Assembly: GCA_000092065.1 (NCBI GenBank)
Contig: CP000591.1
DNA from: Ostreococcus lucimarinus
Lineage: Eukaryota
Length of the DNA stretch: 64,000 nucleotides
Direction: 5' to 3' (one strand)
The position numbers were made by a program, and so were the translations under genes. Under the pieces are notes generated by a model that searched no databases, was not told the origin of the DNA, and was given only the letters and a program-made list of their open reading frames with translations. This document shows positions 1 to 64,000 of this stretch, piece after piece (positions within the stretch are counted from its first letter, which is position 1; the number at the start of each line of letters is the position of its first letter).

Positions 1-1
1 G

Positions 2-625
2 CTCGGCCCCGCGCTCGCCGCGATGGAGCTTTCGCAAATGATGGTGCAAGGCATGTGGGACAAAGACCCAGCAGTGATGCAGTTGCCGCACATCGACCAA
101 GAGACCGGCGAGCGATGTGTCACGGCTGGCATCGAGGGTGTCTACGACTTGATCGATATGGAAGATGACGCGAGGCGCGATATTTTACAACTCAGCGATG
201 AGCAGCTCGAAGACGTGGCGGAAGCAGCGAATCGTTACCCGAGCATTGAAGTAGCATTCGACGTCACTGACCCCGACGACGTCACCGCGGGCGACGCAGT
301 GGAGATCGTCGTCAACCTCGAGCGCGAGATCGAGGGCGAAATCGGTCCAGTTTTTGCGCCGCGATATCCAGGGCGAAAGGAAGAAGCTTGGTGGCTCGTC
401 GTCGGTGACGTGAGAAAAGGCACCTTGCACGCTATTAAGCGCATCACGCTCGGCAAGAGGCAAAAAGTCAAGCTCGAGTTCGCGGCGCCGGAACAAGTGG
501 GCAAGGCGGACTTGACTTTGTACTTTATGTGCGATTCCTACCTCGGATGTGATCAGGAGTACGAATTTACCCTCGACGTCAAGGAGGGAGAGGACGAGAG
601 CGATGACGACGCGATGAAACCGTGA
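2..625 (+). CDS. BRR2: Brr2/SNRNP200 (U5 snRNP 200-kDa helicase), C-terminal fragment; 5' part lies outside the window
   Basis: ORF 23..625 stays open to the window edge in the same frame. The translation matches the conserved C-terminal Sec63 domain of Brr2 (AWWLVVGD...KVKLEF...YFMCDSYLGCDQEY, acidic tail). Stop at 623-625. Confidence 0.85.
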   Translation, partial: LGPALAAMELSQMMVQGMWDKDPAVMQLPHIDQETGERCVTAGIEGVYDLIDMEDDARRDILQLSDEQLEDVAEAANRYPSIEVAFDVTDPDDVTAGDAVEIVVNLEREIEGEIGPVFAPRYPGRKEEAWWLVVGDVRKGTLHAIKRITLGKRQKVKLEFAAPEQVGKADLTLYFMCDSYLGCDQEYEFTLDVKEGEDESDDDAMKP

Positions 626-764
626 TGGAAACACTGAAAAAAATACTGTCGAGCAGCGCCGTGCTAGCGGACGCACCAAAAGTTGTCAACACATGCAAAA
701 CTTTAGTCATTACTGTTCTCACTACGACTACGCTACGACGCTAATAATACAACACACGGAGCAA

Positions 765-2111
765 TTAAACGAGCACCGGACGCAGGAGCGCGCCGAGCCG
801 AACGGAAGCAATGTGGGTCGCCGAGGCGACGCCGCGTGAACGCGCGGCGCGGTTCGACGGCGATTGAGCGCGCGCAACGACGGATACGCCGCAGGTTCGC
901 GCGCGATCTCCACGGGCGCGCATAGCCGGACGCCGTGCATCGATGCCAACTCTCATCGATCGTCGTGGGTCGAAGCACGAGGCGATGACGCCACTAGCGC
1001 GTTTTGTGGCGCCGCCCGCGCTGCGGTCCGCGCGGCGCACCAAGGCGCCGAATCCGAGCGTCGCCGCGCCGAACGCGGCGAGATTCGGCGCTAACGCCAC
1101 GGGATTGGCGAACGACACGTGCGCGAGGACGGCGATCATCGCGCCAGACACTAGATTTGCGTAGTTAACCAACGTCGCCGCGAACGGGACGTTCAACGCG
1201 AATTCCATCGCGTACGTGACGGTGAGCAAAGGCAACGGCGACAGCATCGCCATCAACGCCACCGCTGACCCGATCGAACCCAGCGTGCCGCCCATGGTGT
1301 ATAAAACTGCGCTCGCGCACAGCATGGAAGCCCCGTAACGGCGCGCTAACGCGCACACCATGTCCCGCGCTTCATCCCTCGCCATGTTCGGCTGGAACAA
1401 AATCCCGAGCGCGAGCAAAGCCGCGGGCTTGTTCGCGCCGGCCAAAAACGCCAAAAACCCATCAATCGCTGGCGGAAATCCTCCGTCGCCCCACACCGCG
1501 CGATAACACAGCGTTACGAAACACGCCAACAGACACGGATTCCTCGCTTGCTTGACCATCGAACGTCGCATCGATTCCAGAATCTTCGTCGTCGATCCGT
1601 CCTTTGCCGCCTCGCCCGCGCCGTCCACGTCGATTTTCGAGCATCTCCACGTGTATATCGCGTGCGCCACGATCAACAAAAACACTTGATTCGTCGCGTC
1701 GAACACGACGATCAGTTCCAGCGCCTTCGCTCCGTACAATATCTCCGCCAACGGGTACGCAAAGTTCCCCAGATTCAACCCGACCGCCGCGCCGCTCACC
1801 AACGCCTCGCGCGACCGTCGCGACATCTCGATCAACGCGTCTCCCGACGACCGCGCGTTCGCGCCCCGCATCGCGCGCGTCGTCGTCAGCGACACCAGCA
1901 CGCACGCGCATCCGAACGCGCATCCCGCGAGCGCGACGCACCGCGCGCTCGCATCCATTCGCGCCGTCGCGAACGTCCGCGCCATGACGGCCGGAAGCGT
2001 CGAGCTGAATATGATCACGCACAGCGACCGTCCGTCGCGCTCGGTGACGTAGCCCAGGTGCCGCAGCGCCGCGCCGAACGCGACCGCGCTCGCGGCGACC
2101 GCGAGCGACAT
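765..2111 (-). CDS. AEC-family membrane transporter (auxin efflux carrier / PILS-like, Mem_trans)
   Basis: ATG at 2111 (MSLAVAASAV...) followed by about 10 hydrophobic segments and a central hydrophilic loop typical of the AEC family. The upstream 154 codons of the track ORF are Arg-rich antisense junk. The Arg-rich 3' tail is doubtful and may hide an intron or an earlier stop. Confidence 0.55.
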   Translation of the reverse strand: MSLAVAASAVAFGAALRHLGYVTERDGRSLCVIIFSSTLPAVMARTFATARMDASARCVALAGCAFGCACVLVSLTTTRAMRGANARSSGDALIEMSRRSREALVSGAAVGLNLGNFAYPLAEILYGAKALELIVVFDATNQVFLLIVAHAIYTWRCSKIDVDGAGEAAKDGSTTKILESMRRSMVKQARNPCLLACFVTLCYRAVWGDGGFPPAIDGFLAFLAGANKPAALLALGILFQPNMARDEARDMVCALARRYGASMLCASAVLYTMGGTLGSIGSAVALMAMLSPLPLLTVTYAMEFALNVPFAATLVNYANLVSGAMIAVLAHVSFANPVALAPNLAAFGAATLGFGALVRRADRSAGGATKRASGVIASCFDPRRSMRVGIDARRPAMRARGDRARTCGVSVVARAQSPSNRAARSRGVASATHIASVRLGALLRPVLV

Positions 2112-2316
2112 GCCGCGCCGCCGTCGCGCGTCGGCGTGTGCGAGGCGTTCGCACCGCAGAACGCGACGCCGCGGCGCGCGCGACGACGATCGACGCCGCG
2201 CGCGAGAGAGAGAGACGCCGCGGGGGCGTCGTCGCGCGCGAGAGCGACCGCGCGCGCGATCGGCGGCGCGCGCGCGACGTCGCGGGCGATCGAGGGCGCC
2301 AACACTATAAAACGTC

Positions 2317-4134
2317 ATGGAGAACGCGGCGCTGCGCGATGCGCGCGCGGTGACGCACGGAGCGGCGTCGGCGAGCGCGGACGTTGAAATCGGTGATGAT
2401 GGATGCGCGATCGCGGGCGGGCGCGCGCGAGAGACGCGCGCGGGAGGACGCGGGGGGTGGTTGACGGCCGGCGCGTGCGCGGCGGCGTGCGGGCTGGGCG
2501 TCGCGCTCGCGATGGCGGGATCGCGAAATGGTGACGAGACGGGCGGACGCGGCGTGATCGCGCGCGAGGACATCGATGTGCGACGTTTCGTGGCGGTGCC
2601 GATGCTCGGATCGAAGAGGGGACGCCGGGGGACGTCGTCGAAGCGCGGCGACGACGACGACGACGCGCCGGGGCTCGGGATCGATGGTGACGACGACGTC
2701 CCGCCGTTCGCGGCGAATACGGGATATTTTGCCTACGAGGAATGGTTCAAAAAATTCACGCATGGGAAGAGCCCTGGGGAAAGTAAGCGCGAACTCGCGG
2801 GCGCGGCGGCGGCGACGCCGATTCAAGAGAGCGCGCATCGCGGCGTCGTCGATTCGGATGGTTGGAAGACGATTCGAGACGATTTGAGGCACGCTGGCGG
2901 TAAACGTAAGTTATTGCTACTTCTGCGCCACGGCCAGGCGACGCATAACGCGTGGGGTGATACTGTCGACGAAGAGTTGGAGACGCTGCCGTGCACGTGG
3001 CGAGACCATGGTGACTTACTCGATCCGTCGCTCACGGATCGCGGCGTAGAGCAAGCTTTGACGACGCGTGCCTCGCTCACGACGAGAGATGGGTTCTTTA
3101 AGGCGATTCGAGGCGGCTCAGACAAAAAGGATAGAATTCGCGTGGCTTCGTCGCCGCTCTCACGAGCGATGGAAACCGCCATCATCGTCACGTCTGGCGT
3201 CGATCACATCTCGCGTCCGATTGCTGTCACGGACTACTTGCGCGAGCGCATCGAACTCAACGCCCCGTTTGAAGTTCGCCGACCGATCTCCATAGACGAG
3301 GGCGAAGACTCGGACGCGTCGAAGTTGATCAAGAATTCCCACGCGCACGGATGCAAATTCCACAAAGGTTTGCGCGAGCTCTACGGCGACGACGCATTCA
3401 TGCTCAACGTAGAGACGCATCACAAGCATCACTCGGATTGTAGGGTCGACAAGACGACTCCGCTGTCGTACACGCACTGCGGCGGCCTCACGCTCACGCA
3501 CGAGGCCGATTTGGAGTTGGGTGACGAGAGGGAGGAGAACATCATCGCAATGATGAATCGCGTGAAAGTCGTCCTCGCCAACGTCTTCGACAGGTACGAC
3601 GAAGAAGTGGTCATGCTCGTCACGCATTCCGACTTTATCATTTCGGCGTTGATGGAGTTATATCCCGACACGCTCGGTTTTGTACCACAAAACGGCGAAG
3701 TGGTACCCATCGTCGTCGAGGACCGCCGAACGAATCATTTGCCTGAGGCGCACGCCACGGACGATGACGCGAGTGAAACGGCGTCGAAAGCCAAGACAAA
3801 ATCAAAGGCTGCGGTCGGTGAGGCGGATCACAACAGGAAGCACGCCAAAAGCGAAGACGAAGAAACAGAAGATCGCACGGCGCGTGGGAAGAAGTCGATG
3901 CGAGCGAAGGCTTCGACGGGCGACGAAATCGTCGTAGATTCAGATTCTTCCGGTCCGGCGGCGACGATCAAATACTTCGATGACGACGATCAGACGGCGA
4001 AAGAATCCGCCACGCGGCACAAATCTAGAAAGCGTGAAGCTTCTCTCGGGAATGATTTGTCCCGTCGCGTCGAGGAATCGCTAAAAAATTTCCACAAACA
4101 ATTTGAGCGCTCTGCGGACCTCGGTAGTGAATAG
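2317..4134 (+). CDS. Histidine phosphatase superfamily (phosphoglycerate-mutase-like) protein with N-terminal TM segment and K/E-rich C-terminal tail
   Basis: RHGQATHN catalytic motif (RHG signature), SSPLSRAMETA and VTHSDFI motifs of branch-1 histidine phosphatases. ATG at 2317 preceded by CTATAAAA at 2305-2312. N-terminal extent is uncertain. Confidence 0.65.
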   Translation: MENAALRDARAVTHGAASASADVEIGDDGCAIAGGRARETRAGGRGGWLTAGACAAACGLGVALAMAGSRNGDETGGRGVIAREDIDVRRFVAVPMLGSKRGRRGTSSKRGDDDDDAPGLGIDGDDDVPPFAANTGYFAYEEWFKKFTHGKSPGESKRELAGAAAATPIQESAHRGVVDSDGWKTIRDDLRHAGGKRKLLLLLRHGQATHNAWGDTVDEELETLPCTWRDHGDLLDPSLTDRGVEQALTTRASLTTRDGFFKAIRGGSDKKDRIRVASSPLSRAMETAIIVTSGVDHISRPIAVTDYLRERIELNAPFEVRRPISIDEGEDSDASKLIKNSHAHGCKFHKGLRELYGDDAFMLNVETHHKHHSDCRVDKTTPLSYTHCGGLTLTHEADLELGDEREENIIAMMNRVKVVLANVFDRYDEEVVMLVTHSDFIISALMELYPDTLGFVPQNGEVVPIVVEDRRTNHLPEAHATDDDASETASKAKTKSKAAVGEADHNRKHAKSEDEETEDRTARGKKSMRAKASTGDEIVVDSDSSGPAATIKYFDDDDQTAKESATRHKSRKREASLGNDLSRRVEESLKNFHKQFERSADLGSE

Positions 4135-4178
4135 AATCTAACAATCTACAGTAGCGTTACAAGTGCGTGTAATCACGA

Positions 4179-4793
4179 CTAGTCATGACGTTCTCTTGAT
4201 TCCAACTGCGCCTGCACCAACGCTCGCATATCGTCCAACACGCGTCGCTCCTTTGCCGCGCGTTCCTCCTTGCTCAACGCCGCCAGCGCCGCCTTTTCCT
4301 CAGCCGAGTACACCTGCGCTTCCTTCCGCATCCGTACCGCGTTCATCCTCGAGTGCCGGCTTCCCGACATCACGTATCCTAAGTTTTCGAACCGTTCAAT
4401 CTGATCCGTCTTTAATCCAATCTCTCCTCGTCGCGGGATGCGTTCGCCCGCCGCCGCGAATCGTCCCATGGCTTCGCCTTCGCCGGCGAGCAAATGTTTC
4501 CCGTGATTGATCGCGTCGCGATCGACTTCGAACGACTCGGGAGGGGGAGGGGGTCCGATAAGTGCCTCCCCGGCGTCGAGCGCTTCGCGTTCGGCGCGCT
4601 CGGCGGCGCGTCGGACGGATTCCAGTCGCTCGTGTCGCTTTTTGAGAAATTGCTTAAACCTGTGCGTTTGGTCGCCGTCTGCGGCGTCGCGCGAGCGACT
4701 GCGCGAGCGCGAAGACGACGACGACGTCGAGGCGTCGCGTTTCGAGCGTTTCGAACGCTCGTCGGCGCGACCGCGGGGGTCGGGAGACGGCAT
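4179..4793 (-). CDS. NKAP: NKAP (NF-kappa-B-activating protein) family, C-terminal DUF926 domain with RS-rich N-terminus
   Basis: C-terminal motif GEGEAMGRFAAAGERIPRRGEIGLKTDQIERFENLGYVMSGSRHSRMNAVRMRKE is the hallmark NKAP C-terminal domain. RS/SR-rich N-terminus. ATG verified at 4793. Confidence 0.75.
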   Translation of the reverse strand: MPSPDPRGRADERSKRSKRDASTSSSSSRSRSRSRDAADGDQTHRFKQFLKKRHERLESVRRAAERAEREALDAGEALIGPPPPPESFEVDRDAINHGKHLLAGEGEAMGRFAAAGERIPRRGEIGLKTDQIERFENLGYVMSGSRHSRMNAVRMRKEAQVYSAEEKAALAALSKEERAAKERRVLDDMRALVQAQLESRERHD

Positions 4794-4900
4794 GCGCGCA
4801 GGACTAGGTCTGAGGGACGAGCGAAGCGACGCGCGGCGTGTTGCGCGTGCGAGTGTGTGTGAATGTGAGATAGAAATACACGCGTTGATATCACTCGACG

Positions 4901-7354
4901 CTACTTGTCCGGAGCGCTTGTGGCGCTTAAGCTCGAGGTTGAGCCCTTACGCGCGGCGCGTAGCGCCTTTTCTATGTCCACTTGCTCCCTGTAGACTTCG
5001 CGCAAATCGCCCAGGACGTCTTTGAACGCGCTGCGGCGTTCGGGTTGGGTGGCCCACGCGCCGTGGATGATCTTGCGGTAACCCTCGGGCGCGCTCGCTG
5101 GGAGTTCAAGGTTTTTTGCGGTCGCCGCGAGCGAGGCGTCGAGATCGGAGGTCATTTGGAACACGATTTGGTACTCGTTCAAGTCTTCCCACGGGATGCG
5201 CCGAGTGAGGAGTTCCCAGAGGATGACGCCGTACGCGAAGACATCTGAAGCTTCGCTGAATTTACCGCCACGTATCACTTCGGGAGAGGCATAGTTCACC
5301 GTGCCTGTCATACCCGTCTGACGCGAAAGCCGTGAACTGTGCTTCACTTTGCTCAAACCAAAGTCGGTGATTTTTACCATGCCATCGCGATTGACGAGAA
5401 CGTTGTTCGTGTTCAGGTCACAGTGCACGATTGGGAACGGTTTGGCGGAGTGCAAGTAAACCATTCCTTGCGCGATCGTCATCGCCCATCGCGTGAGCGT
5501 GAGCGTGGTGTACGGCGTAGTCGTTCGATGGAGAAATTGGTGAAGCGATCCCTTATCCATGTACTCGAGAACGATGGTCAAATTCGGCGCTTGCGTGCAC
5601 GCGCCGAGCCACAAGACGATGGACGGGTGCCTCAGTCGCGACAATATCTGCACCTCGCGACGGAAATCGCTCAACCCTTTACCCATCATATCTTGATTGA
5701 ATAGCTTTTTCACCGCCACGAGACTGCCGTGATACCGACCGAGGAAGACCTCGCCGAAACCGCCGTGACCGATTCGATTTTGCGACGACGGCACGCCTCC
5801 TTCAAACTCGATATCCTTGTAATCAATCTCCCACTCGGTGTTAAGCTCCATGACTCGATCACCCTCGACCGGTTCGTCTTCGGGTAAAATTGAACGCGAA
5901 AGATCCGAAAGCGGCGTCGGCGAAAACGAACGCGCGCCGACGTTCAGTCTGCTCGGCGACGGCGTCGAGAGGCCCGGATCCGAAGGCGGCGTGCGATACG
6001 GCGATACGCTCTGCGTTCGCGATAAGCGTCCTGCGGGCGAATTTTCCCCAGGCATTTTCGCAGGCGTCGAACGAGGTCGCTCGTACTCGGTGTGTTCGTC
6101 ATCCATGTTCAACGCTGCGAACTCCTCGAAAGCCTTCACTTCTAAGTACAGCTGCATGAGTTGCTCGCCGAGCTTTGTCAAATCGCACGTGCTCGGAAAC
6201 AGTTTCCTACGCGGATCCCACCCCGGAGTCGACTCTAAAATGTCCAACACGCGCTCCTCGAGCGCGTCCTCACAGCTTCTCGACGCCTGCAGCGTCGCCT
6301 CGCAATAAACGCTGAGCTGTGGACCAGGTTCGTCGTACTCGGCCGCCTTGACTTCGTCCAAGACGTGCATGAACCATCCTATCAAAACGCTCGCGCGGGC
6401 TTTTTCAGAAATGAACTCGATCCACGACACGTCGAGCTCGAGCTCGAGCGGGCTCAGTCCACCGCGTGGCGCGCCTAAAGGTTTGCTCAAAGGCGGCGTG
6501 ACGCCCGTCTTCTCGTCCGCGTTCCCCTTTTCGGCGTCCGCGGCGCCGGCGCTCGCGCGCAAAATGTTAATCGCGCGAATCACTCGCACGCGTTCTAAAT
6601 TTCGCTCCAAGTGCAGCGATTGCTTCAAGTCTGCCTCGGTCAACCGCAACAGCTCGTATCCATTCACTTTAGCGCTCGCGAACGCGTCCACTAACTCCTC
6701 GAGTTCTGAGCTCTTCAACCACTCGCTCACGTCGCCGATGCTCCACGCGTCCACGCCCCGCGACTGACTCTCCTCTAAAAGTGACGATTGCGACGCATTC
6801 CTCGACGGCGACTTCGGCGTCGCCGAATTCCCACCATCTCGCGTCCCCACCTTCCCCAGCGCCCGCGCCAGCGCCTTCGTCTTCACCTCAACCGTAAACG
6901 TCCGACTAAACTCCGCGCGCTCGTTCGACAGTTCCACCGCGTGCAACTCCCGCACCGGTCTCACCCCCAGCACCCTATCGAACGTCACCGTCACCTCCAC
7001 GTCGCACGACGTCTTCACCCCTCGCAATTCGCATTCAAACGGCGCCTCGTCCACCCGCCTCTCTCCGTGTCCGCCGCCGAACACGAACAGCGCGCTCTTC
7101 ATCGTCCCGCGCCCGCCCCTCGCGAAGCACGTCACGTCGTACGTTCCCTCCCCCGACGCTCGCGCCGCGTTCCCGATCGCGCACTCCAGCGCATCCGTCG
7201 TCTCACCGTCGTCCGCGTCGTCGCTGTCGCTCTCCGCGCGTCGTCGCGCCAGGCGCGCGCCGAGCAGCCCCGACGTGCGGTTGACTTGCGTCTCCTTGAA
7301 AAACTCGCCGAGCGTCAGCGTGCGCGCGTTCGCGCGCTGTTTCGAGCGTCCCAT
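4901..7354 (-). CDS. SAM-domain-containing TKL-type serine/threonine protein kinase
   Basis: Complete C-terminal kinase domain (GHGGFGEV..VAVKK, HCDLNTNNVL, DFGLS, SPE, DVFAYGVILWEL) of tyrosine-kinase-like type. Central SAM domain (SEWLKSSELEELVDAFASAKVNGYELLRLTEADL). In-frame ATG at 7354 (MGRSKQ...); upstream codons of the track ORF look non-coding. Confidence 0.85.
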   Translation of the reverse strand: MGRSKQRANARTLTLGEFFKETQVNRTSGLLGARLARRRAESDSDDADDGETTDALECAIGNAARASGEGTYDVTCFARGGRGTMKSALFVFGGGHGERRVDEAPFECELRGVKTSCDVEVTVTFDRVLGVRPVRELHAVELSNERAEFSRTFTVEVKTKALARALGKVGTRDGGNSATPKSPSRNASQSSLLEESQSRGVDAWSIGDVSEWLKSSELEELVDAFASAKVNGYELLRLTEADLKQSLHLERNLERVRVIRAINILRASAGAADAEKGNADEKTGVTPPLSKPLGAPRGGLSPLELELDVSWIEFISEKARASVLIGWFMHVLDEVKAAEYDEPGPQLSVYCEATLQASRSCEDALEERVLDILESTPGWDPRRKLFPSTCDLTKLGEQLMQLYLEVKAFEEFAALNMDDEHTEYERPRSTPAKMPGENSPAGRLSRTQSVSPYRTPPSDPGLSTPSPSRLNVGARSFSPTPLSDLSRSILPEDEPVEGDRVMELNTEWEIDYKDIEFEGGVPSSQNRIGHGGFGEVFLGRYHGSLVAVKKLFNQDMMGKGLSDFRREVQILSRLRHPSIVLWLGACTQAPNLTIVLEYMDKGSLHQFLHRTTTPYTTLTLTRWAMTIAQGMVYLHSAKPFPIVHCDLNTNNVLVNRDGMVKITDFGLSKVKHSSRLSRQTGMTGTVNYASPEVIRGGKFSEASDVFAYGVILWELLTRRIPWEDLNEYQIVFQMTSDLDASLAATAKNLELPASAPEGYRKIIHGAWATQPERRSAFKDVLGDLREVYREQVDIEKALRAARKGSTSSLSATSAPDK

Positions 7355-7607
7355 GGCGACGACGCGCGTCGCGCGCCTCGACCCTCGCCCCGGCCCTCGC
7401 GCGCCGCCGGCGCGACGCGAACTCGCGCGCGCGGCGACGAATGCGTCGAGTTCGAGTCGCGCCGAATAAACGGACACACGGCGTATGGGCAAACAGTGAG
7501 ACACCGAGCGCGCCGTTGGTGTCCCGCACACGCGGGTGTGTCGCGCCGCGCCGCCCCGCGCGCGCCGCCGCGCGCCACCGCGCGGCGCGCGCGACTCGAC
7601 GCGCGCG

Positions 7608-10409
7608 ATGGCGCCCGCGCGGCGCGGAAGCTTCGACCGCGGCGATGCCGACGCGCGCGGACGCGAAACCGACAGCGACGACGGCGACGAGCGGCGACAT
7701 CACACGCTGACGCTCGCGCAGGGACGCGCGCTGCGGCGCGAGCTGAGCCGACACACGCTGCACGCGCTGGGCGGCGAGCGCGTGTGCGAGGAGAGCTCGC
7801 CGGAGACCACGCTTGGGTCCACGCAGGCGGAGGCGCTGGGACGCGCGTTCCTGGCGTCGACGGAAAGGGCGAACGATGGGGAGGCGACGGAGGCGGAACG
7901 GGCGGCGGCGCGCGTCGAGCTGGAAAACGTCGAACGCGAACGAAGGTCGACGGAAAGACGGTCGAGCAGACATTCGATCGACGCGCCGGCGCGAAAGGTG
8001 AAGTTTGATGCGGTGCCGGAGATGATTCCGAGGGTGGCGTCGGGCGACGACGTGAAAATGGTGAACGCGGCGAACGCGGGGACGGGGGCGACGACGCTGA
8101 GCGCGTCGACGGGGAAAGAACTCGCGGCGGAATTGAAGAAGACGCGATCGAAGATGGACGAAATAAAAGCCAGCGTGTCGAAGAAGTCGTCGTCGTATAA
8201 AGCGGCGGACGTCACGGGCGACGAAAACGTGCTCGAGGGGAAGGAGGAGAAGACGCGTCGCGCCATCAAAGCGATTCAACGACAGACGGACGCGCTGATG
8301 TTCCTCGCGGACGCCGTCGAGGCTAAAGACTTGCCTGGTCTCGCTGAGAGAATGCGCGAACGTCTGCGAACGATGAAAGAAAACTATCACGACATCACGT
8401 CTTACGAAGGTTTGCGTCAGCGTAAAAAAGGGGCGCTCAAGGCGGCAAAAAAGATGGATTTGTTGCGCGCCGCGTTCAACGTCGACGAGGCGCCGAAGGA
8501 CGCGTGCCCGATGCCGACACACAAGAGCGATAAGCCGCTGAAGAGAAAACGAGAGTATCGTATTTTGGGGACGAAAATGCTGTGCGCGGGTGTGTGTTTT
8601 CTCGTGCTTCTGATGATTCCGTTCTTAGTGACGCAGTACGAAGAACACGAGCACCACACCGGTTGCGATTCGATAAGCCAGGGTATGATTAAGCTCGACC
8701 ACGCGAGCTCGGGACAACTCGAAGTGAACTTGTTGGTTGGTCCGTGCACGTACAACGCGAGTGATTTTCATATGTCTTACAACATCTATCAATCGTACAA
8801 CCACCATACGTACCAATTGGGAGCGCTTGGCAAACCGTTGACGACGCCGCATTGGAGTGCGGCGTCCAGTGGGCATCGGCGTAAACTTCTCGGTGGTGGC
8901 GGCGCCGGTGTCAGCAAGCACGTCAAAGCAAGTTTTGAGACGTATATTTTGAGTGAATATCAATCCAAACACGGGAGCGTGTATATGAACTTTACCACAG
9001 ATTGTCCCACGCCAGTGGCGATCTCGCTCACTGCGACGGATACCGGCTTGGTGGGCATCGCCGGTATGTGGCTCGGTTTAGTTCTTCTCATCAGTATCTT
9101 CGGGTTGATCATTACTGAAATCATTCACCGCACCCTAGTTGCGTTCATTGGCGCCGCCGCTGTGCTGTTTATCCTGTCTTTACAACATCGCTTGCCATCG
9201 ATAGCGACGATTTTGACGTGGATGGATCACGGCACGCTCGCGCTGTTGTTCGGTATGATGATCATCGTCGCTCTACTTTCCCGCACTGGCGTGTTCGAGT
9301 ATATATCCGTACATATTGTCGAGTACTCAAAGGGTAGCATGTGGCGCTTGTTCTTCATGCTCATGATATTCGACGCAGTGTTGAGCGCGTTTTTGGACAA
9401 CGTCACCACAATGTTGCTCCTCGCACCCGTGGCGCTGTCTCTGTGCAAAGCTTTGAACATTGATCCGCGTCCACTTTTGATTCCGCTCTCCATTTTCGGT
9501 AACATTGGTGGATGTTCCACACTCATTGGTGATCCTCCGAACATTATCATCGGAAACGCGCTCAAGGAGCACATCGGTTTTGTCGACTTTTTACGAGTCC
9601 TCGGTCCGGGGGTCTTGCTCACGATGCCGTTTATTTTCGCTTTTGTCAAGTGGTACTACGGTGACGCATTGTTTGGTCAAAAGATCAACGTCGACATCGA
9701 CGAATTGCGCGCAAAGTATCCCATACGCGACATGAACTTGCTCATTCGCAGCGGAACGATTTTGATTTTTGTCATTTTGCTATTCTTTTTGCACCCCGTG
9801 ATGCACATGGAACCGGCGTACGTTGCGGTTTTCGGTGCGATCGCAATACTTCTCACAGGAAGCCACGATGAGTTTGAGTACGCGCTCGAAAAAGTTGAGT
9901 GGGACTCTTTGTTGTTTTTCGCGGGCTTGTTTGTGTTCACCGAGGGCATCGCTAAGCTCGGCTTGCTCAGAGCCATCGCCGATGAGCTCTCGACGCTCAT
10001 CGCCTCCTTCCCTATCGGGCAGCGTCAGATCGGCGCCATGTTGCTGGTGGAGCTCGTCGCTGGTATCGCGAGCGCATTCGTGGATAACATTCCATTCACC
10101 ACGACCATGCTTCCGGTCATCATACAAATGAGCGAAAACGTACAGGGCATCTCCATCGAAGCGCTCGCGTGGGCCCTCTGCTTCGGCGCCGACTTCGGCG
10201 GCATCGGAACTTTGATCGGCTCTTCCGCCAACATCGTGATGGCTGGTATTGCCGCCGAAGCTGGTTTTCCCATCACCTTCAAGTCCTTCTTCCGAATCGG
10301 CTGGCCCGTGATGTGCATCTCCTTGTGTATCGCCGGCGCCTACCTCGCCGCGCTTGAAGGCGCTGGGACTTTCAAAGTCAAAGACGACGACAGCGCGTCC
10401 TACAGCTGA
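7608..10409 (+). CDS. ArsB/NhaD-superfamily permease (P-protein/OCA2-like, CitMHS-like) with long N-terminal coiled-coil cytosolic extension
   Basis: About 12 TM segments with duplicated motifs FDAVLSAFLDNVTTMLLLAPVALSL and FVDNIPFTTTMLPVI, and GADFGGIGTLIGSSANIV, characteristic of P-protein/arsenite-pump-like transporters. ATG at 7608 (MAPARRG). Confidence 0.8.
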   Translation: MAPARRGSFDRGDADARGRETDSDDGDERRHHTLTLAQGRALRRELSRHTLHALGGERVCEESSPETTLGSTQAEALGRAFLASTERANDGEATEAERAAARVELENVERERRSTERRSSRHSIDAPARKVKFDAVPEMIPRVASGDDVKMVNAANAGTGATTLSASTGKELAAELKKTRSKMDEIKASVSKKSSSYKAADVTGDENVLEGKEEKTRRAIKAIQRQTDALMFLADAVEAKDLPGLAERMRERLRTMKENYHDITSYEGLRQRKKGALKAAKKMDLLRAAFNVDEAPKDACPMPTHKSDKPLKRKREYRILGTKMLCAGVCFLVLLMIPFLVTQYEEHEHHTGCDSISQGMIKLDHASSGQLEVNLLVGPCTYNASDFHMSYNIYQSYNHHTYQLGALGKPLTTPHWSAASSGHRRKLLGGGGAGVSKHVKASFETYILSEYQSKHGSVYMNFTTDCPTPVAISLTATDTGLVGIAGMWLGLVLLISIFGLIITEIIHRTLVAFIGAAAVLFILSLQHRLPSIATILTWMDHGTLALLFGMMIIVALLSRTGVFEYISVHIVEYSKGSMWRLFFMLMIFDAVLSAFLDNVTTMLLLAPVALSLCKALNIDPRPLLIPLSIFGNIGGCSTLIGDPPNIIIGNALKEHIGFVDFLRVLGPGVLLTMPFIFAFVKWYYGDALFGQKINVDIDELRAKYPIRDMNLLIRSGTILIFVILLFFLHPVMHMEPAYVAVFGAIAILLTGSHDEFEYALEKVEWDSLLFFAGLFVFTEGIAKLGLLRAIADELSTLIASFPIGQRQIGAMLLVELVAGIASAFVDNIPFTTTMLPVIIQMSENVQGISIEALAWALCFGADFGGIGTLIGSSANIVMAGIAAEAGFPITFKSFFRIGWPVMCISLCIAGAYLAALEGAGTFKVKDDDSASYS

Positions 10410-10623
10410 GTCGATCGCACGTATGTATCGCGTTTGTCATATTATTATCTGCGTATTGTGCCGACCGCGTCGTCGTTCCGTTTCGTATCCTTCGTCGATC
10501 GAGCGCCGAGCCGTCGCGCCGTCCCGAGCCGTCGCCGTCGCCGTCCCGCGCGTCGTCGCCGCCCGCAGTTCGCGCCGCTGCCCGGTGCGTGACTCCCGTC
10601 GAAGCCTGGACGGACCGCGGGCG

Positions 10624-11850
10624 ATGGATAAATACAGAAAGCAACAACGCAAGCGCGAGATAGAGAAAAACAAGGAACGACGCAAGGAGGCGCGCGCAGT
10701 CGCGGCGCAAACGAAAGATTTGAGTGAATTACAGGCTGAACGTGAGCGACTGGAAAAGGCGAAAAACGCGCCGCAAATCCCAGGACAGCGCCTGCGAGTG
10801 GATAAGATTGATGAAAAGCTCACGTGGCTGTCGAAGCAAATCGACGCGAAGCGAGCAAGCGATGCGCGAGATCGAGAGGCTGGGTTGACGCCGCGAAGCG
10901 CGAAACCGCGAGGGCCGACGTCGACGGCGTACGCGGTTGGGGCGGAACAGTACTATAAACCAGAGGATTCGGTGTATTGGCACCCGAAGTTGAATCCGAC
11001 CGGACGTCCGCCGGCTGGGAAACCGCAGAAGTGGAAGGCAGGGATCGTGGTGGATGAATGCGCGAGCGCTTCGAGACAAGCGTTGCCGGCGGCGACGGCG
11101 GCTAGCGACAGTGATAGCGACAGCGACAGCGACAGCGACGCGATGCCGCCGCCGCCTGGTCCGCCACCAGGGTTTGAATTGGTGATCCCCGCGTTGCCGG
11201 TGAAAGATGATGCGATCGCGGCGGCGAAGACGGACACGAACGACGAGGACGAACCGTTGTTGCCGCCGTCGGCGCCGCCGGACCACGAGGACGAACCGTT
11301 ACCGCCGCCGCCGGTACCAGCGGGCGACGAAGATGGATCAGACTCTGAGGCTTTACCACCACCACCGATGCCGCCGACTGGGACGAGCGGCGGTAACGAA
11401 GTGGAAGTGGCGCCACCGCGCGTTACGGAGACGACGACTGTGGTGCGCCGCGCACCGGTGGGATCGATGCCGCGCGTTGTTCCAGTGCAGAGAAGACCGC
11501 CGCCGCCACCAAAGCACGGTGTCGGTGGTTTCTTCGCCGCCGCTCCTCGGGCAGTACGAAAACCGCCGTCCGATCCGGCGACATTTACGAAGAGCGCTGC
11601 GCCGACGGCGACGCCCATCGTTCGCGCCGAACACAACGTGAAACTGAAAGCACTCGTTCCCGCGAGCGTTCGCGTGAACCGGCAGGAGGCACCCAACGCA
11701 AAACGACAACGCGTTGTAACTGGACGAGCGATTAACGCTGCGCCGAAGGTCGCCGCGTCGTCATCAGCAGGCGGCTCGGGCAAGGCGGCAGACGAAACGT
11801 ACCTCAGCTTCTTAGACGAGATGAGCGAACTAGGGGCGTTCGCAGAGTAG
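10624..11850 (+). CDS. WBP11: WBP11/SIPP1-like splicing factor (WW-domain-binding protein 11)
   Basis: N-terminal basic region KYRKQQRKREIEKNKERRKEARAV resembles the WBP11 N-terminus. Long proline-rich PPPPGPPPG stretches. C-terminus ...VRVNRQE...ADETYLSFLDEMSELGAF matches the WBP11 C-terminal motif (..VRRENK.. DDVYEAFMKEMEGLL). ATG at 10624. Confidence 0.7.
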   Translation: MDKYRKQQRKREIEKNKERRKEARAVAAQTKDLSELQAERERLEKAKNAPQIPGQRLRVDKIDEKLTWLSKQIDAKRASDARDREAGLTPRSAKPRGPTSTAYAVGAEQYYKPEDSVYWHPKLNPTGRPPAGKPQKWKAGIVVDECASASRQALPAATAASDSDSDSDSDSDAMPPPPGPPPGFELVIPALPVKDDAIAAAKTDTNDEDEPLLPPSAPPDHEDEPLPPPPVPAGDEDGSDSEALPPPPMPPTGTSGGNEVEVAPPRVTETTTVVRRAPVGSMPRVVPVQRRPPPPPKHGVGGFFAAAPRAVRKPPSDPATFTKSAAPTATPIVRAEHNVKLKALVPASVRVNRQEAPNAKRQRVVTGRAINAAPKVAASSSAGGSGKAADETYLSFLDEMSELGAFAE

Positions 11851-11881
11851 AATCTAGCACAATTTAGTAATACAACGATCC

Positions 11882-12805
11882 CTAACGCTTCTTTGCGAGA
11901 GCGAGAACTTCGGATTCGCGAACTTCGCACGCCCAGTGCAATAACGTTTGTCTCACTACGGGTGAAATGCGTGAATCGTCCCAACTCGCGTTAGCGTTGA
12001 TAATCTTGTTGATGAGATTCGTCTTCCATCGCCCCTTTTCCCCGCACACGCCTTTCCAACGTGATATTTGCCTGTCGTCTTCGCCGTCGTTCAACCGCCT
12101 TCCCTGATAAAATCTGCAGTACCAGTGAAACCATCCTCGTGGGTCCCGCGAGTCGATCCACCCGCTCTCTTCCCAGTACGTTTGCGTTTGCCCCGCCTTG
12201 ACGCCGTACATGTTCGTCGGAATGTTATATTTGCGACTCGCGTACCAGCTCTTATCTAAGCCCTCGAACCATTCATTCGGAAACTCCGAAGGGTCGATGT
12301 TGCATGGTCCTCGAATACCGGGCTTGCCGCCGCGCGGATGGAAATAGCACCCACCCCACGATCCGGCCGCTATCACTTGCGTGGGCGTGAGGTTGGGCTT
12401 AAAGTCTGGTCTGTCTTTGAACACTAGATGTCCTTTGGTCGGATGTCGCGGCACCGCGCCTCGCCGTTCCGGCAGCGCCAAAGCGCTCTTGCGCAGCGCC
12501 TCCGACGGCGGCGGCGGCGGTTCATACGCCACCCTCGCGCGTCCCGCGGTGCTAACGATCGCTTTATCAACGTCCTTGAACATGTCCTCATCGCTGTAAC
12601 TCTGCACCGCCTTTCGCGCGCGTCCGGACGTGCGTCGCGGCGCTTCGCTCGCTGACGTCACCGCCGCGCTTTTTGAGACTTTCGGCCGCGGTGACGCGCG
12701 GGATTTGCGGACGCTCGCGGCGAGGACGTCGACGCCCAACGCTCGCATTCGTTCTTTGTTCGCGACGATCTTCTTTTCGCGCGCGCGTTCGTATGAATCG
12801 ACCAT
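11882..12805 (-). CDS. Conserved hypothetical protein with W/G/C-rich C-terminal domain (WGGCYFHPRGG...YWEESGWID...WFHWYCRFYQGRR)
   Basis: Long ORF with genome-typical codon usage. Start placed at ATG 12805 because the upstream track start (12946) would overlap the CHORD gene stop (12867) on the same strand. No family recognised from memory. Confidence 0.5.
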   Translation of the reverse strand: MVDSYERAREKKIVANKERMRALGVDVLAASVRKSRASPRPKVSKSAAVTSASEAPRRTSGRARKAVQSYSDEDMFKDVDKAIVSTAGRARVAYEPPPPPSEALRKSALALPERRGAVPRHPTKGHLVFKDRPDFKPNLTPTQVIAAGSWGGCYFHPRGGKPGIRGPCNIDPSEFPNEWFEGLDKSWYASRKYNIPTNMYGVKAGQTQTYWEESGWIDSRDPRGWFHWYCRFYQGRRLNDGEDDRQISRWKGVCGEKGRWKTNLINKIINANASWDDSRISPVVRQTLLHWACEVRESEVLALAKKR

Positions 12806-12866
12806 CGCGCGAGCGAATGACGGTTCATGTTTTTTGTCTTCGCTTTTTACTCTCTCAGTCTCAATT

Positions 12867-13634
12867 CTATGTTTTCTTCGCCGAGCTTGACTGAAATTGG
12901 ATCGGCTTGGCGTCGGCGTCGTGGCGCCCGCGCGCGCACGGCGCAAGCTTTAGAAAGTCATCGAAGTCGTAGACGAGTTTGCCGCAGCACGACCAACCCT
13001 TCTTGGTTTCGTGAAAGATGGGAGCGCCCGAGTGATGTTCGCACGCGTCGTCCGCGTTGTCGCGCTCACGAAACTTTCGTCCGCATCCCGGATTCTTGCA
13101 CGTCTGCTCCGTGTCCAAATCTACCTCGGGTTTGACCTTCTGTGCGACGTCCGGCGTCGTTTCGCGCGCTTCTGTCGTTGAAGTCGTCGCCGGCGACGCG
13201 CTATTCGCGTGCTCGGCGCAATAAAATCCGCTCTTACATCGAACGCACGCGCTCGCGTCGCCCTCGCCTCGCGCGCGCGCTTCCATGGACAAAGGCATCG
13301 CCGGTGCTGCAGGTAATCGCTCAACCACCGCCGCTGCTTCGTCGTCTTCATACGTTATCTTCGCGCACGTGTGCGTCCCGCTCGCGCAACCTTTGATTGA
13401 CATGAACTCCCCGAAGTCGTGCGACGACTTCCCGCAGCACGGCCACGACTTGACGCCGTCTCGAAAGCAAGGTCGTTTCGTGTGATGCACGCACGAACCC
13501 GGGACGTTCCCGGGGCCCGGGGCGTAGTACGCGTCGCATCCGAGTCGTTGACAAGCGTATGTGCCATCGGCTCTGGTGCAGGGCGGAAGCGCGGTCAAGT
13601 CATCTTCGAACGACCGCGGCGTCGGCGTCGACAT
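12867..13634 (-). CDS. CHORD-domain protein (RAR1/CHP-like, two Cys/His-rich zinc-binding CHORD domains)
   Basis: Two CHORD motifs: CQRLGCDAYY...SCVHHTKRPCFRDGVKSWPCCGK...CASGTH and CKNPGCGRKF...CEHHSGAPIFHETKKGWSCCGK...CARGRH. ATG at 13634. Confidence 0.8.
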   Translation of the reverse strand: MSTPTPRSFEDDLTALPPCTRADGTYACQRLGCDAYYAPGPGNVPGSCVHHTKRPCFRDGVKSWPCCGKSSHDFGEFMSIKGCASGTHTCAKITYEDDEAAAVVERLPAAPAMPLSMEARARGEGDASACVRCKSGFYCAEHANSASPATTSTTEARETTPDVAQKVKPEVDLDTEQTCKNPGCGRKFRERDNADDACEHHSGAPIFHETKKGWSCCGKLVYDFDDFLKLAPCARGRHDADAKPIQFQSSSAKKT

Positions 13635-13828
13635 CGATCGACGGCGGACGTGAAATGATTTAATTCTGTGCGCGACGACGCGGCGAGGCGCGCGCGGGGC
13701 GCGATCGAGGGCGTCGCGCACTGCGGTCGACGCGACGGCTTCCGAGCGTTTCGACTACTGCACTCGGTCATAAATTACAACACTGATTGCGATGACGATC
13801 GCTTTGTCGCGACGATGATCGATCGTCA

Positions 13829-14914
13829 TCAAATCGTGGCTCGACTGCCGCCGAGCGCGAGGACGTCGGCATCGGCCGCGTCGACGTCGACGAGCGGCTC
13901 GAACGGCGACGCCCAACGCACGCGCACGCGAGGCATTCGACCATCCGCTCCCGCGGGCGCGCACAGCGACATGACGTGCGACTGCGATGCGCGCGGTTTC
14001 AACAGCGCGAACCGCCAAGGGACGGTACCATCGTCGGTGACATCGCGCAAATCCATCGACCACGTCTTCGCCGCGTCCTCGGCGACGTCCCACGCTATGT
14101 CAAACTCCCTGAACGGACGTCCGGCGATTCCTAACCCTAAAGCCTTAACATACGACTCCTTCGCAGTCCACAACCGCATGAACGCTCGCGCGCGTTCGTC
14201 GTCCGCGACGATATCGCTCAGACGCCGCGTCTCGTCGTCGCTCAACCACCGCCGAGCGAATTTCCCCACATCCGTCCCTATTCGTCTATTCTCATCCTCC
14301 ACATCGATCCCGCACGCATCCCCGTTCGTCGTCACCGCCACCGCGGTGAGCCCGTCGCAGTGGCTGACGCTGAACCCACACCGCGCCGCCAGCGTCGCCG
14401 GTCCGCGCACGCTCGGCTTCCCTCGCGCGCCGTACGCGAACGTCACGTCTCGCGCGTCTCGCGCGTCTTCATCGTACCGCATCAGCACCGTCCGCGCGAA
14501 CGCGCGCGAGATCAACCTCGTGGCGTTTCCCATCAACTCCGTTCGCTCGTCTTCGCTCACCAACGCTTCGGCGCGTCGCGCGAGCTCGTTCTCGCTCGCG
14601 TCGTCGCCTCGCGTCCCCGCGCGCGCGTCGTAGCACCACACGTCGATCGTCTCGCCCGCGTCCCCGCCGCCCGCGCCGCCGTCGTCCGCCTCCACCGACG
14701 TCGTCCGCGCGACGCCGCGCGCGACGCCGCGCTCGAATCGCGCGCGCGCGCGCGTCGTTCGCGTCGTTCGCGCGCCGCGCGCGCGCCGAGTCAACGCCCA
14801 GCGCCCATCGCGCGGCGCCGCCGCGCCGTCCTGCGCGCCCGCGCGGCGTCCGCGCGCGCGCGCGCACTCGCGCGCGCACCATCGCCGCGTCGTCGCGCTC
14901 GCGAACGCGCGCAT
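13829..14914 (-). CDS. Sfp/AASDHPPT-type 4'-phosphopantetheinyl transferase
   Basis: Motifs GARGKPSV, FSVSHCDGL, GIDVE, LWTAKESYVKALGLGI match PPTase family II. ATG at 14914. Arg-rich N-terminus is uncertain. Confidence 0.75.
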   Translation of the reverse strand: MRAFASATTRRWCARECARARGRRAGAQDGAAAPRDGRWALTRRARGARTTRTTRARARFERGVARGVARTTSVEADDGGAGGGDAGETIDVWCYDARAGTRGDDASENELARRAEALVSEDERTELMGNATRLISRAFARTVLMRYDEDARDARDVTFAYGARGKPSVRGPATLAARCGFSVSHCDGLTAVAVTTNGDACGIDVEDENRRIGTDVGKFARRWLSDDETRRLSDIVADDERARAFMRLWTAKESYVKALGLGIAGRPFREFDIAWDVAEDAAKTWSMDLRDVTDDGTVPWRFALLKPRASQSHVMSLCAPAGADGRMPRVRVRWASPFEPLVDVDAADADVLALGGSRATI

Positions 14915-14998
14915 CGTCGCGCCGCGCGCGTCGTCGCGCTGTGCCGGTCAAAGCCGCGATCGCGTCATCACACCGCGACGCGCGCGCGGCGCGCGACG

Positions 14999-17900
14999 AT
15001 GCCCGCGCCGGGCGCGGAGGGGACGGAGCGCGCGTGCGGCGCGTCCGGACGCGCGCTGCGCGACCGCGCGACGCTGAAACACACGAGCAGACAGCAGGAA
15101 ATCATCTTGCAATCGATTCGAGCCACCGAACAGACGATCGGCGCGATCAAACGCGCGTCGCTGAGCGAAGAGATCGAAAGAAGGCGCGAGACGGCGCTTG
15201 GAATCGTGCGTGATATCGATGCGGCGTGGAAGGCGATGCCGGCGGTGCCCGAACGCGGCGCGGGGGCGGCGAGGGAGTGCTTTTTGCAGTGCGACGCCGC
15301 GGGCTGCGGCAAGTGGCGGCGAGCGCCGCGCGCGATGGGCGACGCGCTCGCGGGCGACGCGAAGTTTTACTGCAAAGACGGCCGAGACGGGAGATTTAAT
15401 CGATGCGAGATGGCGCAGGAGGTCGGCGACGATGAGGTGGATAGCATTTTGGATGAGAGCGTCGCGGCGGACGCGGAGGCGCGGGAGAGGTGCAAGCGGG
15501 ACATCTCGAACGAGCGAGGGAGGATGTATCAGAAACGGAAGAGGTTGTTGGAGTTGGAGCGAAGGCACGATATTGGAGAGATCGAACTTCAGGAGGACGG
15601 GACGTACGTGACGCTGGCGAAGCGGGGGAAGAATGGAAAGAATGGGAAGCGTCACGGGAATAACGGCGTCGGCGGACTCGGTTCAAAGGCGCCGCCGCAT
15701 CCTGGTCCGTTCGATGAGTTCGCGTGGGTGCAGTGCGAAGCGGAGGGGTGTGGGAAGTGGCGTAAGGTGAAGCATGCAGCGGTAGAGGGGATGTCGGTGC
15801 GAGATCGTTGGGTGTGCTGCATGAACGAAGACAAGGAGCATTCGACGTGCAAAACGCCTCAGGAGATGAGCGACGAAGACGTTGACAAGTTTAAAGTCGA
15901 TCAAGAGAGGCGAATGATTTTGCACCAGAAGCAATTACAAGAGCACTATGCGCACTTCGCACCGCGAGGGGCGAAGTTGCCCGAAGGTTTGATTCGCGTC
16001 ACGGTGCCGGTGCAGGACACAACGCCGCCCGAGGCGGAGCCGCCCGCCGCGGTACCAGTCGCGGCGCCGGCGCCAGGAACCGCCGAGACCACTAGAATAT
16101 CGATCGACGATGGACCGGAAGACTCGCCCATGTGGGTACCCGGGATACCGCGTCCGATGGCGCCGCTTGTGACGCCGAACACCATTCCTGTGCAAGTGGC
16201 TGTTTCGTGCAACGGGCACGCGGGAGTCTACCTTCCGCGTCGGAACCTGTTTAGATGCCACTGCGAGCAACCAGAACACATGTGTGCGTCGGTGAGCGGC
16301 GATGGTGACGGTCGTTTATTCGGGGGATCAGTTTGGGAGGCGCACTGCGGTAAGGCATCGACGAGAAAGTATAAAGCGTCCGTCAAGGTTCATATGAATG
16401 GGCCGAATCCGCAAATGTTCATTGGCCGCTGGTTCGATCGTGTCGGCTTGAAAGTCGCCGACGCGAAAGGCGGCGGTGGTGGAGGCAAACCGAAGAAGCC
16501 AAAGGTGAAGAGTTTCATTATGGAGCTCGAAGAGGCGATCCTTCCTGGACCGATTAACCAACTGTCGCTTCGTAATTTGATGACCATTTTCGGTTTCATT
16601 TTGGACGGCAGCGCCGTCGGCGAAGTTAAAGTCAAGACTGAAGGTGAGGAAAAGGAAAAGCCGAAGGCTTTGACCGCGAATGAGCGACGTGAAGAAGGTG
16701 CAAAAGAACTCGGGCGATTCGCATCGGTATGTAAGGCGTGGAAGCAGGCGTCGTTGACAGTGTTGAAGACGGCGGGCGTAGCCAAGGCGGAGAAGAAGAA
16801 TTTTGACGGGACCGCGCTGCGAACGCAGTTTACCGTGATTACAGAGTACGTCGACCGCAAAGATGAGAAGGAGTGCCAAATAGAACGCTCAGTGACGCTC
16901 GCGGCTAATCACCCTTTCGACAAAAAGTCAAAGATGAAGACGGCGCACGTCGACGACGGAACCCCTCCCGGGTGGTGGCCGTCGCTCGGTGTCAAGGCGG
17001 AACGTAAAAAGCTCGTCACAGAAGTCATCGAGCAAGAAACCTACGGTGTTGATTTCGTTACCGGTCGCGACGCAACAGAAACACTCAAGCGCGTGCTGCC
17101 CGATTACTCTGAAGACGATGTATGGGGACTTTACAAGCAACTTCTCGCGCAAGTGAACGAAAGCTACGGAGCGATGACTCCCGATACTTTGGCGACGCAA
17201 AACTTGGCGGTTGCCGCTGAAGATCTCGCGGTAAAGCTTGAACGTAAGGCGGACGCTAAGAGTTTAGCGTTTTCAAAGGCTTTATGGAAACTCGCTGCGG
17301 CGGCGATCGAGACGCCAGAATATTATTACGTGCACAGAAAAGGATTTGGCGTCGTGTGCAACCAACCGATTAAAAAGGGTGAGTTTCTCATCGACTTTCT
17401 TGGTGAGATCTATCCACCCTGGGCGTGGGCCGAGAAGCAAGATGCCATCCGTCAGGTGCAAAAGGCACGCGGCCTTCGCGATCGCGGCCCTCCGGAGTTT
17501 TACAACATGCAAATCGAGCGCCCGGGAGGCGACGCAGAGGGTTACTCGGTGCTCTTTTGCGACGCGATGCACGAGAACAACTATGCCGGGCGGCTTTCGC
17601 ACACCTGTGATCCAAACGTCGAAGTCAACTTGAAGGCCATTAATGGCAAGTATGAGATTCATTTCATCACAACTCGAGACATTGCACCTGGCGAAGAGTT
17701 AGCGTACAACTATCACAGCTGTACGGATAACATGAAGGAGGTCGAGATGGCGTTTTGCTTGTGTGGCGCTCGCATGTGTCGAGGTTCGTATTTGAACTTT
17801 GTTGGCGAAGACCACCACTCGCAAGTTTTGGAGAGCAAGCATAAGCTTATCGATCGACAAGTGATGTCGTTCAAGGCGATCGATAAGGCGGCGGATCCGC

Positions 17901-19084
17901 TAACTTCGAAACAAGAGCGATCTCTGGCGGCGGTCGGATTCTATCCTGGGAAAGGTTTACTCAGAAACTGCCCGGGATGGTTGCTTCAGTTTGTGGGTGA
18001 TGTAGCGGTGTACATGGATACCGAGCTCAACGAACTTCCCAAGCACATCCTCGCGGCGGCGAAGAAAGAGCATGCAAAGCTGTTGGAGAAGAACCCGCAA
18101 GCTGAGTTTTCTTACACCGAAAAGTTTGCCAAGATTGATGCGCTTGCGATGCGGGAAAACCGAACGCAGTGCGTCGCCATCATGCTGAGTAAATTGCGTC
18201 GACTTTTGACGCGGGCGCGCGATGATGGTCCGCAGAAAAGCGTGTACGAGTGCATGGATGTGTTTGAAAAGTCCGCACCACCGTACGTTACGCTCACCGA
18301 AGCCGAGATCGCCGCGCATTTTTGGGGGTCTGGTCCGGAGAATTTCGAAAAGTCCATCGTCTGTGGTCTCATTCGCGCCATGGGCCCGCACGAGCGCAAA
18401 AACGACGCGGATAAGTTCATCAAGTGGACTAGTATGGTGGAAAGTGTCGCCGTGGAAGTCCGCAAAGGCAAGATGACGCGTAAAGAGTCATTACTTTGGC
18501 TTCGTGATGAACTAAAAAAGCTCAAGCAAACCGATGGCGCGCGCCACGACCTCGCTGCGGGACTTATTCACTTATACGCCGAGACCAATCGGTTCTGGCA
18601 GCCCTCTTCGGCACCAGAGCATCAAGTTTATAAGAGTGACAAGGTCGCGGTGCGCGAAGACGAAGTCAACGCGTGGGGCGTTGGTGCGGGTGGCGGTGGC
18701 GATAAAATCGTCGCCAGAGTGGAGAAAACGTATCGCCCGGGATTTTCTGCGGCGACGATGCTGCAGTGGCACAAGCAAGAGATGGCCGACCCGACGCAGT
18801 ACATCACCGCGAATCGTAGGGGTAACTTGAGCATGCCAGATATCGCGTGCTGTTATTCCAGTCGTCCCGGACAGCCTCTCGCGAGGTCGAGTGATCGCGA
18901 GCATGAAACCTGGCTGGCGCACTTGCAGAGCTGGCCCGAGGAGCCATGGCCGCAATCAAGCGGGCCGTGGGGGGTCGCAAACTCGCAAAAACTGATCGGT
19001 TCGCCGGTTTTAGATGCTTGGATGAAGGGCCAGCGATCGATTCCGGCTAAATGCTTGGCGTGGTTGAAAACGAACACGGGCTAA
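14999..19084 (+). CDS. SET-domain histone-lysine N-methyltransferase, ATXR3/SDG2-like, with two CW-type zinc fingers
   Basis: Two CW fingers (ECFLQCDAAGCGKWRR...; WVQCEAEGCGKWRKV...WVCC). SET domain plus post-SET motif (RLSHTCDPNVEV...ELAYNY...CLCGARMCRGSYLNF) resembling plant SDG2/ATXR3. ATG at 14999; upstream 213 codons of the track ORF are Arg-rich antisense junk. Starts only 85 bp from the divergent PPTase start. Confidence 0.85.
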   Translation: MPAPGAEGTERACGASGRALRDRATLKHTSRQQEIILQSIRATEQTIGAIKRASLSEEIERRRETALGIVRDIDAAWKAMPAVPERGAGAARECFLQCDAAGCGKWRRAPRAMGDALAGDAKFYCKDGRDGRFNRCEMAQEVGDDEVDSILDESVAADAEARERCKRDISNERGRMYQKRKRLLELERRHDIGEIELQEDGTYVTLAKRGKNGKNGKRHGNNGVGGLGSKAPPHPGPFDEFAWVQCEAEGCGKWRKVKHAAVEGMSVRDRWVCCMNEDKEHSTCKTPQEMSDEDVDKFKVDQERRMILHQKQLQEHYAHFAPRGAKLPEGLIRVTVPVQDTTPPEAEPPAAVPVAAPAPGTAETTRISIDDGPEDSPMWVPGIPRPMAPLVTPNTIPVQVAVSCNGHAGVYLPRRNLFRCHCEQPEHMCASVSGDGDGRLFGGSVWEAHCGKASTRKYKASVKVHMNGPNPQMFIGRWFDRVGLKVADAKGGGGGGKPKKPKVKSFIMELEEAILPGPINQLSLRNLMTIFGFILDGSAVGEVKVKTEGEEKEKPKALTANERREEGAKELGRFASVCKAWKQASLTVLKTAGVAKAEKKNFDGTALRTQFTVITEYVDRKDEKECQIERSVTLAANHPFDKKSKMKTAHVDDGTPPGWWPSLGVKAERKKLVTEVIEQETYGVDFVTGRDATETLKRVLPDYSEDDVWGLYKQLLAQVNESYGAMTPDTLATQNLAVAAEDLAVKLERKADAKSLAFSKALWKLAAAAIETPEYYYVHRKGFGVVCNQPIKKGEFLIDFLGEIYPPWAWAEKQDAIRQVQKARGLRDRGPPEFYNMQIERPGGDAEGYSVLFCDAMHENNYAGRLSHTCDPNVEVNLKAINGKYEIHFITTRDIAPGEELAYNYHSCTDNMKEVEMAFCLCGARMCRGSYLNFVGEDHHSQVLESKHKLIDRQVMSFKAIDKAADPLTSKQERSLAAVGFYPGKGLLRNCPGWLLQFVGDVAVYMDTELNELPKHILAAAKKEHAKLLEKNPQAEFSYTEKFAKIDALAMRENRTQCVAIMLSKLRRLLTRARDDGPQKSVYECMDVFEKSAPPYVTLTEAEIAAHFWGSGPENFEKSIVCGLIRAMGPHERKNDADKFIKWTSMVESVAVEVRKGKMTRKESLLWLRDELKKLKQTDGARHDLAAGLIHLYAETNRFWQPSSAPEHQVYKSDKVAVREDEVNAWGVGAGGGGDKIVARVEKTYRPGFSAATMLQWHKQEMADPTQYITANRRGNLSMPDIACCYSSRPGQPLARSSDREHETWLAHLQSWPEEPWPQSSGPWGVANSQKLIGSPVLDAWMKGQRSIPAKCLAWLKTNTG

Positions 19085-19126
19085 GCGATAAGCATGAGCT
19101 TACAACTTCTTTCGTCGTCGATTTTG
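19083..19126. repeat. 44-bp direct repeat copy 1 (second copy at 19211-19255)
   Basis: AAGCGATAAGCATGAGCTTACAACTTCTTTCGTCGTCGATTTTG recurs 128 bp downstream with two mismatches. Copy 2 lies inside the last codons of the minus-strand exonuclease gene. Copy 1 abuts the SET gene stop codon. Confidence 0.8.
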
Positions 19127-19168
19127 CCTAGAATTCTTTGTAATATTTCACACGACTACTCGCCAATT

Positions 19169-20512
19169 CTAACACTGCTGCTGCTCGCGCTCGCGCGCGA
19201 GTTTCACCGTTAACGCGATAAGCATGAGCTTACAACTTCGTTCGTCGTCGATTTTGGCGTACTCCACAAAATCATTCGCCTTGGGCAACGCGCCGTTGAG
19301 CATGACGTGATCGTCGAAGAACAATGTCAGGTGCTCGGGAATACACAACAACTTGAAATAGAATGCGCAACCCTTGCGCATCGCGGATAATAACGTCGAA
19401 AATACGACGATCCTGTCTGTATCCGTGGTCGTCGCGATGTCGTCCAATGACGCGCCCGCTATGTGCTTCGCGTACACCTCGCGTTCGGTATCCGTGAGCT
19501 CTATTTCGCCCGCGCGCGCGCTTTGAGCGGATAACTCGCCTTTATCGACAGCATCGTCAAAGACGACATCGGTCGGCTCTTCGTCGTCTTCTTCGTCGTC
19601 GACGAACGCGTTCGCCTCGTCTTCGTCCTCGTCCTCGTCCTCGTCCTCGTCTTCAACTTCCTCGTCCGACGACTCGACGGGTTCGGGCAGCGGATCGCAC
19701 TCGTACGGCTCACCCCCGAACGATTCCACCACGTCTCGTTTCATCAGCGCGCGATACACTAGCAGCGACGCCCACGCATCCATGGCGGCGTACTTGATCT
19801 GACTCTCATTCAACTCTTCGCGCTCCCAATTCGACATTCGCGTCTTGTCCTTGGGCAACGTCTTCCCGAGCACGTGTTCGCACAACCTCGCCAACGACCA
19901 CGACGGCGCGCTCGGACACCCACCCTCGAACCGTTCTTTCGCCAAAACGCTCAACTCGATCACCCTCGACGGTTCTAACCCATAATCCCGCACCAACTTT
20001 CTCGCGTCGCCCCTGACGTTGAAGCCCGTCTTCCCCCGCGCGCCGTCTCGCGTCCATCGTTTGAATCGCCGCGTCAACCCCGCGGTGTGAATCCGCGCCA
20101 GCACCACCAATTTTTCGCTCAAATCCTCGTTCGCCACCGCGATCTGCACCAGCGACGTCTTGCTCTCCCCCGCGCCCCGCTTAAACGACACCTTCCACTC
20201 CATGTCGAATCCGCAGTGCTTCGTCGTCGCCGTCGTCCCCGCGCGCGCGTCGAACGCCTCGATCCGCGCCATCGCCTCCTCCAGCTCCCTCGCCGTGCTC
20301 GCGACGACGATCTCCCCATCGTACGTCAGATCGTCCATCGTCGTCGCCCTCGCCCGCGCCGCGCCCGCGCCCGCGCCCGCGCCGTCGCGCGCGTTTTCCT
20401 TCGCCTCTGCGTCGCCCGCCGTCGCGTCGTCCGTTCCCGCCGCCGCTTTCGCGCGTTTCGACGCGTCGCGCGCGCCGTCCGTCGCGCGCGCTCGACGTTT
20501 CGTCGGCGTCAT
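19169..20512 (-). CDS. 3'-5' exonuclease domain protein (DnaQ-like, WRN-exo/EXD-type)
   Basis: Exo motifs GFDMEW (Exo I), GFNVRGDARKL, and KYAAMDAWASLLVYRAL (Exo III YxxxD). Acidic DE-rich linker and a conserved C-terminal region. ATG at 20512 (MTPTKRR). Confidence 0.75.
   Translation of the reverse strand: MTPTKRRARATDGARDASKRAKAAAGTDDATAGDAEAKENARDGAGAGAGAARARATTMDDLTYDGEIVVASTARELEEAMARIEAFDARAGTTATTKHCGFDMEWKVSFKRGAGESKTSLVQIAVANEDLSEKLVVLARIHTAGLTRRFKRWTRDGARGKTGFNVRGDARKLVRDYGLEPSRVIELSVLAKERFEGGCPSAPSWSLARLCEHVLGKTLPKDKTRMSNWEREELNESQIKYAAMDAWASLLVYRALMKRDVVESFGGEPYECDPLPEPVESSDEEVEDEDEDEDEDEDEANAFVDDEEDDEEPTDVVFDDAVDKGELSAQSARAGEIELTDTEREVYAKHIAGASLDDIATTTDTDRIVVFSTLLSAMRKGCAFYFKLLCIPEHLTLFFDDHVMLNGALPKANDFVEYAKIDDERSCKLMLIALTVKLAREREQQQC
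19211..19255. repeat. 44-bp direct repeat copy 2
   Basis: See copy 1. Overlaps codons DDERSCKLMLIA of the exonuclease gene C-terminus. Confidence 0.8.
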
Positions 20513-20578
20513 CGTCGCGCGTCGCGCGTCGCCGTCCGTCGCGCGTCGCCGTCCGTCGTTCGCTTTCGCTCGAATCGC

Positions 20579-20614
20579 GTCTCGGCCGTCTCGGCCGTCT
20601 CGGCCGTCTCGGAC
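20579..20614. repeat. 9-bp tandem repeat (GTCTCGGCC)x3 plus variant in the exonuclease/ViaA-like divergent intergenic region
   Basis: Visible. A similar (CGTCTCGGA)x3 lies at about 20772-20800 inside the ViaA-like 5' coding region. Confidence 0.7.
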
Positions 20615-20659
20615 GCCGCGATCGCGCGTCGCACCGCGCCGCGCCGCTTTCGCGCCGCG

Positions 20660-22549
20660 ATGGCGCGCGTCGCGACGACGCCGCGCGCGATCGCGCGCGC
20701 GTCGTCCGTCGCGCGCGTCGATCGCGCGCGTCCGCGTCGGCGTCGGCGACGCGCGACGCGATCGCGCGCGCGCGTCTCGGACGTCTCGGACGTCTCGGAC
20801 GACGACGACGACGCCGTCGCGGCGCACGCGCTCGTCGAGCGGCGATCGCTGCTCGACAGCGACGACGCCGAGGCGGACGCGCGTCGGCGCGCGCTCGCCA
20901 ACGCGCGCGCGATCGCGGCGACGGCGGACGGCGGCGACGTCATGCGCGACGTCGACGCGGACGTCCTGCCGCTGTTGCTCCGGCTGCGAAGCGCGGGCGC
21001 CAGCGCGGAGGGGCTGCGACGAGGCGCGGCGGGCGTGCGGGCGTGGAGGGACGCCCTCGCGCGAGGGCTGCTGCCGGACGCGTCGCTCGAGTGGCCGGAG
21101 GACGAGACGTTCAGGACGGCGCTGATCGAGGCGCTGGGGGATTTAGACATGGCCAGGTTCACGCGACGGTTTCCGCCGGTGCTGGACACGTTGATGAAGA
21201 ATGTGTTGGATATTTTGTACGTGTACGAACGCGATCGAGAGGACGAAGACGCGACGCCGGAGTTGCCGCCGACGGAGCCGCGGGATTCGGAGACGGCGAA
21301 CGATGGAGAGGGAGAGGGAGACGCGCGAGGAAGCGGCGCGGGCGAGAGCGACGAAGAGGAGGGGGAGGGCGAGGCGCGGAGTCAGGCGGGAGGGCGAGGC
21401 GGCGCGGGGGAAGAAACCGACGGGAGCGATAACGTCGACGAATTCGACGTGGGGATGGATGGCGACGACGGCGCGAACGAGGCGATGGAGCGGGCGAAGG
21501 AGAAGAATAAGGAGATCGTCTCGCGGCTCATGGAGGAGTTCAAAGAGCAGTGGGAACCGGCGATGGATAAGCTCGACAAGGCGGCCAAGGCATTCGAAGG
21601 ATTAGATTTAGACGACCTCGCCGACGGCCCGGAAGGCTTCGACCTCACGCGAGGTCTGTGGCAGCAGACTGGGTGGAAGGAGCTCGATTCGCTTCGCAAA
21701 AAGCTGCAAGACTTGAAAGAGTTGCGCGACATGGTGCGCAGTTTGGGCCGAGGCAGTGGTCGCGGACCTTTGCGTCGCGCGCCGCGACAAAGAGAGCGCC
21801 AAGGATTCCCCATAGGTCTCGTGCGAAGTCCGATGGAGCCCGAACAAACATCCGGTTTGTGCCGCTCGGACGATTTGTCCCGCATGATGCCGAGCGAGAT
21901 GGTGCTACTCGCGTCGAGTCTCCCGCAAGCGCGTCTTTTGCACTTTGCGCGTCGCGCCGAGCGCACTTTGCTGTCGTATGAGCGCGTGGGGTGGTCGGAA
22001 GAACCCGCGGTGACTGTAGAGGGCTTCGAGACGCGCCCCGCGGCGGAGTGCGGGCCAATCATCGTGTGCCTGGACACCTCGGGGTCGATGATGGGCGCTC
22101 GCGAGACCGTCGCCAAAGCCATGGTTCTCGAGTGCATGCGGCAAAGTCGCTCGCAGCAGCGCGCGTGTTATTTATATTCTTTTAGTGGCCCAGGAGATTG
22201 CCAAGAGCTCGAGCTCAAGCTCAACGCCGCCGGTCTCTACGGTTTGTTGGAATTTCTCAGCGGTAGCTTCCACGGCGGCACCGACGTCGACGAGCCATTC
22301 AATCGCGCGCTCGCTCGGTTAAACGAGGCCGAATGGAGCAACGCTGATATATTGCTCGTCACCGACGGGGAAATCAAACCTCCCGACGAAACCTTGATCG
22401 CCAATCTCAACGAGGCAAAGGAAGAGATGGGATTAAAGGTGCACGGTTTGCTCGTCGGCGACGCCGGCAACGCCGAAGTCGTGGAATCGATTTGCACTCA
22501 CGTACACGCGTTCAAGTCCTGGACCGCGGTCGGCGGCAAGCCATCGTAA
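20660..22549 (+). CDS. ViaA-like VWA-domain protein (homolog of bacterial VWA protein that partners the RavA/MoxR AAA+ ATPase) with N-terminal R/A/S-rich presequence and acidic region
   Basis: C-terminal half aligns along its length with E. coli ViaA as recalled from memory: WQQTGWKELDSL.., DDLSRMMPSEMVLLASSLPQARLLHFARRAERTLLSYERVGW (ViaA SDDILRLLPPELATL..YRLHGESW), and GPIIVCLDTSGSMMG (MIDAS DxSGS) ...RACYLYSFS...FHGGTDVDEPF...ADILLVTDGE. ATG at 20660. Divergent from the exonuclease gene by about 150 bp. Confidence 0.75.
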   Translation: MARVATTPRAIARASSVARVDRARPRRRRRRATRSRARVSDVSDVSDDDDDAVAAHALVERRSLLDSDDAEADARRRALANARAIAATADGGDVMRDVDADVLPLLLRLRSAGASAEGLRRGAAGVRAWRDALARGLLPDASLEWPEDETFRTALIEALGDLDMARFTRRFPPVLDTLMKNVLDILYVYERDREDEDATPELPPTEPRDSETANDGEGEGDARGSGAGESDEEEGEGEARSQAGGRGGAGEETDGSDNVDEFDVGMDGDDGANEAMERAKEKNKEIVSRLMEEFKEQWEPAMDKLDKAAKAFEGLDLDDLADGPEGFDLTRGLWQQTGWKELDSLRKKLQDLKELRDMVRSLGRGSGRGPLRRAPRQRERQGFPIGLVRSPMEPEQTSGLCRSDDLSRMMPSEMVLLASSLPQARLLHFARRAERTLLSYERVGWSEEPAVTVEGFETRPAAECGPIIVCLDTSGSMMGARETVAKAMVLECMRQSRSQQRACYLYSFSGPGDCQELELKLNAAGLYGLLEFLSGSFHGGTDVDEPFNRALARLNEAEWSNADILLVTDGEIKPPDETLIANLNEAKEEMGLKVHGLLVGDAGNAEVVESICTHVHAFKSWTAVGGKPS

Positions 22550-22650
22550 TTACGTACCTCACTAGTTTACGTATCATGATAAGCATTCTTTAACGACCTT
22601 TCGATCCCCAACCGTCGGTTCGCGCCGCGTCGTCCGCAGTGCTCGCAGCG

Positions 22651-24333
22651 ATGCTCGCGCTCACGCGCGCGCGCAACGCCGGCATCCGCACCCCGCTCGC
22701 CTTTCGCGCCGCCGTCGAGCGCGAGCGAACGCTTCGACCGCTCGAGCTCGTCGAGCGCATCGACAGCGCGTGCGCGCCGACGTGCGTCGACCTCGACGCG
22801 TGCGAGCGTCGGTACCTCCTCGTCGGTGGAATCGACGGCAGCGTGCGCGCGTACGACACCGAAGCCGTCGTCGAGGGCGCTCGAGCGCGCGATGATGACT
22901 GCTCGAGAGCGCGGTCGACGCCCGAGCTCGTGTGCGTCATCGAAGGCGGCGGCGCGCGCGAGGCGAATCGCGCGGGCGCGAGCGGGACGGCGAGCGGGAC
23001 GGCGAGCGGGGCGGCGGCGACGAGCGAGGAGATCGGACACACCTACGCGACCTCGTGCGTGCGATGGTTGCCGAGTGATACGGGGATGTTTTTCTCTGGG
23101 TCGTACGACAAGACGGTGAAGTGTTGGGATGCGAATAGCTTGCGCTCGGCGTGCGACGTCGAGCTGCCGACGAAGTGTCGAACGTTGGCGCTGAGCGACG
23201 CGGCGACGACGCACTCGCTCGTCGCGATTGGTTCGGACGATAACGTCGTGCGATTGTGGGATCCGGCGTCGAATGCGATCGCGCACACGCTTTCGGGGCA
23301 TCGTGGAAGCGTGCACGCGATCGAGTGGTTACGATCGAACGAGCACGCGTTGGCCACGGGCGGCGCCGAGGGCGACGTTCGGTTGTGGGATATTCGAAGC
23401 GCGGGGGCGTACATGATTTTGGACAGGCACAATACACAACCTAGCGCGCGTGTGGACGCCATCAAGGATGCGATGTACGCCGGCGCGAGCACGAGCGGAA
23501 CTATTGAGGCTGGGCCGAAACCGGCGTCCAGAAAGATGGCGGATTCCGTGCCCGACCACTTACGCGCGGACGCCGCTCGACGGTGCTCGTCGTCGAGTTG
23601 GGGGCGCTCGAACGACGGTGGTGCGAGTTCGAGCTCAAAGCGCGGACGCAACGGTGGGTGGGGAGGCTGGGGCGTGGGATTTCGTGGGAACAAGAGCGCG
23701 AGAGGTCGCGACGAACGCGATGACGCCTCGCGATCGCGTCTGTTCCCCGCGGGTGACGGTTACTCGTCTATTCCCGCTCCCGCGCACGACGGACAAGTGA
23801 GCGGCTTGAGAACCACGCCGTGCGGGATGTTCATAGTTTCCACCGGCGCCGACGGTCGCATTCGTCGCTGGGATTTATCCAATGGATTGAACACGTACAC
23901 GCCGTACGACTCCGCCGGTGCCGCGCCGACGGCGAGCGCGTGCCAAATCGCAATCACGGCCGACGGCGAGCGTCTGTACGTCCCTTGCACCGACACACGC
24001 GTGCGCGTCTATCGCACGCACACCGGCACCCTCGACGCAGAGCTCAAAGGCCATCTCGACGACGTCGTCGCGTGCGCCTACAAGGATGGCGGCGACGCCA
24101 AACTCTTCACCTGCGGCAAAGACGCCAACGTCCTCGTCTGGGCCCCCGTGAGCGCGTCAGCGTCGTCAAAGCACTCGGGCGACATCGACGGCGATGCGTG
24201 GAGCGACGACGACGACGCGGATGGCGCCGCGGACGCGTACGGGCGCCCGTCCGCCGTGGCGGATCCCAATCGCTCGCGCTCGGCGCCGCGCGGTTTGGGA
24301 TACCGTTCAATCCACACACCCCGCGCGCGTTGA
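22651..24333 (+). CDS. ERCC8: ERCC8/CSA WD40-repeat protein (Cockayne syndrome A, transcription-coupled repair)
   Basis: WD40 repeats. Strong resemblance to CSA: WLPSDTGMFFSGSYDKTVKCWDANSL..., LVAIGSDDNVVRLWD, HRGSVHAIEW..LATGGAEGDVRLWDIR. C-terminus LKGHLDDVV...FTCGKDANVLVWAPV. The track start at 22639 is GTG; first ATG at 22651 (MLALTRAR..). Confidence 0.8.
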   Translation: MLALTRARNAGIRTPLAFRAAVERERTLRPLELVERIDSACAPTCVDLDACERRYLLVGGIDGSVRAYDTEAVVEGARARDDDCSRARSTPELVCVIEGGGAREANRAGASGTASGTASGAAATSEEIGHTYATSCVRWLPSDTGMFFSGSYDKTVKCWDANSLRSACDVELPTKCRTLALSDAATTHSLVAIGSDDNVVRLWDPASNAIAHTLSGHRGSVHAIEWLRSNEHALATGGAEGDVRLWDIRSAGAYMILDRHNTQPSARVDAIKDAMYAGASTSGTIEAGPKPASRKMADSVPDHLRADAARRCSSSSWGRSNDGGASSSSKRGRNGGWGGWGVGFRGNKSARGRDERDDASRSRLFPAGDGYSSIPAPAHDGQVSGLRTTPCGMFIVSTGADGRIRRWDLSNGLNTYTPYDSAGAAPTASACQIAITADGERLYVPCTDTRVRVYRTHTGTLDAELKGHLDDVVACAYKDGGDAKLFTCGKDANVLVWAPVSASASSKHSGDIDGDAWSDDDDADGAADAYGRPSAVADPNRSRSAPRGLGYRSIHTPRAR

Positions 24334-24504
24334 CGCGCGCGAACCCTCGTTAGGCATCATAGTCTAGTTTTTAGCCACACAGTCTTTAGCCACGCACGCA
24401 GCGTCGGACTCGCGTCAACCTCCGCGCGCCGTCGACGCCGCCGTCGACGGCGCCGACGTCAACTGCACATCTCGTCGGGCGCGAACGCACGTCGCGCCGA
24501 CGCG

Positions 24505-25098
24505 ATGCCGTCGAAGCGCGCGTCCGCGAACGGACGCGTCGATCGCGCCGCGACCGACCGTTCGCGCGCGTCGACGCCGCGCGGCGTCAAAACGTTGAAG
24601 GTTCGCCTCGCGCGCGCGACGAAATTCCGCGATGAAAATCGCATTCCCGTGCGCGACAGACTCGGCGACGGCGCGAAGACGACGAAAAGCGCGGCGAAAG
24701 ACTTAAGGCGAACGATCGAACGGGCGACGACGACGGGCGACGCGCGGACGCGCGCGAAGGGTGACGTCGGTCCCGGGGATTTGCGGCGCCGGTTGCCGCG
24801 GCGCGACGACGGCGCCGCGGCGAACGCGAAAGCGAAAGCGACGCGAACGTCTGGAGATTTGAGAAACGCGTTATCGGGGAAATCGGGGAGAAAAGGTGTC
24901 GCCAACGCGAAGGGGCGGGGAGACGCGCGCGTGAACGCGCTGTTGCGACGATTGAATCTGTCTTCGTACGAGGCGGCATTCGCGCGAGAGGAGATCGATT
25001 TGATCGCGCTGCGGGCGATGCGCGACGGGGATTTCGACAAGCTCGGCCTGCCGTACGGGGTCAAGGTCAAGCTCGCGCTCGCGTTAGGACGGCGGTGA
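24505..25098 (+). CDS. SAM (sterile alpha motif)-domain protein with basic N-terminal region
   Basis: C-terminal SAM domain LLRRLNLSSYEAAFAREEIDLIALRAMRDGDFDKLGLPYGVKVKLALAL. ATG at 24505. Stop TGA at 25096-25098 is in frame with, and 3 nt before, the next ORF. Confidence 0.55.
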   Translation: MPSKRASANGRVDRAATDRSRASTPRGVKTLKVRLARATKFRDENRIPVRDRLGDGAKTTKSAAKDLRRTIERATTTGDARTRAKGDVGPGDLRRRLPRRDDGAAANAKAKATRTSGDLRNALSGKSGRKGVANAKGRGDARVNALLRRLNLSSYEAAFAREEIDLIALRAMRDGDFDKLGLPYGVKVKLALALGRR

Positions 25099-25101
25099 GC
25101 G

Positions 25102-26031
25102 ATGAACGATGTGACATTAGCGCGCCGCGCGCACAACCGACTGCTGTATTATTACGACGCCGATTCGCAAACGCCGATTCGCCTCGCCGACGCGCGAGAC
25201 GACGACGAGGACGAGGAAAGCACACCTCACTCTCACGCGCGCGCGCGCCCACGCGTTCCCATGTCCGTCGAGCACTCGCGAACCGTACGCCTGAGCGAGG
25301 ATTTGTCCTACGTTCAACCCACGGCGCCGCTTCCCTCCTGGCTCAAAGGTTTCTTCGTCACGGCGGTGAGCAAAGGACAGGATTCGGTGGTCCAAGCCGC
25401 CATTGAAGCTTCAAACATTCTGAACGATTACTGGTTCAAAGTGGCGTACGACGCCCATCGCATCGACGGGGAAAAGCCGTACGAACGCGCCGAGGCGATG
25501 TGGATCCCCGGTTGCGACGCGTGCGCGTTCGTGGCGCTTCGGCCGGACGACAACGACGCGAACGTCTACATGTGCGCGAAAGCCATCGTGGAGGAGTGTC
25601 GAAAGGGCGCGGATTGGAAGCAACCGACGCACGTCGCGCGGATCGTTGCGGTTGAGAAAAGCTCGAGCGAGCTCGAACTAGACGCGCTCGCGCGAGACGT
25701 TCTGTCGAAGCACTTTCCAGAGCGAGGCGGCGACTCGGAGCCCGTTACTTTCGGCATTCACTACGAAGAACACTCGCCGATGAGACATTTCTCGAGCACG
25801 GACGTGAATCGCTTTGTCGGCTCGCACGTTCCAGACGAAGGGTACAAAGTCGATCTCAAGAATCCAAGGTTCACGATCTGCGTCGTCAACGCGGGCGGTT
25901 CGATGATGATGTCCGTCGTCGAAGCCTACGACGCGCTCGGGCACTTCAACGTGCATCGCGCGGCGTTCGAGGACAAACTCAGCGATACCGTGCCGGCGCG
26001 CGGCGACGATTCCGCGCAGCCCGCGGCGTGA
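25102..26031 (+). CDS. THUMPD1: THUMPD1/Tan1-like THUMP-domain protein (tRNA acetylation adaptor)
   Basis: C-terminal KVDLKNPRFTICVVNAGGSMMMSVVEAYDALGHFNV resembles the THUMPD1 signature (KVDLTNPQYTVVVEI...). N-terminal region is comparable to the THUMPD1 N-domain. ATG at 25102, in the same frame as the upstream SAM ORF. Confidence 0.65.
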   Translation: MNDVTLARRAHNRLLYYYDADSQTPIRLADARDDDEDEESTPHSHARARPRVPMSVEHSRTVRLSEDLSYVQPTAPLPSWLKGFFVTAVSKGQDSVVQAAIEASNILNDYWFKVAYDAHRIDGEKPYERAEAMWIPGCDACAFVALRPDDNDANVYMCAKAIVEECRKGADWKQPTHVARIVAVEKSSSELELDALARDVLSKHFPERGGDSEPVTFGIHYEEHSPMRHFSSTDVNRFVGSHVPDEGYKVDLKNPRFTICVVNAGGSMMMSVVEAYDALGHFNVHRAAFEDKLSDTVPARGDDSAQPAA

Positions 26032-26356
26032 GCGCCGCGCGCGGCCTCGCCAGGGGCTTCGCTTCGCGACATTTACGCCGCAATGTTTGATGCGAGTCCG
26101 AGCCGTGCGACATGTACGCCGCGATGTGTGATACGATTCCGAGCCGTTCCCGCCGTCGGCGCAAACCCCGCGCGGAGTGGATAGATCGTCTCGCCGACGC
26201 ACCGCCCCACTGTGCGACGCCCGTCGACGCGCACCGCCACCGAACGCTCGAACGCCGAGCGTACGCCCTCGAAACGCGCTCTCGACCGCTCGATCGCGCG
26301 CGCGACGGCGTAATCGACGCCGATCTTTGACGAATTCAAAGACGACTGGAATCGCC

Positions 26357-27844
26357 ATGGCGCTCTTTCACGAAGTCGTGCACGCGCTCAAGACGTCGCC
26401 GGCGCACTTCACCGTCCCCGCTGTGCTAATGACGGTGGTTATTTTCATCTTCTTGCTCGATCAGCTCTCGCACGGACCGCTGAAGGGACGAAAGTCGCCG
26501 CCGGTGATCGACGTGGCGCCGGTGTGGGGCGGCATGTTGGCCTTTTTGGCGGGACCGATGAAACTCATGCGCGAGGCGACGCCGAAGTACGGTGAGGTGT
26601 TTACCGTGCCGGTGTTTCACAAGCGGATCACGTTTCTGATCGGGCCCAAGGTGAGCGAGTTTTTTTTCAAGGCGAAGGATACGGAGATGTCGCAAAAGGA
26701 GGTGTACGAGTTCAACGTGCCGACGTTCGGTAAGGGCGTGGTGTTCGATGTAGATCACACGACTCGTGCGGAACAGTTTAGATTTTTCGCGGATAGTCTC
26801 AAGAGTAACCGATTGAGGATGTACGTGGGGATGATGGTGAAGGAGGCGGAGGATTTCTTCAGCAAGTGGGGAGACGCAGGCGAGGTGGATTTGCTCGAGC
26901 AACTCTCGGAGTTGATCGTACTCACGGCTTCCAGATGCTTGCTCGGAAGAGAGATTCGCGAGACGCTCTACTCTGAAGTTACCGATCTGGTGCACGATTT
27001 GGATAAGGGTATGGTGCCGTTGTCGGTATTTTTCCCGTACGCGCCGATCGAGGCGCACCGCAAGCGAGACGCGGCGCGCAAAAACTTGGCCAAGATTTTC
27101 GACAAAGTTATCCAAGCTCGTCGCGAGAGCGGCGCGAGTGAACCGGATGTCTTACAAACGTTCATCGACGCCCGGTACAAGGATGGTAGCAGGCTCACGA
27201 ACGACCAAGTCCTCGGTATGTTGATTGCCGTGCTCTTCGCCGGTCAACACACGTCCTCGATCACGTCCACGTGGACTGGTTTGCTGGCCATCGCGAACAA
27301 GGAGCGCGTGATGCCTGCGCTCGAAAAGGAGCAAAAGGATATCATGAAGAAGCACGGCAAGGATTTGGATTTCGACATCTTAGCGAAAATGGATGAGTTG
27401 CATTTTGCTGTGAAGGAGGCGCTTCGAATGCACCCGCCTCTCATCATGCTCCTTCGCATGGCGCAAGTGCCGTTCGAGGTCGAAACCTCTACGGGTAAGA
27501 AGTACACCGTCCCCAAGGGCCACATCGTCGCCACCTCTCCCGCGTTCTCGCACCGCTTGGACAATGTCTACAGCGACCCGAACGAGTACAAGCCTGAACG
27601 ATTCCGCGAACCGAACCCCGAAGACAAGGCCCAGTTCGCCTCCTTCATCGGTTTCGGCGGCGGACGTCACGGTTGCATGGGGGAAACCTTTGCGTACATG
27701 CAAATCAAAACCATTTGGTCCATCCTTTTGCGAAACTTTGAGTTCGAAATGGTTGGAAAAGTTCCCGAACCCGATTACACCGGCATGGTCGTCGGTCCCA
27801 CCGCGGGCCAATGCAAAATCCGCTACAAGCGCCGCGTTCTGTGA
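26357..27844 (+). CDS. CYP51: Sterol 14-alpha demethylase CYP51 (cytochrome P450)
   Basis: N-terminal membrane anchor, P450 motifs AGQHTSS, EALRMHPP, heme-binding FGGGRHGCMGETFAYMQIKTIWSILLRNFEFEM typical of CYP51. ATG at 26357. Confidence 0.9.
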   Translation: MALFHEVVHALKTSPAHFTVPAVLMTVVIFIFLLDQLSHGPLKGRKSPPVIDVAPVWGGMLAFLAGPMKLMREATPKYGEVFTVPVFHKRITFLIGPKVSEFFFKAKDTEMSQKEVYEFNVPTFGKGVVFDVDHTTRAEQFRFFADSLKSNRLRMYVGMMVKEAEDFFSKWGDAGEVDLLEQLSELIVLTASRCLLGREIRETLYSEVTDLVHDLDKGMVPLSVFFPYAPIEAHRKRDAARKNLAKIFDKVIQARRESGASEPDVLQTFIDARYKDGSRLTNDQVLGMLIAVLFAGQHTSSITSTWTGLLAIANKERVMPALEKEQKDIMKKHGKDLDFDILAKMDELHFAVKEALRMHPPLIMLLRMAQVPFEVETSTGKKYTVPKGHIVATSPAFSHRLDNVYSDPNEYKPERFREPNPEDKAQFASFIGFGGGRHGCMGETFAYMQIKTIWSILLRNFEFEMVGKVPEPDYTGMVVGPTAGQCKIRYKRRVL

Positions 27845-28010
27845 GCGCGCGTCCATGAACCTTAGCGTGTTGCACAATGTCGATATCTATAATCTATTTC
27901 CATTTCACACGCGCGCCAGCGCGCGCGTCGCACCGTTTCGCGCGTTCGCGGCGCATCGTTCGCCTCGCCGACGTCATCGCCGCACTTCGCGCAGCGCGGC
28001 CACCGTTCAC

Positions 28011-28997
28011 ATGCGTCGCGCCGCCCGACTCGCGCGCGACGCCCTCGCGCGCGCGCGCGCGTCGAGCGCGTCGTTCGCCGAGACCTCGACGAGCGCCAGC
28101 GCGTTCGCACCGCGCGCGCGCGTCCCGAACGCGCTCGAAACCTCGCGCGATCGCTCTCTCGCGCGCGGTTTCACCGGCGCCTGGCGCGCGTTCCACGCCT
28201 CGGCGTCGATCGAGAAGCGAAACAAACGCCAGACCGTGCCGTTGACGCTGGAAGACATGGAGTTCGAGCGCGTGGAGGCGGTGGAGGACGCGAGACGGCG
28301 GTTGGCGCCGACGGAGGGGACGCTCTACGGCGTCGCGCCGAAAACGTGGACGGAACGCGAGCGCGACACCTTGAACGCCGACGAAGAAGCGAAATTGGAC
28401 GCGCTGTTGTCGACGTACGTCGAAGGCGCGTACGTCGAGGGATCGGGGATGCCGACGTTCGAGGAAGTGTTGGCGGGCGCGGAGGCGAGCGCGGCGAACG
28501 ACGACGACGACGACGACTTCGCGCGAGACTCGAGCGAGGGCGAGGACGAGGACGGGGACGAGCGAGGCGGTGATCACGAATCCATGGTTCGAGTTCCCAT
28601 TCGTGACGTCGCGGGAAGGAGTTACGGCACCGGGAAGCGTAAAACAGCCGTCGCGCGCGTGTGGCTCGCCCCGGGCTCGGGCGAACACAAGGTCAACGGC
28701 AAGCCCTACGACGAGTACTTCTCCTCTCCCGCCGCGCGTGCGGACATGATCGCGCCGTTTTTCGTGAGCGATACGTTAGGTTTATTCACCGCCGTCGTCG
28801 ACGTCAGGGGCGGTGGGATCTCCGGCCAGGCGCAGGCGGTTCGTCACGGCGTCTCCGTCGCGCTGCAAAACTACGACCCGGCGTTTCGACCGGCGTTGAA
28901 AGCCGCGGGGTACCTGAAGCGCGATCCGCGCATCGTCGAGCGCAAGAAACCGGGCAAGGCCAAGGCGCGCAAATCGTTCGCCTGGGTCAAGCGTTAG
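28011..28997 (+). CDS. Mitochondrial-type ribosomal protein uS9 (S9) with Arg/Ala-rich presequence and acidic spacer
   Basis: C-terminal about 130 aa is a complete uS9 domain (GTGKRKTAVARVWL..G.G.I.VNG...Y...DTLG...GGGISGQAQAVRHGVSVAL...LKAAGYLKRDPRIVERKKPGKAKARKSFAWVKR). Start chosen at ATG 28011 (MRRAARLARDAL...). An earlier ATG at 27855 is only 11 bp from the CYP51 stop. Confidence 0.75.
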   Translation: MRRAARLARDALARARASSASFAETSTSASAFAPRARVPNALETSRDRSLARGFTGAWRAFHASASIEKRNKRQTVPLTLEDMEFERVEAVEDARRRLAPTEGTLYGVAPKTWTERERDTLNADEEAKLDALLSTYVEGAYVEGSGMPTFEEVLAGAEASAANDDDDDDFARDSSEGEDEDGDERGGDHESMVRVPIRDVAGRSYGTGKRKTAVARVWLAPGSGEHKVNGKPYDEYFSSPAARADMIAPFFVSDTLGLFTAVVDVRGGGISGQAQAVRHGVSVALQNYDPAFRPALKAAGYLKRDPRIVERKKPGKAKARKSFAWVKR

Positions 28998-29079
28998 CGC
29001 GTCGCGACCGATGTAGTACAATTTAGAGAAGCGACGTTCGCCGGCGCGTCCCGCCCGCGCGCCGCACATCGACGCGCGC

Positions 29080-29562
29080 ATGACGGTCGCCCGCGCCTCG
29101 GCCCGCGCGCTCGCTCGCGCGCTCACCGCGCTCACCGCGTCCTCGTCCGCGGCGTCCGCGCCGCTCGCGCGCGCCCGCGCGTCGCCGCGCGCCGTCGATC
29201 GTTCGCTCGGTGTGCGCGACTTCATCGCCGCGTCGCGCGCGACGCATCGCGCGTACGGCGTCACGGACGAGCAGGCGTTCGGCGTGGACCCCGTGGACGT
29301 CGCCGCGACGAACGCGGACGACGCTTCGCGGACGAACGCGCGCGAAGGACCGACGAAGCGGAAGAATCACATCAAACGCATGAAGCAGCGCGAGGCGTTT
29401 CGACGGTCGAACGCGAAGACGCACAAGGAGAACGAACGAAGGAACGCGATCGAGAGGCAGGAGAAACGATTGGCGCGGTGGCGAGCGGGGGTGGCGATGA
29501 AACGGGAGTACGAGATGAAGTACGGGGGAGGGCTCGGCGAGACGACGGCGCGAGGCGAATGA
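29080..29562 (+). CDS. Small hypothetical protein, presequence-like N-terminus and basic C-terminus
   Basis: ATG at 29080. Ala/Arg/Ser/Leu-rich N-terminus (MTVARASARALARALTALTA...). Basic region KRKNHIKRMKQREAFRR. Genome-typical codon usage. No family recognised. Confidence 0.35.
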   Translation: MTVARASARALARALTALTASSSAASAPLARARASPRAVDRSLGVRDFIAASRATHRAYGVTDEQAFGVDPVDVAATNADDASRTNAREGPTKRKNHIKRMKQREAFRRSNAKTHKENERRNAIERQEKRLARWRAGVAMKREYEMKYGGGLGETTARGE

Positions 29563-29705
29563 TTAGGTTCTTCCGCGGGACGGATTTTGTAATAACAGTA
29601 CAGTAACGACTTGATTTCGAACGCGCGAGAGTCGACGAACGCACGGCGATGAAGTACAGGTTGTGTGCGTGATCAATACATGCATGCGGCGGAAGCGTTC
29701 GCGCG

Positions 29706-32411
29706 TTACGATTTGCGATTGGAGTCTCGCGCGGACGAATCCCAAGGTTCCGGGACCCACGACGCATCGAGTTTTTCCGGAGCTTTGAGCGTATTGTTGC
29801 CAGCGCCCGTGGCGCGACGAATGGGCTCAATTTTGTTCATTGTGGTGTGCATGGCGTGCGCGAACGTTTCCTTAGCTTTGTCGCCGAGAGACGGGTTGAC
29901 GTCTCGCGGGCTCAACTCGGCGGCGTCTAGGAATCGATCCGTCGCGGCTTCCCAAGACAGCCTGTACGAGTCCTGCGCGCTCAGAGGCGCAGGTTCGGAC
30001 GTAAGCGCTTGCTTCACGCACTTGGTGAACTCTTGCGGGGTGTTATACACGAGGCAGTTGGGGAAGGTGGAGAAGAACTCGTTACTCGGGTGCTTGGCGC
30101 ACACGACAAACTTGCCCATCGCCAACGCCTCCGCGGTCGTCGTGGCGACGACATCGGAAAGCGATGGGTTGACGAAGACTTTGTAGTCATGAATGTCCGA
30201 CGCGGCGTGGTCTTTGCGGCCGTGGAAATGCAGTGGCAGCTTCATCTTTTCGGCGTTGGATTTGACTTCGGCGAAGTCGTCGCCGTTGCCAAACACGTCG
30301 AGCTCTAGCGGGCACTCGCGTCCGTCTTCACTCACGTTGTGCTCTGAGACGCGGTCGAGAAGCTCTTTGTAGCCCTTTCCCCACACAACCTTGCCGAGAA
30401 AGTACGCTCCTTTCGTGAACACGGGTTTTTTACTTCTCTTCTTTTTCGTCGACGCGCTCCCGATGGACGCGAGCGGCCCCTTTACCATCTCGACGTCTTT
30501 CTCTTTCGTCGCCTCGATCGCCTTCTTCGCGCCGACGTCTAGGAAGATCGGCGAAACGCCGTGCACGTTCATCGTCGTACTCTTTGGAAACTCTTGCACC
30601 GCATCAGAGAGCTTGATCACCTTGTGGCAATGCACCGACGAGACGACGTTGTTCACAAACTTCAAAGCCTTCTCCTTGATTTCGCCATTCTCTTCGAGTC
30701 GCACGTAGTCCAGGTAGTTTGTGTGCACGATGCCCACGACGTGCTTGAACTTGTCCGTCCATCGTTCGCCGGAGTGGTACCAGTTGAGATGTTCGGGCTC
30801 CTCCAACACCGCTATGTCTGATTCGCGATCGCCCGGAATGTACGACGTCAAATCGCCAACCGGAATGATGCTGTACTTGTCCGTCGCGTATCTCCCCGGG
30901 TAGAACGACAGCTTCATTTGCGGCTTAAATCCGCAACGTTCTTCGACCCACTTGTTGACGTACTCGCCCTGTTCCTCCGGAGTGTTGAAAATCATTCCGG
31001 GGTGCACGAGCTTTTGCTCGTTAGGCGCCAGAAAAGGAATGACGAGCGTGACGTCGTGAATTCCTCGTCGAGCCAGGTACGCGGCGCGAAGCAATGGATT
31101 CACCGCCGTCCCGGTCATCCACGGCAACGTAGCGGTCGTGACGATGGCGACCGAGCGTCCGGGCTCTCTCACCGAACGCGGGGCGTCTTTGCCGCGAGAC
31201 GCCTTCTTCAACGCCTCGCTCGCTTCTAGCTCAGCCGCGAGCTCCTTGCTCTCTGCTCGCTTGAGCACGACCCCGGGGCTCGACAGGCTCGCATCGTACG
31301 GCGATTTCACCACGATTTCCTCCGGTTGACCCGCGAATCGTCGCACGGCGTTTTGCAAGTCCGTCGTGAGCTTCGGCAGGCTCGGCGGGCGAGGAAGTCG
31401 CGAGGCGAGCTCGTCCTTCTTCTTCGTGATTTCCTTCTTCAAGCTCTCGAGCACGTTCGCACCGCCCTCGCGCGGACTCGACGTCTCAGAAAGCGCGCGC
31501 GCGCCGTGATCGGCGTCGCCATCGCCCATCGCCGTGAGCGCATCCGTGGACGAGCTGCGCGACATCTCGCGAGGCGAACGCGCCGTTTCGGGCGCCTCCT
31601 TCGGCGACTTTCGCGGCGACGTCCCCGGCGATCGGTCGACCACGGTCTCCGATTGCGCGCGCCGACGGTTCAGCGTGCGATTGGGTCGCTGCGGTGTCTT
31701 CGCCAGCGCCCCGTCGTCTTGGTTGAAATTCGTACCGATCGCCTTGAACACGTCCCACTCCTCGCCCCACTTTGGAATCGCCGGCGCCTTGGGTATATTC
31801 TTCGCGATCAACGCCTGCAAGTCCTGCGTCGACGTCGGTCGACTCTTTCGCTCGTCTCGCTTGCTCTCCGACGTCCTGCGCCCGTCTCCTCCCGCGCTTC
31901 GTCTCGGCCTGCGCAACTTTTCAAACCGTTCCATGAATTTGGCGTCGTCCAGCTTGGCCAACGAGTCTTGGCTCGCTCGCCTCGCCATCTCCCTGAACGC
32001 GCTTATGCTCAGCGTCTTCTTCCTCCCCGCCCTGTGCGCGCGCGCGTCGTCCCCCTCGTCCCCGCTCTCTCGCGCGAACTCTCCTCCCGCGCTCCCTCGT
32101 CCGAAACCAAAGCTAAAATTACTCTCTCTCCACGCCCGCTCCACCTCGCTCGAAAAGTGTCGATGGTGCCTATCCACCGCCGCGCGCAGCGCGTCCACGT
32201 TGAACACCCCATCCTGCCCCGCCGCGCCCTGGCTCGTCGCCCGCGCGCGCTCGCGACCCAACCCCGCGTCCGTTCGTTCGCCCTTCACCGCGCCGCTTCT
32301 TCGCTCGACGTCCGTCTCGCGCGTCGTCGTCGTCGTCGTCGTCGCCGCCGCGCGCGCCTTATCGCGTCGGCTCGCGTCGTCGCCGTCCCGGCCCCGTCCC
32401 GCGTCGCGCAT
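29706..32411 (-). CDS. DGD1: Digalactosyldiacylglycerol synthase (DGD1-like, GT4) with long N-terminal extension
   Basis: C-terminal about 480 aa align with plant DGD1: VAIVTTATLPWMTGTAVNPLLRAAYLA, EEPEHLNWYHSGERWTDKFKHVVGIVHTNYLDY, KGAYFLGKVVWGKGY, AEALAMGKFVVCAKHPSNEFF. N-terminal extension as in DGD1. ATG at 32411. Confidence 0.85.
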   Translation of the reverse strand: MRDAGRGRDGDDASRRDKARAAATTTTTTTRETDVERRSGAVKGERTDAGLGRERARATSQGAAGQDGVFNVDALRAAVDRHHRHFSSEVERAWRESNFSFGFGRGSAGGEFARESGDEGDDARAHRAGRKKTLSISAFREMARRASQDSLAKLDDAKFMERFEKLRRPRRSAGGDGRRTSESKRDERKSRPTSTQDLQALIAKNIPKAPAIPKWGEEWDVFKAIGTNFNQDDGALAKTPQRPNRTLNRRRAQSETVVDRSPGTSPRKSPKEAPETARSPREMSRSSSTDALTAMGDGDADHGARALSETSSPREGGANVLESLKKEITKKKDELASRLPRPPSLPKLTTDLQNAVRRFAGQPEEIVVKSPYDASLSSPGVVLKRAESKELAAELEASEALKKASRGKDAPRSVREPGRSVAIVTTATLPWMTGTAVNPLLRAAYLARRGIHDVTLVIPFLAPNEQKLVHPGMIFNTPEEQGEYVNKWVEERCGFKPQMKLSFYPGRYATDKYSIIPVGDLTSYIPGDRESDIAVLEEPEHLNWYHSGERWTDKFKHVVGIVHTNYLDYVRLEENGEIKEKALKFVNNVVSSVHCHKVIKLSDAVQEFPKSTTMNVHGVSPIFLDVGAKKAIEATKEKDVEMVKGPLASIGSASTKKKRSKKPVFTKGAYFLGKVVWGKGYKELLDRVSEHNVSEDGRECPLELDVFGNGDDFAEVKSNAEKMKLPLHFHGRKDHAASDIHDYKVFVNPSLSDVVATTTAEALAMGKFVVCAKHPSNEFFSTFPNCLVYNTPQEFTKCVKQALTSEPAPLSAQDSYRLSWEAATDRFLDAAELSPRDVNPSLGDKAKETFAHAMHTTMNKIEPIRRATGAGNNTLKAPEKLDASWVPEPWDSSARDSNRKS

Positions 32412-32486
32412 CCGCGCCGTCGCGACGCCCCGCGCGCGAAAACCGTCGCGTTTTCGCGCGTCGCGTCGTTCGCGTCGTCCTTCGTC

Positions 32487-32487
<1 letters not shown>

Positions 32488-32522
<35 letters not shown>
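32488..32522. repeat. (CGT)n microsatellite in the DGD1/WAPL divergent intergenic region
   Basis: About 12 perfect CGT units. Confidence 0.8.
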
Positions 32523-32523
<1 letters not shown>

Positions 32524-32849
32524 GTGCGAATGCGTGAATGAACGAATGAATCTCTTCGTCGCGTCGCCGTCTCGCGCGCACGCGGACTCGCGGCGCCGCG
32601 TCGCGCCCCGCCGTCGCGCCCGTGCCTACGCGCCGCGTCCGCGACGACGCGCGCGTCGGCGTGTGCGGCCGCGGTGAATCGATTCGAATCGTAAAGATTC
32701 GCGAAAACACGCGCGCGGCGTCACATCGCGACGCGCGCGCGCCGGCGAAGCCGCGCGTCGACTCGACGTCGGACCGCGCGCGCGCGACGTCGCGGGACGA
32801 CGCGCGCGCGACGCGGCGGCGCCGAACGACGCGTCGGAAGATTTAAAAG

Positions 32850-35702
32850 ATGCGCGGAAACAGATGCGCGGCGACGGCGCGCGCGACGGACGATCTGGGC
32901 GCGCGAACGGCGGCGGCGGTGTGCGATGACGATCCGTTCGCGTTCGGGGCGCGCGCGCGGGCGCTGTTCGAGGACATCGACGGGGAGACGCTGGCGGAGG
33001 ACGACGACGACGACGACGACGACGCGAGACGCGGCGACGCGCGAAGGATCGGTCGGGGGGTGAGCGTGTTCGAGAAGGTGCGACGGGAGAAGGCGGGGAC
33101 GACGATGACGGCGACGACGGCGACGACGGCGACGGCGACGGCGACGGCGGAGGAAGAGGAAGAGGACGCGTTCGACGAGCCGAGGGCGAAGGCGAAGGCG
33201 AACGCGAAGAAGCCGGCGAAGGCGAAGGCGGGACGCGAGAGAGCGAGGGAAAAGACCGCGCGGGACGGCGGTGATGACGACGTGATGGTCGTGGACGACG
33301 ACGTCGGGGAGTGCGCGAGGCCGGCGGAGGATTTGTTTGACGAAGTCGCGGCGACGGGCGATAAGCGCGCGAAACGCGAGGTGAAGACGCTGGCGCGGCC
33401 GAAGAAGCGCGTCGTGGAGGCGCCGGCGGCGGTGGTCGAGACGCATGCGGTGATGCCGGCGCCGTCGGCGCGCGCGAAGGCGTCGACGACGGGGCGAATC
33501 CGGGCGTCGACGTCCGCCGCGGCGTCGGCGCCGCCGCCCGCGAAGAAGAAGAAGGTGTCGCTCAAGGAGTTCGCCGGGGAAGAAGACGGCGACGAGGGAG
33601 GGTTCGACGACGGCGAAGGCGACGACGACCACGGTCTGGTGCCGCAATCGGGCGCGCAGTTGGCGGACATCGATGAGGCCAACTACGCGGTGTCGGGGTT
33701 GTCCACCGTGAGGGACGTCAAGGAGAAGATGCGGTGCGTCGGCGTCTTGGCCAATTTGATGGGTAATCAGCGCACGCGCAGGCTGTTGGCGTCGTACGGC
33801 ATACCGATGAAGATCATCAAGGCTGCGCAAGACGCCGCGATGGCGCCGCACGCGCCCAATGCGTTGAAGTTTGGCGCCGCGGCGCTGTTGTATCTCGCCG
33901 CGAGCGATTTGCGGGCGCCCGCGACGGACGCGATGCGCAGCGTCAAGTCGGCGAACGCGATTCGCGCTTTGCTCCGTCCAGCGAGTTCGAGCGATGACGC
34001 GCTGTACTTGAAAACCGCCAACACGGTTCGCTCGGCGTTGAAGGCGTTGAAGTTTTTGCCGAACGAGGCCAAGGACGCGCCGACGCTCGCGCTCCTCGTC
34101 GCGCATCAAACGCTCAAGGGTGAGCAGGACGCCGTGCTCGCCTCGGGATCGGGTCCGGGCGCGGGTGACGTTGAAAATAGCTTCCGAACGATTTTGGCGA
34201 ATCAAGGCGCGGTGCTCGCGACGTGTGAACTCGTCGCGCAAGCCACGACGACGTTGAGCAAATTCGGCGGCGCGTGTTTCGTCGCGTCGGCGTCGGCATC
34301 GACGAACGATAGCGTTGACGACGAGTCCACGATCGAGGAGTACGAACAGAGTGCCGCGCGCGTGATCGCGCGTCTGTTCCGCGCGTCGCGTGTGCTCGAG
34401 TGTGTGAGCTTTGAATCGCCAGCCGCGTGCGCGGTGATTTCGACCTCGGCGCTTGGCGGATCGAAGAGAGACGACACGAACGCCGATGTGCGCCCTCTCG
34501 ACTTGCTCGCCGTGTCCACGACGCGCCTGGCGCCGGAAGACGGTCTGAACTCGTCGCGTGGCGATGGGAGAGGGGTTGAATCCGCGACGACGACGGCGGC
34601 GATTGATATCCCGTCGCCTTCGCCCGTCAAATCACGCATCCCGGGTGGAATCACGATGACCCCGCCGAGCACGCCCGGCGCGGTGCGCGTCGCTGGAACA
34701 TCCTACGACGACAACGATGGTTTAACCCCGCTTTCGTCTCCTGTACCGATCGGGTTGATGCAAACAGCCGCGACGCGAGACAACGCGGCAGCGATTCAGT
34801 GGTTGGCGGATAACGTGCGCACCCCCGTGAAGGGTGGATCGCACAACGCGCGAACGGCGTGTCGAGCACTCGTGGAGGCGCTTCCGACGCTTGCGGCGGC
34901 GACGACGGCGTCGGTCGTAGGCGCGAAGAAAGGAGACGTCGTGCAAGGCATCGAGATTCGTTACAACGCCGCCATCGCCGTCGACCACCGCGTCGCCGTC
35001 GGCGCGTTGAAATCCGCGTTGTGCACGCTGACGAACGTGACGAACGAGAATAAGGAGGGTTGTGACGCCGTCGTTGGGGAAGATAGTCGTGGATTACTCG
35101 TCATCGCGAGTTTAATTCCCTGGTTGGCGTTATCGATTGAAGGATTCACGCTTCGCGACGCGAAGGAGCGCAAGCGCACCCGAACGCCGACGGATGATTC
35201 CGGATCGTCACTCTTGAATGCCGCGCTGGTGTTGCTCGTCAACATCGTCGAAGCAGATGCGACGACGGCAGATGTCCTGCGCAACGCAATGGTGCGCTTA
35301 CCGGGCGACTCGTCTCGAGGCGCGTCCTTCGTCGAAGCGCTCACGATGTTGTACCTGCAGTCGGGCGGCGCCGACGAAGACGAAGACGAGGGCGAAAAAG
35401 AGACGGCCGAGGAGGCGCAACATCTCACGGCGGACATGATTAAATCTTACTCGTCGAAAACCAACGGCGACGATTTGATCTTACAGGCGTACTGCGGATT
35501 GTTGCTCGCGTTTTTGATCGAAGACGACGCCGCGTTGCGCGCCGAAGTCACGTCGACGTTTCCCGAAAAGCCGCAAGGCACTTCGCGTCTCAAGCCGTTG
35601 GCCGACACCCTCGAGCGTTTCCACGCGTTTCACGAGAGTTTGAATAGCATCTCTGCCGCGTCCAGCGAGCGACTGGTAAAGGTGGTGACCTGGCTCCGAT
35701 GA
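32850..35702 (+). CDS. Probable WAPL (wings-apart-like cohesin release factor) homolog
   Basis: Single 950-codon ORF. Acidic/basic N-terminal region containing an FAFG (FGF-like) motif. C-terminal region with helical-repeat character and a ...LILQAYCGLLLAFLIEDD segment reminiscent of the WAPL C-terminus. ATG at 32850 preceded by ATTTAAAAG. The assignment is tentative. Confidence 0.5.
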   Translation: MRGNRCAATARATDDLGARTAAAVCDDDPFAFGARARALFEDIDGETLAEDDDDDDDDARRGDARRIGRGVSVFEKVRREKAGTTMTATTATTATATATAEEEEEDAFDEPRAKAKANAKKPAKAKAGRERAREKTARDGGDDDVMVVDDDVGECARPAEDLFDEVAATGDKRAKREVKTLARPKKRVVEAPAAVVETHAVMPAPSARAKASTTGRIRASTSAAASAPPPAKKKKVSLKEFAGEEDGDEGGFDDGEGDDDHGLVPQSGAQLADIDEANYAVSGLSTVRDVKEKMRCVGVLANLMGNQRTRRLLASYGIPMKIIKAAQDAAMAPHAPNALKFGAAALLYLAASDLRAPATDAMRSVKSANAIRALLRPASSSDDALYLKTANTVRSALKALKFLPNEAKDAPTLALLVAHQTLKGEQDAVLASGSGPGAGDVENSFRTILANQGAVLATCELVAQATTTLSKFGGACFVASASASTNDSVDDESTIEEYEQSAARVIARLFRASRVLECVSFESPAACAVISTSALGGSKRDDTNADVRPLDLLAVSTTRLAPEDGLNSSRGDGRGVESATTTAAIDIPSPSPVKSRIPGGITMTPPSTPGAVRVAGTSYDDNDGLTPLSSPVPIGLMQTAATRDNAAAIQWLADNVRTPVKGGSHNARTACRALVEALPTLAAATTASVVGAKKGDVVQGIEIRYNAAIAVDHRVAVGALKSALCTLTNVTNENKEGCDAVVGEDSRGLLVIASLIPWLALSIEGFTLRDAKERKRTRTPTDDSGSSLLNAALVLLVNIVEADATTADVLRNAMVRLPGDSSRGASFVEALTMLYLQSGGADEDEDEGEKETAEEAQHLTADMIKSYSSKTNGDDLILQAYCGLLLAFLIEDDAALRAEVTSTFPEKPQGTSRLKPLADTLERFHAFHESLNSISAASSERLVKVVTWLR

Positions 35703-35867
35703 CGAGACGATTTCGACGCCGATCGCGTAGCCGTGTGCGTTTTCTTGTGATAAAAATGAAACATCGTCGCCTTCGAAGACGACGCGGAGTGGTGCGATGC
35801 AAGCAAGGCAGTGCTTTTTCTTGTGCGCAGCTCGTAAAAAAACTTTTGCTCGCCAAAAGAGAAGTCG

Positions 35868-35983
35868 TGACCCAGGCAGGAGTCGAACCCGCAACCTTCA
35901 GATAACTTCAACGGCGTCCTCGCGTTCGCGAGGAGACTCTCGAATCACTGGAGTCTGACGCACTACCATTGTGCTACCGAGCC
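35868..35983 (-). tRNA. tRNA-Trp (anticodon CCA) with 44-nt intron at the canonical 37/38 position
   Basis: Minus-strand cloverleaf: GGCTCGG-TA-GCAC-AATGGTA-GTGC-G-TCAGA-CTCCAG[44-nt intron]A-TCTGA-AGGTT-GCGGG-TTCGACT-CCTGC-CTGGGTC-A. A-box and B-box present. The oligo-T pol III terminator is on the minus strand; on the plus strand it appears as AAAAAAA around 35836-35842. Confidence 0.8.
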
Positions 35984-36612
35984 ATACATATTAAAGACAC
36001 ATTTAAGTCCATATGATATGACTAAATGAGCGATAAACTCCAATTAATGCGCCCTCTCGCGGGGATCGCACATGTGTTACGGGCGCGTCGACGCGCGACG
36101 CGTCGCGCGCGAATTCGCGGTCCACGTTCGCGCGCGCCGCACACTCCGCACGGATCTCTCACCCCCACCACACCTCTCGAGCGCGTTCCGCCCTCGTACG
36201 GTCGATAAAACGCACGCAGTTTTATCGTTTCATCGTTTCATCGCAGTTCAGGTGCGGGATTCGCGCGCGCGCGCGAGAAGGACGACATCGGGCGACACCG
36301 CGGGATTCGCGCGAGGGGTCGGTCGCGTCGCGCGGTGGATGCGCGACGCGACGCGGCGCGACGCGACGCGAATCCTCGTCGCGGTCGCGCGCGCGCGGGT
36401 TCGGCGATACGTTTTCGTCGACGTCGAACGCGCGCGCGAGGACGCGCGCGAAACGATCGACGAGGCGCGCGCGCGTCGATCGAACGCGACGAGGATTCGA
36501 GGGCGAGATAAAGATGGGAGCGAAGGCGGGAGCGAAGGCGGGAGCGAGCGAGCGAACGACTGACGCGATCGATCGTCGCGCCTGATGTAGACTACGAACA
36601 CACAGAAGAAGA

Positions 36613-36819
36613 ATGCCCGGCACGCAATCGGTATACGTCTCGCTGTCCATCCTCGCCCTGACGGGACTCGTCGGGACCGGGGTCGCCATCGGCTCGGGCG
36701 TGTCCATGATGTCCATGGCCATGGTCGAGGAAGAGCAAAAGCAGCAAGCGGTCGTGGCTTCCGTGAAGGAGGCGTCGGCGCGCGTGCCGTCTCGCGGTTT
36801 CGCCGCGAGCGGTAACTAG
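36613..36819 (+). CDS. Small ORF encoding a 68-aa hydrophobic peptide (possible small membrane protein)
   Basis: ATG at 36613. GC3-rich codon usage typical of this genome. Hydrophobic N-terminal 35 aa, then EEEQKQQ. Lies in the spacer between the tRNA-Trp gene and the POLA2 3' end. Weak evidence. Confidence 0.25.
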   Translation: MPGTQSVYVSLSILALTGLVGTGVAIGSGVSMMSMAMVEEEQKQQAVVASVKEASARVPSRGFAASGN

Positions 36820-37014
36820 ACGGCCCGCCGTCGGTAAACATGTACCTACCGCCTTCACTTCCGGACGTCTCAAATCCGCCGTTCGTCGTGTTCGATACAT
36901 TCTTCACCTCCATCGTGTACCCGTAAAAGTTACTCACTTTCCTGATCTGTAATAAAAAGAAGCGGATGATGAAATATTAATTACACAAGTTTGTTTCGCG
37001 GTTTATTTCACTGC

Positions 37015-38946
37015 TTACTTGATTTTCATGACGTCCACGCGCGTGCGCTTGGCGACGTCGTGCGGGTGCGATTCGCCGTCGTCTTGTCCATCCGTCGTCG
37101 GGTGCACGACGATTTTCGCCAAGCCGCCGCCGACGGCGCCGCGCGCCAATCGACCGGGGTTGACGCACACGACGCCGTCGATGTCTTCGGCGAATGTTTT
37201 CAAGTCACTCGGCATGATCAACACGTCCGGGGTTTGCTTAAACGTCAGATCCTCGCCGTAACGCGCGTCCAAGCACGCCGACGCGTCCGGCGGGTACAGC
37301 GGGTACGCGCAGCCTTGCGTCAAGACGTGCTTGGCGAGACGCGCGAGGCGGTCTTTGGGCACGAATCCCTTGGAGATTTCTTGTGCGCTCAGATGCTTCA
37401 ACACGTCGTGCGAGCACGCGGAAAACACGATGCCGTTGATGGTGAACGTCCCGGGATTCGAGGCGGAGAACGCGCGCTTGGCGCGCGCCGCGTCGGCGCT
37501 CACGTACGCGTCGAGCGACGCCGCGGGTTGCGGGAACACGGGATCGAGCGTCACGTCGCGGATGCTCGGGACGAAGATCACTTTCGTGCGGATCGTCTCG
37601 TCCTTGAAGAGCTTGTCTTCAATCTTATCCACCACAACCTTGGCCACTTCGTCGTACGTCAACCCCCCGCACTCGGCGCGCTTGACAAAGGCGTTTTCGG
37701 CGTCCACGAGCGGGCCACACAAAACCAACGCGTCGGGATTTTCTTCGCGCACGTAATCCAACATATCGTTCAATGGCTCGTACTTCAAATCGCTCGAGCA
37801 CGAGAACGGCCCGCTGGCGACGATGACTTTCGTCCCTCTCGCGAACGCCGGCGACGTCTTTTTCGAACGCGCGGGCGCTCGCGCGGAGACGGCGTCGATG
37901 GATTTCGCCACCAAGCAGTGCCCCGCGGGGTTGCGCCCGCACACCTTGACGACTTGTCCCGGGAACAAGCTGTACTCTTTCATGTCGCGAAGCTCCAAGC
38001 GCACGCGCGCGCCGAACGAACCCTCGGTCGAGCCCTCGATGGCGACGGTTTTCTCCGTCAACTTGGCGTCGCCGGCGTGCGCGCTCACCACGCGCCCGAC
38101 AAAGTGTCCATCTTCGTCGCCAGTCTTTGACCCCACGGCGGAGACGCGCACGACGTCGGACGCCGAAGTCGTCGTCTGCGTCGCCTCGGTCGCCTTGACG
38201 TCCTCGTCGTCGTCCGCGTCGCCCAAAACCTCGAACAAATTCTCCGCGTCTCGAATGCGCTCGTCGACGACGCGCACGCGGTCGGAGATCCTATCCCGCA
38301 TGTATCGAAATTTGTCCGCGCTCACGATTTGCGTCATCGACACTTCGCTCTCTTCCGCGTCGTCCCGTTTCACCACGTCGCTTCCCAAGTGCGCGTTCAT
38401 CACCGTCCCCGCGCCGCCGTCGCTCCGACTCGCCAAACTCCCCGCGCTCCCCGGCGTCGCCGCGCGTTTCGCGTACTCACTCGTCTGCTCCCCCCCCACC
38501 GCGTTCAGCGCCTCCGACCACTCCCTCTTACTCCGCATCGGCGTTTTATACGTCCCCGTCGACGTCGATTCGCGTCTATCGCCACCCTTCGCGCTCGCCG
38601 GCGTCGTCGGCGTCGTCGGCGTCCCGCCCCGTCGTCGTTTTCTTCCGAATTCGCTCGTTTTCTGCGCCGTTTTCGTCGCGCTCTGCGATTCGCGCTGTTG
38701 TTTCCACGTCATCGCGAATCGTTCGAACGTTTCGATGCGCTCGATCGCGACGCTCTGGCGGTCTCGCGCGTCGAGCGTGTTCGAGAGTTCTAAATCAAAC
38801 ATCACCCAGCAGTCGGCGAGATCTTTCGACGTGAACGACAGCGCGCGCGCGACCGACGCGAGCGCGTCGCGGGCGACGTCGCTCGGGACGTCGAAGCCGT
38901 GCTCTTCGAAGCGCTCGCGGATGTCGGGCGGGAGGGCGGTCGTCAT
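37015..38946 (-). CDS. POLA2: DNA polymerase alpha subunit B (POLA2)
   Basis: N-terminal Pol-alpha-B domain (MTTALPPDIRERFEEHGFDVPSDVARDALASVARALSFTSKDLADCWVMFDLE). C-terminal calcineurin-like phosphoesterase fold of the Pol alpha/epsilon B-subunit family (VIVASGPFSCSSDL...ALVLCGPLVDAEN...VIFVPSIRD). ATG at 38946. The upstream part of the track ORF is Arg-rich junk. Confidence 0.8.
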   Translation of the reverse strand: MTTALPPDIRERFEEHGFDVPSDVARDALASVARALSFTSKDLADCWVMFDLELSNTLDARDRQSVAIERIETFERFAMTWKQQRESQSATKTAQKTSEFGRKRRRGGTPTTPTTPASAKGGDRRESTSTGTYKTPMRSKREWSEALNAVGGEQTSEYAKRAATPGSAGSLASRSDGGAGTVMNAHLGSDVVKRDDAEESEVSMTQIVSADKFRYMRDRISDRVRVVDERIRDAENLFEVLGDADDDEDVKATEATQTTTSASDVVRVSAVGSKTGDEDGHFVGRVVSAHAGDAKLTEKTVAIEGSTEGSFGARVRLELRDMKEYSLFPGQVVKVCGRNPAGHCLVAKSIDAVSARAPARSKKTSPAFARGTKVIVASGPFSCSSDLKYEPLNDMLDYVREENPDALVLCGPLVDAENAFVKRAECGGLTYDEVAKVVVDKIEDKLFKDETIRTKVIFVPSIRDVTLDPVFPQPAASLDAYVSADAARAKRAFSASNPGTFTINGIVFSACSHDVLKHLSAQEISKGFVPKDRLARLAKHVLTQGCAYPLYPPDASACLDARYGEDLTFKQTPDVLIMPSDLKTFAEDIDGVVCVNPGRLARGAVGGGLAKIVVHPTTDGQDDGESHPHDVAKRTRVDVMKIK

Positions 38947-39068
38947 GGCGCGCGACGGCGTGTGGCGATCGCGCGGCGAGGCGTTTGAAAATTTAAAATC
39001 CGAGCTGTCGGGGGTGTACGAACGCGCGACGACGCGACGCGACGCGAAGCGCGCGGAATCGCGATCGA

Positions 39069-40433
39069 TCACTTCGGGCCGTCGCCCTCGCCCAGGACGG
39101 TCTTTTGGCGCTTCGCGTCGCGCGCGTCGCCGACGCTGAAGACGTCGTCGAAGGTTTCGAGCGCGTTTAAAAACGCCTGGTCCATGTTGAAGTACTTGTA
39201 ACTCGCGAGGCGGCCGACGAAGACGACGCCGGGCTCTTTCGCCGCCATGTCGCGGTACTTTTCGTATAACTCGCGGTTGGCGGGGTTGGGAACGGGGTAA
39301 TACGGCTCGCCGTGATCGCACGAGTACTCTTTGAAGACGACGGTGCCCGCGTGCTCGCGCGCCTCGCGCGGCTGGTTGGGCTTGTGCTTGTACTCGACGA
39401 CGCGCGTGTGCTCGACTTCCGGACCGGGGTAGTTGAGCTGTAAGCACGGTTGGTAGAAGAATGGTTTCGTTTTGTCCTCGCCCTCGTGGTACTCTTCGAA
39501 GAAACGCAGACTTCGGTACTCGAGCTTGGGCAAACCTTGAGACGCGTACCACGCGTCGATGGGGCCGGTGAAGACGACGAACTTTCGCGCCTTGCTTCTC
39601 AACATGTCTTTGTGCTCAAAAAAGTCGGTGTTCAGGCGCACGGTGATGTTCGGATCGCCCATGATCATATTTTCGAAAATCCTCGTGTACCCGTGCTTCG
39701 GCAACGCTTGGTGCGGATCGCTAAAGTACCTATCGTCGACGTCTTCGCGCACGGGTATCCTCGCCAAGACGCTCGCGTCCAGCTCCTCGGGGTACTTATC
39801 CCACTGCTTCTTCGTGTAATGCTTAAATATCGCCTCGTACAGCTCCGCCCCCGCCCTCGTCAGCGCGCTCTCTTCTCCGTTCTTCGGATTCTCGTTCACC
39901 GACCGTCTGGCGTCCAACCATCTTCGCGCGTCCTCGTCCGTCTTCAAATCCGCCTCGGGAAACAGCGCGTTGATCGTGTCCCTGTTCGGCGGCACCCCCA
40001 CGATTCGGTACCGCCTCCCCCCGTGTTCGTACTCCCCGTCCTCGCGCTCGATCGCCGCCTTCACTCGGTGTTCGTACGGCGTCCACTCGCTGAATCGATT
40101 CACGTATTCCCACACCCGCGCGTGCTTCGTGTGAAACAAGTGCACGCCGTACTGCGACACCCTGAACCCCTTCGCGTTCACGAAGTCGTAGCAGTTCCCG
40201 CCGACGTGATCGCGCTTGTCCACGAGAAGCGTCTTCATCCCGAGCTCTCGCGACGCGCGGCTCGCGAAGACGCAGCCCGAGATGCCGGCGCCGACGACGA
40301 CGAGGTCGAACTCGCGGTCGCGAATCCGCGCGTCGCTCGCGACGCCGGCGAACCAGCTCGGATCGTGGTCGTTGCCGCGACGGACGGAGACGTCCACGCC
40401 CGCCCACTCGTCGGCGTCGGCGCGCGCGCGCAT
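39069..40433 (-). CDS. GLF: UDP-galactopyranose mutase (eukaryotic-type UGM/Glf, galactofuranose biosynthesis)
   Basis: FAD motif FDLVVVGAGISGCVFA...LLVDKRDHVGGNCYD and conserved eukaryotic UGM blocks (GYTRIFENMI, FTGPIDAWY, YRSLRFF, NYPGPEVEHTRVVEYKH, YYPVPNPANRELYEKY). ATG at 40433. The track ORF extends upstream through an antisense (ATT)n tract. Confidence 0.85.
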   Translation of the reverse strand: MRARADADEWAGVDVSVRRGNDHDPSWFAGVASDARIRDREFDLVVVGAGISGCVFASRASRELGMKTLLVDKRDHVGGNCYDFVNAKGFRVSQYGVHLFHTKHARVWEYVNRFSEWTPYEHRVKAAIEREDGEYEHGGRRYRIVGVPPNRDTINALFPEADLKTDEDARRWLDARRSVNENPKNGEESALTRAGAELYEAIFKHYTKKQWDKYPEELDASVLARIPVREDVDDRYFSDPHQALPKHGYTRIFENMIMGDPNITVRLNTDFFEHKDMLRSKARKFVVFTGPIDAWYASQGLPKLEYRSLRFFEEYHEGEDKTKPFFYQPCLQLNYPGPEVEHTRVVEYKHKPNQPREAREHAGTVVFKEYSCDHGEPYYPVPNPANRELYEKYRDMAAKEPGVVFVGRLASYKYFNMDQAFLNALETFDDVFSVGDARDAKRQKTVLGEGDGPK

Positions 40434-40648
40434 GGCGACGCGACGCGGCGCGGTGTGCGGCGGAGCGGTCGGACGTCGGCGAACGACGACCGGTCGGCGA
40501 CGACCGCGGCGTCGCGCGCGACGTCGAGCGACGGCGCGCGCGCGTCGGCGCGTCGTCGACGTCGCGTCGGCGCGCGCTCTCGCGCCGTCGCGCGTCGCGT
40601 CGGGACACCGCGACGGCGTGAAGAGTCGAATCGTCACTTCGGCGCGCC

Positions 40649-40661
40649 ATGGGCGCCGCGC

Positions 40662-40723
<62 letters not shown>

Positions 40724-41467
40724 CCGCGCGACGCCGCGCGCGCGTCGTCGTCGCCGCCGGACGACGACGCGCCGACGCTCGCGCGCGCGCGCGAGGACGA
40801 CGCGACGCTGCGAACGAGCGAACCGTTGTTGACGCCGCGCGTGGCGCGCGCGCTGCGAGCGCGCGTCGAGCCGAGGGCGGGCGCGGTGACGTGGACGCGC
40901 GCGTTCGATTCGCGCGCGTGCGGATTGGCGAGTCTTCGTCGCGTCGTCGAGCGGTGCGCGGGCGTCGGACGCGCGCTCGTGCTCGTGCAACCCGAGGCGG
41001 CGGACGAGGCCGAGGCCGAGGACGAGGACGAGGCGTACTACGTCGCGCACGTCTCACCGGGTTTCCAAGCGAAGCCTCGGCACGATTTCCACGGCGACGA
41101 CGCGTGCAAGACGTTTCGCGTCGACGGAAAACGCGGCGTCGTCGTCGACACGTCCGGGGTCTCCGTCGCGCCGCTGTATTGCGCGTACGGCTACTCCCGA
41201 CACGGCGACGTCGTCAACGGGTTCGGGATGTTCGGTAAGATCGGGCGCCACGCCTTATTCGTGGACGCCGCCCTGGAAAACGCGCACGCGGACTTCGGCG
41301 CGCGTCGCTTCTCCGTGCGTCGCGTCGAAGTCTGGGCGCTTGAGGCGCGCGCGCCCGGAATCGACGCCGGCGCTTCGCCGCGCGCGGCGACGCGCGATCG
41401 AGCGACGATGGCGCAGTTTACGTCATCCGCGATCGCCCGCGACGTCCTCGACGCCACGACCGGCTGA
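40649..41467 (+). CDS. Hypothetical protein with N-terminal (SSP)8 repeat; its last 293 bp form the start of the 945-bp repeat R
   Basis: ATG at 40649 followed by (CCGTCGTCG)n encoding PSSPSSPSS.... C-terminal region ...RRFSVRRVEVWALEARAPG.... The ORF is continuous across the left boundary of repeat copy A (41175). Unknown family. Confidence 0.4.
40661..40726. repeat. 9-bp microsatellite (CCGTCGTCG)x7, coding (SSP)n on + and read as (ATT)n in the antisense UGM track ORF
   Basis: Directly visible tandem 9-mer. Confidence 0.85.
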
Positions 41468-41480
41468 CATCAAGACCGCG

Positions 41481-41655
41481 ACGGAACGTCGAGGAAAGAT
41501 CTCGTCGACGCGCTGTTTCGCGAGTGCGGCGGACCAGAAGGTGTGGGAGGCGCTGACGGATACGCGCGGCGTACGAGGCGACGTTCGCGGCGATTGAGGA
41601 CGCGCGTCGCGCGAGATAGATGATAGATTGATACTAGATAGATCTGATGCAGCTC
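41481..41655 (+). pseudogene. Pseudo-copy of the 3' end (last about 45 codons plus about 40 bp of 3' UTR) of the ENY2-like gene at 50492..50875, embedded in repeat R copy A
   Basis: CGTCGAGGAAAGATCTCGTCGACGCGCTGTTTC...GTGTGGGAGGCGCTGACGGATACGCG...GCGTCGCGCGAGATAGAT...AGATCTGATG matches 50705-50920, with an 18-bp deletion between GCGGAC repeats and a few substitutions. Out of context and not in an ORF with a start. Confidence 0.6.
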
Positions 41656-41663
41656 CTAGGCAG

Positions 41664-41684
41664 TCTCCTACGCGGTAGGAGACC
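41664..41684. other. Perfect 9-bp inverted repeat with 3-nt loop (GTCTCCTAC-GCG-GTAGGAGAC) hairpin
   Basis: Located exactly where homology to the 50.7-kb locus ends inside repeat R. Duplicated at 44101-44121. Confidence 0.7.
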
Positions 41685-41806
41685 TTGTTGTAACATACGA
41701 TGTACGACGGATCCAAAAAGTGCGAGCACGTCACCGTCGACGACCCGTCCTCGAGCGCGCGAGCGCGACGCGCCGTTTTCAGTGACAAAAAAGAATGGCA
41801 ACTTTG

Positions 41807-41993
41807 TTACCTCACCGGGATTCGAACCCGAGTCTGTTCGTGGAAGCGCGTGGCGTGTCCGTCAGTGTCGCGTTCACAATTTTTGGTGTCAACGTGTCCG
41901 TTCGCGTGTTCACGTGCGATGGGCGCGAAGATGCGTAGAATACGTACCTCTAGGGTGAAAGCCTAGCGTGATAACCATCTACACTATGAAGTA
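41807..41993 (-). tRNA. tRNA-like pol III gene (cloverleaf with anticodon UUC, Glu-like; Val-like D-arm) interrupted by a 115-nt insertion in the variable loop; within repeat R copy A
   Basis: Minus strand: TACTTCA-TA-GTGT-AGATGGTTA-TCAC-G-CTAGG-CTTTCAC-CCTAG-AG[GTACGT...115 nt...CAG]AC-TCGGG-TTCGAAT-CCCGG-TGAGGTA-A. All four stems pair; U33 and A37 are present. A-box TAGTGTAGATGG and B-box GGTTCGAATCC. T6 terminator 15 nt downstream (plus-strand A-run 41787-41792). The insert at 41834-41948 has GTACGT, ACTGAC and CAG. Confidence 0.45.
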
Positions 41994-42119
41994 CCGCTCG
42001 ACCCCGCAAGGGGCCGCAGCGATCGATCTCTCCGATGTTTCGGAGTTCACGGGATGTACTCATGTTTCAGCTCGTCCACACTTTCGTGTGGCTAGATAGA
42101 GATGTGTGCGGCTTGACAC

Positions 42120-42170
42120 GACGACGAGGTCGAACTCGCGGTCGCGAATCCGCGCGTCGCTCGCGACGCG
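42120..42170. pseudogene. 51-bp fragment copied from the 5' coding region of the UGM gene (40299-40349)
   Basis: GACGACGAGGTCGAACTCGCGGTCGCGAATCCGCGCGTCGCTCGCGACGC is identical except at the last base to the UGM segment encoding ..IRDREFDLVVV.. Sits immediately after repeat copy A. Confidence 0.6.
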
Positions 42171-42359
42171 GCGTCGTCGCGCGTCGTCGCTCGCGGGTGC
42201 GCGCGCGGCGCCATCACCGCGCGCCGCGAAGTGACGACGCCCGCGCCGCTCAGGAAAAATTTATATATCGCCCCTTTAGAGAGTACCTACACACATGACG
42301 AGTCATGAACCAAGGATGCGGGGAGATCTCGCCGTCGGCGCCACTCGTCGCCGCATACG

Positions 42360-43376
42360 ATGACCGATTCAGTCGCGCACGCCTCACCGACGTGGAGAAC
42401 GTACTCATTAGACCCGTCGCTGCAACCGGACTGGATGAACGGCACGGCGGAGGTAGAGGCGGTCAAAACAGCGGAGGATGAACTCGAGCGCTCGTACAAG
42501 AACAAGCCATTCTTCAAGAACACAAGCTACGAGGCATTCGCCAGAAAACGAGGCGAGTATGATAAACCGACGCCCGACGGCCTCGAGGAGTTCAAGCGTC
42601 TCCTACGGGCGAGTTATCTTCGCACCGTAGAGCGCATCGATGAAGATACCCAAGTTCTGGAAGCCCAGCTACAAGACGAGAATATCTCTGAAACGCGACG
42701 GTCGGTTATCCCGCAGCACATCGAGGACACTCGTGCGAAATTAAAAGAGCAAGACAATTCATTGAACGCGCTGTGCGCCGATGTGGATGCGGTTATCGCA
42801 GATTTGAAAGGCTTGCCCGATAAAATTGCCGACATAAAAGAACACGCCTCTGAACAACTTCAGCAACACAAAAGAAAAAGAACCAGTATATCTTTGGAAC
42901 GCAACCTCGAGGAGCTGAGCGATGCGCTGCGCAGCTACGAGGCGAAAAAAGAACAGGAGAGGCTCACAATTACCGATTATCGTGGGAAATATGGGTCATG
43001 TCCATCCCAGTATGTTCGCCAGACCGCCTGGGCACGCAGACCTTCTGGTCGTGAAGAAATTAGCTTCATTGTTCATCCTGTGGGTGTCATTGGCTGCGAT
43101 GGCAGTAACCTGAGCGTTGATGGACGTGTTTCGATTGATGGTTATGGTGAGTTTAACGTACCAAAATGGCAGCCTGAATGGGGACCTGAGAAGCAAATGT
43201 GTGCGTGCGAATGCTTCCAAGAGTGGTACAAAGTCGACGCCCAAGACCTTCTTTACAGCGCGCTTCGTGGCGTAGAGGGCGCGCTAAAGGCGCTCAGTGG
43301 TTCGGGAGATGACACGTCTTCGCTTCGACGGCGCTTGGGCGATGCCAATTTGGACGAAGCAAGCACGGGGAGTTAA
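42360..43376 (+). CDS. Orphan 338-aa ORF with atypical (lower-GC) codon usage, central coiled-coil-like region, Cys/Trp-rich C-terminal part
   Basis: ATG at 42360, uninterrupted 1017 nt in a region where lower GC makes chance ORFs of this length unlikely. No recognisable domain. Confidence 0.5.
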   Translation: MTDSVAHASPTWRTYSLDPSLQPDWMNGTAEVEAVKTAEDELERSYKNKPFFKNTSYEAFARKRGEYDKPTPDGLEEFKRLLRASYLRTVERIDEDTQVLEAQLQDENISETRRSVIPQHIEDTRAKLKEQDNSLNALCADVDAVIADLKGLPDKIADIKEHASEQLQQHKRKRTSISLERNLEELSDALRSYEAKKEQERLTITDYRGKYGSCPSQYVRQTAWARRPSGREEISFIVHPVGVIGCDGSNLSVDGRVSIDGYGEFNVPKWQPEWGPEKQMCACECFQEWYKVDAQDLLYSALRGVEGALKALSGSGDDTSSLRRRLGDANLDEASTGS

Positions 43377-43410
43377 TATATGTGGACGTATATTTTGTTG
43401 TCCACGAATG

Positions 43411-43437
<27 letters not shown>

Positions 43438-43447
<10 letters not shown>

Positions 43448-43611
43448 CGCCTCCAGTCTCGACACAGTATCACTGAGTTCACTGCGAAGTTCGTCGATTT
43501 GCTGATCTCTCGAGGCAACGGCGGCCTCTAAATCGGCGATTTGAGCGTCGTGCTCGACGATTCTTTCGTGCAGCTCCTGGTTTGACTTGACGAGCACAGG
43601 AATGATTTGAG
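43438..43611 (-). pseudogene. 5'-truncated minus-strand ORF remnant (coiled-coil-like ...ELHERIVEHDAQIADLEAAVASRDQQIDELRSELSDTVSRLEAVESG*) cut off by the boundary of repeat copy B
   Basis: Open frame ends with TAG at 43438-43440 (plus-strand CTA) and runs without a start into the R boundary at 43611/43612. Low-GC composition like the adjacent ORF. Confidence 0.35.
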
Positions 43612-44556
43612 TGTATTGCGCGTACGGCTACTCCCGACACGGCGACGTCGTCAACGGGTTCGGGATGTTCGGTAAGATCGGGCGCCACGCCTTATTCGTG
43701 GACGCCGCCCTGGAAAACGCGCACGCGGACTTCGGCGCGCGTCGCTTCTCCGTGCGTCGCGTCGAAGTCTGGGCGCTTGAGGCGCGCGCGCCCGGAATCG
43801 ACGCCGGCGCTTCGCCGCGCGCGGCGACGCGCGATCGAGCGACGATGGCGCAGTTTACGTCATCCGCGATCGCCCGCGACGTCCTCGACGCCACGACCGG
43901 CTGACATCAAGACCGCGACGGAACGTCGAGGAAAGATCTCGTCGACGCGCTGTTTCGCGAGTGCGGCGGACCAGAAGGTGTGGGAGGCGCTGACGGATAC
44001 GCGCGGCGTACGAGGCGACGTTCGCGGCGATTGAGGACGCGCGTCGCGCGAGATAGATGATAGATTGATACTAGATAGATCTGATGCAGCTCCTAGGCAG
44101 TCTCCTACGCGGTAGGAGACCTTGTTGTAACATACGATGTACGACGGATCCAAAAAGTGCGAGCACGTCACCGTCGACGACCCGTCCTCGAGCGCGCGAG
44201 CGCGACGCGCCGTTTTCAGTGACAAAAAAGAATGGCAACTTTGTTACCTCACCGGGATTCGAACCCGAGTCTGTTCGTGGAAGCGCGTGGCGTGTCCGTC
44301 AGTGTCGCGTTCACAATTTTTGGTGTCAACGTGTCCGTTCGCGTGTTCACGTGCGATGGGCGCGAAGATGCGTAGAATACGTACCTCTAGGGTGAAAGCC
44401 TAGCGTGATAACCATCTACACTATGAAGTACCGCTCGACCCCGCAAGGGGCCGCAGCGATCGATCTCTCCGATGTTTCGGAGTTCACGGGATGTACTCAT
44501 GTTTCAGCTCGTCCACACTTTCGTGTGGCTAGATAGAGATGTGTGCGGCTTGACAC
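43612..44556. repeat. 945-bp direct repeat R, copy B (duplicate)
   Basis: See copy A. Ends 144 bp upstream of the USP39 start codon. Confidence 0.9.
44244..44430 (-). tRNA. Second copy of the tRNA-like gene with 115-nt insertion (in repeat R copy B)
   Basis: Identical to 41807-41993 shifted by 2437 bp. Confidence 0.45.
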
Positions 44557-44700
44557 CGCACATCTGATGAATGACTGTGCGCTAAACTTTTTCACCCAGA
44601 AATCGCGTCGACGGACGCGCGAATGTTACGGTCGGGCGTGACGTGTTTTCGCACGCCGCGCGCCGCGCGTCGTCGCGTTCGTCGCATTCCGCACTTCGCG

Positions 44701-46101
44701 ATGCCGCCGCGAAAGCGCGCGCGCGAGGCTTCGGGCGACCCGGTCGAAACAGAGGAGGGTTCAGCGCGCGCTCGGGATTCGACCGAACCGCCGTCGACCA
44801 CCGCGCCGTCGGCGCCGTGCCCGTACCTGGACACGGTGAACCTCGCGAACCTGGATTTTGACTTTGAGAAGCGGTGCGCGGTGTCGCTGTCGCCCGTGCA
44901 CGTGTACGCGTGCTTGGTCTGCGGCAAGTACTTCGCGGGACGAGGAAAGAAGACGCACGCGTACGCGCACGCGCTGGAGTGCGGACATCACGTGTTCATG
45001 CGCCTGGCCGACGGCGCGGCGTGGTGCCTGCCGGATGGGTACGAGGTGGTGGACGAAGGGACGACGCTGTCGAGGATTCGAGACGTGCTCGCGCCGACGT
45101 ACGCGAAAAAGTACGTGGAGGAAGAGATCGAGGGCGCGCGACCGATGTGGCGGCGCGCGCTGGACGGCACGGAGTTTCTCGTCGGCGTCGTCGGATTGAA
45201 CGCGATTTGGAGCAAACGCGACGACGGCGTGAGCGCGGTGCTGCAATCGCTGAACAGAGTGGCGCCGCTGCGGCGCGCGCTGTTGCTCGACGACGCGAGG
45301 GAACGCGAGGACGTCTATCGCGCCTTGGCGGACATCACGAAGAAGATTTGGAACGCGCGAAATTTTAAAGGTCACTCGAGCCCGCACGAGTTCATGCAAG
45401 CGGTTCGAAATCGATCGAAAGACGCGTTCGGCGCGGAGACGGGGAACCACGACGCCGCGCAGTTCTTGCGTTGGTTGCTCAACGAATTGATTCGCGACGA
45501 AAAGAAACGCGGCGAAAAGCGATCCGTCATTCAGTCGTGTTTCCAGGGAGAAGTGGAAATCATCGACGATTCGTCCGCGTCGCGCGCGTCGCCGTTCCTC
45601 ATGCTCTCGATGGACCTCCCGAACGCGCCGCTGTTTCAAGACGTCATGGAGAAGAACATCATCCCGCAAGTCTCCCTCGAGCGCGCGCTGCTGAAGAAAT
45701 TCGACGGCGTCACCGCGGACCCCAAGACGCGGCGCAGGTTCAAGATCACCAAGCTCCCAAACTACTTGATCGTGAATTATTCGCGCTTCACCAAGAACAA
45801 CTTCTTCGTCGAAAAGAACCCGACCATCGTGACGTTTCCGACGCGGGGGCTGAACCTCGCCGATCACATCCCGGTGCCGAGAGGGGACGAAAATTCGGCG
45901 ACGTACGATTTGATCGCCAACATCGTGCACGACGGCGCGCCCGACGACGGGTCGTATCGCGCCATGGTGTACCACGCGCCGGATAAAAATTGGTACGAGA
46001 CGCAGGATTTGCGCGTCGCCGAGGTGTTGCCGCAACAAGTCAACCTCACGGAGACGTACGTGCAGATTTACGAGCGTCGAGACAAGCGACGAGACGCGTA
46101 G
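44701..46101 (+). CDS. USP39: USP39/Sad1 (U4/U6.U5 tri-snRNP-associated protein 2; zinc-finger UBP plus inactive UCH domain)
   Basis: CPYLDTVNLANLDFDFEKRCAVSLSPVHVYACLVCGKYFAGRGKKTHAYAHALECGHHVFMRL matches the USP39 ZnF-UBP block. UCH-like domain follows. ATG at 44701. Confidence 0.85.
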   Translation: MPPRKRAREASGDPVETEEGSARARDSTEPPSTTAPSAPCPYLDTVNLANLDFDFEKRCAVSLSPVHVYACLVCGKYFAGRGKKTHAYAHALECGHHVFMRLADGAAWCLPDGYEVVDEGTTLSRIRDVLAPTYAKKYVEEEIEGARPMWRRALDGTEFLVGVVGLNAIWSKRDDGVSAVLQSLNRVAPLRRALLLDDAREREDVYRALADITKKIWNARNFKGHSSPHEFMQAVRNRSKDAFGAETGNHDAAQFLRWLLNELIRDEKKRGEKRSVIQSCFQGEVEIIDDSSASRASPFLMLSMDLPNAPLFQDVMEKNIIPQVSLERALLKKFDGVTADPKTRRRFKITKLPNYLIVNYSRFTKNNFFVEKNPTIVTFPTRGLNLADHIPVPRGDENSATYDLIANIVHDGAPDDGSYRAMVYHAPDKNWYETQDLRVAEVLPQQVNLTETYVQIYERRDKRRDA

Positions 46102-46202
46102 GACTCGAAAACCACATTTAGAATAATAATAGAAAACAAACGTCTCGCGATGACGAATACAACGAATACAAATACAATACACACGTCGCGCGTCGACGGA
46201 CG

Positions 46203-46216
46203 CTAATCGCCCTCGC

Positions 46217-46247
<31 letters not shown>

Positions 46248-46985
46248 CCACCCGAGCGCTTCCATCGCGTTCGCGAGCTCCGCCTCGAGCACGGGCGCGT
46301 CCGCCGCGCGCGCCGCCGCGCTGTTCTCCACCGTCGCGTGATCCACCGCGCTCCGCATCGAATACATCACCCGCCACTCCAACGCCCAAGCGTCCACGGG
46401 TCCGAACGACCGCGAGTCCTCGTGTCTCCCCGCGCTCTTCGCCGAATCCGTCTCCGCGTCCGCGTCCGCCGTCACCCACGCGTGATCCTTCGGCACCACG
46501 TACACGCTCGCGTTCGCCGCGTCCACGAGTTCGTCGCCCTCCGTCGCGCTCACGCGTCGTATCAGCGTTCGCGTCGCGTCGCTCGGGTGCGCGAACGCCA
46601 CCACGTCCCCGATCGCGGCGCTCCGAAACGGGTGCGCCAGCCTTCGCGCGAGCACGTACTCCGTCCCGGATCCTCCTCGCGCGCTCGACGGTCCCGGCGC
46701 GTCGCGCGCGCCGCCGCGCAGCGTCGGCGTCATCGCGTCGCCGCGAAACGCGAACACGCGCGTCATCGCGTCCTCGCCGATCGCGCGCACCGCCTCGGCG
46801 AGCGGCGCGCGCGGCGCGCGCGGCGCCGTCGTCGGGTCGTCGTCGTCGTCGTCGTCGTCGTCGACGTCGCGCGAGCGCGCGGTCGCGGCGACGGGGCGCG
46901 CGGCGGCGGACGACGCGGCGACGAGGGCGGGGACGAAGAGCGTCATGATTCGCTCCCAGTGGTACGACAGGCGGAGGGCGCCCAT
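46203..46985 (-). CDS. Mitochondrial inner-membrane peptidase subunit (IMP1/IMP2-like, signal peptidase S26 family)
   Basis: S26 boxes GDAMTPTL (catalytic Ser), GDVVAFAHP, LIRRVSATEGDELV (catalytic Lys region), VPKDHAWVTADA, RSFGPV. ATG at 46985. Contains a (GTC)n-encoded poly-Asp run and a GE-rich tail. Confidence 0.7.
46836..46863. repeat. (GTC)9 microsatellite encoding poly-Asp within the IMP-like gene
   Basis: Visible trinucleotide run. Confidence 0.8.
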
Positions 46986-47115
46986 GACGGGCGTCGGCGC
47001 GTCGACGAGTGGCGCGGGCGCGGCGCGAGCGGGCTCGATCGGCGCGTACCGCTGTCTGTGAAACGTGGCTAATGATTCGCGACGATCTCGAACGTCGAGT
47101 CCTAAACGCTAGGTT

Positions 47116-48915
47116 TTAATTCGCGGTTTCGTCCGCCGTCGCGTCGATCGCGCGATCCTCGATGCGCTTTTCGCGGCGATTCCACTGGGCGCGGTCGCGC
47201 GCGGCGAGGAGCAAAGGTATCTCCGGCGGAACGGGCGCGTCGCGCCTGACGAAGCAATCGCCCATGAACTCTTTCTCTTGTTCGTCTTTGCACGACACGC
47301 GCTGGAGGAAATCGAGCGGTGATCGCGGCACGCCGGTTTCGTGGTGCTTCGAGCGAAACCGCGCGGCTTCGATGTAGGCGCCAAAGTCGCCGTGTTTGAC
47401 GCCGAGAAGATCGGCGTCGGAGGAGCATCCGCCCATTTTATCGGCTTTGGGGAACACGGTGGGGCCTTTGGCGAGCACCGCGCACAGGCCAACCTTGATG
47501 TCCGTGCTTTGCACTCGCAAGAGCTTGCGGAAGCCGGGAGACCACGTGCTCGGATGATCGTACCGCCAACTCGTGTACTCGTTGTACCTCGACTCATCGC
47601 TCGCGATCGCCTCGAGCTCGGCCGCGAGCGCCTCGAAGCTATCGTAGTCGCGCAAATCAATGTATGATTTCTTCGTCGGCATGAGCTCGGTGAACGAATC
47701 GTGACCAGTGTATATCGGAATCGAGCCGCGGGCGAGCGCCATCCACACCTTCTCCGTCATGTACCCTTGGCACATCGGTGCGTTCTCCACGGCGAAATAA
47801 AACATGTAGCGCGCCATCTTACTCTGATACTCCAGGTTTTCCACCCCGCGGCCGGGCAAGTTGCGCGGCAAGTGGTAGTTATTGAAGCAATTCCCCATGG
47901 AAAACGTCGGAAAGTGTTCGGCGAGACCGACGACGATGCCGGGTCGCGGAGGAAGGCAATCGATGGCGATCCAAGCCACCGCGGGAATCCTCTCCGAGTG
48001 AGGAATCGTGTACGCGGGGAAATCTTCCGCCATCGAATCCAGCGACGGGCCGAACGGCCACCAAATAGCCGACCGTTTCTGATCGAAATACCCGACGTAA
48101 TCGAACTCTCTGACGACTTTCGGGTTTTGCAAATCCTTCCCAAAAGTCGCCACGGCTTCGTGCGCCATGTACACGTCCACCTGACCCGGGTCTATCTTTG
48201 CAGGTTTCGCGTACGAACCGTCTTTCCCTTTATTCTTGCCGCGCCACAAGTACCCCGATTGACTAAACACTCTCACGTCGGCTCTCTTGTCGCCGTCGCA
48301 TCCGATGACGACCTTCTCCACGCACGCGCCGGGAGTGAACAACCTTCCGAACCCTTTCACGTAGGTCGAGTCCCAGGCATCCGCCGGCATGTCCACGCAC
48401 ATCGTGAACCCGGTCTCCGAGCGCGTCACCGCCGGCGCGTGCGCGTACGACGACACGTCGACGTCGGCGTCGTAGCCTCGAAACGCGTCCGGCAGATACG
48501 CGTGCCGAATCGGATCCAACGCCGCCGCCACCGCGAGCTGATCCACCTTCCCGTGCGCGTTCCTGTAGTACGCCTGCGCGATCATCGCCTTCCGAGTCGC
48601 CCTCGCGTCGCCGAGCTTCGCCGCGCTCGCGCCGAGACCGCCGTCTCGCGTCGCCGCCGCCGCCGCGCCGATCGCCGCGCACGCCGCCAGCGCGCCCGCC
48701 CCGACCCGCGCCCGCGTCCACCGTCCGCCGCGCCTCGCGTCGCCGGCGTCGCCGCCGCCGCCGTCGCCTCGCGCGCGCGTCGCGTTCGCCGTCGTCGTCG
48801 TCGCGCGCTCGACGTCGTCGAGGTGTTGACGCCATCCTTCGTCATCCGTCGCCGTCGCGCGCGCGCGCGTCAGCAGGGACGCGCGCTCGGCGCTCGCCGT
48901 CGACGCCGTCGGCAT
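47116..48915 (-). CDS. Alpha-1,3/4-fucosyltransferase (glycosyltransferase family GT10), type II membrane topology
   Basis: GT10 signature YMFYFAVENAPMCQGYMTEKVWMALARGSIPIY (compare YKFYLAFENS..DYITEKLW). N-terminal Ala/Gly-rich hydrophobic anchor. ATG at 48915. Confidence 0.8.
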   Translation of the reverse strand: MPTASTASAERASLLTRARATATDDEGWRQHLDDVERATTTTANATRARGDGGGGDAGDARRGGRWTRARVGAGALAACAAIGAAAAATRDGGLGASAAKLGDARATRKAMIAQAYYRNAHGKVDQLAVAAALDPIRHAYLPDAFRGYDADVDVSSYAHAPAVTRSETGFTMCVDMPADAWDSTYVKGFGRLFTPGACVEKVVIGCDGDKRADVRVFSQSGYLWRGKNKGKDGSYAKPAKIDPGQVDVYMAHEAVATFGKDLQNPKVVREFDYVGYFDQKRSAIWWPFGPSLDSMAEDFPAYTIPHSERIPAVAWIAIDCLPPRPGIVVGLAEHFPTFSMGNCFNNYHLPRNLPGRGVENLEYQSKMARYMFYFAVENAPMCQGYMTEKVWMALARGSIPIYTGHDSFTELMPTKKSYIDLRDYDSFEALAAELEAIASDESRYNEYTSWRYDHPSTWSPGFRKLLRVQSTDIKVGLCAVLAKGPTVFPKADKMGGCSSDADLLGVKHGDFGAYIEAARFRSKHHETGVPRSPLDFLQRVSCKDEQEKEFMGDCFVRRDAPVPPEIPLLLAARDRAQWNRREKRIEDRAIDATADETAN

Positions 48916-49049
48916 CGCGCGTCCGACGCGCGCGTCCGTCGCGACGCGCGACGCGTCGTCGTGTGTCGTTCGGTCGCGACGACCGACGAAGGGTGTTGAC
49001 GCGCCAAAGCTCTAAACCCTACATCGCCGCGCGCGGCGGCGCCTCGCGC

Positions 49050-50441
49050 ATGCGCGCGCGCGCGCGCGGCGCCCTCGAGCGCGCCGAACCCTCCGCGCGC
49101 GTTTCCCGCGCCGCGCGACGGCGCTTCCCGCGCCCTCGCGCGCCGTCGCGCGCGACATCGCGCGCGAACGACCGATTTCGCGACGCGCGCGACGACGACG
49201 ACGACGACGACGCGCGCGCGCGACAGTTCCTCCGACTCGCGCGCGACGCGCGCGATGGATCGTGGGCGCTGCAGAGCGCGACGGTGACGCTGCGGCCGCG
49301 CGACGCGAGCGCGCGAGCGACGCGAGCGCTGCGGGTGTGCGCGCTGGTGCACTACGGCGAGGCGCGGTACTATCGCGGCGTGGCGAAGGACTTCGAGACG
49401 CGCGAGAACGACGCGACGCTGGTCGAGCTGATCACGTCGAGGAAGCACTTGGAAGCGAGCGACGAGCGAGGGCTGAAACTGTGGCGGTTGAGCGAGGCGC
49501 TGGCGCCGACGGCGGAGGCGCGAGCGCTGGCGAACGCGCACGGGTTGCGCGCGCAGCTGGACGCGCTGGACGCGAGGGCGCGAGGATGGTACGTCGCGGA
49601 CGTGACGCGAGAGGAGTTGATCGCGCTGCGACGAGAGGCGGGAGAGATGACGGCGAAGACGGCGGAAGAGACGACGCGAAACGCGAAGCGGAGCGCGGTG
49701 TCGATGGGAGGGAATCTGCCGCCGGCGCTCGAGGCGCTGGCGGTGACGGCGTTCGGAAGGGCGTCGGAGGGCGATCCCGCGAGGCTGTTCGCGCGGTTGA
49801 GCTGTTGGTTCGTGCCGTGTCCGGAGGCGCATTTGTTGCTGCTCGATTGGGTGTGGGCGGGCGGGCGTCCGTCCGAGGTCTTGGGCGCGATGGTGGACTG
49901 TTGCGCGTCGGGTGATTTAGAATCCGCGCGTCGCTTGGCGTTCGCGCAGATGATCGTGAGCGCGCAAGCCGAGGGGCCGGCGGGCGGCGGTTCGACCGAG
50001 CCCGTTTTGGTCGCCCGACGCAACGACGTCGCGATGGACGGGGTGAACAAGGCGTTCAAGGCGCCCGAAATCGACACCGTCAACCTGTTGTACGGCGGTT
50101 TGCACGTCCCGGGACTCGTGCGGTGCGCCCGCGAGCGTTTAGACATGGAAGTCGTCGACGTGGCGTGGCGAGACGCCTGGCGCGTGCAACCGCCGGAGAA
50201 CGCGTCGCCTCTCAGATACGCCATAGTGCCGCTCATTCTCGGCATCGACGGCACGGATTGGGCGCAAACGCTTCACGACGCCGTCGCGCTCGGCGCGAGC
50301 GCCGGTATTCTTTCCACGTTTCTCTACATCGTTCGTCACGGCGCGCTGTATTACGCCCTCGGCAAGTGGCTTCTCGAGTGGAATCGCCAACTCTTCGACG
50401 CCGACGTCGGTCCGTCGCCGGAGAATGTAAAATATCGTTAA
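49050..50441 (+). CDS. Hypothetical protein with Arg-rich presequence-like N-terminus and acidic run
   Basis: Long ORF. The track start at 48963 is GTG; first ATG at 49050. Conserved-looking C-terminal half (..LLYGGLHVPGLVRCARERL..LILGIDGTDWAQT..). No family recognised. Confidence 0.45.
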   Translation: MRARARGALERAEPSARVSRAARRRFPRPRAPSRATSRANDRFRDARDDDDDDDARARQFLRLARDARDGSWALQSATVTLRPRDASARATRALRVCALVHYGEARYYRGVAKDFETRENDATLVELITSRKHLEASDERGLKLWRLSEALAPTAEARALANAHGLRAQLDALDARARGWYVADVTREELIALRREAGEMTAKTAEETTRNAKRSAVSMGGNLPPALEALAVTAFGRASEGDPARLFARLSCWFVPCPEAHLLLLDWVWAGGRPSEVLGAMVDCCASGDLESARRLAFAQMIVSAQAEGPAGGGSTEPVLVARRNDVAMDGVNKAFKAPEIDTVNLLYGGLHVPGLVRCARERLDMEVVDVAWRDAWRVQPPENASPLRYAIVPLILGIDGTDWAQTLHDAVALGASAGILSTFLYIVRHGALYYALGKWLLEWNRQLFDADVGPSPENVKYR

Positions 50442-50491
50442 TCGCCTAGCCAACGACTTCGTCGTCCGTCGTCGCGCGTCGACGCCACACC

Positions 50492-50875
50492 ATGCCTCGC
50501 CCCACCCCCGCGCCGCCGCCGCCGCCGGCGGCGCGCGACGTCGACGTCGAGCGCGACGCGCTCACCGCGATGCGCAAAGACGGCACGCTCGACGCCCTGC
50601 GCGCGCGCGCGGTCGAGCGCGTTCGCGCGGACCCAGAGATGAAAACCTTCACGGAATTCGCGGCGCGCGCGTCGCAGACGCTGCGCGACCCGCGAGCGAG
50701 GCGCGCGTCGAGGAAAGATCTCGTCGACGCGCTGTTTCACGAGTGCGGCGGACAGATTTTGAAGCAGGCGGACCAGAAGGTGTGGGAGGCGCTGACGGAT
50801 ACGCGCGACGAACTCGGCCGCGCGGCGTACGAGGCGACGTTCGCGGCGATGGAGGACGCGCGTCGCGCGAGATAG
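50492..50875 (+). CDS. Small (127-aa) ENY2/Sus1-like protein (tentative); source locus of the gene fragment copied into repeat R
   Basis: ATG at 50492. Pattern ..KDGTLDALRARAVERV.. and ..KDLVDALFHECGGQILKQADQKVWEAL.. loosely follows ENY2 helices. The last about 45 codons and 3' UTR recur at 41481-41655 and 43918-44092. Confidence 0.45.
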   Translation: MPRPTPAPPPPPAARDVDVERDALTAMRKDGTLDALRARAVERVRADPEMKTFTEFAARASQTLRDPRARRASRKDLVDALFHECGGQILKQADQKVWEALTDTRDELGRAAYEATFAAMEDARRAR

Positions 50876-51157
50876 ATACCGATAGATAATAGATTGATAA
50901 TACATAGATCTGATGTAGCTGATGCCGCCGCCGTCGCGTCGGACGGATCGCCTCGGTCGCCTTCGGTTCGCTTCTCGGCGGCGGCCGCCGACGCGGACGC
51001 CGCCGCGCGTCGCGGTCGTCATGCGCGCGGTTGTGCGGCGACGATTTATTTTACGCCGCGCGACGGGCGAGCGACGCCGGCGAATCGAGCGACGCTGAAT
51101 GCCCGTACGCTGGAATCGCGCGCGAACGCTGACGCGACGATTCGTCCGAGTGGGTGG

Positions 51158-52558
51158 TTAGGCGCGCGCGGCGGCGGCGGCGGCGATGCCGTCGCCCAAC
51201 GCCCAGCTCGCCTCGACGTCTCGACGCCGGTAACGAATCTTGTCGAGCGCGCGAATCGTCTCGTCGTCCGCGGCGCCGTGACCGACGGTGAGGAGGGCGT
51301 ACACGTAGACGAGGTCGAGGCAGAGGTAGTTGACGTCGACGGCGTCGCGCGCGGCGACGGGGAAGCGAGCCTCGAGCTCGGCGGCGGGCGTGGAGCACGC
51401 GCGAAGGGCGGCTCGCTTCACGTCGCGCGGTGTCATGGTCGCGATATCGGTCGGGCGCCTCGGCGGCGGCACCGCGCCGCCTTGAATCGCGCGTTCGACG
51501 ATGAAGGACATGACGAAGAGGGGCGTTTTGCGCGGCGTCGTCCAAGCGCCGGCGAACGAACACGGTGCTTTCGCGCAATTTCCCTCGAGCGCCTGCGTCG
51601 TGGCGAGCAGACACCGTGTAAAGTCGCTGCCGTCGCTGGATCCGATGGCGGCGTACGTCTCCCCAGGCTCGAGCCCGTAGCAATCTTTTTCGCACGAATC
51701 CGCGAACGCGTTCGGTAAGCACGGATGCGAACCGTCTTTATTCTTCCCCACGCTAAATATCTTCGGCCGTACGGCGACGATACCGTAGCCCTTAAACGAA
51801 TGCACGTATGTCCTATACGTCGTCGACGCCGCCTCGATGTCGCGCACGTACCCTTTCGGCGCGTCCTTCGCCGCGCCCCCGCCCACCGCGTACGCGATTT
51901 GCGTACTCCCGCCGCCTAAATCTACCACCGTCACAGTCTTCTCCGGCGCCCCGCCGAGATTCCCTAGCAAATAATTTACACTCACCCACGCGTGCGCGCC
52001 CTCGTCTTCGCCGTCCATGATGCTCACGAACGACGCCGACGACGGATGAAATCCCGCGTTCGCGATTTTTCGTCGCACCGCCTCCACGATGGCGTCCGCC
52101 GCCTCCCGCCCTTCGGGCATCAGTCTCAATCCCGCCGTCGCGCGCACACTAAACGGTGTTTCTCGTCTCGCGCTCTCCGGCACGACTCCTTTCGCCACGT
52201 CGATCAGCGCCTCGATCGACGTCGCCGCCGCCTCGGCGTCGCCGCCGTAGCTCTTCAGTCCCGGTTCGATCGAGCGAAACGTCTCGTCTCGCAGCGCCTC
52301 GCCGCCGCTCGCGAACGCCGATCGAGAGAACGTGAACACGTGCACGCGCGTGCCCGTGGAGCCGGCGTCGATGACGACGGCGTAGCGTGTTTTCGCCGCG
52401 CGCGTGCTCTCAAAGCCGGTGACATCGGCGAGCGCGCTGAGCGCGACGAGCGCGACGACGAGGACGGTGAAGGCGACGACGAGGGCGAGCTGGCGGAACG
52501 TTCTCGCGCGCGCGTACTCCTGGGTCTGGGGGTACGATTGCGCGCGGGGAAGAGGCAT
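51158..52558 (-). CDS. Apyrase / nucleoside diphosphatase (GDA1/CD39 NTPDase family)
   Basis: Apyrase conserved regions: YAVVIDAGSTGTRVHVF (ACR1), VRATAGLRL (ACR2), DGEDEGAHAWVSVNYLLG (ACR3), VVDLGGGSTQIAY (ACR4). N-terminal TM anchor. ATG at 52558. Confidence 0.85.
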   Translation of the reverse strand: MPLPRAQSYPQTQEYARARTFRQLALVVAFTVLVVALVALSALADVTGFESTRAAKTRYAVVIDAGSTGTRVHVFTFSRSAFASGGEALRDETFRSIEPGLKSYGGDAEAAATSIEALIDVAKGVVPESARRETPFSVRATAGLRLMPEGREAADAIVEAVRRKIANAGFHPSSASFVSIMDGEDEGAHAWVSVNYLLGNLGGAPEKTVTVVDLGGGSTQIAYAVGGGAAKDAPKGYVRDIEAASTTYRTYVHSFKGYGIVAVRPKIFSVGKNKDGSHPCLPNAFADSCEKDCYGLEPGETYAAIGSSDGSDFTRCLLATTQALEGNCAKAPCSFAGAWTTPRKTPLFVMSFIVERAIQGGAVPPPRRPTDIATMTPRDVKRAALRACSTPAAELEARFPVAARDAVDVNYLCLDLVYVYALLTVGHGAADDETIRALDKIRYRRRDVEASWALGDGIAAAAAARA

Positions 52559-52690
52559 CGCGACGCGATGTAACCGCGCTCGACGCAGGCGAGCGGGACG
52601 CGCGAGCGGGACGCGAGAACGCCGCGGATCGATCGGCGTGTCGCGCGAAGGACGACCAGTAGTACACGTATTTTACATTGACGATGTCCG

Positions 52691-54307
52691 TTACGTGGGA
52701 CAACGAGCCGCGAGCGGCGCGCGGGCGAGGCCGAGGACGAGGGCGACGGCGCCGGCGATGAGTGCGAGCGCCGCGAAAAAGCCACTCGGGGAGTCAAAGG
52801 ATGGGTACGTGGAGCCGAGCACGCCGCTGAAATAGTTGCCGAAGAAGTATGAGCCGAACCATAAACCGATTATGGCGCTGAGTAAACCATCCGGAGCGAT
52901 TTTGGAAATGTAAGAAAGCGCCACGGGGAAGGTGAAGAGCTCGCCGGCCGTGAGGAAAATCTGATTGAGGACGATCCAAAACACGCTCACGCGAGTCGGC
53001 GAGGCGTGCGAGTCGATCGGTAAAGCACCGAACATCAGCACCGCGAATGATGAAGACAGAAGCGCACACCCGATGGCAATTTTCGACATCTGGTGCGGCT
53101 CCGCACCGCGTCGCGCTTGCCAATCCCAAAGCGCCGTCACCGCCGGCGTCAGCGAGAGGACGAGCAACGGATTCAACGCTGCGACGAACTCGGTCGGCAT
53201 CCCGTGTAAATCGACGTGCTCGTCCGAGAACAACATCAGGGTGCTTCCTGATTGTTCATAAACCATGCTAAATCCGATCCCAGCCACGCAAACGATGGCG
53301 ACGGCGAACATGGCGTTCGAGTTTTCGCGTATCAATCGCGCCATGTCGTTGAGACTCTTGCGTGATTCGCCGTTTGAACGCCCGTTTTCTTCTTCAAAAT
53401 CTTGTTCGTTCGATCCCATCCGACGCAGCGGGCTTCTGGACTCCTCGTCATTGTCGTTCGCCGACGCTGGAATCATGGCGTCCACGACGTGCCTGCGGTT
53501 CAAGGCGTAAATTGCCAACGCGCACCACATTCCCACGGCGGCGCTCGCGAACGCGGCGCCGTAACCAAAGTACACGCGCACCGTCCCAGCGATCAAGGGC
53601 GAAAAGAACGCCCCAACATTGATACAACAATAAAAAATACTGAATCCCGCGTCGCGTTTCGGATCATCCTTGGCGTACAACGCGCTCAACTGCGTGCTAA
53701 TCGAAGGCTTAAACGCCCCGTTTCCGACGCACACCAACGCCAACCCGATCAAAAACGCCCACTCGCTCGCCATGGCGCCGTACCCTAACGCCATCACCAC
53801 CGCCCCCACCACTGCGCTTCGATGCGCCCCCAAAACCGCGTCGGCGACGATCCCACCGAACACTGGCGTCAGGTACGCCAAACACGCGAACGCGCCGTAC
53901 GTCTTCGCGCTCGTCGCCTCCGCCGCTCGCGTCCTCTCCATCATCCCCACCGCATCGCTCGCGTTCACCGCCATCGCGAAATCATAATTCGAGAACGTTT
54001 TCCCCACCGTTCGCAGTCCCAACACGCGCTCGACGTCGAACGTCGGATCGCGCAATACCTTCGTCACGTACAGCGCCAACAGCGCGCGCGCGGCGTAGTA
54101 CCCGAACCGCTCCCACATCTCCGTCGCGCCCAGGACGACGAGTCCGAGCGGGTGCGCGCCGCGCATGATCGTCGCGCGCGCGCGAGCTCCCGCGTCCCGC
54201 GCGCGCGGCTCCAGCAGCGGTCGCGCGTCGTTTTCGTCGTCCGAGGGCGCGCTCGAGGTGCCTTCGCCGCGTCGATCGCGCGTCGTCGCGTCGTCGCGCG
54301 ACGCCAT
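52691..54307 (-). CDS. Proton-dependent oligopeptide transporter (POT/PTR2 family, MFS)
   Basis: POT motifs GATEMWERFGYYAARALLALYV (ExxERFxYYG) and GNGAFKPSIS (FKPNIS). 12 TM profile. ATG at 54307. Confidence 0.85.
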   Translation of the reverse strand: MASRDDATTRDRRGEGTSSAPSDDENDARPLLEPRARDAGARARATIMRGAHPLGLVVLGATEMWERFGYYAARALLALYVTKVLRDPTFDVERVLGLRTVGKTFSNYDFAMAVNASDAVGMMERTRAAEATSAKTYGAFACLAYLTPVFGGIVADAVLGAHRSAVVGAVVMALGYGAMASEWAFLIGLALVCVGNGAFKPSISTQLSALYAKDDPKRDAGFSIFYCCINVGAFFSPLIAGTVRVYFGYGAAFASAAVGMWCALAIYALNRRHVVDAMIPASANDNDEESRSPLRRMGSNEQDFEEENGRSNGESRKSLNDMARLIRENSNAMFAVAIVCVAGIGFSMVYEQSGSTLMLFSDEHVDLHGMPTEFVAALNPLLVLSLTPAVTALWDWQARRGAEPHQMSKIAIGCALLSSSFAVLMFGALPIDSHASPTRVSVFWIVLNQIFLTAGELFTFPVALSYISKIAPDGLLSAIIGLWFGSYFFGNYFSGVLGSTYPSFDSPSGFFAALALIAGAVALVLGLARAPLAARCPT

Positions 54308-54467
54308 CGCGCGCGCGCGTCGGCGACGACGATTCGCGCGCGCGCGGTCGTCGCTCGACGACGCGGCGTCGCGGCGCGGTGTGGCGACGGCGCCCTCACC
54401 GACGACGGTTTGAAATCCGAGTCGTCACTCCTCGAAGCGACGCCGACGTCGCGAGCGCGCGCGCGCG

Positions 54468-55568
54468 ATGGCGTCGAGCGCGGTCGCGGCGCGGTGTGGA
54501 ACGCTCGCGGCGCCGACGCGCGGCGCGCGGGACGGCGCGCGCGCGCGAAAGACTCGCGCGAGGGCGATGAAGATGACGTTGATGCCGCTGGCGCCGGGCG
54601 ATCGCGCGACGCCGCGACGCGCGAGGGCGTCGTCGTCGTCCGCGGGGGGCGCGGAAAGTGAGAACGCGACGACGACGTCGTCGAGCGGGCGAGAGACGCG
54701 CGCGAACGGTGGCTTGGCGGCGGTGACGGCGGACGTCGAGCGTCGCGTCAACGAGGCGCTCATCGGCGTCGCGGTGACGGTGATCGATAATCTTTACGGT
54801 GGACGCTCGTACGCGCGATTTCACGCGCTGGAGACGGTGGCGAGAGTGCCGTATTTTAGCTTTATGTCCGTGCTTCACCTGTACGAGACGTTCGGGTGGT
54901 GGCGAAAGGCGGATTATCTCAAGGTGCACTTTGCGGAGACGATGAACGAGTATCATCACTTGCTCATCATGGAATCTCTGGGCGGGGCGGAGCTTTGGAA
55001 GGATCGGTTCGTGGCGCAACACATCGCGGTGGCGTATTACTGGATTTGCGTCGCGCAGTACTTGGTGTCGCCGAGATGGGCGTACAACTTGCTCGAGCAG
55101 GTGGAATCGCACGCGTACGCGACGTACGACGGATTTTTAAACGCCAACGAGGAGGTGCTGAAGGCGACGCCGCCGCCGAGCGTGGCGGTGCAGTACTACA
55201 CCAAGGGTGATTTGTACTTGTTTGACGAATTTCAAACCGTCGATCGGGGCGAGAGACGACCGAAGATTGACAATCTGTACGACGTCTTCGTCAACGTACG
55301 AAACGACGAAGCCGAACACATGAAGACGATGGAATTTTGCCAGCGTCCTGGCAACGGCTTACGCTCGCCGTCGAGCAAGGAGGCGATGGTATTGCTCAGT
55401 AAAGACGCTTGCGAGGTGGACGAGGACTTCCAAGTCGATGAAGATTGTGAGAAGGCGTCCATCGCGGCGAGCGCCGAGGACGAGCGCGTGTGCGAAGGCT
55501 TGGTCGACTGCGTCGTCAACTTTGGCACGGGCGCGATGAGTTACGAGCCCGAGGTCGATCGCGAGTGA
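54468..55568 (+). CDS. PTOX: Plastid terminal oxidase (PTOX/IMMUTANS, alternative-oxidase family di-iron quinol oxidase) with transit-peptide-like N-terminus
   Basis: Near-collinear with plant PTOX: FHALETVARVPYFSFMSVLHLYETFGWWRKADYLKVHFAETMNEYHHLLIMESLGG...VESHAYATYD...DLYLFDEFQT...NLYDVFVNVRNDEAEHMKTM. Iron-binding E/H motifs present. ATG at 54468. Confidence 0.9.
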   Translation: MASSAVAARCGTLAAPTRGARDGARARKTRARAMKMTLMPLAPGDRATPRRARASSSSAGGAESENATTTSSSGRETRANGGLAAVTADVERRVNEALIGVAVTVIDNLYGGRSYARFHALETVARVPYFSFMSVLHLYETFGWWRKADYLKVHFAETMNEYHHLLIMESLGGAELWKDRFVAQHIAVAYYWICVAQYLVSPRWAYNLLEQVESHAYATYDGFLNANEEVLKATPPPSVAVQYYTKGDLYLFDEFQTVDRGERRPKIDNLYDVFVNVRNDEAEHMKTMEFCQRPGNGLRSPSSKEAMVLLSKDACEVDEDFQVDEDCEKASIAASAEDERVCEGLVDCVVNFGTGAMSYEPEVDRE

Positions 55569-55698
55569 TTTCAATCCGGTCGTCGATTTTACCGTCGCGC
55601 GCGCGACGACGCCGACACACTACCCATAGTACAACAATTACGAGCGACGAATTTCTAGATTTTAACGACGCGCGTCGCCGCGTTTCACACCCGTCGCG

Positions 55699-56337
55699 TC
55701 ACTCCGCGCGAACGACGCGCGACACCACCATCTCAAACGTGTCCTCGACCACCGCGCGCTTAATCTCTTCCCTCACCGCGGACTCTCCCACCACCTCGCA
55801 CTCCTCGTCGACGTCCGTCGTCGACGTCGCTCGCCACCCCTCCGGCGCGTCCTCGCTCGTCGCCTCCGCGACGATCTCAAACTCCACCCGTCCCTCCCTC
55901 GCCGTCGCCAGTCGCGCCTTCCGCGCGCCTTCGTCCGCGACGAACACAAACTTCGTCGCCGTCGCCGCCAGCGCGTCTCTCGCGTCCCTCTTCCGCGCCG
56001 CGCTCGGCGTCTCGCCGCCGCGCGCGTCCACCCGCGCGTCGAACCGGTACGCGTCGAACGCCGCGTTCGCGCGTCGAAACACGACGCCGACGGACGCGCA
56101 CCGTCCTCGCGCGACGTCTCGTCGCAGGCTCGCGAATATTTCGTCGCAGTACGCGCCGACGTCGGCGCGATGGCGCTTTCCGACGGTGGCGAGCTTGACG
56201 CCGAAGAGGTCGGACTTGGCGCTTGAAGCGTCGTCGTAGACGCCGTACCGCGCGACGGCGTGCTGCGCGAGGGCGTTGATGAACTCGAGGAGGACGTCCG
56301 CGATCGCGATCGCGGCGTCGTCGCTCGAGTCGGGCAT
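55699..56337 (-). CDS. Hypothetical acidic protein
   Basis: ATG at 56337. 212 codons with typical codon usage. No family recognised. Confidence 0.4.
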   Translation of the reverse strand: MPDSSDDAAIAIADVLLEFINALAQHAVARYGVYDDASSAKSDLFGVKLATVGKRHRADVGAYCDEIFASLRRDVARGRCASVGVVFRRANAAFDAYRFDARVDARGGETPSAARKRDARDALAATATKFVFVADEGARKARLATAREGRVEFEIVAEATSEDAPEGWRATSTTDVDEECEVVGESAVREEIKRAVVEDTFEMVVSRVVRAE

Positions 56338-56422
56338 GCGCGGCGACGTGCGGCGGATGATGATGATGTACAGCGTTACAGCGCGGCTCGACGACGAACG
56401 AAGACGACGACGCGGCGCGGAA

Positions 56423-57259
56423 TCACACGACCTCGGCGTCGAGTAAACGCCACTCGTTCGCCACGCGCGGACTGGAATGGTCGATGGGAGGTAAAACCAT
56501 CGGCGCCGCGACCTCGCGCGCCTTATCCGCGCCGAAGAGCTTCTCCGCGAGCGCCAACGCGAACTCGAGCGCGGTGCCCGGACCGCGCGAGGTGACGACG
56601 TCGCCGTCGACGACGACGCGACCGTTCGCGCTCGCGTCCGAGGGTAAATCCTTCACGAACGCGGGATGCGCGGTGCACGCCAAACCGTCGAGCATGCCGC
56701 GCGGCGCCAACACGACGCCCGGCGACGCGCACATCGCCGCGACGAGCGCGCCCGGCGTCTCCATCTGCCTCGTCAGCGCGCGCGTCAACCGTTCAGATTT
56801 CGCCAGATTCGCCGCGCCGGGCATCCCTCCCGGCAGCGCGATCAGATCCCACGCCCTCGTCTCCACGCGCGCGAGATCTCGCAGGCGCGCGTCCGGGACG
56901 ATTCGCACCCCTCTCGAGCACTCCACCGCGTCGTCGCGTCTCGCGGCGTCGTCGTCGTCGTCTCGCCGCGTCTCGTCGTCGTCCCCAGGTTCGATCGACG
57001 CCACCGTCACGTCCGCGCCCGCGCGTCGCAGGACGTCGACGATGATCACCGTCTCCATCTCCTCGCTGCCGCGCGCGATCGGCACCAGCACCGTCGGCGC
57101 CGTCGCGCGTTGGCGCGCGTTCGATTGCGATTGCGTTCGCGATTGCGTTCGCGATTGCGTTCGCGTTCGCGTTCGCGCGCGCATCGCGCGTCGCGCGCGC
57201 GTCGGTCGTCCCGTCGGTCGTCCCGCCGATCGTCCCGCGCCGAGCGCGCGCGCGCGCAT
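56423..57259 (-). CDS. DJ-1/PfpI (ThiJ) family protein with Arg/Thr-rich N-terminal extension
   Basis: DJ-1 fold motifs: LVPIARGSEEMETVIIVDVLRRAGADV, LIALPGGMPGAANL, AAMCASPGVVLAPRGMLDG (nucleophile-elbow Cys), VVVDGDVVTSRGPGTALEFALALAEKL. ATG at 57259. The N-terminal TQSRTQS repeats are encoded by a 12-bp tandem repeat. Confidence 0.8.
   Translation of the reverse strand: MRARALGAGRSAGRPTGRPTRARRAMRARTRTRTQSRTQSRTQSQSNARQRATAPTVLVPIARGSEEMETVIIVDVLRRAGADVTVASIEPGDDDETRRDDDDDAARRDDAVECSRGVRIVPDARLRDLARVETRAWDLIALPGGMPGAANLAKSERLTRALTRQMETPGALVAAMCASPGVVLAPRGMLDGLACTAHPAFVKDLPSDASANGRVVVDGDVVTSRGPGTALEFALALAEKLFGADKAREVAAPMVLPPIDHSSPRVANEWRLLDAEVV
57122..57175. repeat. 12-bp tandem repeat (GATTGCGTTCGC)x3 plus (GTTCGC)x2 inside the DJ-1 gene 5' coding region
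   Basis: Visible tandem units. Encodes the T-Q-S-R repeats on the minus strand. Confidence 0.8.
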
Positions 57260-57785
57260 GGCCGCCGCGGTGCGCCGTCGTCGGCGGCGGCGTCGCGTCG
57301 GCGTCGCGGACGCGAGTCCCCTCCGATCGACGAGTGCTGACCCACGAACACGTATTTAAGCCACAAAACGCCACTGTAATCGAACCGCGCGACGCGAGTC
57401 CCCTCCGATCGACGAGTGCTGACCCATAAACACGTATTTAAGCCACAAAACGCCCGCGTAATCGAACCGCGCGACGCGAGTCCCCTCCGATCGACGAGTG
57501 CTGACCCACGAACACGTATTTAAGTCACAAAACGCCCGTGTAATCGAACCGCGCGACGCCGACCCCACCCGCGCGCGCGACGCGGCGCGCCATTCGACGC
57601 CGCTCGAGGTGCGCGACGCGACGCGACGCGACGGCGCGACGCGCGAAACCCGACGAACGATGGCGACGATCGACGCGACGGCTCGCGGCGCGGGCGCGCG
57701 CGACGACGGCGCGACGCGACGGCGAACGATGACTGACGCGAGGCGATCACGCCGTTTGCGCAGAGACGGAAATCGCGCACGCGCG
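57260..57785. promoter_or_regulatory. Divergent promoter region between DJ-1 (minus) and VDAC (plus), containing the 82-bp x3 repeat with TATTTAAG motifs
   Basis: Position between two divergently oriented start codons. TATA-like motifs repeat three times. This is inference only. Confidence 0.4.
57312..57557. repeat. 82-bp tandem repeat x3 in the DJ-1/VDAC divergent promoter region
   Basis: Units start at 57312, 57394 and 57476, with about 95% identity. Each carries CACGTATTTAAG (TATA-like) and, on the other strand, GGTTCGATTAC (B-box-like). Confidence 0.85.
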
Positions 57786-59253
57786 CGCGAACGACATGGC
57801 GAAGTACTACGGCGACATCGCGAAATCGGCGAAGGGTGCGTGGGAGATCGACGACGACGGCGGGGGGGGGGAGACGCGAGGGCGCGAGGATGGATTGAGG
57901 GAGGATCGGGGGGACGCGCGCGAGGGCGACGACGCGCGCGGGGCGAGGACGACGAAGGACTGACGATGCGATCGATCGCGCGCGCGCAGACTTGCTCACG
58001 GGCGGGTTCAATTATGACACGAAGGTTTCCGTCGATACTAAGTCGGCCGGGACGGTGCGTGAGGCGCGGAAGCGCGAGGCGAGGCGACGGCGGAGAGACG
58101 CGAGGCGAGCGGCGGACGACGGACGACGACGGCGCGAGGGGGTCCGCGCGCGCGGTCGAGCGCTCGAGCGCGGCGCGCGGGAGGGCGGTCGATGGGGATA
58201 TATTTTGCGTCGTCGAGCGGCGCGCGCGCGCGAGGTTCGCGGGACTGACTTTCGGAATGGGTGCGTTTTTCGACGTCGCAGGGCGTGTCCGCCTCCGTCG
58301 TTCAAAAGGGCGAGGCGGTGAGCGGCGACTTGAAGGTGAACGCGAACGTTGTCGATCAAGTGATCGACATCGAGTTGAACCAAGATGCCAAGGCGAAGGT
58401 GACTGCGTCTTTCCCGTCTCTCATCCCCAACGGAAAGCTTTCCGTCGGCGGTACGGTGCAAGATCTCGAAACCGTCAAGGTTTCCGCTTCGGTGCTCGCC
58501 GGTCCCCTCGGCGTCAAGGCTGACGTCGCCAACTACGCGGCGCCGAAGGCCGATGCGAGCTTGTGCTATGCCATCGGTGGTGGCTTCGCGGTCGGCGCCA
58601 TGGCGACGATCAAGAGCTCCTCCGCGTTGGCGTACACGGTCGCGGCGCAATCCAAGCAAGGCGACGTCACGTACGCGTTGACGGCGGCGGATCAATTCAA
58701 GACGTTCAAGGCCAGCGTGGTGACCGCGTTGGACAGCAAGCAAACCCTTGGTGCCGAAGTGGTTTACAAGAAGGCGGCGACGGCGACGATCGGCTACTCC
58801 AAGAAGATGGATGGCCACTCTTTCAAAGCCGTCGTCGCCAACCCGGTGAGCGCCGAGTTCAACCCGACGCTCTCCGTGCACGCGAGCCTCGGGAGCTTGA
58901 TCCCGAAGACGACCGCCACGATCAGCTGCCAAGTGGACAAAACGGTACGTACGACGACATTTTCTTCTCGGAGTCGGAATCGACGATGCTCTCGACGACG
59001 CGACCCTTCTTCACGGCGCCTATTGTCAAACAATCGCCGTTCCGCCCGTGTTCGGATGGTTGCCGCGGGTTGCCAACATCAACAATGCTCGAAGATGGTG
59101 CCCGCGCTTCTCCGTGCGCGGTGCGCCATAAATAGTATTAATATTTCGCGTCACAAATTCTCGATCGTGTCACTGACCGCGCGCGACGGTTTCTCCCTTT
59201 CGAAACAACAGATGAAGTACAAGTACGGCTTCCAGTTCGCGACCAAGCTTTGA
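57786..59253 (+). CDS. VDAC: VDAC (mitochondrial outer-membrane porin); 4 exons: 57786..57825, 57980..58044, 58282..58944, 59212..59253
   Basis: Exon 1 MAKYYGDIAKSAK-, exon 2 -DLLTGGFNYDTKVSVDTKSAGT and exon 3 GVSASVVQKGEAVSGDLKVNANV... reproduce the VDAC N-terminal helix and first strands (compare plant [36 protein letters not shown]). C-terminal exon MKYKYGFQFATKL*. Introns start GTGCGT / GTGCGT / GTACGT, each has ACTGAC about 30 nt before CAG, and the phases are consistent (1, 0, 0). The track ORF 58261..59253 begins at GTG and reads through the in-frame intron 3. Confidence 0.8.
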
Positions 59254-59505
59254 TCGAGACGGCTCGGACAGCTTCCGTTAGAACACTAGCACGCCGACCC
59301 CGTTCGCCGAATCGCTCGTCATTTCTTCCTCGAGCGAGGTGGTGACTTTTAAAGTATACAATACAATATCACGACGGAACGAGCGCCGCGTCCCGAGCGG
59401 CGCTCGCCTCCCGAGCCGTCCGCGTCGCGCGTCGACGTTCCTCTAACACTAATCCACCATATTCACCGACGATCGTCGATCGTCACACACCGTCGCGCAC
59501 CCACG

Positions 59506-62169
59506 ATGGCGGTGCCGCCGGGAACGGGAAATCGACAGTTTGTCGATGACGCGCAGGTGCGTAAACGGACCGCACGCGCGCGCGTCGCGCGTTACGTGTC
59601 GCGCAAGCGTCGCGAATTCGTCACGCGATCGTCGAGACGCGATGAATCGTGCGCGCGGAACGCACCGTGTGGAAGCGCGAAGAAGGGGTTGAACGACCCG
59701 AATTCGCGTCTCGCGGGCGTGGTCGCGGGATGCGCGCTCGATGCGCGCGCGCGCGCCGTCTGAACGACGCGAAAGACGCGATGAAGACGCGTTCGCGCTC
59801 GACGAGCGCGAGAGCCAGAGGACTGACGCGACGCCGCGACGTTTTCCAACCCGTAGATCGCGGAGGAGCAGCGCGAGCTCGACACCAAGCTGCGATCGAC
59901 GAATACGCGGGATAAACTCGATGCGCTGAAGAGGCTGATCGCGCTCATGGCGACGGGACGAGACGTGAGCGTGTTTTTTCCCTCCGTCGTGGTGAACATC
60001 GTGAGCGAATCGTTCGAGGTGAAGGTGTTGGTGTACATGTTCTTGGTGCGAACGGCGGATCAGAAGCCCGAGGAGGCGCTTTTATCGATCAATTCGTTTC
60101 AGAAGGATCTGGCGCACCCGAACCCGAGAGTGCGGGCGTTAGCGCTTCGAGTGATGTCAAGCATTCGCATCCAGGTCATCGTGCCGGTGGTTATATTGGC
60201 GGCGCGAAAGTGCGCGGTTGATCCGAGTCCGTACGTGCGCAAATCGGCGGCGCATGCGATCCCAAAAATTTACAGAATGGATAACACGCGAAAGGAAGAG
60301 CTCATCGAAATCATCGAAACGATGTTGCGCGACAGTACGCCCTTTGTGTTGTCGTCCGCGGTGGCGGCGTTCACCGAGGTGTGCCCGGACAGGATCGATT
60401 TGTTGCATCGACACTACCGCAAGATTTGCCGCATGTTGGTAGACATGGACGAGTGGGGACAGATTTTGTTGAGCGAGCTCCTGCTCAGGTACGCGCGATC
60501 GCAGTTTTTGGCCCCCGACGCGCACACGCGCGAGCTCGGCGGCGTTTCGGGTAAAGGGGAAAAGAAGCTCGAACTCGCGCTTCCTTCGACAAACGAAGCC
60601 TCTTACCACGAATCCAACAACGCCGGGATCCAGTCGATCGTGGCGAGTGGCGCGGCGTTCTATTCCGATTCCGATGAGGAGGAGGAAGACTCCGACGATG
60701 ACAGCGACGATAGCGACGGAGGCAAGGCGAAGAAGGCGGGCAAGTCGAGCGGCGGCGCCACGGCTGAGTCTCGCGGTCCAGGTTGGATGGACGAAGACCA
60801 TCGTCTTTTGTTGCGTTGCACGCGTCCGTTACTGCAGTCTCAAAACGCTGGCGTCGTTATGGCTGTTGCGGCGCTGCACTTTTACCTGAGCCCAGCTGCG
60901 GACTTGCCCAAGGTTGTTCGAGCGTTGGTTTTCACAGCGCACGGCAGGCCCGAGGTGCGACATGTCGTCATCAAGAACATTTGTACCATGGTCACCACGC
61001 AGCCGATATTGTTCCAGTCGCACTTCAATGCGTTCTTCGTCACTCCACGAGATCCGTTGCAAGTCCGCGCTCTGAAACTCGAAATCTTGACGCACATCGT
61101 CACGAGCGAAAACGCGCCCACGCTGTTGAGAGAGCTTCAAGCTTACTTGCGCTCATCAAACCACGATTTTGTGGCGCTGACGATTCGAGCCATCGGAAGG
61201 TGCGCGGCCATAATGCCGCAAATCGCATCAGTGTGCATCCGCTCTTTGCTCGAACTTTCGCTTCATCCTTCGCCAAAGGTTGCGTCTGAAGCAGTCGTCG
61301 TCATTCGCGCCTTGGTGCAACAAAATCCGAAGGAGCACATCGTCGTGGTGATGCGCTTGATGCGTCGATTGGACTCATTGATCGCCCCCGAAGCGCGCTC
61401 AGCGGTGATTTGGCTCGCGGGTGGTGAGATCTTTGATGGCGACGCGGAGAACATCAAGGCGTCTGATAAGGAACTCCGTGAAAAGTTCTTTGAACTCGCA
61501 GTGCAAATGATGCGTCGCGTCGTCAAGAGCTTCCCAGATGAACACGAGATGACGAAGCAGCAAATCGTGAACACATCGTGCAAGATGTACATCCAAGATC
61601 CCATCCGCATCGCGCCAATGCTCAAAGTCGTATTTGCGCTCGCTGCTGCGGATCCTTCGGTGGACATGCGCGATCGAATTCGCGTCTTCCGCGCCCTCTT
61701 CCCCGTGGACGGGAAGCCGAGCGCGGTCAAGCACTTCGGAGACGCCGTCGTGCTGTGCGCCAAACCTGAGCCCAAACTCCCGTCACCCGCGATGCAAACG
61801 TGCGAGCACGCGCTCGGTTCTCTGTCGCATTTCATGGATCACATGGCGCCAGGGTACACGCCGCTCGCGAAGCATCCGACGGTGCAACCGCCGACGAATG
61901 TTCGCGAGCAATACTTCGCCGGGGGATCGGGCAGAGAAGGCTCCTCAGCCATTGCGGTGCACAACGGCAAATCCAACGGCCTCGGTGCGAGTGGATTCTA
62001 CAGCTCTAGCGATGACAGCGATGATAGCGACAGTGATTCGAGTAGTTACACGGGGAGCGACGATTCAGACGATAGCTCGGATGACTCTGGTGATTCCTCA
62101 GACGACGACGAAGACGAAGACGAAGACGACGAATCGGACGATTCCTCGTCGTCGAACGACTCGGATTAG
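59506..62169 (+). CDS. AP3B: AP-3 complex beta subunit (beta-3 adaptin); 2 exons: 59506..59556, 59857..62169
   Basis: Exon 1 MAVPPGTGNRQFVDDAQ, then GTGCGT donor at 59557, ACTGAC branch at 59822 and TAG acceptor at 59854-56. Exon 2 IAEEQRELDTKLRSTNTRDKLDALKRLIALMATGRDVSVFFPSVV... matches the AP3B1 N-terminus (..[26 protein letters not shown]..). Adaptin-N HEAT repeats continue, with an acidic Ser/Asp-rich hinge at the C-terminus. Confidence 0.8.
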
Positions 62170-62263
62170 CTACCAATGACGAAACAATGTAAAACAAATC
62201 GCGTGTCTATATTAAAGCTATTATTAAGCCGCTCGGTGAATGAATGAATGAATGAATGACGCG

Positions 62264-63094
62264 TCACACGTCGAAACCGTTTTCGCGCGCGCGTTTGAGA
62301 AACTCGAGTTGTTCGTCGGACCCCTCCTCGAGCGCTTGAAACATGAAGATTGATTTATCCCCGATATCGTCCTTGATCGGCTGCGAATACTTGCGCAACG
62401 CAAGAACGACTAGAAGTGCGAGCACGACGTTCGCCTCCACCCCGCACACGTCTGCGCTCGCGCCGAAAAGATGACTCAAACACATCGCCGGCACGGCGAA
62501 GAATAAAAGCGCCGCCTCCGGCTTACCGTAACACATCCCCTCCTTAAACGCCAGCCCTGTCAACGCGGCGAACATCGGACCGACGAGCAAAACGCTCATC
62601 GGATGTTCCCAGACGTACACCGGCAGCGGCTCCTGCGCGCTCATCGCGATCGCCGCGCTTCCCAAAAACCCCACCGACCAGAGCGCGCGCATCGCCGCGC
62701 GAATCTCGCCGACGTACATGTGCACCATCAGCAGCGCCCCCCCCAGCCCCAATCCGCCCAAGAAGTACGCTTTTTCCGCGTCCACGTAATCCCCGGCGTG
62801 ACACAACCCCGCGGTGAGCGCGGCGCCGAGCGACATCGCGCTCAACGACCCTCGATACGCGAACACCTCCGCGCGGTCCGCGGCGTCCACCGTCCAGTCT
62901 GCGTAGGCGCCGCGGTACACGCGCGGATCCACCGACTGTTCCGCCGCGAACCGCGGTCCCGCGCGAAGCGGTTTCAGAATATCGAACCTCGCGCGCGTTC
63001 GCACCGTCGCGCGCGCCCTCGCGCGCCCTCGTCGGCCCGTCGTCGGCGCCGAACGCGTCGCGATGACGTCCTCGATGCCTCGCGCGCCGACCAT
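62264..63094 (-). CDS. Hypothetical polytopic membrane protein with Arg-rich presequence (possibly plastid or mitochondrial)
   Basis: ATG at 63094. 5-6 hydrophobic segments. Genome-typical codon usage. No family recognised. Confidence 0.5.
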   Translation of the reverse strand: MVGARGIEDVIATRSAPTTGRRGRARARATVRTRARFDILKPLRAGPRFAAEQSVDPRVYRGAYADWTVDAADRAEVFAYRGSLSAMSLGAALTAGLCHAGDYVDAEKAYFLGGLGLGGALLMVHMYVGEIRAAMRALWSVGFLGSAAIAMSAQEPLPVYVWEHPMSVLLVGPMFAALTGLAFKEGMCYGKPEAALLFFAVPAMCLSHLFGASADVCGVEANVVLALLVVLALRKYSQPIKDDIGDKSIFMFQALEEGSDEQLEFLKRARENGFDV

Positions 63095-63329
63095 GTTTCC
63101 TCCCCTCGCGCTTCGCTCGCGCCGCCTCGGCGCCGCGCGTCCGCGCGTCCGCGCGTCCGCGCGTCTCTCCGCCTACCGCGCGCGCCTCGTCGCGATCGAG
63201 CGCCGCGACGCGTCGCGACGCGACGATTTGTGCCGCCGCGGTGCGCCGACGATCGGCGATCGGCCGCGGCGGCGCGCGACGATCGCGCGCACACCGCGAC
63301 GCACCGCGAGACGGACGCGAGGCGCGCGC

Positions 63330-64000
63330 GATGGGTAAATGGATGGACGATGACGCGCCCGGTGGGCCGCAGGGCGCGCGCTCGTACGCCCCGTACGCGG
63401 GCGCGCAGGCGAACGATGCGTGTCGGAATTGCGGCCAGCTCGGACACTACGCGAGAAACTGCGCGCAGAACGCCGGACTGAACGGCGGCCGCGGCGCCGA
63501 TCGATGCAATCGATGCGGACAGATCGGACACTGGGCGAGCGAGTGCTCGCTGCCGTACTCGGGCGGCGCGGGCGCGGGAGGGTTCCGAGGGGCGGTCGGC
63601 GGCGGCGGCGCGCGGCCGGGCGATCGGTGCTCTAGGTGCGGAGGACTCGGACACTACGCGCGCGCGTGCCCGTCGCCGGCCATGGCGGCGTTCGCGGGAG
63701 GTGCGGGAGGCGCGCCGAAGACGTGCCATAACTGTGGACGCGTGGGACACATCGCGCGGGACTGCCGACAAGGCGGCGGCGCGCGAGGGTACGATAACGC
63801 CAGAGCGCCGAAGCAACGCAAGGGTGCGGGTCCGGACGATGTGTGTAATCGCTGCGGCGAAAAGGGACACTGGGCGAGCTCGTGCTCGCAACCGGACACG
63901 CGAACGGAGGCCGAGCGCACGAGACAAGCCAAGCCGGACGATAAGTGCCACCGATGCGGCGAGCTCGGGCACTTCGCCAAGGATTGCTCGTTGCCCCCGG
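63330..64000 (+). CDS. CCHC zinc-knuckle protein (at least 6 C-x2-C-x4-H-x4-C knuckles), 3' end beyond window
   Basis: ATG at 63330. Repeated CRNCGQLGHYARNC, CNRCGQIGHWASEC, CSRCGGLGHYARAC, CHNCGRVGHIARDC, CNRCGEKGHWASSC, CHRCGELGHFAKDC. The ORF is still open at 64000. Confidence 0.7.

What the first reader, a model, noticed from the sequence alone, without database searches (positions are those of the whole stretch)
20660..22549. Eukaryotic, presequence-bearing homolog of bacterial ViaA (VWA partner of the RavA MoxR-type AAA+ ATPase)
What the sequence shows. The C-terminal about 330 aa are collinear with E. coli ViaA as I recall it, including the helical middle region (DDLSRMMPSEMVLLASSL...YERVGW versus SDDILRLLPPELATL...YRLHGESW) and the VWA/MIDAS block (PIIVCLDTSGSMMG...FHGGTDVDEPF...ILLVTDGE).

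Established knowledge. ViaA is known from proteobacteria, where it is co-operonic with ravA and acts on respiratory complexes.

Inference. Here the protein sits in a eukaryotic gene context, with the genome's normal codon usage and an N-terminal R/A/S-rich extension that looks like an organelle-targeting peptide. This suggests a nuclear-encoded, probably organelle-targeted RavA-ViaA-type chaperone module (an old endosymbiotic or horizontal acquisition). No RavA-like AAA+ gene is adjacent, so the partner, if any, is elsewhere.
Basis: partly seen in the sequence, partly recalled or inferred. Interest (0 to 1): 0.6.

Follow-up and report, generated by a model that had tools for sequence, protein, structure and literature searches.

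The report
Algal ViaA-type VWA adaptor gene
This Ostreococcus nuclear gene encodes an organelle-targeted relative of the bacterial ViaA protein, and its RavA-like ATPase partner is encoded elsewhere in the same genome, so a bacterial chaperone pair not described so far in eukaryotes exists in algae and probably works in the plastid.

Summary
Window 20660-22549 (+) is one intron-less 629-aa ORF of Ostreococcus lucimarinus. Its C-terminal ~330 aa match only ViaA among curated families (NCBIfam NF008230, E=3e-41; BLASTP to E. coli ViaA, E=3e-28; hhalign, E=2e-40). The MIDAS motif is complete.

The score is below the ViaA equivalog cut-off. The closest relatives are 500-560-aa bacterial ViaA-like proteins that align over the full length and sit directly downstream of LARA-less RavA-like AAA+ genes.

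O. lucimarinus encodes a RavA-like MoxR ATPase (XP_001419855.1) at another locus. The two genes are 1.7 kb apart in Picocystis. They are fused into one protein in dinoflagellates and in other algae with secondary plastids.

Eukaryotic sequences form one clade (NJ bootstrap 96/100). No cyanobacterium is among the best bacterial relatives.

Ten homologues in one algal sub-clade carry a signal peptide followed by F/W/Y, the pattern of plastid leaders. This points to the plastid, not the mitochondrion, but localisation is inferred.

The client protein is unknown. I found no paper describing the system in eukaryotes.

Verdict: a real, native gene and a new eukaryotic member of a known MoxR-VWA kind. 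Interest is moderate.

The parts
20660..22549 (+). Complete intron-less CDS (629 aa plus stop) of the ViaA-like VWA protein
   Evidence: ORF and translation. Gene callers on 12 independent metagenome contigs call the same 629-aa product. It is 100% identical to O. lucimarinus CCE9901 'predicted protein' P0085, whose 535-aa model starts at M95.
20660..20773 (+). aa 1-38: Arg/Ala/Ser-rich presequence (putative organelle transit peptide)
   Evidence: 15 R+K, 9 A, 6 S+T and 1 acidic residue in 38 aa. The segment is absent from bacterial homologues. Micromonas-type relatives have compositionally similar but non-conserved leaders (P0109).
20774..20941 (+). aa 39-94: acidic, Mamiellales-specific N-extension (VSD repeats, poly-D, then the conserved LVERRSLLDSDDAEADARRRALANA block)
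   Evidence: The segment upstream of M95 is conserved in P0088, P0090, P0099 and P0109. This shows that the annotated M95 start is too far downstream. The 9-bp repeat CGTCTCGGA x3.2 lies at 20773-20801 and GAC x5.3 at 20798-20813.
20942..21259 (+). aa 95-200: N-terminal helical domain shared with bacterial long ViaA-like proteins (LP..L...G.L..R..G...WR.AL..G.LP....WP......L..L...RF)
   Evidence: Alignment A1 has near-invariant P104, L133, G136, P139, W145 and P146. AF2 pLDDT is 87-98. There is no significant match to E. coli ViaA residues 1-158 (hhalign E=0.23).
21260..21529 (+). aa 201-290: acidic, Gly/Glu/Asp-rich low-complexity linker, predicted disordered
   Evidence: 29 D+E in 90 aa. AF2 pLDDT is below 50 for model residues 116-176, which are aa 206-266. 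The segment is poorly aligned and variable in homologues.
21530..22024 (+). aa 291-455: helical/beta middle region collinear with ViaA residues 154-320, including the family motif RSDDLSRMMPSE (aa 402-413)
   Evidence: hhalign of aa 293-619 against ViaA 154-470, E=2e-40. BLASTP. Invariant or near-invariant G363, R364, R402, S403, R408, M409, L410, P411, E413, E434, L437 and Y440.
22025..22546 (+). aa 456-629: VWA domain with a complete MIDAS (D472-x-S474-x-S476, T541, D569)
20578..20612 (.). Perfect 9-bp tandem repeat CGTCTCGGC x3.9 in the ~130-bp divergent intergenic/5' region shared with the exonuclease gene
   Evidence: Tandem Repeats Finder; sequence.

Best explanation
The gene encodes a nuclear-encoded, organelle-targeted member of the bacterial ViaA-like family. 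These proteins are the VWA/MIDAS partners of RavA-type MoxR AAA+ ATPases.

Proposed mechanism, inferred by analogy with RavA-ViaA, NorQ-NorD, CbbQ-CbbO and midasin:
1. After import and removal of the ~40-aa presequence, the helical N-terminal and middle regions dock onto a hexamer of the separately encoded RavA-like ATPase (O. lucimarinus XP_001419855.1).
2. The C-terminal VWA domain uses its complete MIDAS metal site to grip an acidic residue of a client protein.
3. ATP hydrolysis then remodels or matures that client, probably a metallo-protein or membrane-associated complex.

The compartment is most likely the plastid. The client is unknown.

Shown: the homology, the existence of the partner, fusion or linkage of the two genes in other algae, the N-terminal extension, and the single eukaryotic clade.
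Inferred: import, physical interaction, ATPase coupling and plastid location.
For: 1. ViaA-specific homology: NF008230 E=3e-41, BLASTP E=3e-28, hhalign E=2e-40.

2. Full-length collinearity (aa ~100-626, 33-38% identity) with 500-560-aa bacterial proteins. These lie directly downstream of a bpMoxR/AAA_5/AAA_lid_8 ATPase. In 28 of 30 cleanly called bacterial loci the distance is -198 to +50 nt on the same strand.

3. The partner is in the same organism. P0511 (O. lucimarinus CCE9901) scores E=1e-71 on NCBIfam RavA. It has Walker A (GPPGTAKS) and Walker B (VDE) motifs and an Arg/Ala-rich leader. It sits in a eukaryotic locus whose gene order is conserved across Ostreococcus and Micromonas.

4. 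Fusion evidence: seven 1181-1488-aa eukaryotic homologues are ViaA-like + (Clp_N) + RavA-like fusions, including one from the dinoflagellate Polarella glacialis. One contig carries a single 1272-aa fusion ORF.

5. Linkage evidence: the two genes are 1.7 kb apart in Picocystis and tandem on L107.

6. Single eukaryotic clade: 62 sequences, none of the 18 named bacteria inside, NJ bootstrap 96/100.

7. Plastid indication: ten homologues in one sub-clade have a signal peptide followed by F/W/Y. This is the ASAFAP-type bipartite plastid leader (PMC4329603). All named eukaryotic hits are algae: chlorophytes, Prasinoderma and dinoflagellates.

8. A Chlamydomonas 'moxR ATPase' (Cre13.g603225) is listed among chloroplast-ribosome interactors (PMC8894945). 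Its orthology to the RavA-like gene was not verified.

9. The AF2 model is confident (pLDDT 84, pTM 0.74) and has a canonical VWA fold.
Against: - The score is far below the ViaA equivalog cut-off (142 against 500 bits).
- The N-terminal domain has no detectable similarity to the RavA-binding N-terminus of E. coli ViaA. Binding to the RavA-like partner is therefore an extrapolation.
- No targeting predictor could be run. Green-algal plastid and mitochondrial presequences look alike.
- The sequences with signal-peptide-plus-F leaders carry no organism names.
- The two genes are unlinked in Ostreococcus, and no expression or interaction data were examined.
- In E. coli the reported clients are respiratory complexes. 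That would point to mitochondria.
Confidence: 0.7

Rival explanations
1. The same RavA-like/ViaA-like pair is imported into mitochondria. There it acts on respiratory complexes (complex I, or complex II/fumarate reductase), as reported for E. coli RavA-ViaA.
For: E. coli RavA-ViaA is reported to interact with Nuo (complex I) and fumarate reductase (summarised in PMC9489729, PMC10743472 and PMC7159879). The Arg-rich, acid-free 38-aa leader is also compatible with a mitochondrial presequence.
Against: - Ten homologues from one algal sub-clade carry a signal peptide plus an aromatic residue. That pattern directs proteins to complex plastids, not mitochondria (PMC4329603).
- All named eukaryotic carriers are photosynthetic lineages.
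- From my own knowledge, dinoflagellates lack complex I yet keep the fused system.
- The protein lacks ViaA's basic C-terminal lipid-binding helix.
Confidence: 0.2
2. It is a stand-alone VWA/MIDAS adhesion or scaffold protein. It has lost its functional coupling to any AAA+ ATPase, so the ViaA similarity is only ancestry.
For: The two genes are unlinked in Ostreococcus. The N-terminal domain does not match the RavA-binding part of E. coli ViaA.
Against: - Both genes are retained in O. lucimarinus. RavA-like genes are named in O. tauri, Micromonas, Bathycoccus and many other chlorophytes.
- The genes are adjacent in Picocystis and fused in other algae.
- The N-terminal domain is conserved with bacterial proteins that are co-operonic with RavA-like genes.
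Confidence: 0.06
3. It is bacterial contamination, or a very recent strain-specific horizontal transfer with no integrated function.
For: All close non-algal relatives are bacterial.
Against: - Eukaryotic genes flank it on both sides on one contig.
- Codon usage is native.
- The identical locus was recovered from many independent marine metagenomes.
- Orthologues at 63-85% identity occur across Mamiellales.
- The eukaryotic clade is monophyletic.
- It carries a eukaryote-type leader.
Confidence: 0.01

Closest known systems
E. coli ViaA (b3745), partner of the MoxR AAA+ ATPase RavA
   Same: - C-terminal VWA domain with a complete MIDAS.
- The preceding ~170-aa region with the SDD(I/L)xR(L/M)(L/M)PxE motif is collinear.
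- It is paired with a RavA-type ATPase (AAA_5 + AAA_lid_8).
   Different: - Only 29% identity and 142 bits against the 500-bit equivalog cut-off.
- The N-terminal ~100-aa domain is unrelated or undetectably related to ViaA residues 1-158.
- It has an acidic disordered linker and a presequence.
- It lacks the basic C-terminal amphipathic tail (...RSRLLRRWRR) that tethers ViaA to anionic lipids (PMC9489729).
- The partner lacks the LARA and RavA_C domains.
- The genes are not co-operonic.
Uncharacterised bacterial 'long' ViaA-like proteins, co-operonic with LARA-less RavA-like ATPases (for example in Candidatus Parabeggiatoa, Thiomargarita, Lujinxingia, Myxococcales, Planctomycetota, Rhodocyclaceae, Vibrio)
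   Same: Full-length collinearity at 28-45% identity, covering the N-terminal WRxALLxGxLP...WP domain, the middle region and the VWA/MIDAS domain. The partner ATPase has the same domain set.
   Different: The bacterial proteins have no N-terminal extension: the WRxAL motif sits at residues ~38-52, against 85-155 in eukaryotes. They have no long acidic linker. Bacterial gene order is ravA then viaA with overlapping or abutting ORFs. In eukaryotes the genes are unlinked, or tandem or fused in the order ViaA then RavA.
Other MoxR-VWA pairs: NorQ-NorD, CbbQ-CbbO, CoxD-CoxE, the Mg-chelatase subunits ChlI-ChlD, and the eukaryotic fused forms midasin/Rea1 and VWA8
   Different: No family-specific sequence signal. 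NCBIfam returns only ViaA. The Pfam CoxE-type VWA model is not significant for the window protein. Midasin, VWA8 and ChlD carry their AAA+ modules in the same chain with different architectures.

Membership tests
ViaA sensu stricto (NCBIfam NF008230 equivalog; enterobacterial RavA stimulator) | Whole-protein score at or above the curated equivalog cut-off (500 bits) | tested here: not met
   142.2 bits, E=3e-41. Only profile positions 180-473 of 487 are matched.
ViaA sensu stricto (NCBIfam NF008230 equivalog; enterobacterial RavA stimulator) | C-terminal VWA domain with a complete MIDAS motif (DxSxS...T...D) | tested here: met
ViaA sensu stricto (NCBIfam NF008230 equivalog; enterobacterial RavA stimulator) | Second half of the N-terminal domain of ViaA (residues ~154-320) collinear with the query, including the SDDxxRxxPxE motif | tested here: met
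   BLASTP of aa 327-620 against ViaA 184-471, E=3e-28. hhalign against ViaA 154-470, E=2e-40.
ViaA sensu stricto (NCBIfam NF008230 equivalog; enterobacterial RavA stimulator) | First ~150 residues of ViaA's N-terminal domain (part of the RavA-binding region) | tested here: not met
   hhalign of the 22-sequence profile against E. coli ViaA 1-158 gives E=0.23 and probability 0.3%.
ViaA sensu stricto (NCBIfam NF008230 equivalog; enterobacterial RavA stimulator) | Basic amphipathic C-terminal helix that binds anionic lipids (PMC9489729) | tested here: not met
   E. coli ViaA ends ...FDTGMRSRLLRRWRR. The window protein ends ...FKSWTAVGGKPS directly after the VWA domain.
ViaA sensu stricto (NCBIfam NF008230 equivalog; enterobacterial RavA stimulator) | Encoded in one operon with ravA | tested here: not met
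   No AAA+ gene was found among the 20 large window ORFs scanned. The RavA-like gene of O. lucimarinus is at a different locus. Operons are not expected in a eukaryotic nucleus.
ViaA sensu stricto (NCBIfam NF008230 equivalog; enterobacterial RavA stimulator) | Binds RavA and stimulates its ATPase activity | not testable with these tools
   Needs biochemistry or a multimer structure prediction.
Broad RavA-like / ViaA-like MoxR-VWA pair (bacterial, LARA-less) | Full-length collinearity with the 500-560-aa bacterial ViaA-like proteins, including their N-terminal domain | tested here: met
   Single HMMER stretches cover query aa ~100-626. Alignment A1 has conserved N-domain columns. tblastn matches query residues 98-626 in Lujinxingia, Parabeggiatoa and Myxococcales.
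Broad RavA-like / ViaA-like MoxR-VWA pair (bacterial, LARA-less) | A cognate RavA-subfamily AAA+ ATPase (AAA_5 + AAA_lid_8, matching the RavA model over the AAA+ module) in the same genome | tested here: met
   P0511 = XP_001419855.1 of O. lucimarinus CCE9901: bpMoxR 1e-60, AAA_5 1e-25, AAA_lid_8 6e-23, NCBIfam RavA 1e-71.
Broad RavA-like / ViaA-like MoxR-VWA pair (bacterial, LARA-less) | Genomic or physical coupling of the two components somewhere in the clade | tested here: met
   Bacterial operons. Picocystis neighbours. Fusion proteins in dinoflagellates and other algae.
Nuclear-encoded plastid-targeted protein | Cleavable N-terminal targeting sequence and experimental or predicted plastid location | tested here: inconclusive
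   A leader is present. Ten homologues have an ASAFAP-like signal peptide plus F/W/Y (PMC4329603). No predictor or localisation data exist for the Ostreococcus protein. The orthology of the Chlamydomonas chloroplast-ribosome-associated 'moxR ATPase' is unverified.
Generic eukaryotic VWA proteins (VWA8, copine, RPN10, midasin) | Best sequence matches to these families | tested here: not met

The most novel reading that the evidence does not exclude
Green algae, dinoflagellates and other secondary-plastid algae share a previously undescribed plastid-resident RavA/ViaA-type MoxR-VWA chaperone machine. It would have been acquired once from a non-cyanobacterial bacterium and spread with plastids or by gene transfer between algae. 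It would act on a plastid client such as the plastid translation apparatus or a photosynthetic or redox metallo-complex. That would make it an additional AAA+/VWA system of plastids alongside Mg-chelatase.
Probability: 0.4. Interest if true: 0.65.

Novelty: new member of a known kind. Interest (0 to 1): 0.45.

Why it matters
From my own knowledge, MoxR-family AAA+ ATPases and their VWA partners are treated as prokaryotic chaperone systems. The RavA-ViaA pair in particular has been studied only in enterobacteria and Vibrio. The papers I could read describe it only in bacteria.

A conserved, organelle-targeted RavA-like/ViaA-like pair exists across chlorophytes, and it is fused into one polypeptide in dinoflagellates and other algae. 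This gives:
- an independent gene-fusion argument that the two proteins work together;
- tractable eukaryotic models (Ostreococcus tauri, Chlamydomonas, diatoms) in which to look for clients of a system whose function is still debated in E. coli;
- a candidate new plastid protein-maturation factor.

It also corrects a truncated public gene model.

Tried and rejected
- PDB sequence search with the whole protein: no hit at E<=1.
- Foldseek against afdb50 would have tested similarity to the AlphaFold model of E. coli ViaA. It was not installed.
- hhalign of the N-terminal domain against E. coli ViaA 1-158: not significant.
- Search for a conserved third gene next to 80 bacterial loci: only the ravA-viaA pair recurs. 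The other large clusters are antisense shadow ORFs of GC-rich genomes, and real neighbours recur in 5 loci or fewer.
- Orthology of Chlamydomonas Cre13.g603225 ('moxR ATPase'): the id is absent from the held supplements and appears in no other paper.
- The first candidates for the Ostreococcus RavA-like gene (P0326, P0428) came from contigs of higher GC, which I read as Micromonas-type. The O. lucimarinus protein was found only through cluster membership.
- No tRNA genes in the window.
- Cyanobacterial origin considered: no cyanobacterium is among the best 80 bacterial loci.
- Rubisco-activase-like role (CbbQ-CbbO analogy) considered and set aside. The family signal is RavA/ViaA, not CbbQ/CbbO. 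From my own knowledge, chlorophytes already have canonical Rubisco activase.
Full report
**What is there**

Window 20660-22549 (+) is a single uninterrupted ORF of 629 codons, and ATG 20660 is the first ATG in its frame. The window is Ostreococcus lucimarinus nuclear DNA. The protein is 100% identical to 'predicted protein [Ostreococcus lucimarinus CCE9901]' (P0085). The same 629-aa product is called on many independent marine metagenome contigs with the same neighbours.

The neighbours are typical eukaryotic genes: an SDG2-type SET protein, a 3'-5' exonuclease, a WD40 protein, a P450, DNA polymerase alpha subunit B and an adaptin. The gene's GC3 (0.78) and codon usage (r=0.89 against the other window genes) are native.

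The public 535-aa model starts at M95. Sequence upstream of M95 is conserved in other Mamiellales (P0088, P0090, P0099, P0109), so the real start is ATG 20660 and the public model lacks the leader.

**Is it ViaA-like?**

Yes, specifically.
- Among 18,950 NCBIfam models the only significant hit is ViaA (NF008230, E=3e-41, aa 318-618 against profile 180-473/487). The next family is at E=0.14.
- BLASTP against E. coli K-12 ViaA gives 29% identity over 300 aa, E=3e-28.
- A 22-sequence profile aligns with ViaA residues 154-470 at E=2e-40.
- Pfam alone sees only a generic VWA_2 domain.
- The MIDAS residues D472, S474, S476, T541 and D569 are present and invariant in homologues.

**Where membership stops**

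- The score (142 bits) is far below the equivalog cut-off of 500.
- The first 158 residues of E. coli ViaA show no significant similarity to the algal N-terminal domain (E=0.23).
- The basic C-terminal tail that anchors E. coli ViaA to anionic lipids (PMC9489729) is missing.

An exhaustive HMMER search of 1.84 billion cluster representatives found 4077 relatives, 355 of them at E<=1e-30. The best non-algal ones are 500-560-aa proteins that align over query residues ~100-626.

Two of these were inspected in their contigs. Both lie immediately downstream of a ~500-aa AAA+ gene with bpMoxR/AAA_5/AAA_lid_8 domains, with overlapping ORFs.

A scan of GTDB species genomes placed the closest bacterial relatives in Candidatus Parabeggiatoa, Thiomargarita, Lujinxingia, Myxococcales, Planctomycetota, Pedosphaera, Rhodocyclaceae, Vibrio and Endozoicomonas.

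In 28 of 30 cleanly called loci the RavA-like gene abuts the ViaA-like gene on the same strand, and no third gene is conserved.

E. coli RavA has the same AAA+ domain set plus the LARA and RavA_C domains. The ATPase next to the bacterial relative P0158 and the O. lucimarinus RavA-like protein both lack those two domains.

So the window protein belongs to a broad RavA-like/ViaA-like family, of which enterobacterial RavA-ViaA is a specialised branch.

**The partner**

Seven eukaryotic homologues of 1181-1488 aa turned out to be fusions: ViaA-like at the N-terminus, sometimes a Clp_N domain, then a RavA-like AAA+ module. One of them is from the dinoflagellate Polarella glacialis.

I used the AAA+ part of one fusion as a query. 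It found stand-alone RavA-like proteins in dinoflagellates and many chlorophytes. Cluster look-ups and a second search then named Micromonas pusilla, Bathycoccus prasinos, O. tauri ('MoxR-like ATPase') and O. lucimarinus CCE9901 itself (P0511 = ABO98148.1 / XP_001419855.1, 547 aa).

P0511 scores E=1e-71 on the RavA model over the AAA+ module. It has intact Walker A and Walker B motifs and its own Arg/Ala-rich leader. Its locus is eukaryotic and keeps the same neighbours (a syntaxin-6-type SNARE and a 2OG-Fe(II) oxygenase) across Ostreococcus and Micromonas.

Linkage in other algae:
- In Picocystis the two genes are 1.7 kb apart.
- On contig L107 they are tandem and probably spliced into one gene.
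- On L108 they form one 1272-aa ORF.

The order in eukaryotes is ViaA then RavA, the reverse of the bacterial operon.

**Evolution**

I built a neighbour-joining tree of 156 sequences. All eukaryote-type sequences (62) fall in one clade: Mamiellales, Picocystis, Polarella and all fusion proteins in the tree. None of the 18 taxon-named bacterial sequences lies inside it. Bootstrap support on a 64-taxon subset is 96/100.

Caveats: the distances are crude, the method is NJ only, and most sequences were labelled from N-terminal features and not from taxon names.

**Structure**

AlphaFold2 with a 96-sequence alignment gave a confident model of aa 91-629 (pLDDT 84.2, pTM 0.74). It shows:
- a helical N-domain;
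- a disordered acidic linker (aa ~206-266);
- a helical/beta middle region;
- a canonical VWA domain.

**Which compartment?**

Bacterial homologues start ~40 residues before the conserved WRxALLxG motif. Eukaryotic ones carry 50-110 extra residues. In Ostreococcus the first 38 residues are Arg/Ala/Ser-rich with one acidic residue. That composition fits a plastid or a mitochondrial leader.

Ten homologues in one algal sub-clade start with a hydrophobic signal peptide followed directly by F, W or Y (P0170, P0174, P0175, P0185, P0187, P0217, P0237, P0251, P0254, P0262). This is the ASAFAP-type bipartite leader of proteins imported into complex red-lineage plastids (PMC4329603). All named eukaryotic carriers are algae.

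A Chlamydomonas 'moxR ATPase' is listed among chloroplast-ribosome-associated proteins (PMC8894945). I could not verify that it is the orthologue.

I therefore favour the plastid (about 0.55) over the mitochondrion (about 0.2). This step is inferred.

**Mechanism**

By analogy with characterised MoxR-VWA pairs (PMC5437159, PMC7159879, PMC9489729), the mature protein should act as an adaptor. Its N-terminal and middle regions would bind the RavA-like hexamer, and its MIDAS site would bind an acidic residue of a client that is then remodelled at the expense of ATP. The client is unknown, and no conserved neighbour gives a hint.

**Novelty and verdict**

Both Ostreococcus proteins are in public databases, but only as 'predicted protein' or 'MoxR-like ATPase'. 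I found no paper describing a eukaryotic RavA-ViaA-type system.

It is a new eukaryotic member of a known kind of system. Its interest is moderate: it gives fusion evidence for the pair's coupling, a likely new plastid factor, and a corrected gene model.

Noticed in passing
window 20578-20612 and 20773-20813: There are perfect 9-bp tandem repeats. CGTCTCGGC x3.9 lies just upstream of the start codon. CGTCTCGGA x3.2 lies inside the CDS and encodes VSDVSDVSD, followed by GAC x5.3 (poly-Asp). Near-identical metagenomic variants of the protein are 624-629 aa long. Two N-terminal fragments, P0129 and P0134, differ from the window protein exactly in this repeat stretch. The microsatellite is therefore a likely source of the length differences at the end of the presequence.
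   Followed up: partly
window 20660-20941: The public O. lucimarinus CCE9901 gene model (P0085, 535 aa) starts at M95. It omits the presequence and a block that is conserved in other Mamiellales, so the annotation is N-terminally truncated.
   Followed up: yes
L105 10001-15077 (Picocystis-type contig): The ViaA-like gene (+) and the RavA-like gene (-) are convergent and only 1.7 kb apart, with one 370-aa gene between them. The surrounding context is eukaryotic (SPX-EXS, NPL, a Clp protease).
   Followed up: partly
L107 4001-7556; L108 4001-7819: In algae whose leaders have a signal peptide plus F, the ViaA-like and RavA-like parts are tandem or fused in the order ViaA then RavA. This is the reverse of the bacterial operon. 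On L107 the RavA frame is open 350 nt upstream of its called start, and the ViaA C-terminus is not conserved. This suggests an unrecognised intron joining the two parts.
   Followed up: partly
P0141 aa 830-879, P0145 aa 723-771; stand-alone RavA-like proteins P0294-P0307: Some fusion proteins (P0141, P0145) carry a Clp_N (Clp repeat) domain in front of the AAA+ module. So do many stand-alone RavA-like proteins, among them those named from the dinoflagellates Effrenium voratum and Durusdinium trenchii. The chlorophyte and bacterial versions examined lack this domain. It could be an extra substrate- or adaptor-binding domain.
   Followed up: no
window 7536-10409 (+): The CitMHS/ArsB-type transporter ORF lies in the lowest-GC stretch of the window (0.53). 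It has the least typical codon usage of the genes compared (r=0.57, against 0.79-0.92 for the others). About 500 residues precede the transporter domain in the ORF as listed.
   Followed up: no
window 27564-28997 (+): The ribosomal protein S9 domain occupies only the last 121 of 477 ORF residues. Either the start is over-called or this is an organellar S9 with a long N-terminal extension.
   Followed up: no
L011 8001-9953: One Ostreococcus-type RavA-like gene call (P0349, 650 aa) runs ~90 residues past the conserved C-terminus (...PLGV) into what looks like a separate small protein. This is probably a missing stop or a frameshift in that long-read assembly.
   Followed up: no

Follow-up and report, generated by a model that had tools for sequence, protein, structure and literature searches.

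A probably young, copy-number-variable tandem duplication around a low-GC gene on a standard chromosome of Ostreococcus lucimarinus

How two identical copies of one chromosomal segment came to enclose a low-GC gene is the question raised by a locus in the middle of a standard chromosome of about 0.6 Mb in Ostreococcus lucimarinus CCE9901, a member of Mamiellales as the initial annotation had assumed, which was analysed here within a window of 64,000 nucleotides (the whole stretch considered, from contig CP000591.1). The initial annotation had described a recent, compositionally atypical insertion bracketed by a duplicated native segment, and this description is supported, with both locally templated snippets and microhomology present. 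The repeating unit measures 2,437 bp and comprises a native 945-bp segment and a 1,492-bp patchwork insert. The feature is probably a single allele of a tandem duplication that is young, varies in copy number and lies on a standard chromosome; it would have arisen by microhomology-mediated repair or template switching and would subsequently have been reshaped by unequal recombination.

The repeated segment and its contents

The repeat, its contents and its native flanks are arranged as follows.

40649..41467, plus strand: host gene G, an ORF of 272 aa, weakly TLDc-like; its last 293 coding bases lie inside copy A
41175..42119, unstranded: repeat copy A (R-A), the native unit; exact match to 43612-44556; single copy between gene G and USP39 in empty alleles
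41487..41654, plus strand: 3'-end copy of a 127-aa gene (source gene 50492-50875), old and degenerate, found again at 43924-44091 in copy B
41807..41993, minus strand: tRNA-Glu(UUC) gene of copy A; its variable-loop region is interrupted by an intervening sequence of 115 nt
43611-43904: dead 97-codon fragment of gene G, inside the copy B region
43612..44556, unstranded: repeat copy B (R-B), the duplicate; TGTA shared at the junction with the interior; holds the dead gene G fragment and the second tRNA-Glu gene
44244..44430, minus strand: second tRNA-Glu(UUC) gene, copy B (Rfam)
44557..46101, plus strand: USP39-like gene (zf-UBP and UCH; Pfam) plus leader, the native right flank

The two direct repeats, 41175-42119 and 43612-44556, are as identical as had been claimed, with 0 mismatches over 945 bp at an offset of 2437, and the identity ends abruptly on both sides, the flanks being just 22% and 37% identical; an exact identity of this length with such sharp edges is not a product of chance. 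The first 293 bp of copy A do form the in-frame 3' end of the gene starting at 40649, gene G, whose match to the Pfam TLD family (E=5.8e-4, residues 56-231) lies under the curated cut-off. Across 19 natural copies this coding part hardly varies: 1 of its 293 sites is variable, as against 37 in the next 339 bp. The view that copy A is the native one is supported by the empty alleles described below, in which gene G runs directly into just one 945-bp unit. Within the repeat, the pseudo-copy that had been traced to a gene at a distance of 9 kb was also recovered: the stretch at 41487-41654 shows about 97% identity to the gene at 50492-50875 in the aligned blocks and is interrupted by three deletions of 20, 17 and 10 nt. 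Because the empty alleles carry this fragment too, it is older than the duplication. On the right flank, a natural breakpoint recurs at 44667-44675 (contigs L001 and L053).

A tRNA-Glu(UUC) gene, overlooked by the initial annotation, is present in both copies. It matches the full model (1-71) of Rfam RF00005 with 41.5 bits, compared with a gathering score of 29; ARAGORN found no tRNA in this region. In the 19 natural copies none of the 72 exon positions is variable, as against 6 of 115 in the intervening sequence, a putative intron that is 115 nt long and sits at a non-canonical position.

The patchwork interior and its inverted repeat

The interior has the lower GC content previously ascribed to it, at 0.544 for 42120-43611 compared with 0.604 for the repeat and 0.626 for the window, and the lowest 300-bp value, 0.48, is found at 42600-42899. 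It can be divided base by base.

42118..42173, plus strand: UGM snippet, 57 bp, a copy in direct orientation of UGM coding sequence 40294-40350; overlaps the repeat end by 2 bp (AC)
42174..42216, unstranded: GC-rich filler, 43 bp, between the UGM snippet and segment T
42217..42253, unstranded: segment T, 37 bp, opening with 12 bp that match the USP39 leader exactly (44656-44667)
42253..42311, plus strand: stub, 59 bp, of a long terminal inverted repeat (dispersed; putative Mutator-like type), identical to positions 1-59 of the 136-bp repeat
42312..43514, plus strand: low-GC gene module, 1.2 kb, conserved, with sharp edges and many genomic contexts
42360..43376, plus strand: intact 338-aa ORF (XP_001420301.1) in the low-GC module
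43433..43611, minus strand: C-terminal 58 codons of a 102-aa ORF, a convergent coiled-coil ORF cut by the copy B junction

The UGM coding fragment reported at the start of the interior is an exact match over 52 bp (42118-42169 to 40294-40345), reaching 57 bp with one indel. For the 43-bp filler, neither the window nor any of the fetched loci offered a source. The antisense ORF remnant at the copy B boundary is 5'-truncated as described, its complete 102-aa form being found in related contigs (at 11074-11382 of L001). The junctions share microhomologies of 2-4 bp (AC, CC and TGTA), of which CC marks a deletion of 79 bp at the stub, comprising the inner 77 bp of the inverted repeat and the first bases of the module. 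Homology to the module begins and stops at its edges in L012, L032-L047 and L011, and the reverse complement of segment T abuts the opposite end of the gene cassette in other natural alleles.

The insert in the window is a truncated copy of a low-GC cassette, which in wild relatives is joined to the long Mutator-like terminal inverted repeat at several other sites. At least five outer flanks of the cassette (segment T, the S-region, the RAI1 context, K and the 573-aa context) end at the repeat terminus or within 15 bp of it. Beside the gene module only one repeat arm was ever seen, of which the window holds only 59 bp. Elsewhere the 136-bp repeat forms a 221-bp MITE with arms of 82 and 127 bp (L026/L029), and in L026 one copy faces inward to a 144-aa ORF and a 693-aa transposase gene with MULE (PF10551) and Peptidase_C48 (PF02902) domains, the other end of this element lying outside the fetched DNA. 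The arm structure and the adjacency to this one, partly sequenced transposase gene suggest the Mutator-type assignment, and no target-site duplication of 9-11 bp was found, whether beside the MITE (flanks GTGCGTG / TGAGCTC) or around the window copy. That the inverted repeat meets segment T exactly at its terminus hints at a joint made by a transposase rather than by pure repair. One cassette site lies in a low-GC, transposase-rich region, probably the mating-type region on chromosome 2 in the opposite mating type.

The 338-codon ORF at 42360-43376 is intact, as reported, and is genuinely coding, with purifying selection acting weakly on it (dS 0.33 and dN/dS 0.45 against the O. tauri copy). 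Its protein combines a long helical hairpin with a conserved C-terminal region containing Cys and has no Pfam domain; the family is tiny, with only 17 clusters in 1.84 billion representatives, and its members have so far been named solely from Ostreococcus. The GC3 of the gene is 0.54-0.59 versus 0.80-0.88 in neighbouring genes, and a value of about 0.55 is common to the copies in several Ostreococcus lineages. The initial annotation had named ordinary syntenic orthologs of normal composition as a finding that would speak against it, and this is borne out by half. Homologues do exist in related genomes, including that of O. tauri, but they are non-syntenic and low in GC everywhere, so that the reading as an ordinary gene fails.

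Natural alleles and the origin of the array

Three allele classes, carrying 0, one or at least two extra units, were read from independent metagenome contigs, which can be chimeric across shared repeats. In the empty class the TLDc-like gene is followed by a single 945-bp unit and USP39; the suggestion that related strains might show this arrangement without the 2.4-kb unit was borne out in seven independent contigs (L021, L022, L023, L057, L059, L065 and L066; 92-99.6% identity), including contigs of 550 kb and 620 kb. One extra unit is present in the reference and in the 608-kb contig L058, which also has a secondary deletion of 454 bp, and at least two are present in L050 and L051. The two gene copies of L050 differ at 10 of 1293 nt, and the array is thus not an assembler loop. 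With the 945-bp segment written as R and the insert as X, the order in L004 is R-X-R-X. The units are arranged head to tail, share one novel TGTA junction in all alleles and vary in number, as in a tandem segmental duplication.

All array alleles have one 945-bp haplotype in common and the empty alleles carry another, which makes the empty state ancestral rather than a pop-out. The cassette-to-repeat junction is also present on a second 945-bp haplotype and with other upstream contexts (L008, L048 and copy 1 of L050), and the filler-T junction occurs with a complete cassette in the opposite orientation as well (L003 and L006). As read from these contigs, the locus has a history of several layered events rather than a single one.

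Of the mechanisms put forward initially, replication template switching or break repair fits best with the AC, CC and TGTA microhomologies at the breakpoints and the locally templated snippets. The chromosome would have broken immediately past the 945-bp segment, at a point 126 bp upstream of the tRNA gene, and the break would have been mended by microhomology-mediated end joining or replicative template switching, in the course of which 57 bp of UGM sequence (from 1.8 kb upstream), 12 bp of the USP39 leader and then the cassette would have been copied. The chromosome would have been re-entered at the start of the 945-bp segment via the TGTA microhomology, and this re-entry would have duplicated the segment. 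Unequal homologous recombination between the 945-bp copies would later have let the array grow and shrink, giving the 0, 1 or at least 2 units observed in nature, and may also keep the copies identical. Precedents in Ostreococcus include a 4-nt microhomology at translocation junctions and 'accordion' tandem arrays of about 2 kb (PMC13390643), as well as genes that have moved between autosomes and the mating-type region (PMC8557840).

An unlikely, though the least implausible, alternative is a Campbell-type integration, in which a 2,437-bp eccDNA circle (the 945-bp segment plus the cassette, closed at TGTA) recombined with the chromosomal 945-bp segment to give R-X-R, and arrays followed by repeated integration or unequal exchange. 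The R-X-R structure ending in the native USP39 is the exact product of a single-crossover integration, and the variable unit number, including R-X-R-X in L004, also agrees with it. However, template switching yields the same structure, no circle or circle-specific evidence was found, and a precursor with R, filler, T and cassette in direct order was not seen outside the array alleles.

Canonical transposition, in which a non-autonomous Mutator element of Pack-MULE-like kind would have been brought in by its transposase and shortened afterwards, has a slightly smaller chance of being correct. In at least four contexts the long inverted repeat stops precisely against a different flank; it also forms a MITE and adjoins a MULE transposase gene, and MULE terminal inverted repeats can carry promoters while MULEs capture host genes (PMC3310237, PMC6446971). 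Yet the window retains the 59-bp stub of one repeat only, lacking the second repeat and a target-site duplication, the other end of the insert is a microhomology junction to host DNA, and the flanking duplication is 945 bp rather than 9-11 bp.

Acquisition from a prasinovirus or another virus, for which the lower GC and the orphan ORF had spoken, is very improbable and is not supported: a pattern-limited scan of IMG/VR gave no confirmed match, among the homologues there is none with a viral name or Pfam domain, the flanking DNA examined contains cellular genes or agrees with O. lucimarinus sequence, and the same low GC3 recurs in several Ostreococcus lineages.

A non-autonomous element of LTR type (TRIM/LARD), with the 945-bp repeats as long terminal repeats, is hardly credible. 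The direct repeats do start with TG, as had been pointed out, but the exact repeat ends in ...GACAC, and the proposed terminal CA is obtained only if the last shared base is dropped, in which case a 4-bp CCGC stands on both flanks. Both a tRNA gene and the conserved 3'-terminal coding part of a host gene lie within the repeat, which is ordinary single-copy intergenic DNA in the seven empty alleles and occurs in arrays of 0, 1 or at least 2 units, while the cassette is present elsewhere without it. No RT, PBS, PPT or Pfam domain was found in the interior, which opens with GACGACGAGG, the UGM copy and not a primer-binding site.

Finally, false duplication of the repeat by the assembler, suggested by the perfect identity of the copies, is just as hard to credit, as it appears to be contradicted by independent contigs: both novel junctions recur in many assemblies that differ in samples and assemblers, the reference-type junctions in L005, L007, L049, L052 and the 608-kb L058, and the interior-to-copy-B junction also in L004, L007, L008 and L048-L056. 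On present sequence evidence, the window feature is a real, young structural variant and not an assembly error, a virus or an LTR element.

Related systems and the traffic of the 338-aa gene

The preferred template-switch origin resembles FoSTeS/MMBIR and polymerase-theta end joining in the tandem duplication with foreign junction DNA, the 2-4-bp microhomologies and the snippets taken from less than 2 kb away from the break, but differs in that the mechanism is deduced for the window from its sequence, one or more of the junctions lie exactly at a transposon end and the events are layered. The accordion region on the small outlier chromosome of O. mediterraneus and O. tauri (PMC13390643) is similar in genus, in units of about 2 kb and in strain-variable copy number, and the authors of that work suspected that one unit harbours a non-autonomous transposable element. 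The likeness drawn here is one of description. In contrast, the window array, with 0 to 2 or more units, occupies a mid-chromosome position on a standard chromosome rich in GC, has a tRNA gene as its anchor and includes a conserved gene that is demonstrably coding.

As in Pack-MULEs and other Mutator-like elements (PMC5861414, PMC6446971), a long terminal inverted repeat abuts a captured gene in many contexts and fragments of other host loci are attached, such as the piece of gene G, R and USP39 leader in L001. Unlike these elements, a whole gene is involved here, with a single repeat seen beside it and no target-site duplication, and the window copy does not have the form of a transposition product. 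With the translocations between autosomes and the mating-type region (PMC8557840) the locus shares the feature that one gene occupies a low-GC region rich in transposons in some wild genomes and a standard chromosome in the MT- reference, whereas the window event, with 100% identity over 1.3 kb, is of recent date, is polymorphic and can be followed to the base pair. The donor region would belong to the MT+ haplotype.

The consequences of the duplication are a doubled tRNA-Glu gene, a dead 97-codon gene fragment left behind and an intact orphan gene placed at an autosomal site. We tentatively consider, as a possibility that is rather doubtful at present, that the 338-aa gene is a mobile passenger of a Mutator-like element, hopping between the mating-type/outlier region and standard chromosomes and recently crossing species boundaries within Ostreococcus. 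The evidence given for a recent crossing is the dS of 0.13-0.33 together with the GC3 of about 0.55 in every host, set against a background that is saturated. If this is true, the window locus would be an actively breathing array that co-amplifies the 338-aa gene with a tRNA-Glu gene, and it would allow gene traffic driven by transposons to be followed in a natural setting, in a eukaryote that has almost none of them.

Alleles of the duplication in natural populations

Self-comparison of the window bore out the direct repeat that the initial annotation had described: the 945 bp of 41175–42119 recur at 43612–44556 at an offset of 2437 bp with no mismatches, and identity is lost sharply beyond both edges. 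The interior (42120–43611) has the lower GC content noted earlier (0.544 versus 0.626 for the whole window, with a minimum per 300 bp of 0.48); its 338-codon ORF is unbroken, and the truncated antisense ORF, the copy of UGM sequence (52 bp exact, or 57 bp if one indel is allowed) and the degenerate copy of another gene's 3' end, from 9 kb away, are all genuine. The TG…CA ends assigned to the repeat need correction, as the unit actually ends in …GACAC and CA is obtained only by dropping the last shared base. The main features are as follows.

40649–41467 (+), gene G, TLDc-like
41175–42119, 945-bp unit, copy A (native)
42312–43514, gene module
42360–43376 (+), orphan gene encoding a 338-aa protein
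43612–44556, 945-bp unit, copy B (duplicate)
44557–46101 (+), USP39 including its leader

The 338-aa protein is an exact match to XP_001420301.1 of Ostreococcus lucimarinus CCE9901, on a record of 593 542 bp; an exact look-up of the 492-aa USP39 ORF found no record. The locus lies 256–335 kb from an end in three chromosome-scale contigs (550–620 kb), and no telomere repeats occur within the window; it is located mid-chromosome on a GC-rich standard chromosome and is not subtelomeric.

In seven independent contigs (L021, L022, L023, L057, L059, L065 and L066), which are 92–99.6% identical to the window, position 42119 is joined directly to 44557, giving the order UGM, gene G, one 945-bp unit and USP39; these are the relatives without the extra unit for which the initial annotation had proposed to look. 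The junctions of the reference arrangement, with one extra unit of 2437 bp, recur in other samples (L005, L007, L049, L052 and L058), and two contigs (L050 and L051) each contain at least two units ending in USP39. The two gene copies within L050 differ at 10 of 1293 positions, which excludes an assembler loop, and since the alleles recur in independent contigs an assembly error is excluded as well. The natural alleles with a single native unit likewise exclude an element with long terminal repeats. All array alleles share one haplotype of the 945-bp unit and the empty alleles have another, with 3 bp more at 41834 and one substitution; the array is therefore a young, derived haplotype and the empty state is ancestral. 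The 608-kb contig L058 has the reference arrangement except for a deletion of 454 bp (43043–43496) that truncates the ORF, from which it follows that the 338-aa gene is dispensable in that strain. In this natural allele with one extra unit, L058 positions 13489/13490 correspond to window positions 43042/43497, and the C-terminal third of the ORF is missing. The structural variant is real and young, its anatomy is well resolved and its general type is already known.

Anatomy of the unit and the interior

The initial 293 bp of the unit form the in-frame end of gene G, which encodes 272 aa and matches TLDc weakly, and among 19 natural copies only one site is variable in these 293 bp versus 37 in the next 339 bp. 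A PDB sequence search with gene G gave no match, and the homologue search, which was swamped by the low-complexity N-terminus, gave two. At this N-terminus, a perfect 9-bp tandem repeat (CGCCGTCGT, about eight times, 40659–40735) encodes (SSP)n. The other features of the unit and those of the interior, the latter in order, are listed below.

41487–41654, copy of the 3' end (last ~215 bp, 50706–50920) of a 127-aa gene at 50492–50875
41807–41993 and 44244–44430 (−), tRNA-Glu(UUC) gene, full-length in Rfam, one per copy
UGM snippet, 57 bp, direct orientation, source 1.8 kb upstream, sharing AC with the repeat end
Filler, 43 bp, following the UGM snippet
37-bp segment, the first 12 bp of which equal 44656–44667 in the USP39 leader
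42253–42311, transposon-end stub, 59 bp, matching the outer end of a 136-bp sequence at 100% identity
42312–43514, gene module, 1.2 kb, after a 79-bp deletion with CC microhomology
Right end of the interior, 97 bp beyond the module, cut at the microhomology TGTA, shared with the beginning of the 945-bp unit

The copy from the 127-aa gene is intergenic, following gene G, and consists of nearly identical blocks separated by deletions of 20, 17 and 10 nt. As it is present in alleles without the duplication it is older than the duplication, and its presence in all alleles indicates that duplicated DNA had been accepted earlier at the same spot. The tRNA gene scores 41.5 bits in Rfam (gathering score 29) and was not called by ARAGORN; its anticodon loop, CUUUCAC, identifies it as Glu(UUC). 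Its 115-nt insertion lies in the variable-loop region rather than at the canonical position 37/38 and, in the RNA sense, starts with GGUACGU and ends with ACAG; among natural copies, none of the 72 exon positions and six of the 115 insertion positions are variable. For O. tauri, a recent review reports 45 tRNA genes, with long introns and permuted genes among them (PMC13578239), so that a duplicated tRNA gene is not trivial there. A link between this gene and the use of GAA codons by the orphan gene was rejected, as there is no skew. In a further tRNA gene (35868–35983, − strand; Rfam 52.7 bits), a 48-nt intron occupies the canonical position in the anticodon loop.

For the 43-bp filler and a 176-bp flank ('K'), no source was found among the sequences compared. 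The 79-bp gap upstream of the ORF was considered as an intron and rejected, since its ends are GT…CC and not GT…AG.

The cassette, the low-GC region and the orphan gene

The 136-bp sequence occurs at 100% identity and in both orientations in contigs of a low-GC region (L001 1–9814; L025–L031; GC 0.42–0.49) carrying SMP_LBD, MCM and XPG genes and two transposase genes (DDE_Tnp_4 and MULE). Marine metagenomes contain this region in great abundance (650 index blocks), and the neighbourhood on one flank of SMP_LBD exists in at least three alternative versions, whose breakpoints fall at the 136-bp repeat. A 221-bp MITE (L026 9504–9724; L029 9502–9722) has inverted arms of 82 and 127 bp with 12 bp between them; the arms are 100% identical to the stub at 42253–42311, no target-site duplication was found, and the MITE occupies precisely the flank that in L001 and L002 holds a single arm followed by the gene module. 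A further copy of the 136-bp sequence is oriented inward, towards a 144-aa ORF and a 693-aa gene (MULE, Peptidase_C48). At least five different outer flanks adjoin the repeat-plus-gene unit, ending at the repeat terminus or within 15 bp of it; a second repeat arm and a target-site duplication were sought around the gene and neither was found, and comparison of the two ends of the full cassette (the module with its transposon end) gave no terminal inverted repeats. With varied flanks, a MITE and a MULE neighbour on the one hand and neither duplication nor second arm on the other, the unit is likely, but unproven, to be Mutator-like and Pack-MULE-like in nature.

The named proteins most closely related to the SMP_LBD protein come from O. 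tauri RCC1115 (64%) and O. mediterraneus (60%); both reference strains are MT+, whereas CCE9901 is MT−, and gene translocations between autosomes and the mating-type region are known (PMC8557840). As these nearest relatives are MT+ genomes, the low-GC region is probably the chromosome-2 mating-type region of O. lucimarinus in its MT+ haplotype. Synteny of upstream genes between L001 and L012 was rejected because the proteins are unrelated.

The family of the 338-aa protein comprises 49 proteins among 5.8 billion searched, all from marine metagenomes, O. lucimarinus or O. tauri, with 59 invariant alignment positions; a profile search of 1.84 billion representatives gave 17 clusters and no annotated relative. 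No match was found in Pfam, which also gave nothing useful for the distant relatives P0057–P0060, and the viral origin that had been considered was discarded on a pattern-limited IMG/VR scan without a match. In the AlphaFold2 model (24 homologues; mean pLDDT 65.8), only a long helical hairpin is confident and the conserved C-terminal region, with the motif HPxGxxGC…PxW..WGxEKxxCxC, is not; a Foldseek search of the PDB with this model gave nothing below E = 1. GC3 is 0.54–0.59 in every lineage versus 0.80–0.88 in neighbouring host genes.

The gene module has sharp edges in many genomic contexts, and over 1300 bp the copy in the window shows 100% identity to that of the low-GC region (L001). The O. 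tauri homologue (L011 2666–3661; 81% amino-acid and 86% nucleotide identity) adjoins an ankyrin-repeat gene 2.6 kb from a (CCCTAAA)n telomere of chromosome 9 (L011 1–100) and is not syntenic with the O. lucimarinus copy. Between these two copies dS is 0.33 and dN/dS is 0.45 (dS is 0.13 to another lineage); synonymous divergence between the two species is otherwise probably near saturation. Several lineages, as well as L046 and L050, retain an upstream region that has telomere-like TAGGGTTTAG motifs and is apparently ancestral. In L012 (7929–7945) and in L032, L033, L037, L040, L046 and L050, a conserved element immediately upstream of the module ends in TAGGGTTTAGCGGCCTC and contains motifs resembling telomere repeats or the telo-box in G-strand orientation; an interstitial telomeric remnant is one possible reading and a promoter element another.

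Formation of the locus and its significance

Taking the observed allele series, junction sequences, local origin of two snippets and transposon-end stub together, we suggest that the chromosome broke downstream of the 945-bp unit and that repair proceeded through template switching or microhomology-mediated joining, which would have joined in the local snippets and a copy of the cassette; re-entry at the start of the 945-bp unit would then have duplicated that unit, and unequal recombination may later have altered the unit number. Microhomology of 4 nt at translocation junctions and accordion arrays of ~2 kb have precedent in Ostreococcus (PMC13390643). Integration of a circle is a possible origin of the arrangement, as is a transposase-made joint at the repeat terminus. 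Further arrangements were found: the complete cassette in opposite orientation against the same filler (L003 and L006), the cassette between inverted 945-bp starts (L008 and L009), and a cassette–unit–USP39 block with a different left neighbourhood (the 61-kb contig L048). In L001, a piece consisting of gene G, the unit and 111 bp of the USP39 leader is joined to the cassette in the low-GC region. The leader contains a recurrent natural breakpoint at 44667–44675, with L001 joining 44667 to the cassette and L053 joining 44675 to unrelated GC-rich DNA. Rearrangements recur at this locus, which is a hotspot for them; one parsimonious sequence of steps linking L001, L003/L006, L008, L048, L050 and the reference was sought, and none was obtained.

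Few free-living eukaryotes have genomes as compact and as poor in transposons as those of Ostreococcus and, to our knowledge, accounts of structural dynamism in these genomes have dealt almost exclusively with the two outlier chromosomes. In contrast, this locus represents a rearrangement of a standard chromosome that is resolved to the base pair and still segregating, the alleles in the sea having zero, one and at least two units. Its local interest lies in the duplicated tRNA gene with a noncanonical intervening sequence, in the cassette linked to a Mutator-like end and in an orphan gene that shifts between contexts. The transposon-end cassette links a low-GC, transposase-rich region to an autosome, and the locus opens tests of how genes pass from outlier or mating-type regions to autosomes and back, of whether Mutator-like elements are still active in Ostreococcus and of whether the copy number of a tRNA gene varies naturally where the tRNA set is minimal. 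The gene family, which is uncharacterized, fast-moving and so far named only from Ostreococcus, merits functional study.

Follow-up and report, generated by a model that had tools for sequence, protein, structure and literature searches.

A copied gene end at the edge of an inverted TLDc-like gene in Ostreococcus lucimarinus

How does the end of one gene come to lie directly behind the stop codon of another? The question is raised by a 64,000-nt stretch of DNA from Ostreococcus lucimarinus CCE9901 (in the following, the window), in which a TLDc-like gene (40649..41467, plus strand; weak Pfam TLD match, E 5.8e-4) is followed by a piece that matches the 3' end of a small gene further downstream. 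The original prediction had recognized this match and took the piece for a pseudo-copy that was captured at the DNA level inside a repeat, R, and then duplicated together with it. In the reading that we consider moderately probable, the piece would be filler that was copied from a DNA template in the course of a rearrangement next to a tRNA gene, and it would later have decayed by slippage.

The fragment, its source and the adjoining hairpin

In a MAFFT alignment of 41470-41700, 43907-44137 and 50690-50930 and in a self-BLAST of the window, a plus-strand stretch of 168 bp (41487..41654) is collinear with 50706..50920 on the same strand, and an identical twin stands at 43924..44091 (plus strand) in the second copy of R. 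The source segment comprises the last 56 codons, including the stop codon at 50873-50875, of a 127-aa gene (50492..50875, plus strand), followed by 45 nt of AT-rich 3' flank. The collinearity runs through coding sequence, stop codon and the AT-rich patch past the stop; in the copy, the coding-derived part occupies 41487-41620 and the AT-rich downstream part extends to 41654. Self-BLAST resolves the match into three blocks, 41487-41538 versus 50706-50756 (96%, E 1.8e-16), 41528-41568 versus 50767-50807 (100%, E 3e-14) and 41563-41643 versus 50819-50898 (91%, E 3e-24), and the second R copy gives the same three matches, offset by 2437 bp. The postulated pseudo-copy of a gene's 3' end is thus borne out by collinear identity that is not of the low-complexity type, and only its outlines shift: the match had been placed at 41481-41655, but the identity extends from 41487 to 41654; it begins 19 nt past the TGA (41465-41467) of the TLDc-like gene and not 13 bp past it; and the source had been given as 50705-50920 with about 45 codons and about 40 bp downstream. 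Source and copy lie on the same strand, with the source downstream, at a distance of 9.2 kb in the window and of 6.8 kb in the arrangement with a single R.

Could such a match be trivial? The region is GC-rich and contains many CG-repeat families, and a chance similarity of simple sequence, or else an assembly artefact, would therefore be an obvious objection. However, the blocks are collinear, their E-values range from 1e-14 to 1e-24, and the non-repetitive AT-rich part is matched as well, so that chance similarity is rejected; an artefact is rejected because the same structure is found in many independent assemblies. We regard the probability of either as practically negligible.

The direction of copying follows from the protein sequences. 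Homologues of the 127-aa protein, which is conserved in Ostreococcus-like lineages, are 52-57% identical to it and keep the residues encoded by two segments of 20 and 17 nt that are absent from the copy (…ECEGKVLDEARATVWDALTD..DGVGREAY…). As distant homologues retain what the copy lacks, the gene at 50492..50875 is the source and the version in R is the degraded copy. The label "ENY2-like", which the gene had been given, could not be upheld: the protein and three homologues have no Pfam EnY2 match at E<=10, the best weak Pfam match among them is COMPASS-Shg1 in one homologue (E 0.07), Pfam returns nothing for the 127-aa gene itself, and a PDB profile search retrieved no ENY2/Sus1 chain. The gene is thus not demonstrably ENY2.

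Three indels of 20, 17 and 10 nt, all of them at short direct repeats, separate copy and source, as do a few substitutions. The first indel is a loss of 20 nt from the copy between 7-nt GGCGGAC repeats, the second a loss of 17 nt between CGCGCG repeats, and the overlaps of the self-BLAST blocks mark both of these deletions. A single 18-bp deletion at GCGGAC had been proposed, of which the deletion at a direct repeat stands, but its length, the repeat and the number of indels had to be revised. The third indel is a 10-nt gap inside the GATAGATA tandem past the stop codon; its polarity is undecidable, and it may represent an expansion in the window's source instead of a loss in the copy. Substitutions amount to 2 in 133 aligned coding-derived nucleotides, and in the downstream part 7 of 35 aligned positions differ, a number inflated by the alignment around the 10-nt indel (about four by eye). 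The copy shares the frame of the TLDc ORF, which has a chance of one in three, with the TGA between the two, and it is out of frame after the first deletion. The fragment is a non-coding, 5'-truncated and dead pseudo-copy that is not to be annotated as a gene.

Eight nucleotides past the fragment end begins a perfect palindrome with a 9-bp stem and a 3-nt loop (GTCTCCTAC-GCG-GTAGGAGAC; 41663..41683, second copy at 44100-44120), which is invariant in the sister lineage described below. A perfect 9-bp/3-nt hairpin had been predicted, albeit one base off (41664-41684) and as the point at which the match ends. RNA folding of 41440-41720 revealed no unusual stability (z -1.3), and the 9-bp hairpin alone is robust. 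A gene fragment that adjoins a hairpin resembles the products of Helitron or Pack-MULE capture, and the hairpin could accordingly be thought of as the terminus of a Helitron-like or Pack-type transposon that brought the fragment along. In contrast to such elements, the structure occupies a single locus and has no element termini. A metagenome scan detected the hairpin with the GCG loop only here, with other loop variants on unrelated contigs, and its interpretation as a dispersed repeat or as the end of a transposon is therefore rejected. Directly after the hairpin, CTTG opens the sequence CTTGTTGTAAC; no CTRR was seen 10-12 nt past the hairpin, there is no 5' TC, and there are neither terminal inverted repeats nor a target-site duplication. 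We therefore consider transposon capture to be very improbable. The original prediction had also suggested a search for further copies elsewhere, which for the hairpin did not turn up in the metagenome scan, and for the fragment not in the about 0.7 Mb of Ostreococcus sequence compared.

Age of the insertion and later duplication of the locus

Marine-metagenome contigs of the same locus (numbered L001 and so forth) were collected by look-up of the window's proteins in public assemblies. A sister lineage (L017-L020) was found through its UCH/USP39-like neighbour, the UCH being 80-89% and R about 94.6% identical to the window. Two deeper clades, L022/23 on the one hand and L021 with L024/25 on the other, have UCH proteins that are 64-67% identical to that of the window and about 60% identical to each other.

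The fragment is present in every haplotype examined at the locus, i.e. in those with a single R (L001-3, L006), in the sister lineage (L017-20), and also in L028, L033, L034 and L037-L039. At both of its ends, the junction sequence (…GACGGAA|CGTCGAGG… and …GCAGCT|CCTAGGCA…) is the same in all contigs examined, including the sister contigs L038 and L039, and because of this identity the junctions indicate one capture that predates the split of the two lineages, namely a single insertion in an ancestor shared by O. lucimarinus and its sister lineage, which is about 5% diverged. The 3' flank of the sister lineage's own gene has been largely rewritten, whereas its copy retains a GATAGAT-rich flank like that of the window's source. 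The copy is therefore a fossil in which the ancestral 3' flank survives after that of the gene itself was rewritten in the sister lineage, in agreement with a single old capture.

The decay of the copy can be followed in both lineages. In the source, a quasi-repeat with a period of 17 nt is formed by CGCG-ACGAACTCGGC and CGCGCG-GCGTACGAGGC. Of these two units, the copy of the window type has retained the second and that of the sister type the first, so that in the sister copy ACGAACTCGGC is kept and CGCGCGGCGTACGAGGC is missing, and the reverse holds for the window copy. In addition, the first deletion measures 37 nt in the sister lineage versus 20 nt in the window type. Because the lineages carry different deletions, at least some of these occurred after the capture, independently, by slippage between short repeats, and the slippage-type origin that had been proposed for the deletion is thereby supported. 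All post-capture deletions fall into the coding-derived part; in the downstream part together with the hairpin, the lineages differ at only 2 of 71 nt, with more change upstream. The copy has decayed chiefly through the loss of small segments flanked by short direct repeats, partly independently in the two lineages, and with its parallel 17-nt slippage deletions in one quasi-repeat the fragment provides a natural record of neutral gene-fragment decay. The source genes of the two lineages differ at 8 of 170 positions, as compared to 2 of 133 between copy and source in the window lineage, and this low copy-source divergence leaves room for later gene conversion from the source, which may have taken place.

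The fragment is present twice in the window only because the 945-bp R was later duplicated. R1 (41175..42119, plus strand) contains the last 97 TLDc codons, the fragment, the hairpin and the tRNA gene; R2 (43612..44556, plus strand) is identical to it at 945 of 945 positions and is continued by the ancestral flank and by the UCH gene. In single-R haplotypes (L001-3, L006), 42119 is joined directly to 44557 without any insert, and the fragment is nevertheless present. Other haplotypes have the duplicated R (L004, L005, L010-13), so that the duplication is polymorphic, and the arrangement with an inserted segment, E, between the R copies is borne out by the independent contigs L005, L010, L011 and L013. 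This structure is best described as a recent segmental (tandem) duplication around an inserted 1.4-kb segment. The proposal that the duplication of R is younger than the capture is confirmed by the single-R haplotypes and the sister lineage, which carry the fragment, and by the polymorphism and identity of the R copies. The idea that a repeat R had captured the fragment has to be abandoned: R does not belong to a repeat family but is ordinary local sequence that was later duplicated around the insert.

The junction between R1 and the insert contains a second, younger templated patch, which the original prediction had missed. It comprises 57 nt (42118..42173, plus strand) copied from 40294-40350, the 5' coding region of GLF 1.8 kb upstream, in genomic orientation and with a 2-nt microhomology (AC) to the end of R. 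It is followed by about 70 nt of GC-rich sequence (to 42244) whose source is not in the window, and then by segment E (42245..43615, plus strand; 1.4 kb, lower GC), which joins R2 via a 4-nt microhomology, TGTA.

Segment E contains a 338-aa ORF (42360..43376), which corresponds to XP_001420301.1 of O. lucimarinus CCE9901 by exact look-up and has no Pfam match, and the 3' remainder of a convergent coiled-coil ORF, 54 aa in the window as against 102 aa when complete. The fucosyltransferase encoded nearby falls into one cluster with XP_001420471.1. Among the metagenome contigs, E occurs in at least three genomic contexts (L007 9810-11382, shared by L007/8; L009 3766-5342; L004 1380-2911). In L004 it is inverted between the R copies (96% identity), in L005 it has an internal deletion of 455 bp, and L010 suggests more than one R-E unit. 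E may thus be a mobile or repeatedly copied unit, but some of the short metagenome contigs may be chimeric assemblies. No viral relative of E or of the fragment was found in IMG/VR, and a viral origin of either is thus unsupported there.

The inversion and the origin of the insertion

In both deeper clades (L022/23 and L021, L024/25), the gene order is DPOA2(-) GLF(-) TLD(-) … tRNA-Glu(-) UCH(+), and the TLD orthologue is thus on the minus strand, as is GLF. It was called in L022-L025 and detected by tblastn in L021-L025, with 33-36% identity and E-values of 1e-16 to 1e-31. Between the same neighbours, TLDc is found on the plus strand in the window as well as in L001-6 and L017-20. As L022 and L021+L024 are two separate deeper clades according to their UCH identities, and as both share the minus orientation, the simplest reading, which is rooted by these two outgroup clades, is a single-gene inversion of TLDc on the branch to O. 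lucimarinus and its sister lineage. The fragment sits at one edge of the inverted piece and hence at a rearrangement junction, which had also escaped the original prediction.

Some further features of the TLDc-like gene were noted. It evolves fast, with 33-36% identity as compared to 64-67% for the neighbouring UCH, and the copy number of a 9-bp SSP repeat in its N-terminal region (40659-40726) varies among haplotypes, resulting in products of 264-272 aa. A protein search with the full TLDc was dominated by this low-complexity repeat and returned only two near-identical matches.

What kind of event leaves such a fragment at such a place? Filler DNA, i.e. templated insertions, is known, for instance from plants, at sites where double-strand breaks were repaired or rearranged ends were joined, with copying of the polymerase-theta or SDSA type, and the fragment resembles it in having a nearby template on the same chromosome, in being located at a junction, and in lacking target-site duplication and poly(A). 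The second patch at the locus, with its 57 nt and 2-nt microhomology at the younger junction, fits the same pattern. The fragment, originally about 215 nt, is longer than typical theta-type inserts, and the microhomology at its own ends is unreadable since the junction was made by the inversion and there is no empty site: the younger junctions display their 2 nt (AC) and 4 nt (TGTA), while the old junction has no pre-insertion sequence to compare with. A related process is FoSTeS/MMBIR, in which serial template switching after fork collapse generates complex rearrangements. An inversion, a copy from several kilobases away and a later duplication with joins of 2-4-nt microhomology, all of them beside a tRNA gene as a type of replication obstacle, are reminiscent of this process, but the events are here separated in time, with an old capture and a recent duplication, and the mechanism is read from scars only. 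The fragment also resembles partial dead-on-arrival duplicates, as it has neither start codon nor promoter and degenerates by frameshifting deletions; unlike these, it lies exactly behind the stop codon of another gene, in the frame of that ORF, and may belong to its 3' UTR. Taken together, the scar is most likely of a known kind, a filler insertion at a rearrangement junction combined with a partial dead-on-arrival duplicate, and as such an ordinary by-product of DNA repair, albeit at a site next to the tRNA gene that is unstable to an unusual degree.

According to the templated-filler reading, a break or a collapsed replication fork would have arisen beside the tRNA-Glu gene during the flip of TLDc. 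A free 3' end would then have been extended by about 215 nt along a template 6.8 kb away on the same chromosome and strand, and the copied piece would have been joined behind the TLDc stop by template switching of the MMBIR/FoSTeS or of an SDSA-like type. The non-coding copy would thereafter have decayed neutrally by slippage deletions, and much later, in some strains including CCE9901, a second, similar rearrangement would have duplicated R around the 1.4-kb segment. As tRNA genes stall replication forks and mark fragile sites, it is plausible that the tRNA gene next door caused the repeated breakage, and its role in the fragility would be by analogy to such sites. With this history, the fragment is of interest as a dated marker: within a single 1-kb site next to a tRNA gene, in an algal genome of great compactness, a single-gene inversion, a templated insertion and a much later, patched tandem duplication have come together.

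Inversion and insertion can be placed on the same branch, and that they occurred simultaneously, as a single event, we infer from their positions. A DNA fragment could instead have been inserted, or a small ectopic duplication could have taken place, independently of the inversion, before or after the flip, with its closeness to the junction being coincidental. Both changes map only to the same long branch, and without the fragment only about 170 nt would separate the tRNA gene from the TLDc stop, so that any insertion there is "at the junction"; in a genome of such compactness, any intergenic insertion falls near a gene end, which counts against the single-event reading. On the other hand, the fragment begins just 19 nt past the stop and TLDc itself lacks an AT-rich patch, as expected for a break at precisely this site, and the locus demonstrably makes patched junctions. 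We therefore regard a separate insertion as unlikely.

The template for the filler insertion would have been DNA, and the original prediction had likewise preferred DNA-level capture over retroposition. Like processed pseudogenes and other retrocopies, the fragment is 5'-truncated, includes stop codon and 3' flank, is non-coding and decays. One may thus envisage that a 5'-truncated cDNA of the small gene's mRNA, complete at its 3' end, patched a double-strand break behind TLDc, which would be retroposition in a broad sense without the hallmarks of LINE activity. The copy is indeed 3'-terminal and carries the stop together with the whole AT-rich post-stop patch, and the homology stops exactly at the end of this patch, 45 nt past the source's stop, which would be a plausible poly(A) site in a compact genome. 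The source has no intron in the copied part, and the lack of an intron in the copy is therefore uninformative with respect to an RNA or DNA template. However, the fragment ends show neither an A-run nor a flanking direct repeat or target-site duplication: in all haplotypes, CCTAGGCA and then the hairpin come after the copy, and A-run, poly(A) tract and target-site duplication are absent in more than 20 haplotypes including the sister lineage. A source 6.8 kb away on the same strand is another difference from retrocopies, and the younger patch at 42118-42173, which copies an internal stretch of the GLF 5' coding region in genomic orientation, looks DNA-templated. Patching by a cDNA is thus quite unlikely, and the preference for a DNA-level origin can be maintained, although the missing poly(A) and target-site duplication favour it without proving it.

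Irrespective of how the fragment arrived, its AT-rich tail could have acquired a function. An AT-rich patch past the stop is present behind the outgroup TLD genes and behind most neighbouring genes; behind TLDc it is absent, and the first such patch downstream of the TLDc stop is the captured one at 41615-41654. The 3' UTR of TLDc probably runs through the fragment. TGTAA is found behind only 3 of 11 genes checked in the window, so that it had to be rejected as a general poly(A) signal and is unusable for placing mRNA ends. Compatible with the templated-filler reading, one may tentatively envisage a terminator capture, to which we assign a low probability: the flipped TLDc would have lost its own 3' flank, and the tail pasted in from the neighbour, perhaps together with the hairpin, would supply its 3' UTR or 3'-end-formation signal and be kept by selection. 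The confinement of the post-capture deletions to the coding-derived part and the 2 changes in 71 nt of the downstream part and hairpin agree with this, but these counts are too small for significance, as an R divergence of about 5% predicts just 3-4 changes in 71 nt, and TGTAA-type signals are inconsistent in the window. If it were true, selection would keep a non-coding relic while the coding-derived spacer shrinks by deletions. More speculatively, a minus-strand transcript through the intron-bearing tRNA gene might read the copy in antisense, yielding RNA complementary to the mRNA of the small gene.

The source gene's own surroundings vary as well: in L001-L003, an extra piece of about 1 kb is found just downstream of it (window 50983-51056; L001 10492-11525), bounded by a repeat of about 80 bp (about 89% identical) and including a 282-aa minus-strand ORF, which is absent in CCE9901, L004-6 and most sister-lineage contigs.

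The interrupted tRNA gene beside the fragment

Within R, on the minus strand, lies a tRNA-Glu(UUC) gene (41807..41993; second copy 44244-44430) that is interrupted by a 114-nt insertion of the form GT..ACTGACG..CAG. With default settings, ARAGORN finds no tRNA in the window, whereas Rfam (41.5 bits for this gene) and ARAGORN with long introns allowed do so. At least three alleles exist in O. lucimarinus-like populations. An uninterrupted allele is found in L003 (3720-3960) and in the outgroups L021, L024 (9725-9804) and L025; an allele with an insertion of 114-117 nt at 45/46 is found in CCE9901, L004-7, L010-12, the sister lineage L017-20, L038 and L039; and a third allele, in L001 (3620-3960), L002 and L034, has two other insertions, of 118 nt at 33/34 and of 80 nt at about 68/69 in the 3' acceptor strand. 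Removing the insertions restores the exact tRNA.

All three insertions start with GT(A/G)(A/C)GT (GTACGT or GTGAGT), have ACTGACG 22-27 nt before their end, and end with YAG. The insertion at 45/46 varies beside these signals across haplotypes, and GTACGT, ACTGAC and YAG are always kept. Four genuine spliceosomal introns of the window (57836-59856) share this architecture; a VDAC ORF is rejoined by two of them, and the adaptin ORF becomes longer through another. For Ostreococcus introns, an extended branch motif has been published, GACTGACG (PMC3879977), which the tRNA insertions match. A bulge-helix-bulge was not seen in minimum-free-energy folds of the insertions, and an explanation of this type is therefore unsupported by these folds. 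Judged by their sequence signals, the insertions look like spliceosomal introns and are the most unexpected feature near the fragment, and the tRNA-Glu gene with these polymorphic insertions is the part of the locus that most deserves follow-up. Literature searches revealed no precedent for spliceosomal-type introns in tRNA genes or for introners in Ostreococcus. The nearest precedent is provided by fission yeast and certain other fungi, whose U6 snRNA genes have mRNA-type introns.

Behind the tRNA of the intronless L003 allele (3720-3860, reverse complement) come T7 and about 62 nt of inserted AT-rich sequence, after which the last 10 tRNA nucleotides recur together with CGGTTTTTT. This layout looks like a replacement by, or a conversion from, a paralogous tRNA-Glu locus, and because of this resemblance tRNA-Glu(UUC) may perhaps not be single-copy in all strains. 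A further tRNA gene of the window, at 35868-35983 on the minus strand (Rfam 52.7 bits), was also missed by default ARAGORN; it has an ordinary intron of about 43 nt beside the anticodon, without GT..ACTGAC..AG signals. Finally, a tandem repeat is located at 57305-57559, with a period of about 81-82 bp and three units that are 94-96% identical, and L004 and L005 differ there slightly in copy number and sequence.

Follow-up and report, generated by a model that had tools for sequence, protein, structure and literature searches.

The 64,000-nucleotide stretch of Ostreococcus lucimarinus DNA analysed here (contig CP000591.1; hereafter the window) contains, twice on its minus strand, a tRNA-Glu(UUC) gene whose variable loop is interrupted by an insert carrying the donor, branch and acceptor signals of a spliceosomal intron. 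Our reading, to which we give a probability of roughly 70%, is that a lineage-specific U2-type spliceosomal intron lies in a functional tRNA-Glu(UUC) gene that is probably transcribed by Pol III, and that, as we infer from the sequence comparison, the intron would be removed in vivo. The original prediction had placed two possibilities side by side: a tRNA intron at a non-canonical position that mimics spliceosomal signals, or a spliceosomal or introner-like intron in a tRNA-derived sequence, possibly within a longer RNA. The comparative evidence favours the spliceosomal alternative over the mimic. Within that alternative, the gain of an intron is supported by synteny, by the splice signals, by the lack of a bulge-helix-bulge motif and by the upstream leader, whereas an introner, a SINE-like derivative and Pol II transcription are not. 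The two genes are:

41807..41993, minus strand: tRNA-Glu(UUC) gene copy 1; exon 1 41948-41993, intron 41834-41947, exon 2 41807-41833; Rfam RF00005, 41.5 bits
44244..44430, minus strand: tRNA-Glu(UUC) gene copy 2; exon 1 44385-44430, intron 44271-44384, exon 2 44244-44270; Rfam RF00005, 41.5 bits

The second copy is an exact twin of the first, its 114-nt intron included, so that the gene is indeed present in both repeat copies. With the insert in place, both exceed the gathering score of the Rfam tRNA model RF00005 (29), and the alignment puts the entire insert as one block between model positions 44 and 45. The complete minus-strand cloverleaf is borne out by this score and by direct reading of the stems: an acceptor stem TACTTCA/TGAGGTA, a D stem GTG(T)/(T)CAC with a U13.U22 mismatch, an anticodon arm CTAGG-CTTTCAC-CCTAG with the anticodon UUC, a T arm TCGGG-TTCGAAT-CCCGG and the discriminator A. 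The B box GGTTCGAATCC and an A-box-like element TAGTGTAGATGG, both proposed before, are read intact in the gene, which also bears the sequence GGCTTTCACCC. Joining exon 1 (46 nt) to exon 2 (27 nt) in silico yields the expected 73-nt tRNA with the 4-nt variable loop AGAC. ARAGORN reports no gene in the window in its default mode, and its intron option returns at this locus a tRNA-Gly with a 106-nt '37/38' intron, a spurious solution that we rejected; on the spliced sequences, all of its calls are tRNA-Glu(ttc).

In five lineage groups the gene keeps its position upstream of USP39. Lineages were assigned from metagenome contigs and one named cluster member; contigs L022 (group II) and L029 (group VI) stop before the tRNA, and the O. 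tauri locus lies outside the comparison. In L008 to L017 there is a single tRNA copy, on the strand opposite to USP39 and 200-450 nt upstream of that gene. L014 to L016, which belong to more distant lineages, carry an uninterrupted 73-nt tRNA at the syntenic place that equals exon 1 plus exon 2 of the window gene base for base (73/73 nt) and scores 63.3 bits in the covariance-model check, and the uninterrupted tRNA of L013 is nearly identical to the spliced window sequence (61.6 bits). On this comparison, the insert was gained specifically in the window lineage, by an orthologous tRNA-Glu(UUC) gene that is otherwise uninterrupted, and precise removal of the insert in silico restores the uninterrupted form.

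Two further lineages carry inserts of the same type at other sites of the gene. In L017 a 113-nt insert (GTACGT...ACTGAC...CAG) lies at nt 60/61; its removal leaves the identical 73-mer, with a predicted splice junction GGGUUCGAAU/CCCGG (here and below, the slash in a splice site or junction marks the exon boundary). This insert splits the B box, and the interrupted form falls below the Rfam gathering threshold and was missed. Within group IV the insert is present in L017 and absent from L013 and L014. In L023 a 111-nt insert (GTGAGT...CACTGAC...TAG) lies at nt 70/71 with a predicted junction UGGAG/AAA, and its removal restores the pairs U1-A72 and U2-A71 and the discriminator A73; read alternatively as an uninterrupted tRNA, the L023 gene scores 55.2 bits, with G as its discriminator and a mismatch at U1.U72. 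The three inserts are all in sense orientation, start with GTRNGT, have CTGAC 23-31 nt from the end and end with YAG. L025 has the same gene with an ordinary 37/38 tRNA intron, which shows none of the GT, branch or AG signals. An Rfam scan of the window, L017, L023 and L025 at E <= 1 returned no further tRNA fragments.

The original prediction had called the locus 'tRNA-like', 'tRNA-derived' or a SINE-like derivative with chimeric identity elements, i.e. a Glu-like anticodon arm and a Val-like D arm. These descriptions do not survive the comparison. The D arm is identical in all orthologues, ARAGORN assigns tRNA-Glu throughout, and a syntenic bona fide tRNA-Glu gene with invariant exons shows compensatory changes across lineages. 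A tRNA-derived SINE or tRNA-like repeat was likewise rejected: relatives have one syntenic locus per genome, the pair in the window derives from one local 945-bp duplication, and the tRNA sequence is complete, unlike a degenerate head. Judged by sequence and synteny, the locus is the genuine nuclear gene for tRNA-Glu(UUC) in an alga of the genus Ostreococcus (clade A-like).

The insert and its signals have the following coordinates:

41834..41947, minus strand: spliceosomal-type intron copy 1, 114 nt; GTACGT 41942-41947, ACTGAC 41861-41866 (branch A 41862), CAG 41834-41836
44271..44384, minus strand: identical 114-nt intron copy 2; GTACGT 44379-44384, ACTGAC 44298-44303, CAG 44271-44273

The insert lies between tRNA nt 45 and 46, and its length, given as 115 nt in the original prediction, is corrected to 114 nt. 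Its start with GTACGT, the ACTGAC near its end and the terminal CAG are as predicted. The 5' splice site is GAG/GTACGT, in agreement with AG/GTRCGT, and the branch region is CACTGAC, the branch A being 28 nt from the intron end (31 nt in L008). The protein-gene introns of the window, in VDAC (57.6-59.2 kb) and AP-3 beta (59.56-59.85 kb), have G/GTGCGT or G/GTACGT, ACTGAC 25-34 nt before the acceptor, and YAG. The insert thus shares their donor, branch and acceptor pattern, as had been claimed. For the Mamiellophyceae, the published consensus is AG/GTGCGT with NCTGAC, and the Ostreococcus form is GACTGACG (PMC3879977).

Over its two strands the window has only 10 occurrences of ACTGAC, of which five lie in the VDAC and AP-3 beta introns and two in the tRNA inserts. 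The product of the three signal frequencies for random 111-117-nt window segments is 1.2e-7, and within 128 kb the two tRNA inserts are the only segments that satisfy all three signals. A chance origin of the splice signals is excluded.

The splice signals must be weighed against the possibility that the insert is a non-canonical tRNA intron such as archaea and red algae have, with the endonuclease cutting a relaxed bulge-helix-bulge, a ligase joining the exons and GT...AG being coincidental. Ostreococcus does have permuted tRNA genes that are processed via bulge-helix-bulge motifs (PMC3978253), and under a relaxed scan weak motifs are possible at the L017 and L023 inserts. At the boundaries of the window insert, where the original prediction had proposed to look, no strict motif was found in any register or equivalent cut site in either topology; no register reaches 3/4 central-helix pairs, and the mirror topology lacks a full 4-bp central helix. 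The relaxed score of 5 compares with 3.7 +/- 1.2 for shuffled introns, in a low-power scan, used here as supporting evidence, that puts two canonical-intron controls (the cut site of one was placed one nt off) only 1-2 sd above shuffles. The minimum-free-energy fold of the precursor is free of the motif and as stable as those of shuffles (z = -0.5), which argues that the insert is not a stable extra arm. In addition, three inserts share GTRNGT, CTGAC and YAG, whereas the 37/38 introns of L025 and of the window tRNA-Trp gene lack such signals, the latter as noted originally. We therefore regard endonuclease processing of the insert as very improbable.

Sequence conservation indicates that the interrupted gene is maintained. 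Among the window and its close relatives L008, L012 and L020, 0 of 73 exon columns vary, as against 79/481 (16%) when the intron, the trailer and the intergenic DNA are pooled (Fisher p = 8e-6). GTACGT, ACTGAC and CAG are untouched by the six variable columns of the intron. The difference between the exons and the intron alone (0/73 vs 6/117) is not significant (p = 0.08) because the intron itself is unusually conserved. We did not accept intron conservation in L008-L012 as proof of selection, since the whole region is 97-98% identical there. Across lineages, standard pairing is seen in 80/80 cases in the spliced sequences, with compensatory changes in eight pairs. These data argue that selection acts on the intron-bearing tRNA gene.

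The same observations bear on the proposal that unrelated DNA has inactivated the gene, that a second tRNA-Glu(UUC) gene does the work and that the splice-like signals are irrelevant. In its favour, the first copy has no native sequence beyond 126 nt upstream. A disrupted pseudogene would nevertheless have to accommodate invariant exons amid neighbouring non-coding DNA that is 16% variable, all three host splice signals in sense orientation at a joint chance of ~1e-7, and two more lineages in which separate inserts bear these signals and the exons are intact and covary. The leader hairpins and the terminator T-run (see below) are also maintained. Mamiellophyceae have 33-51 tRNA genes in all (PMC3673656), and such minimal sets make a spare Glu(UUC) gene unlikely. 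Taken together, inactivation seems improbable to us.

Both tRNA copies lie in a local duplication:

41175..42119, no strand assigned: 945-bp direct repeat copy 1, comprising the 3' end of a TLDc-like gene (gene 40649-41467), an intergenic spacer, the tRNA gene and 126 nt of leader
43612..44556, no strand assigned: 945-bp direct repeat copy 2

The repeats are 100% identical with a period of 2437 bp, and an independent metagenome contig (L004) has the same two-copy arrangement. The second tRNA copy keeps the native upstream neighbour USP39; the first lacks native sequence farther upstream because its leader stops where the repeat does, after 126 nt. Before this duplication there was probably one tRNA-Glu(UUC) gene per genome. 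ORF338 has no Pfam match, and the ORF338 cassette is without terminal inverted repeats.

The predicted transcript is bounded by a structured leader and a T-run:

44431..44545, minus strand: structured 5' leader, mncR67-like; motif ATCTCTATCTAGCC at 44527-44540, a GNRA-loop hairpin and a hairpin ending one nt before tRNA +1
41994..42119, minus strand: same leader, copy 1; motif at 42090-42103
41787..41792, minus strand: T6 run, Pol III-type terminator, starting 15 nt after the tRNA 3' end; twin at 44224-44229

The leader is conserved over ~107 nt. Alignment and RNAalifold give 17 pairs, six of them with compensatory change and with G.U pairs on the minus strand, and a search with the motif ATCTCTATCTAGCC gives two matches against 0.15 expected. 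An Rfam scan of the window, L017, L023 and L025 at E <= 1 yielded no known family for the leader. In O. tauri, Northern blots detected tRNAGlu and its dicistronic precursor with the 107-nt Ot-mncR67 (bioRxiv 10.64898/2026.07.10.737489). The motif CTCTACTAGC is common to the window locus and the published target of the O. tauri Northern probe, and the probe sequence is absent verbatim from all loci compared. By these sequence features, the window leader matches Ot-mncR67 of the mncR67-tRNAGlu precursor.

The predicted T6 terminator 15 nt downstream was confirmed, and a run of T4-T7 is kept after the tRNA 3' end in every lineage, starting at +1 to +34, while the trailers are otherwise unalignable; the background frequency of TTTT in 25 nt is 5.7%. 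An end of transcription at the T-run just past the tRNA makes Pol III the most likely polymerase. Pol II transcription, which had been raised originally, is accordingly not indicated by the conserved terminator. It deserves consideration in one form that differs from our preferred explanation in the polymerase only: a non-coding host transcript starting from a promoter shared with USP39, spliced co-transcriptionally in the ordinary way, with the tRNA cut out later. mascRNA is reportedly such a tRNA-type RNA cut from a Pol II transcript. The conserved structured leader would suit this proposal, as would the absence of an AT-rich or TATA-like sequence just upstream (the window tRNA-Trp gene has one), the split B box of L017 and an O. 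tauri precursor that exceeds the usual pre-tRNA length. Moreover, T. brucei tRNA-Sec is reportedly made by Pol II (PMC2943599). Against it stand the conserved T-run, the absence of any run of four or more T from the window leader and from the window, L017 and L023 inserts, and the intact A and B boxes of the window gene. Overall, we consider a Pol II host transcript unlikely.

The origin of the insert was approached through a search for further copies. None was found in 345 kb (window and loci) by blastn-short and nhmmer. In an exact-match scan of JGI metagenomes, a 23-nt core of the intron occurs on three contigs, all at the tRNA locus, and in viral contigs it has no match. The insert does share with introners its sense insertion and its presence or absence between close lineages. 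However, with no second copy in 345 kb or in the metagenome scan, an introner, introner-like or repeat family, which the original prediction had considered, was rejected. The similarity between the window and L017 inserts is weak: their alignment scores were reached in 0/3000, 8/3000 and 0/2000 cases of the empirical nulls, and since nhmmer finds no link between the two inserts, the argument for their homology is one of alignment scores.

We propose that the window lineage gained a 114-117-nt U2-type intron between variable-loop nt 45 and 46, and that two other lineages made similar, independent gains, one at nt 60/61 and one at nt 70/71. The gene would be transcribed with its ~107-nt structured leader, as in a precursor of the mncR67-tRNAGlu type, and transcription would end at the T-run. 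The spliceosome would then read AG/GTACGT, the branch ACTGAC and the acceptor CAG, and the intron would leave as a lariat, so that ...CCCUAGAG is joined to ACUCGGG... with a normal 4-nt variable loop. Subsequently, RNase P and RNase Z would free the 73-nt tRNA. For the origin of the intron, reverse splicing is the most likely route: an excised intron would have entered the transcript, or the R-loop of this presumably highly transcribed gene. One consideration weighs against our explanation: the spliceosome is normally recruited in step with Pol II, and a Pol III transcript that is spliced efficiently would be unusual.

More tentatively, and with the odds somewhat against the full combination, mncR67-tRNA-Glu may be a recurrent target of intron gain (at least three independent events, at 45/46, 60/61 and 70/71, in three lineages of an intron-poor genus) whose Pol III precursor is spliced by the spliceosome and whose 45/46 and 60/61 introns are homologous, a single intron having been relocated by reverse splicing that took place within this small RNA or into it. 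If the two introns are homologous, they would offer a natural, datable example of intron transposition. On this combined reading, the cell would depend on the spliceosome for an essential tRNA. Uninterrupted, differently interrupted and canonically interrupted alleles of one 73-nt gene in sister lineages make a compact test system, in which one could ask how spliceosomal introns arise (reverse splicing, R-loops at Pol III genes) and how efficiently the spliceosome works on Pol III transcripts. There is also a practical warning, because tRNA finders miss such genes (ARAGORN found none, and the L017 form escaped Rfam at its gathering threshold) and the tRNA sets published for Ostreococcus were incomplete.

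The nuclear intron classes of eukaryotes have been reviewed as separate: spliceosomal introns belong to Pol II transcripts, and the tRNA splicing endonuclease takes care of tRNA introns (bioRxiv 10.1101/2025.06.17.660180). A 2026 review of tRNA genes of photosynthetic organisms mentions no spliceosomal intron (PMC13578239), and the literature that we searched holds no report of one in any tRNA gene. This boundary would be crossed if an essential tRNA gene, probably present as a single copy, carries a spliceosomal intron.

Several known systems resemble the locus in part. Non-canonical and permuted tRNA genes with bulge-helix-bulge junctions occur in Cyanidioschyzon merolae, Ostreococcus, Micromonas and Crenarchaeota (PMC3978253, PMC13578239). 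They too are broken outside 37/38 (variable loop, T arm, acceptor stem), are found in the same group of algae and escape standard finders, but they have the bulge-helix-bulge without GT, branch and AG signals, the reverse of the window insert. The Micromonas introner elements IE-A to IE-D, ABC-IE and E2-IE (PMC3879977, PMC4540971) are similarly recent gains in sense orientation with lineage-wise presence or absence, carry GYRNGU, (G)ACUGAC and CAG, and have been proposed to spread by R-loop reverse splicing. In contrast to the window insert, for which the searches above gave no second copy, they number tens to thousands of near-identical copies in protein-coding genes and are reported absent from Ostreococcus. 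Closest in locus type is the mncR67-tRNAGlu of O. tauri, with a ~107-nt non-coding RNA directly upstream in one precursor, although no tRNA-Glu intron is described in the main text of that preprint. Dicistronic organisation has a parallel in plant tRNA-snoRNA genes, reportedly the subject of a 2003 study by Kruszka et al.

Among non-mRNA hosts, ascomycete rDNA has introns of spliceosomal type (Bhattacharya et al. 2000, as cited in PMC5855946). As is probable for the window gene, the host gene is not transcribed by Pol II, and its introns, too, are patchy among relatives; the polymerase (Pol I), the host RNA and the taxon differ. By analogy, the closest precedent is the intron in the U6 snRNA of fission yeast. 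mRNA-type introns have been described in U6 of Schizosaccharomyces pombe and Rhodotorula and also in U1, U2 and U5 genes (Tani and Ohshima 1989, 1991; reviewed in PMC5855946). Like tRNA-Glu, U6 is a short, highly conserved non-coding gene; U6 is transcribed by Pol III, and its intron has pre-mRNA splice signals; the snRNA introns, too, are lineage-specific gains at varying positions for which an origin by reverse splicing is thought likely (PMC5855946). The splicing of S. pombe U6 is demonstrated, whereas that of tRNA-Glu is predicted here, and the tRNA host would bypass its own dedicated intron-removal system. A tRNA forms no part of the spliceosome, so an insertion into tRNA-Glu is not accounted for by 'proximity to the catalytic centre'. 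tRNA-Glu would join U6, other snRNAs and rDNA on the short list of non-mRNA hosts of spliceosomal introns.

The tRNA-Glu(UUC) gene is recognized in two copies by the Rfam tRNA covariance model, each at 41.5 bits (gathering score 29) and each with one long block taken as an insertion between model positions 44 and 45. The sole further tRNA found in the window is a tRNA-Trp with an ordinary 37/38 intron. The following features were located by the model or read from the sequence:

41807-41993, minus strand: tRNA-Glu(UUC), copy 1
44244-44430, minus strand: tRNA-Glu(UUC), copy 2
35868-35983, minus strand: tRNA-Trp
tRNA-Glu acceptor stem, minus strand: TACTTCA/TGAGGTA
tRNA-Glu D stem, minus strand: common 13:22 mismatch
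tRNA-Glu anticodon arm, minus strand: CTAGG-CTTTCAC-CCTAG, anticodon UUC
tRNA-Glu T arm, minus strand: TCGGG-TTCGAAT-CCCGG; discriminator A
T6 run, minus strand: starts 15 nt downstream of the tRNA

The complete cloverleaf with anticodon UUC in the original prediction is therefore borne out by both the model score and the minus-strand reading. The cloverleaf boundaries define exon 1 as 46 nt, exon 2 as 27 nt and the insert as 114 nt, not 115 nt as first stated, and in-silico splicing gives a 73-nt product with the variable loop AGAC.

The reference introns of the window are three or four in the VDAC gene (57.6-59.2 kb), plus one where the AP-3 beta gene begins. Their donor is G/GTGCGT or G/GTACGT (slash, splice site), an ACTGAC branch motif precedes the acceptor by 25-34 nt, and they end in YAG. 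These signals agree with the published consensus of the algal class, AG/GTGCGT and NCTGAC, with GACTGACG for Ostreococcus (PMC3879977). The tRNA insert, whose boundaries were set independently by the cloverleaf, reads GAG/GTACGT at the donor, CACTGAC at the branch (branch A 28 nt from the end) and CAG/A at the acceptor. ACTGAC is rare: of its 10 occurrences on the two window strands, the VDAC and AP-3 beta introns hold 5, the tRNA inserts 2 and other sites 3. Multiplying the three signal frequencies found in the window gives 1.2e-7 per segment, bearing out the predicted likeness to the real introns, and the two tRNA inserts are the only 111-117-nt segments in 128 kb with all three signals.

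It had also been proposed that the insert is a tRNA intron at a non-canonical position, merely mimicking spliceosomal signals. A search for a bulge-helix-bulge at the insert boundaries found none: the central helix has fewer than 3/4 pairs in every register of equivalent cut sites, the mirror topology yields no complete 4-bp helix at the insert, and the free-energy fold of the precursor lacks the motif and does not exceed shuffled sequences in stability. A relaxed score reaches 5 vs 3.7 ± 1.2 for shuffled introns, in a scheme whose two canonical-intron controls lie only 1-2 sd above shuffles and which therefore counts as weak support. With no strict motif in any register or mirror topology, we consider a tRNA-type intron very unlikely.

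To compare orthologues, we fetched syntenic loci via the adjoining USP39/SAD1-like protein (44623-46101). The 90% cluster of this protein has a member named Ostreococcus sp. 'lucimarinus', so the window comes from an Ostreococcus alga resembling clade A. In each group of loci we examined the tRNA-Glu(UUC) gene immediately upstream of USP39. The groups were defined on USP39 sequences, and we take them to be Ostreococcus lineages from synteny and 60-69% identity. Gene order is preserved in every long fetched locus, with the DNA polymerase alpha subunit B, UDP-galactopyranose mutase and TLDc-like genes on one flank of the tRNA, and USP39, a signal-peptidase-like gene and glycosyltransferase family 10 on the opposite flank. 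The contigs L022 (group II) and L029 (group VI) end before the tRNA; the other loci are as follows:

Group I (window, L001, L004-L006, L008-L012, L019-L021): 114-117-nt GT...AG insert, nt 45/46
Group II (L025, 2614-2714, minus strand): ordinary 28-nt 37/38 intron without GT-AG
Group III (L023; L024 partial): 111-nt insert, GTGAGT...CCACTGACC...GTAG, nt 70/71, acceptor stem
Group IV (L014-L016): uninterrupted 73-nt gene, 63.3 bits, equal to window exon 1 + exon 2 base for base
Group IV (L013): uninterrupted, 61.6 bits; differs by four substitutions, including one compensating pair
Group IV (L017): different 113-nt insert, GTACGT...ACATACTGAC...CAACAG, nt 60/61 (T loop/T stem)

The orthologous gene thus occurs in five forms: uninterrupted, with a canonical tRNA intron, or with a GT-AG insert at one of three sites. 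Taking out the L017 insert, from a gene missed by Rfam at the gathering threshold, again yields the identical 73-mer. Without its insert, L023 has the U1-A72 and U2-A71 pairs and the discriminator A73 that all orthologues share; read unspliced, at 55.2 bits, it is left with a mismatched U1.U72, a G as discriminator and no terminator close by. All three inserts (111-117 nt) are shorter than the other introns of the window (~154-300 nt). The differing states indicate that the window insert was gained specifically in this lineage, by a tRNA gene that already existed, and that at least two further gains of the same kind occurred at other positions of the gene. These gains and the uninterrupted orthologues bear out the suggestion that a spliceosomal intron has invaded a tRNA sequence; a tRNA-like or SINE-like derivative and a chimeric tRNA identity find no such backing. 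On this comparative basis we consider the invasion of a tRNA gene by a spliceosomal intron well supported, its in-vivo excision and polymerase being putative.

The variability among the window, L008, L012 and L020 (92-98% overall identity) suggests constraint on the exons. Variable columns amount to 0/73 in the exons, 6/117 in the intron (four events), 6/126 in the 126-nt leader (one indel), 9/16 in the 3' trailer, 64/348 in downstream intergenic DNA and 44/820 in neighbouring coding sequence. None of those in the intron falls in GTACGT, ACTGAC or the terminal CAG. The exons differ from all non-exon non-coding DNA at p = 8e-6 and from the intron alone at p = 0.08. When the four distinct spliced sequences are compared between lineages, 80/80 pairings are standard; eight stem pairs show compensatory changes, among them pair 2-71, which spans the L023 intron. 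A redundant Glu(UUC) gene in the genome is unlikely, because Mamiellophyceae have only 33-51 tRNA genes in total (PMC3673656). Separately, only 5% of the insert (41834-41947) is variable, compared with 12/51 columns of the ordinary tRNA-Trp intron in these genomes and 18% of intergenic DNA; possible causes are a function carried by the intron, gene conversion or a recent sweep.

As to the origin of the insert, the proposed introner or repeat family received no support: the 345 kb of window and fetched loci contain no second copy, and within the JGI metagenome collection a 23-nt intron core is confined to this locus, with none found in viral contigs, so that an abundant introner family is rejected. 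Reverse splicing would fit better than DNA transposition, because the junctions have no target-site duplication beyond a trivial AG and by-eye comparison of the ends gave no terminal inverted repeats. The window and L017 insert cores (splice signals removed) align collinearly over ~58 nt, with a local score of 17 vs 7.5 ± 1.4 for random window segments and empirical nulls of 0/3000, 8/3000 and 0/2000. Since nhmmer gave no link between the two inserts despite this score, their homology is suggestive only.

Both tRNA copies lie inside a 100% identical 945-bp direct repeat (41175-42119 and 43612-44556, 1492 bp between), confirming that the insert is present in each. The same two-copy layout in L004, an independent metagenome contig, argues against an assembly artefact, and the single copy of the unit in the close relatives L008-L012 and L020 implies a very recent duplication. 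Besides the tRNA, the repeat takes in the final 97 codons of the TLDc-like gene, which are likewise present twice. Between the repeats is a ~1.37-kb segment (42248-43615) with an ORF (42360-43376) for a 338-aa protein without a Pfam match. The segment recurs at 99.8-100% identity in L001 (9810-11256), L003 (3766-5216) and L006 (1-1442), metagenome contigs where it has other neighbours (SMP/MCM neighbourhood, RAI1) and the opposite orientation relative to the tRNA. No terminal inverted repeats were found in it, and it represents either a rearrangement hotspot or a cassette that is mobile or invertible. The spacer on the downstream side of the tRNA contains an element of 140-170 nt (41487-41654 = 43924-44091) that may be a small dispersed repeat, with ~75% identical copies at 50780-50920 and in relatives (L008, 16988-17161). 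Two tandem copies of (C)CCCTCCGATCGACGAGTGCTGACCCA..AACACGTATTTAAG.CACAAAACGCCCG.GTAATCGAACCGCGCGACGC lie ~82 nt apart at 57400-57560, directly before the VDAC gene. The divergent neighbour of the repeatedly intron-gaining tRNA gene, USP39/SAD1 (start 44623), encodes a tri-snRNP spliceosome protein; this adjacency is probably coincidence.

In every lineage a T4-T7 run begins +1 to +34 past the tRNA 3' end, in trailers that are otherwise unalignable; the background chance of TTTT within 25 nt is 5.7%. The conserved run, together with the lack of T≥4 within the three inserts, points to Pol III as the putative polymerase. Unusually for a tRNA gene, the sequence upstream is a conserved structured leader of ~107 nt:

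Window 44431-44545, minus strand: leader
Window 41994-42119, minus strand: leader
L014 9798-9915, minus strand: leader
L017 1321-1443, minus strand: leader

It consists of the motif CCTCTCTAYCTAGCC, 97-105 nt before +1 in groups I and IV, then a GNRA-loop hairpin, then a second hairpin ending one nt before +1. Each hairpin contains compensatory changes, and the G.U pairs fall on the strand of the tRNA. The motif is also present in the truncated L022 and L029 contigs, and its distance to the USP39 start is variable (83 to 213 nt). In O. tauri, the non-coding RNA Ot-mncR67 is 107 nt (supplement of PMC7671301), and a Northern blot revealed a dicistronic mncR67-tRNAGlu precursor (2026 preprint, bioRxiv 10.64898/2026.07.10.737489); the published probe target CTCTACTAGCGCACGG... 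and the leader motif have CTCTACTAGC in common. The leader thus matches Ot-mncR67, an RNA of as yet unassigned function, and may simply be a leader released by RNase P. Given this match to a dicistronic precursor, the primary transcript would be long, running from leader through tRNA to trailer, and would supply flanking exon sequence for the spliceosome even in L023, where three tRNA nt follow the intron.

In the literature searched, no tRNA gene is reported to carry a spliceosomal intron, and recent texts describe the intron classes as separate; tRNA-Glu would represent a new class of host gene for such introns. The non-canonical and permuted tRNA genes of the same algae depend on a bulge-helix-bulge and differ from the insert in mechanism (PMC3978253). 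The introner elements of Micromonas share its signals and presence/absence behaviour, yet exist in many copies. As precedents, the mRNA-type introns in the U6 (Pol III), U1, U2 and U5 snRNA genes of some fungi and, likewise, in ascomycete rDNA come closest (PMC5855946).
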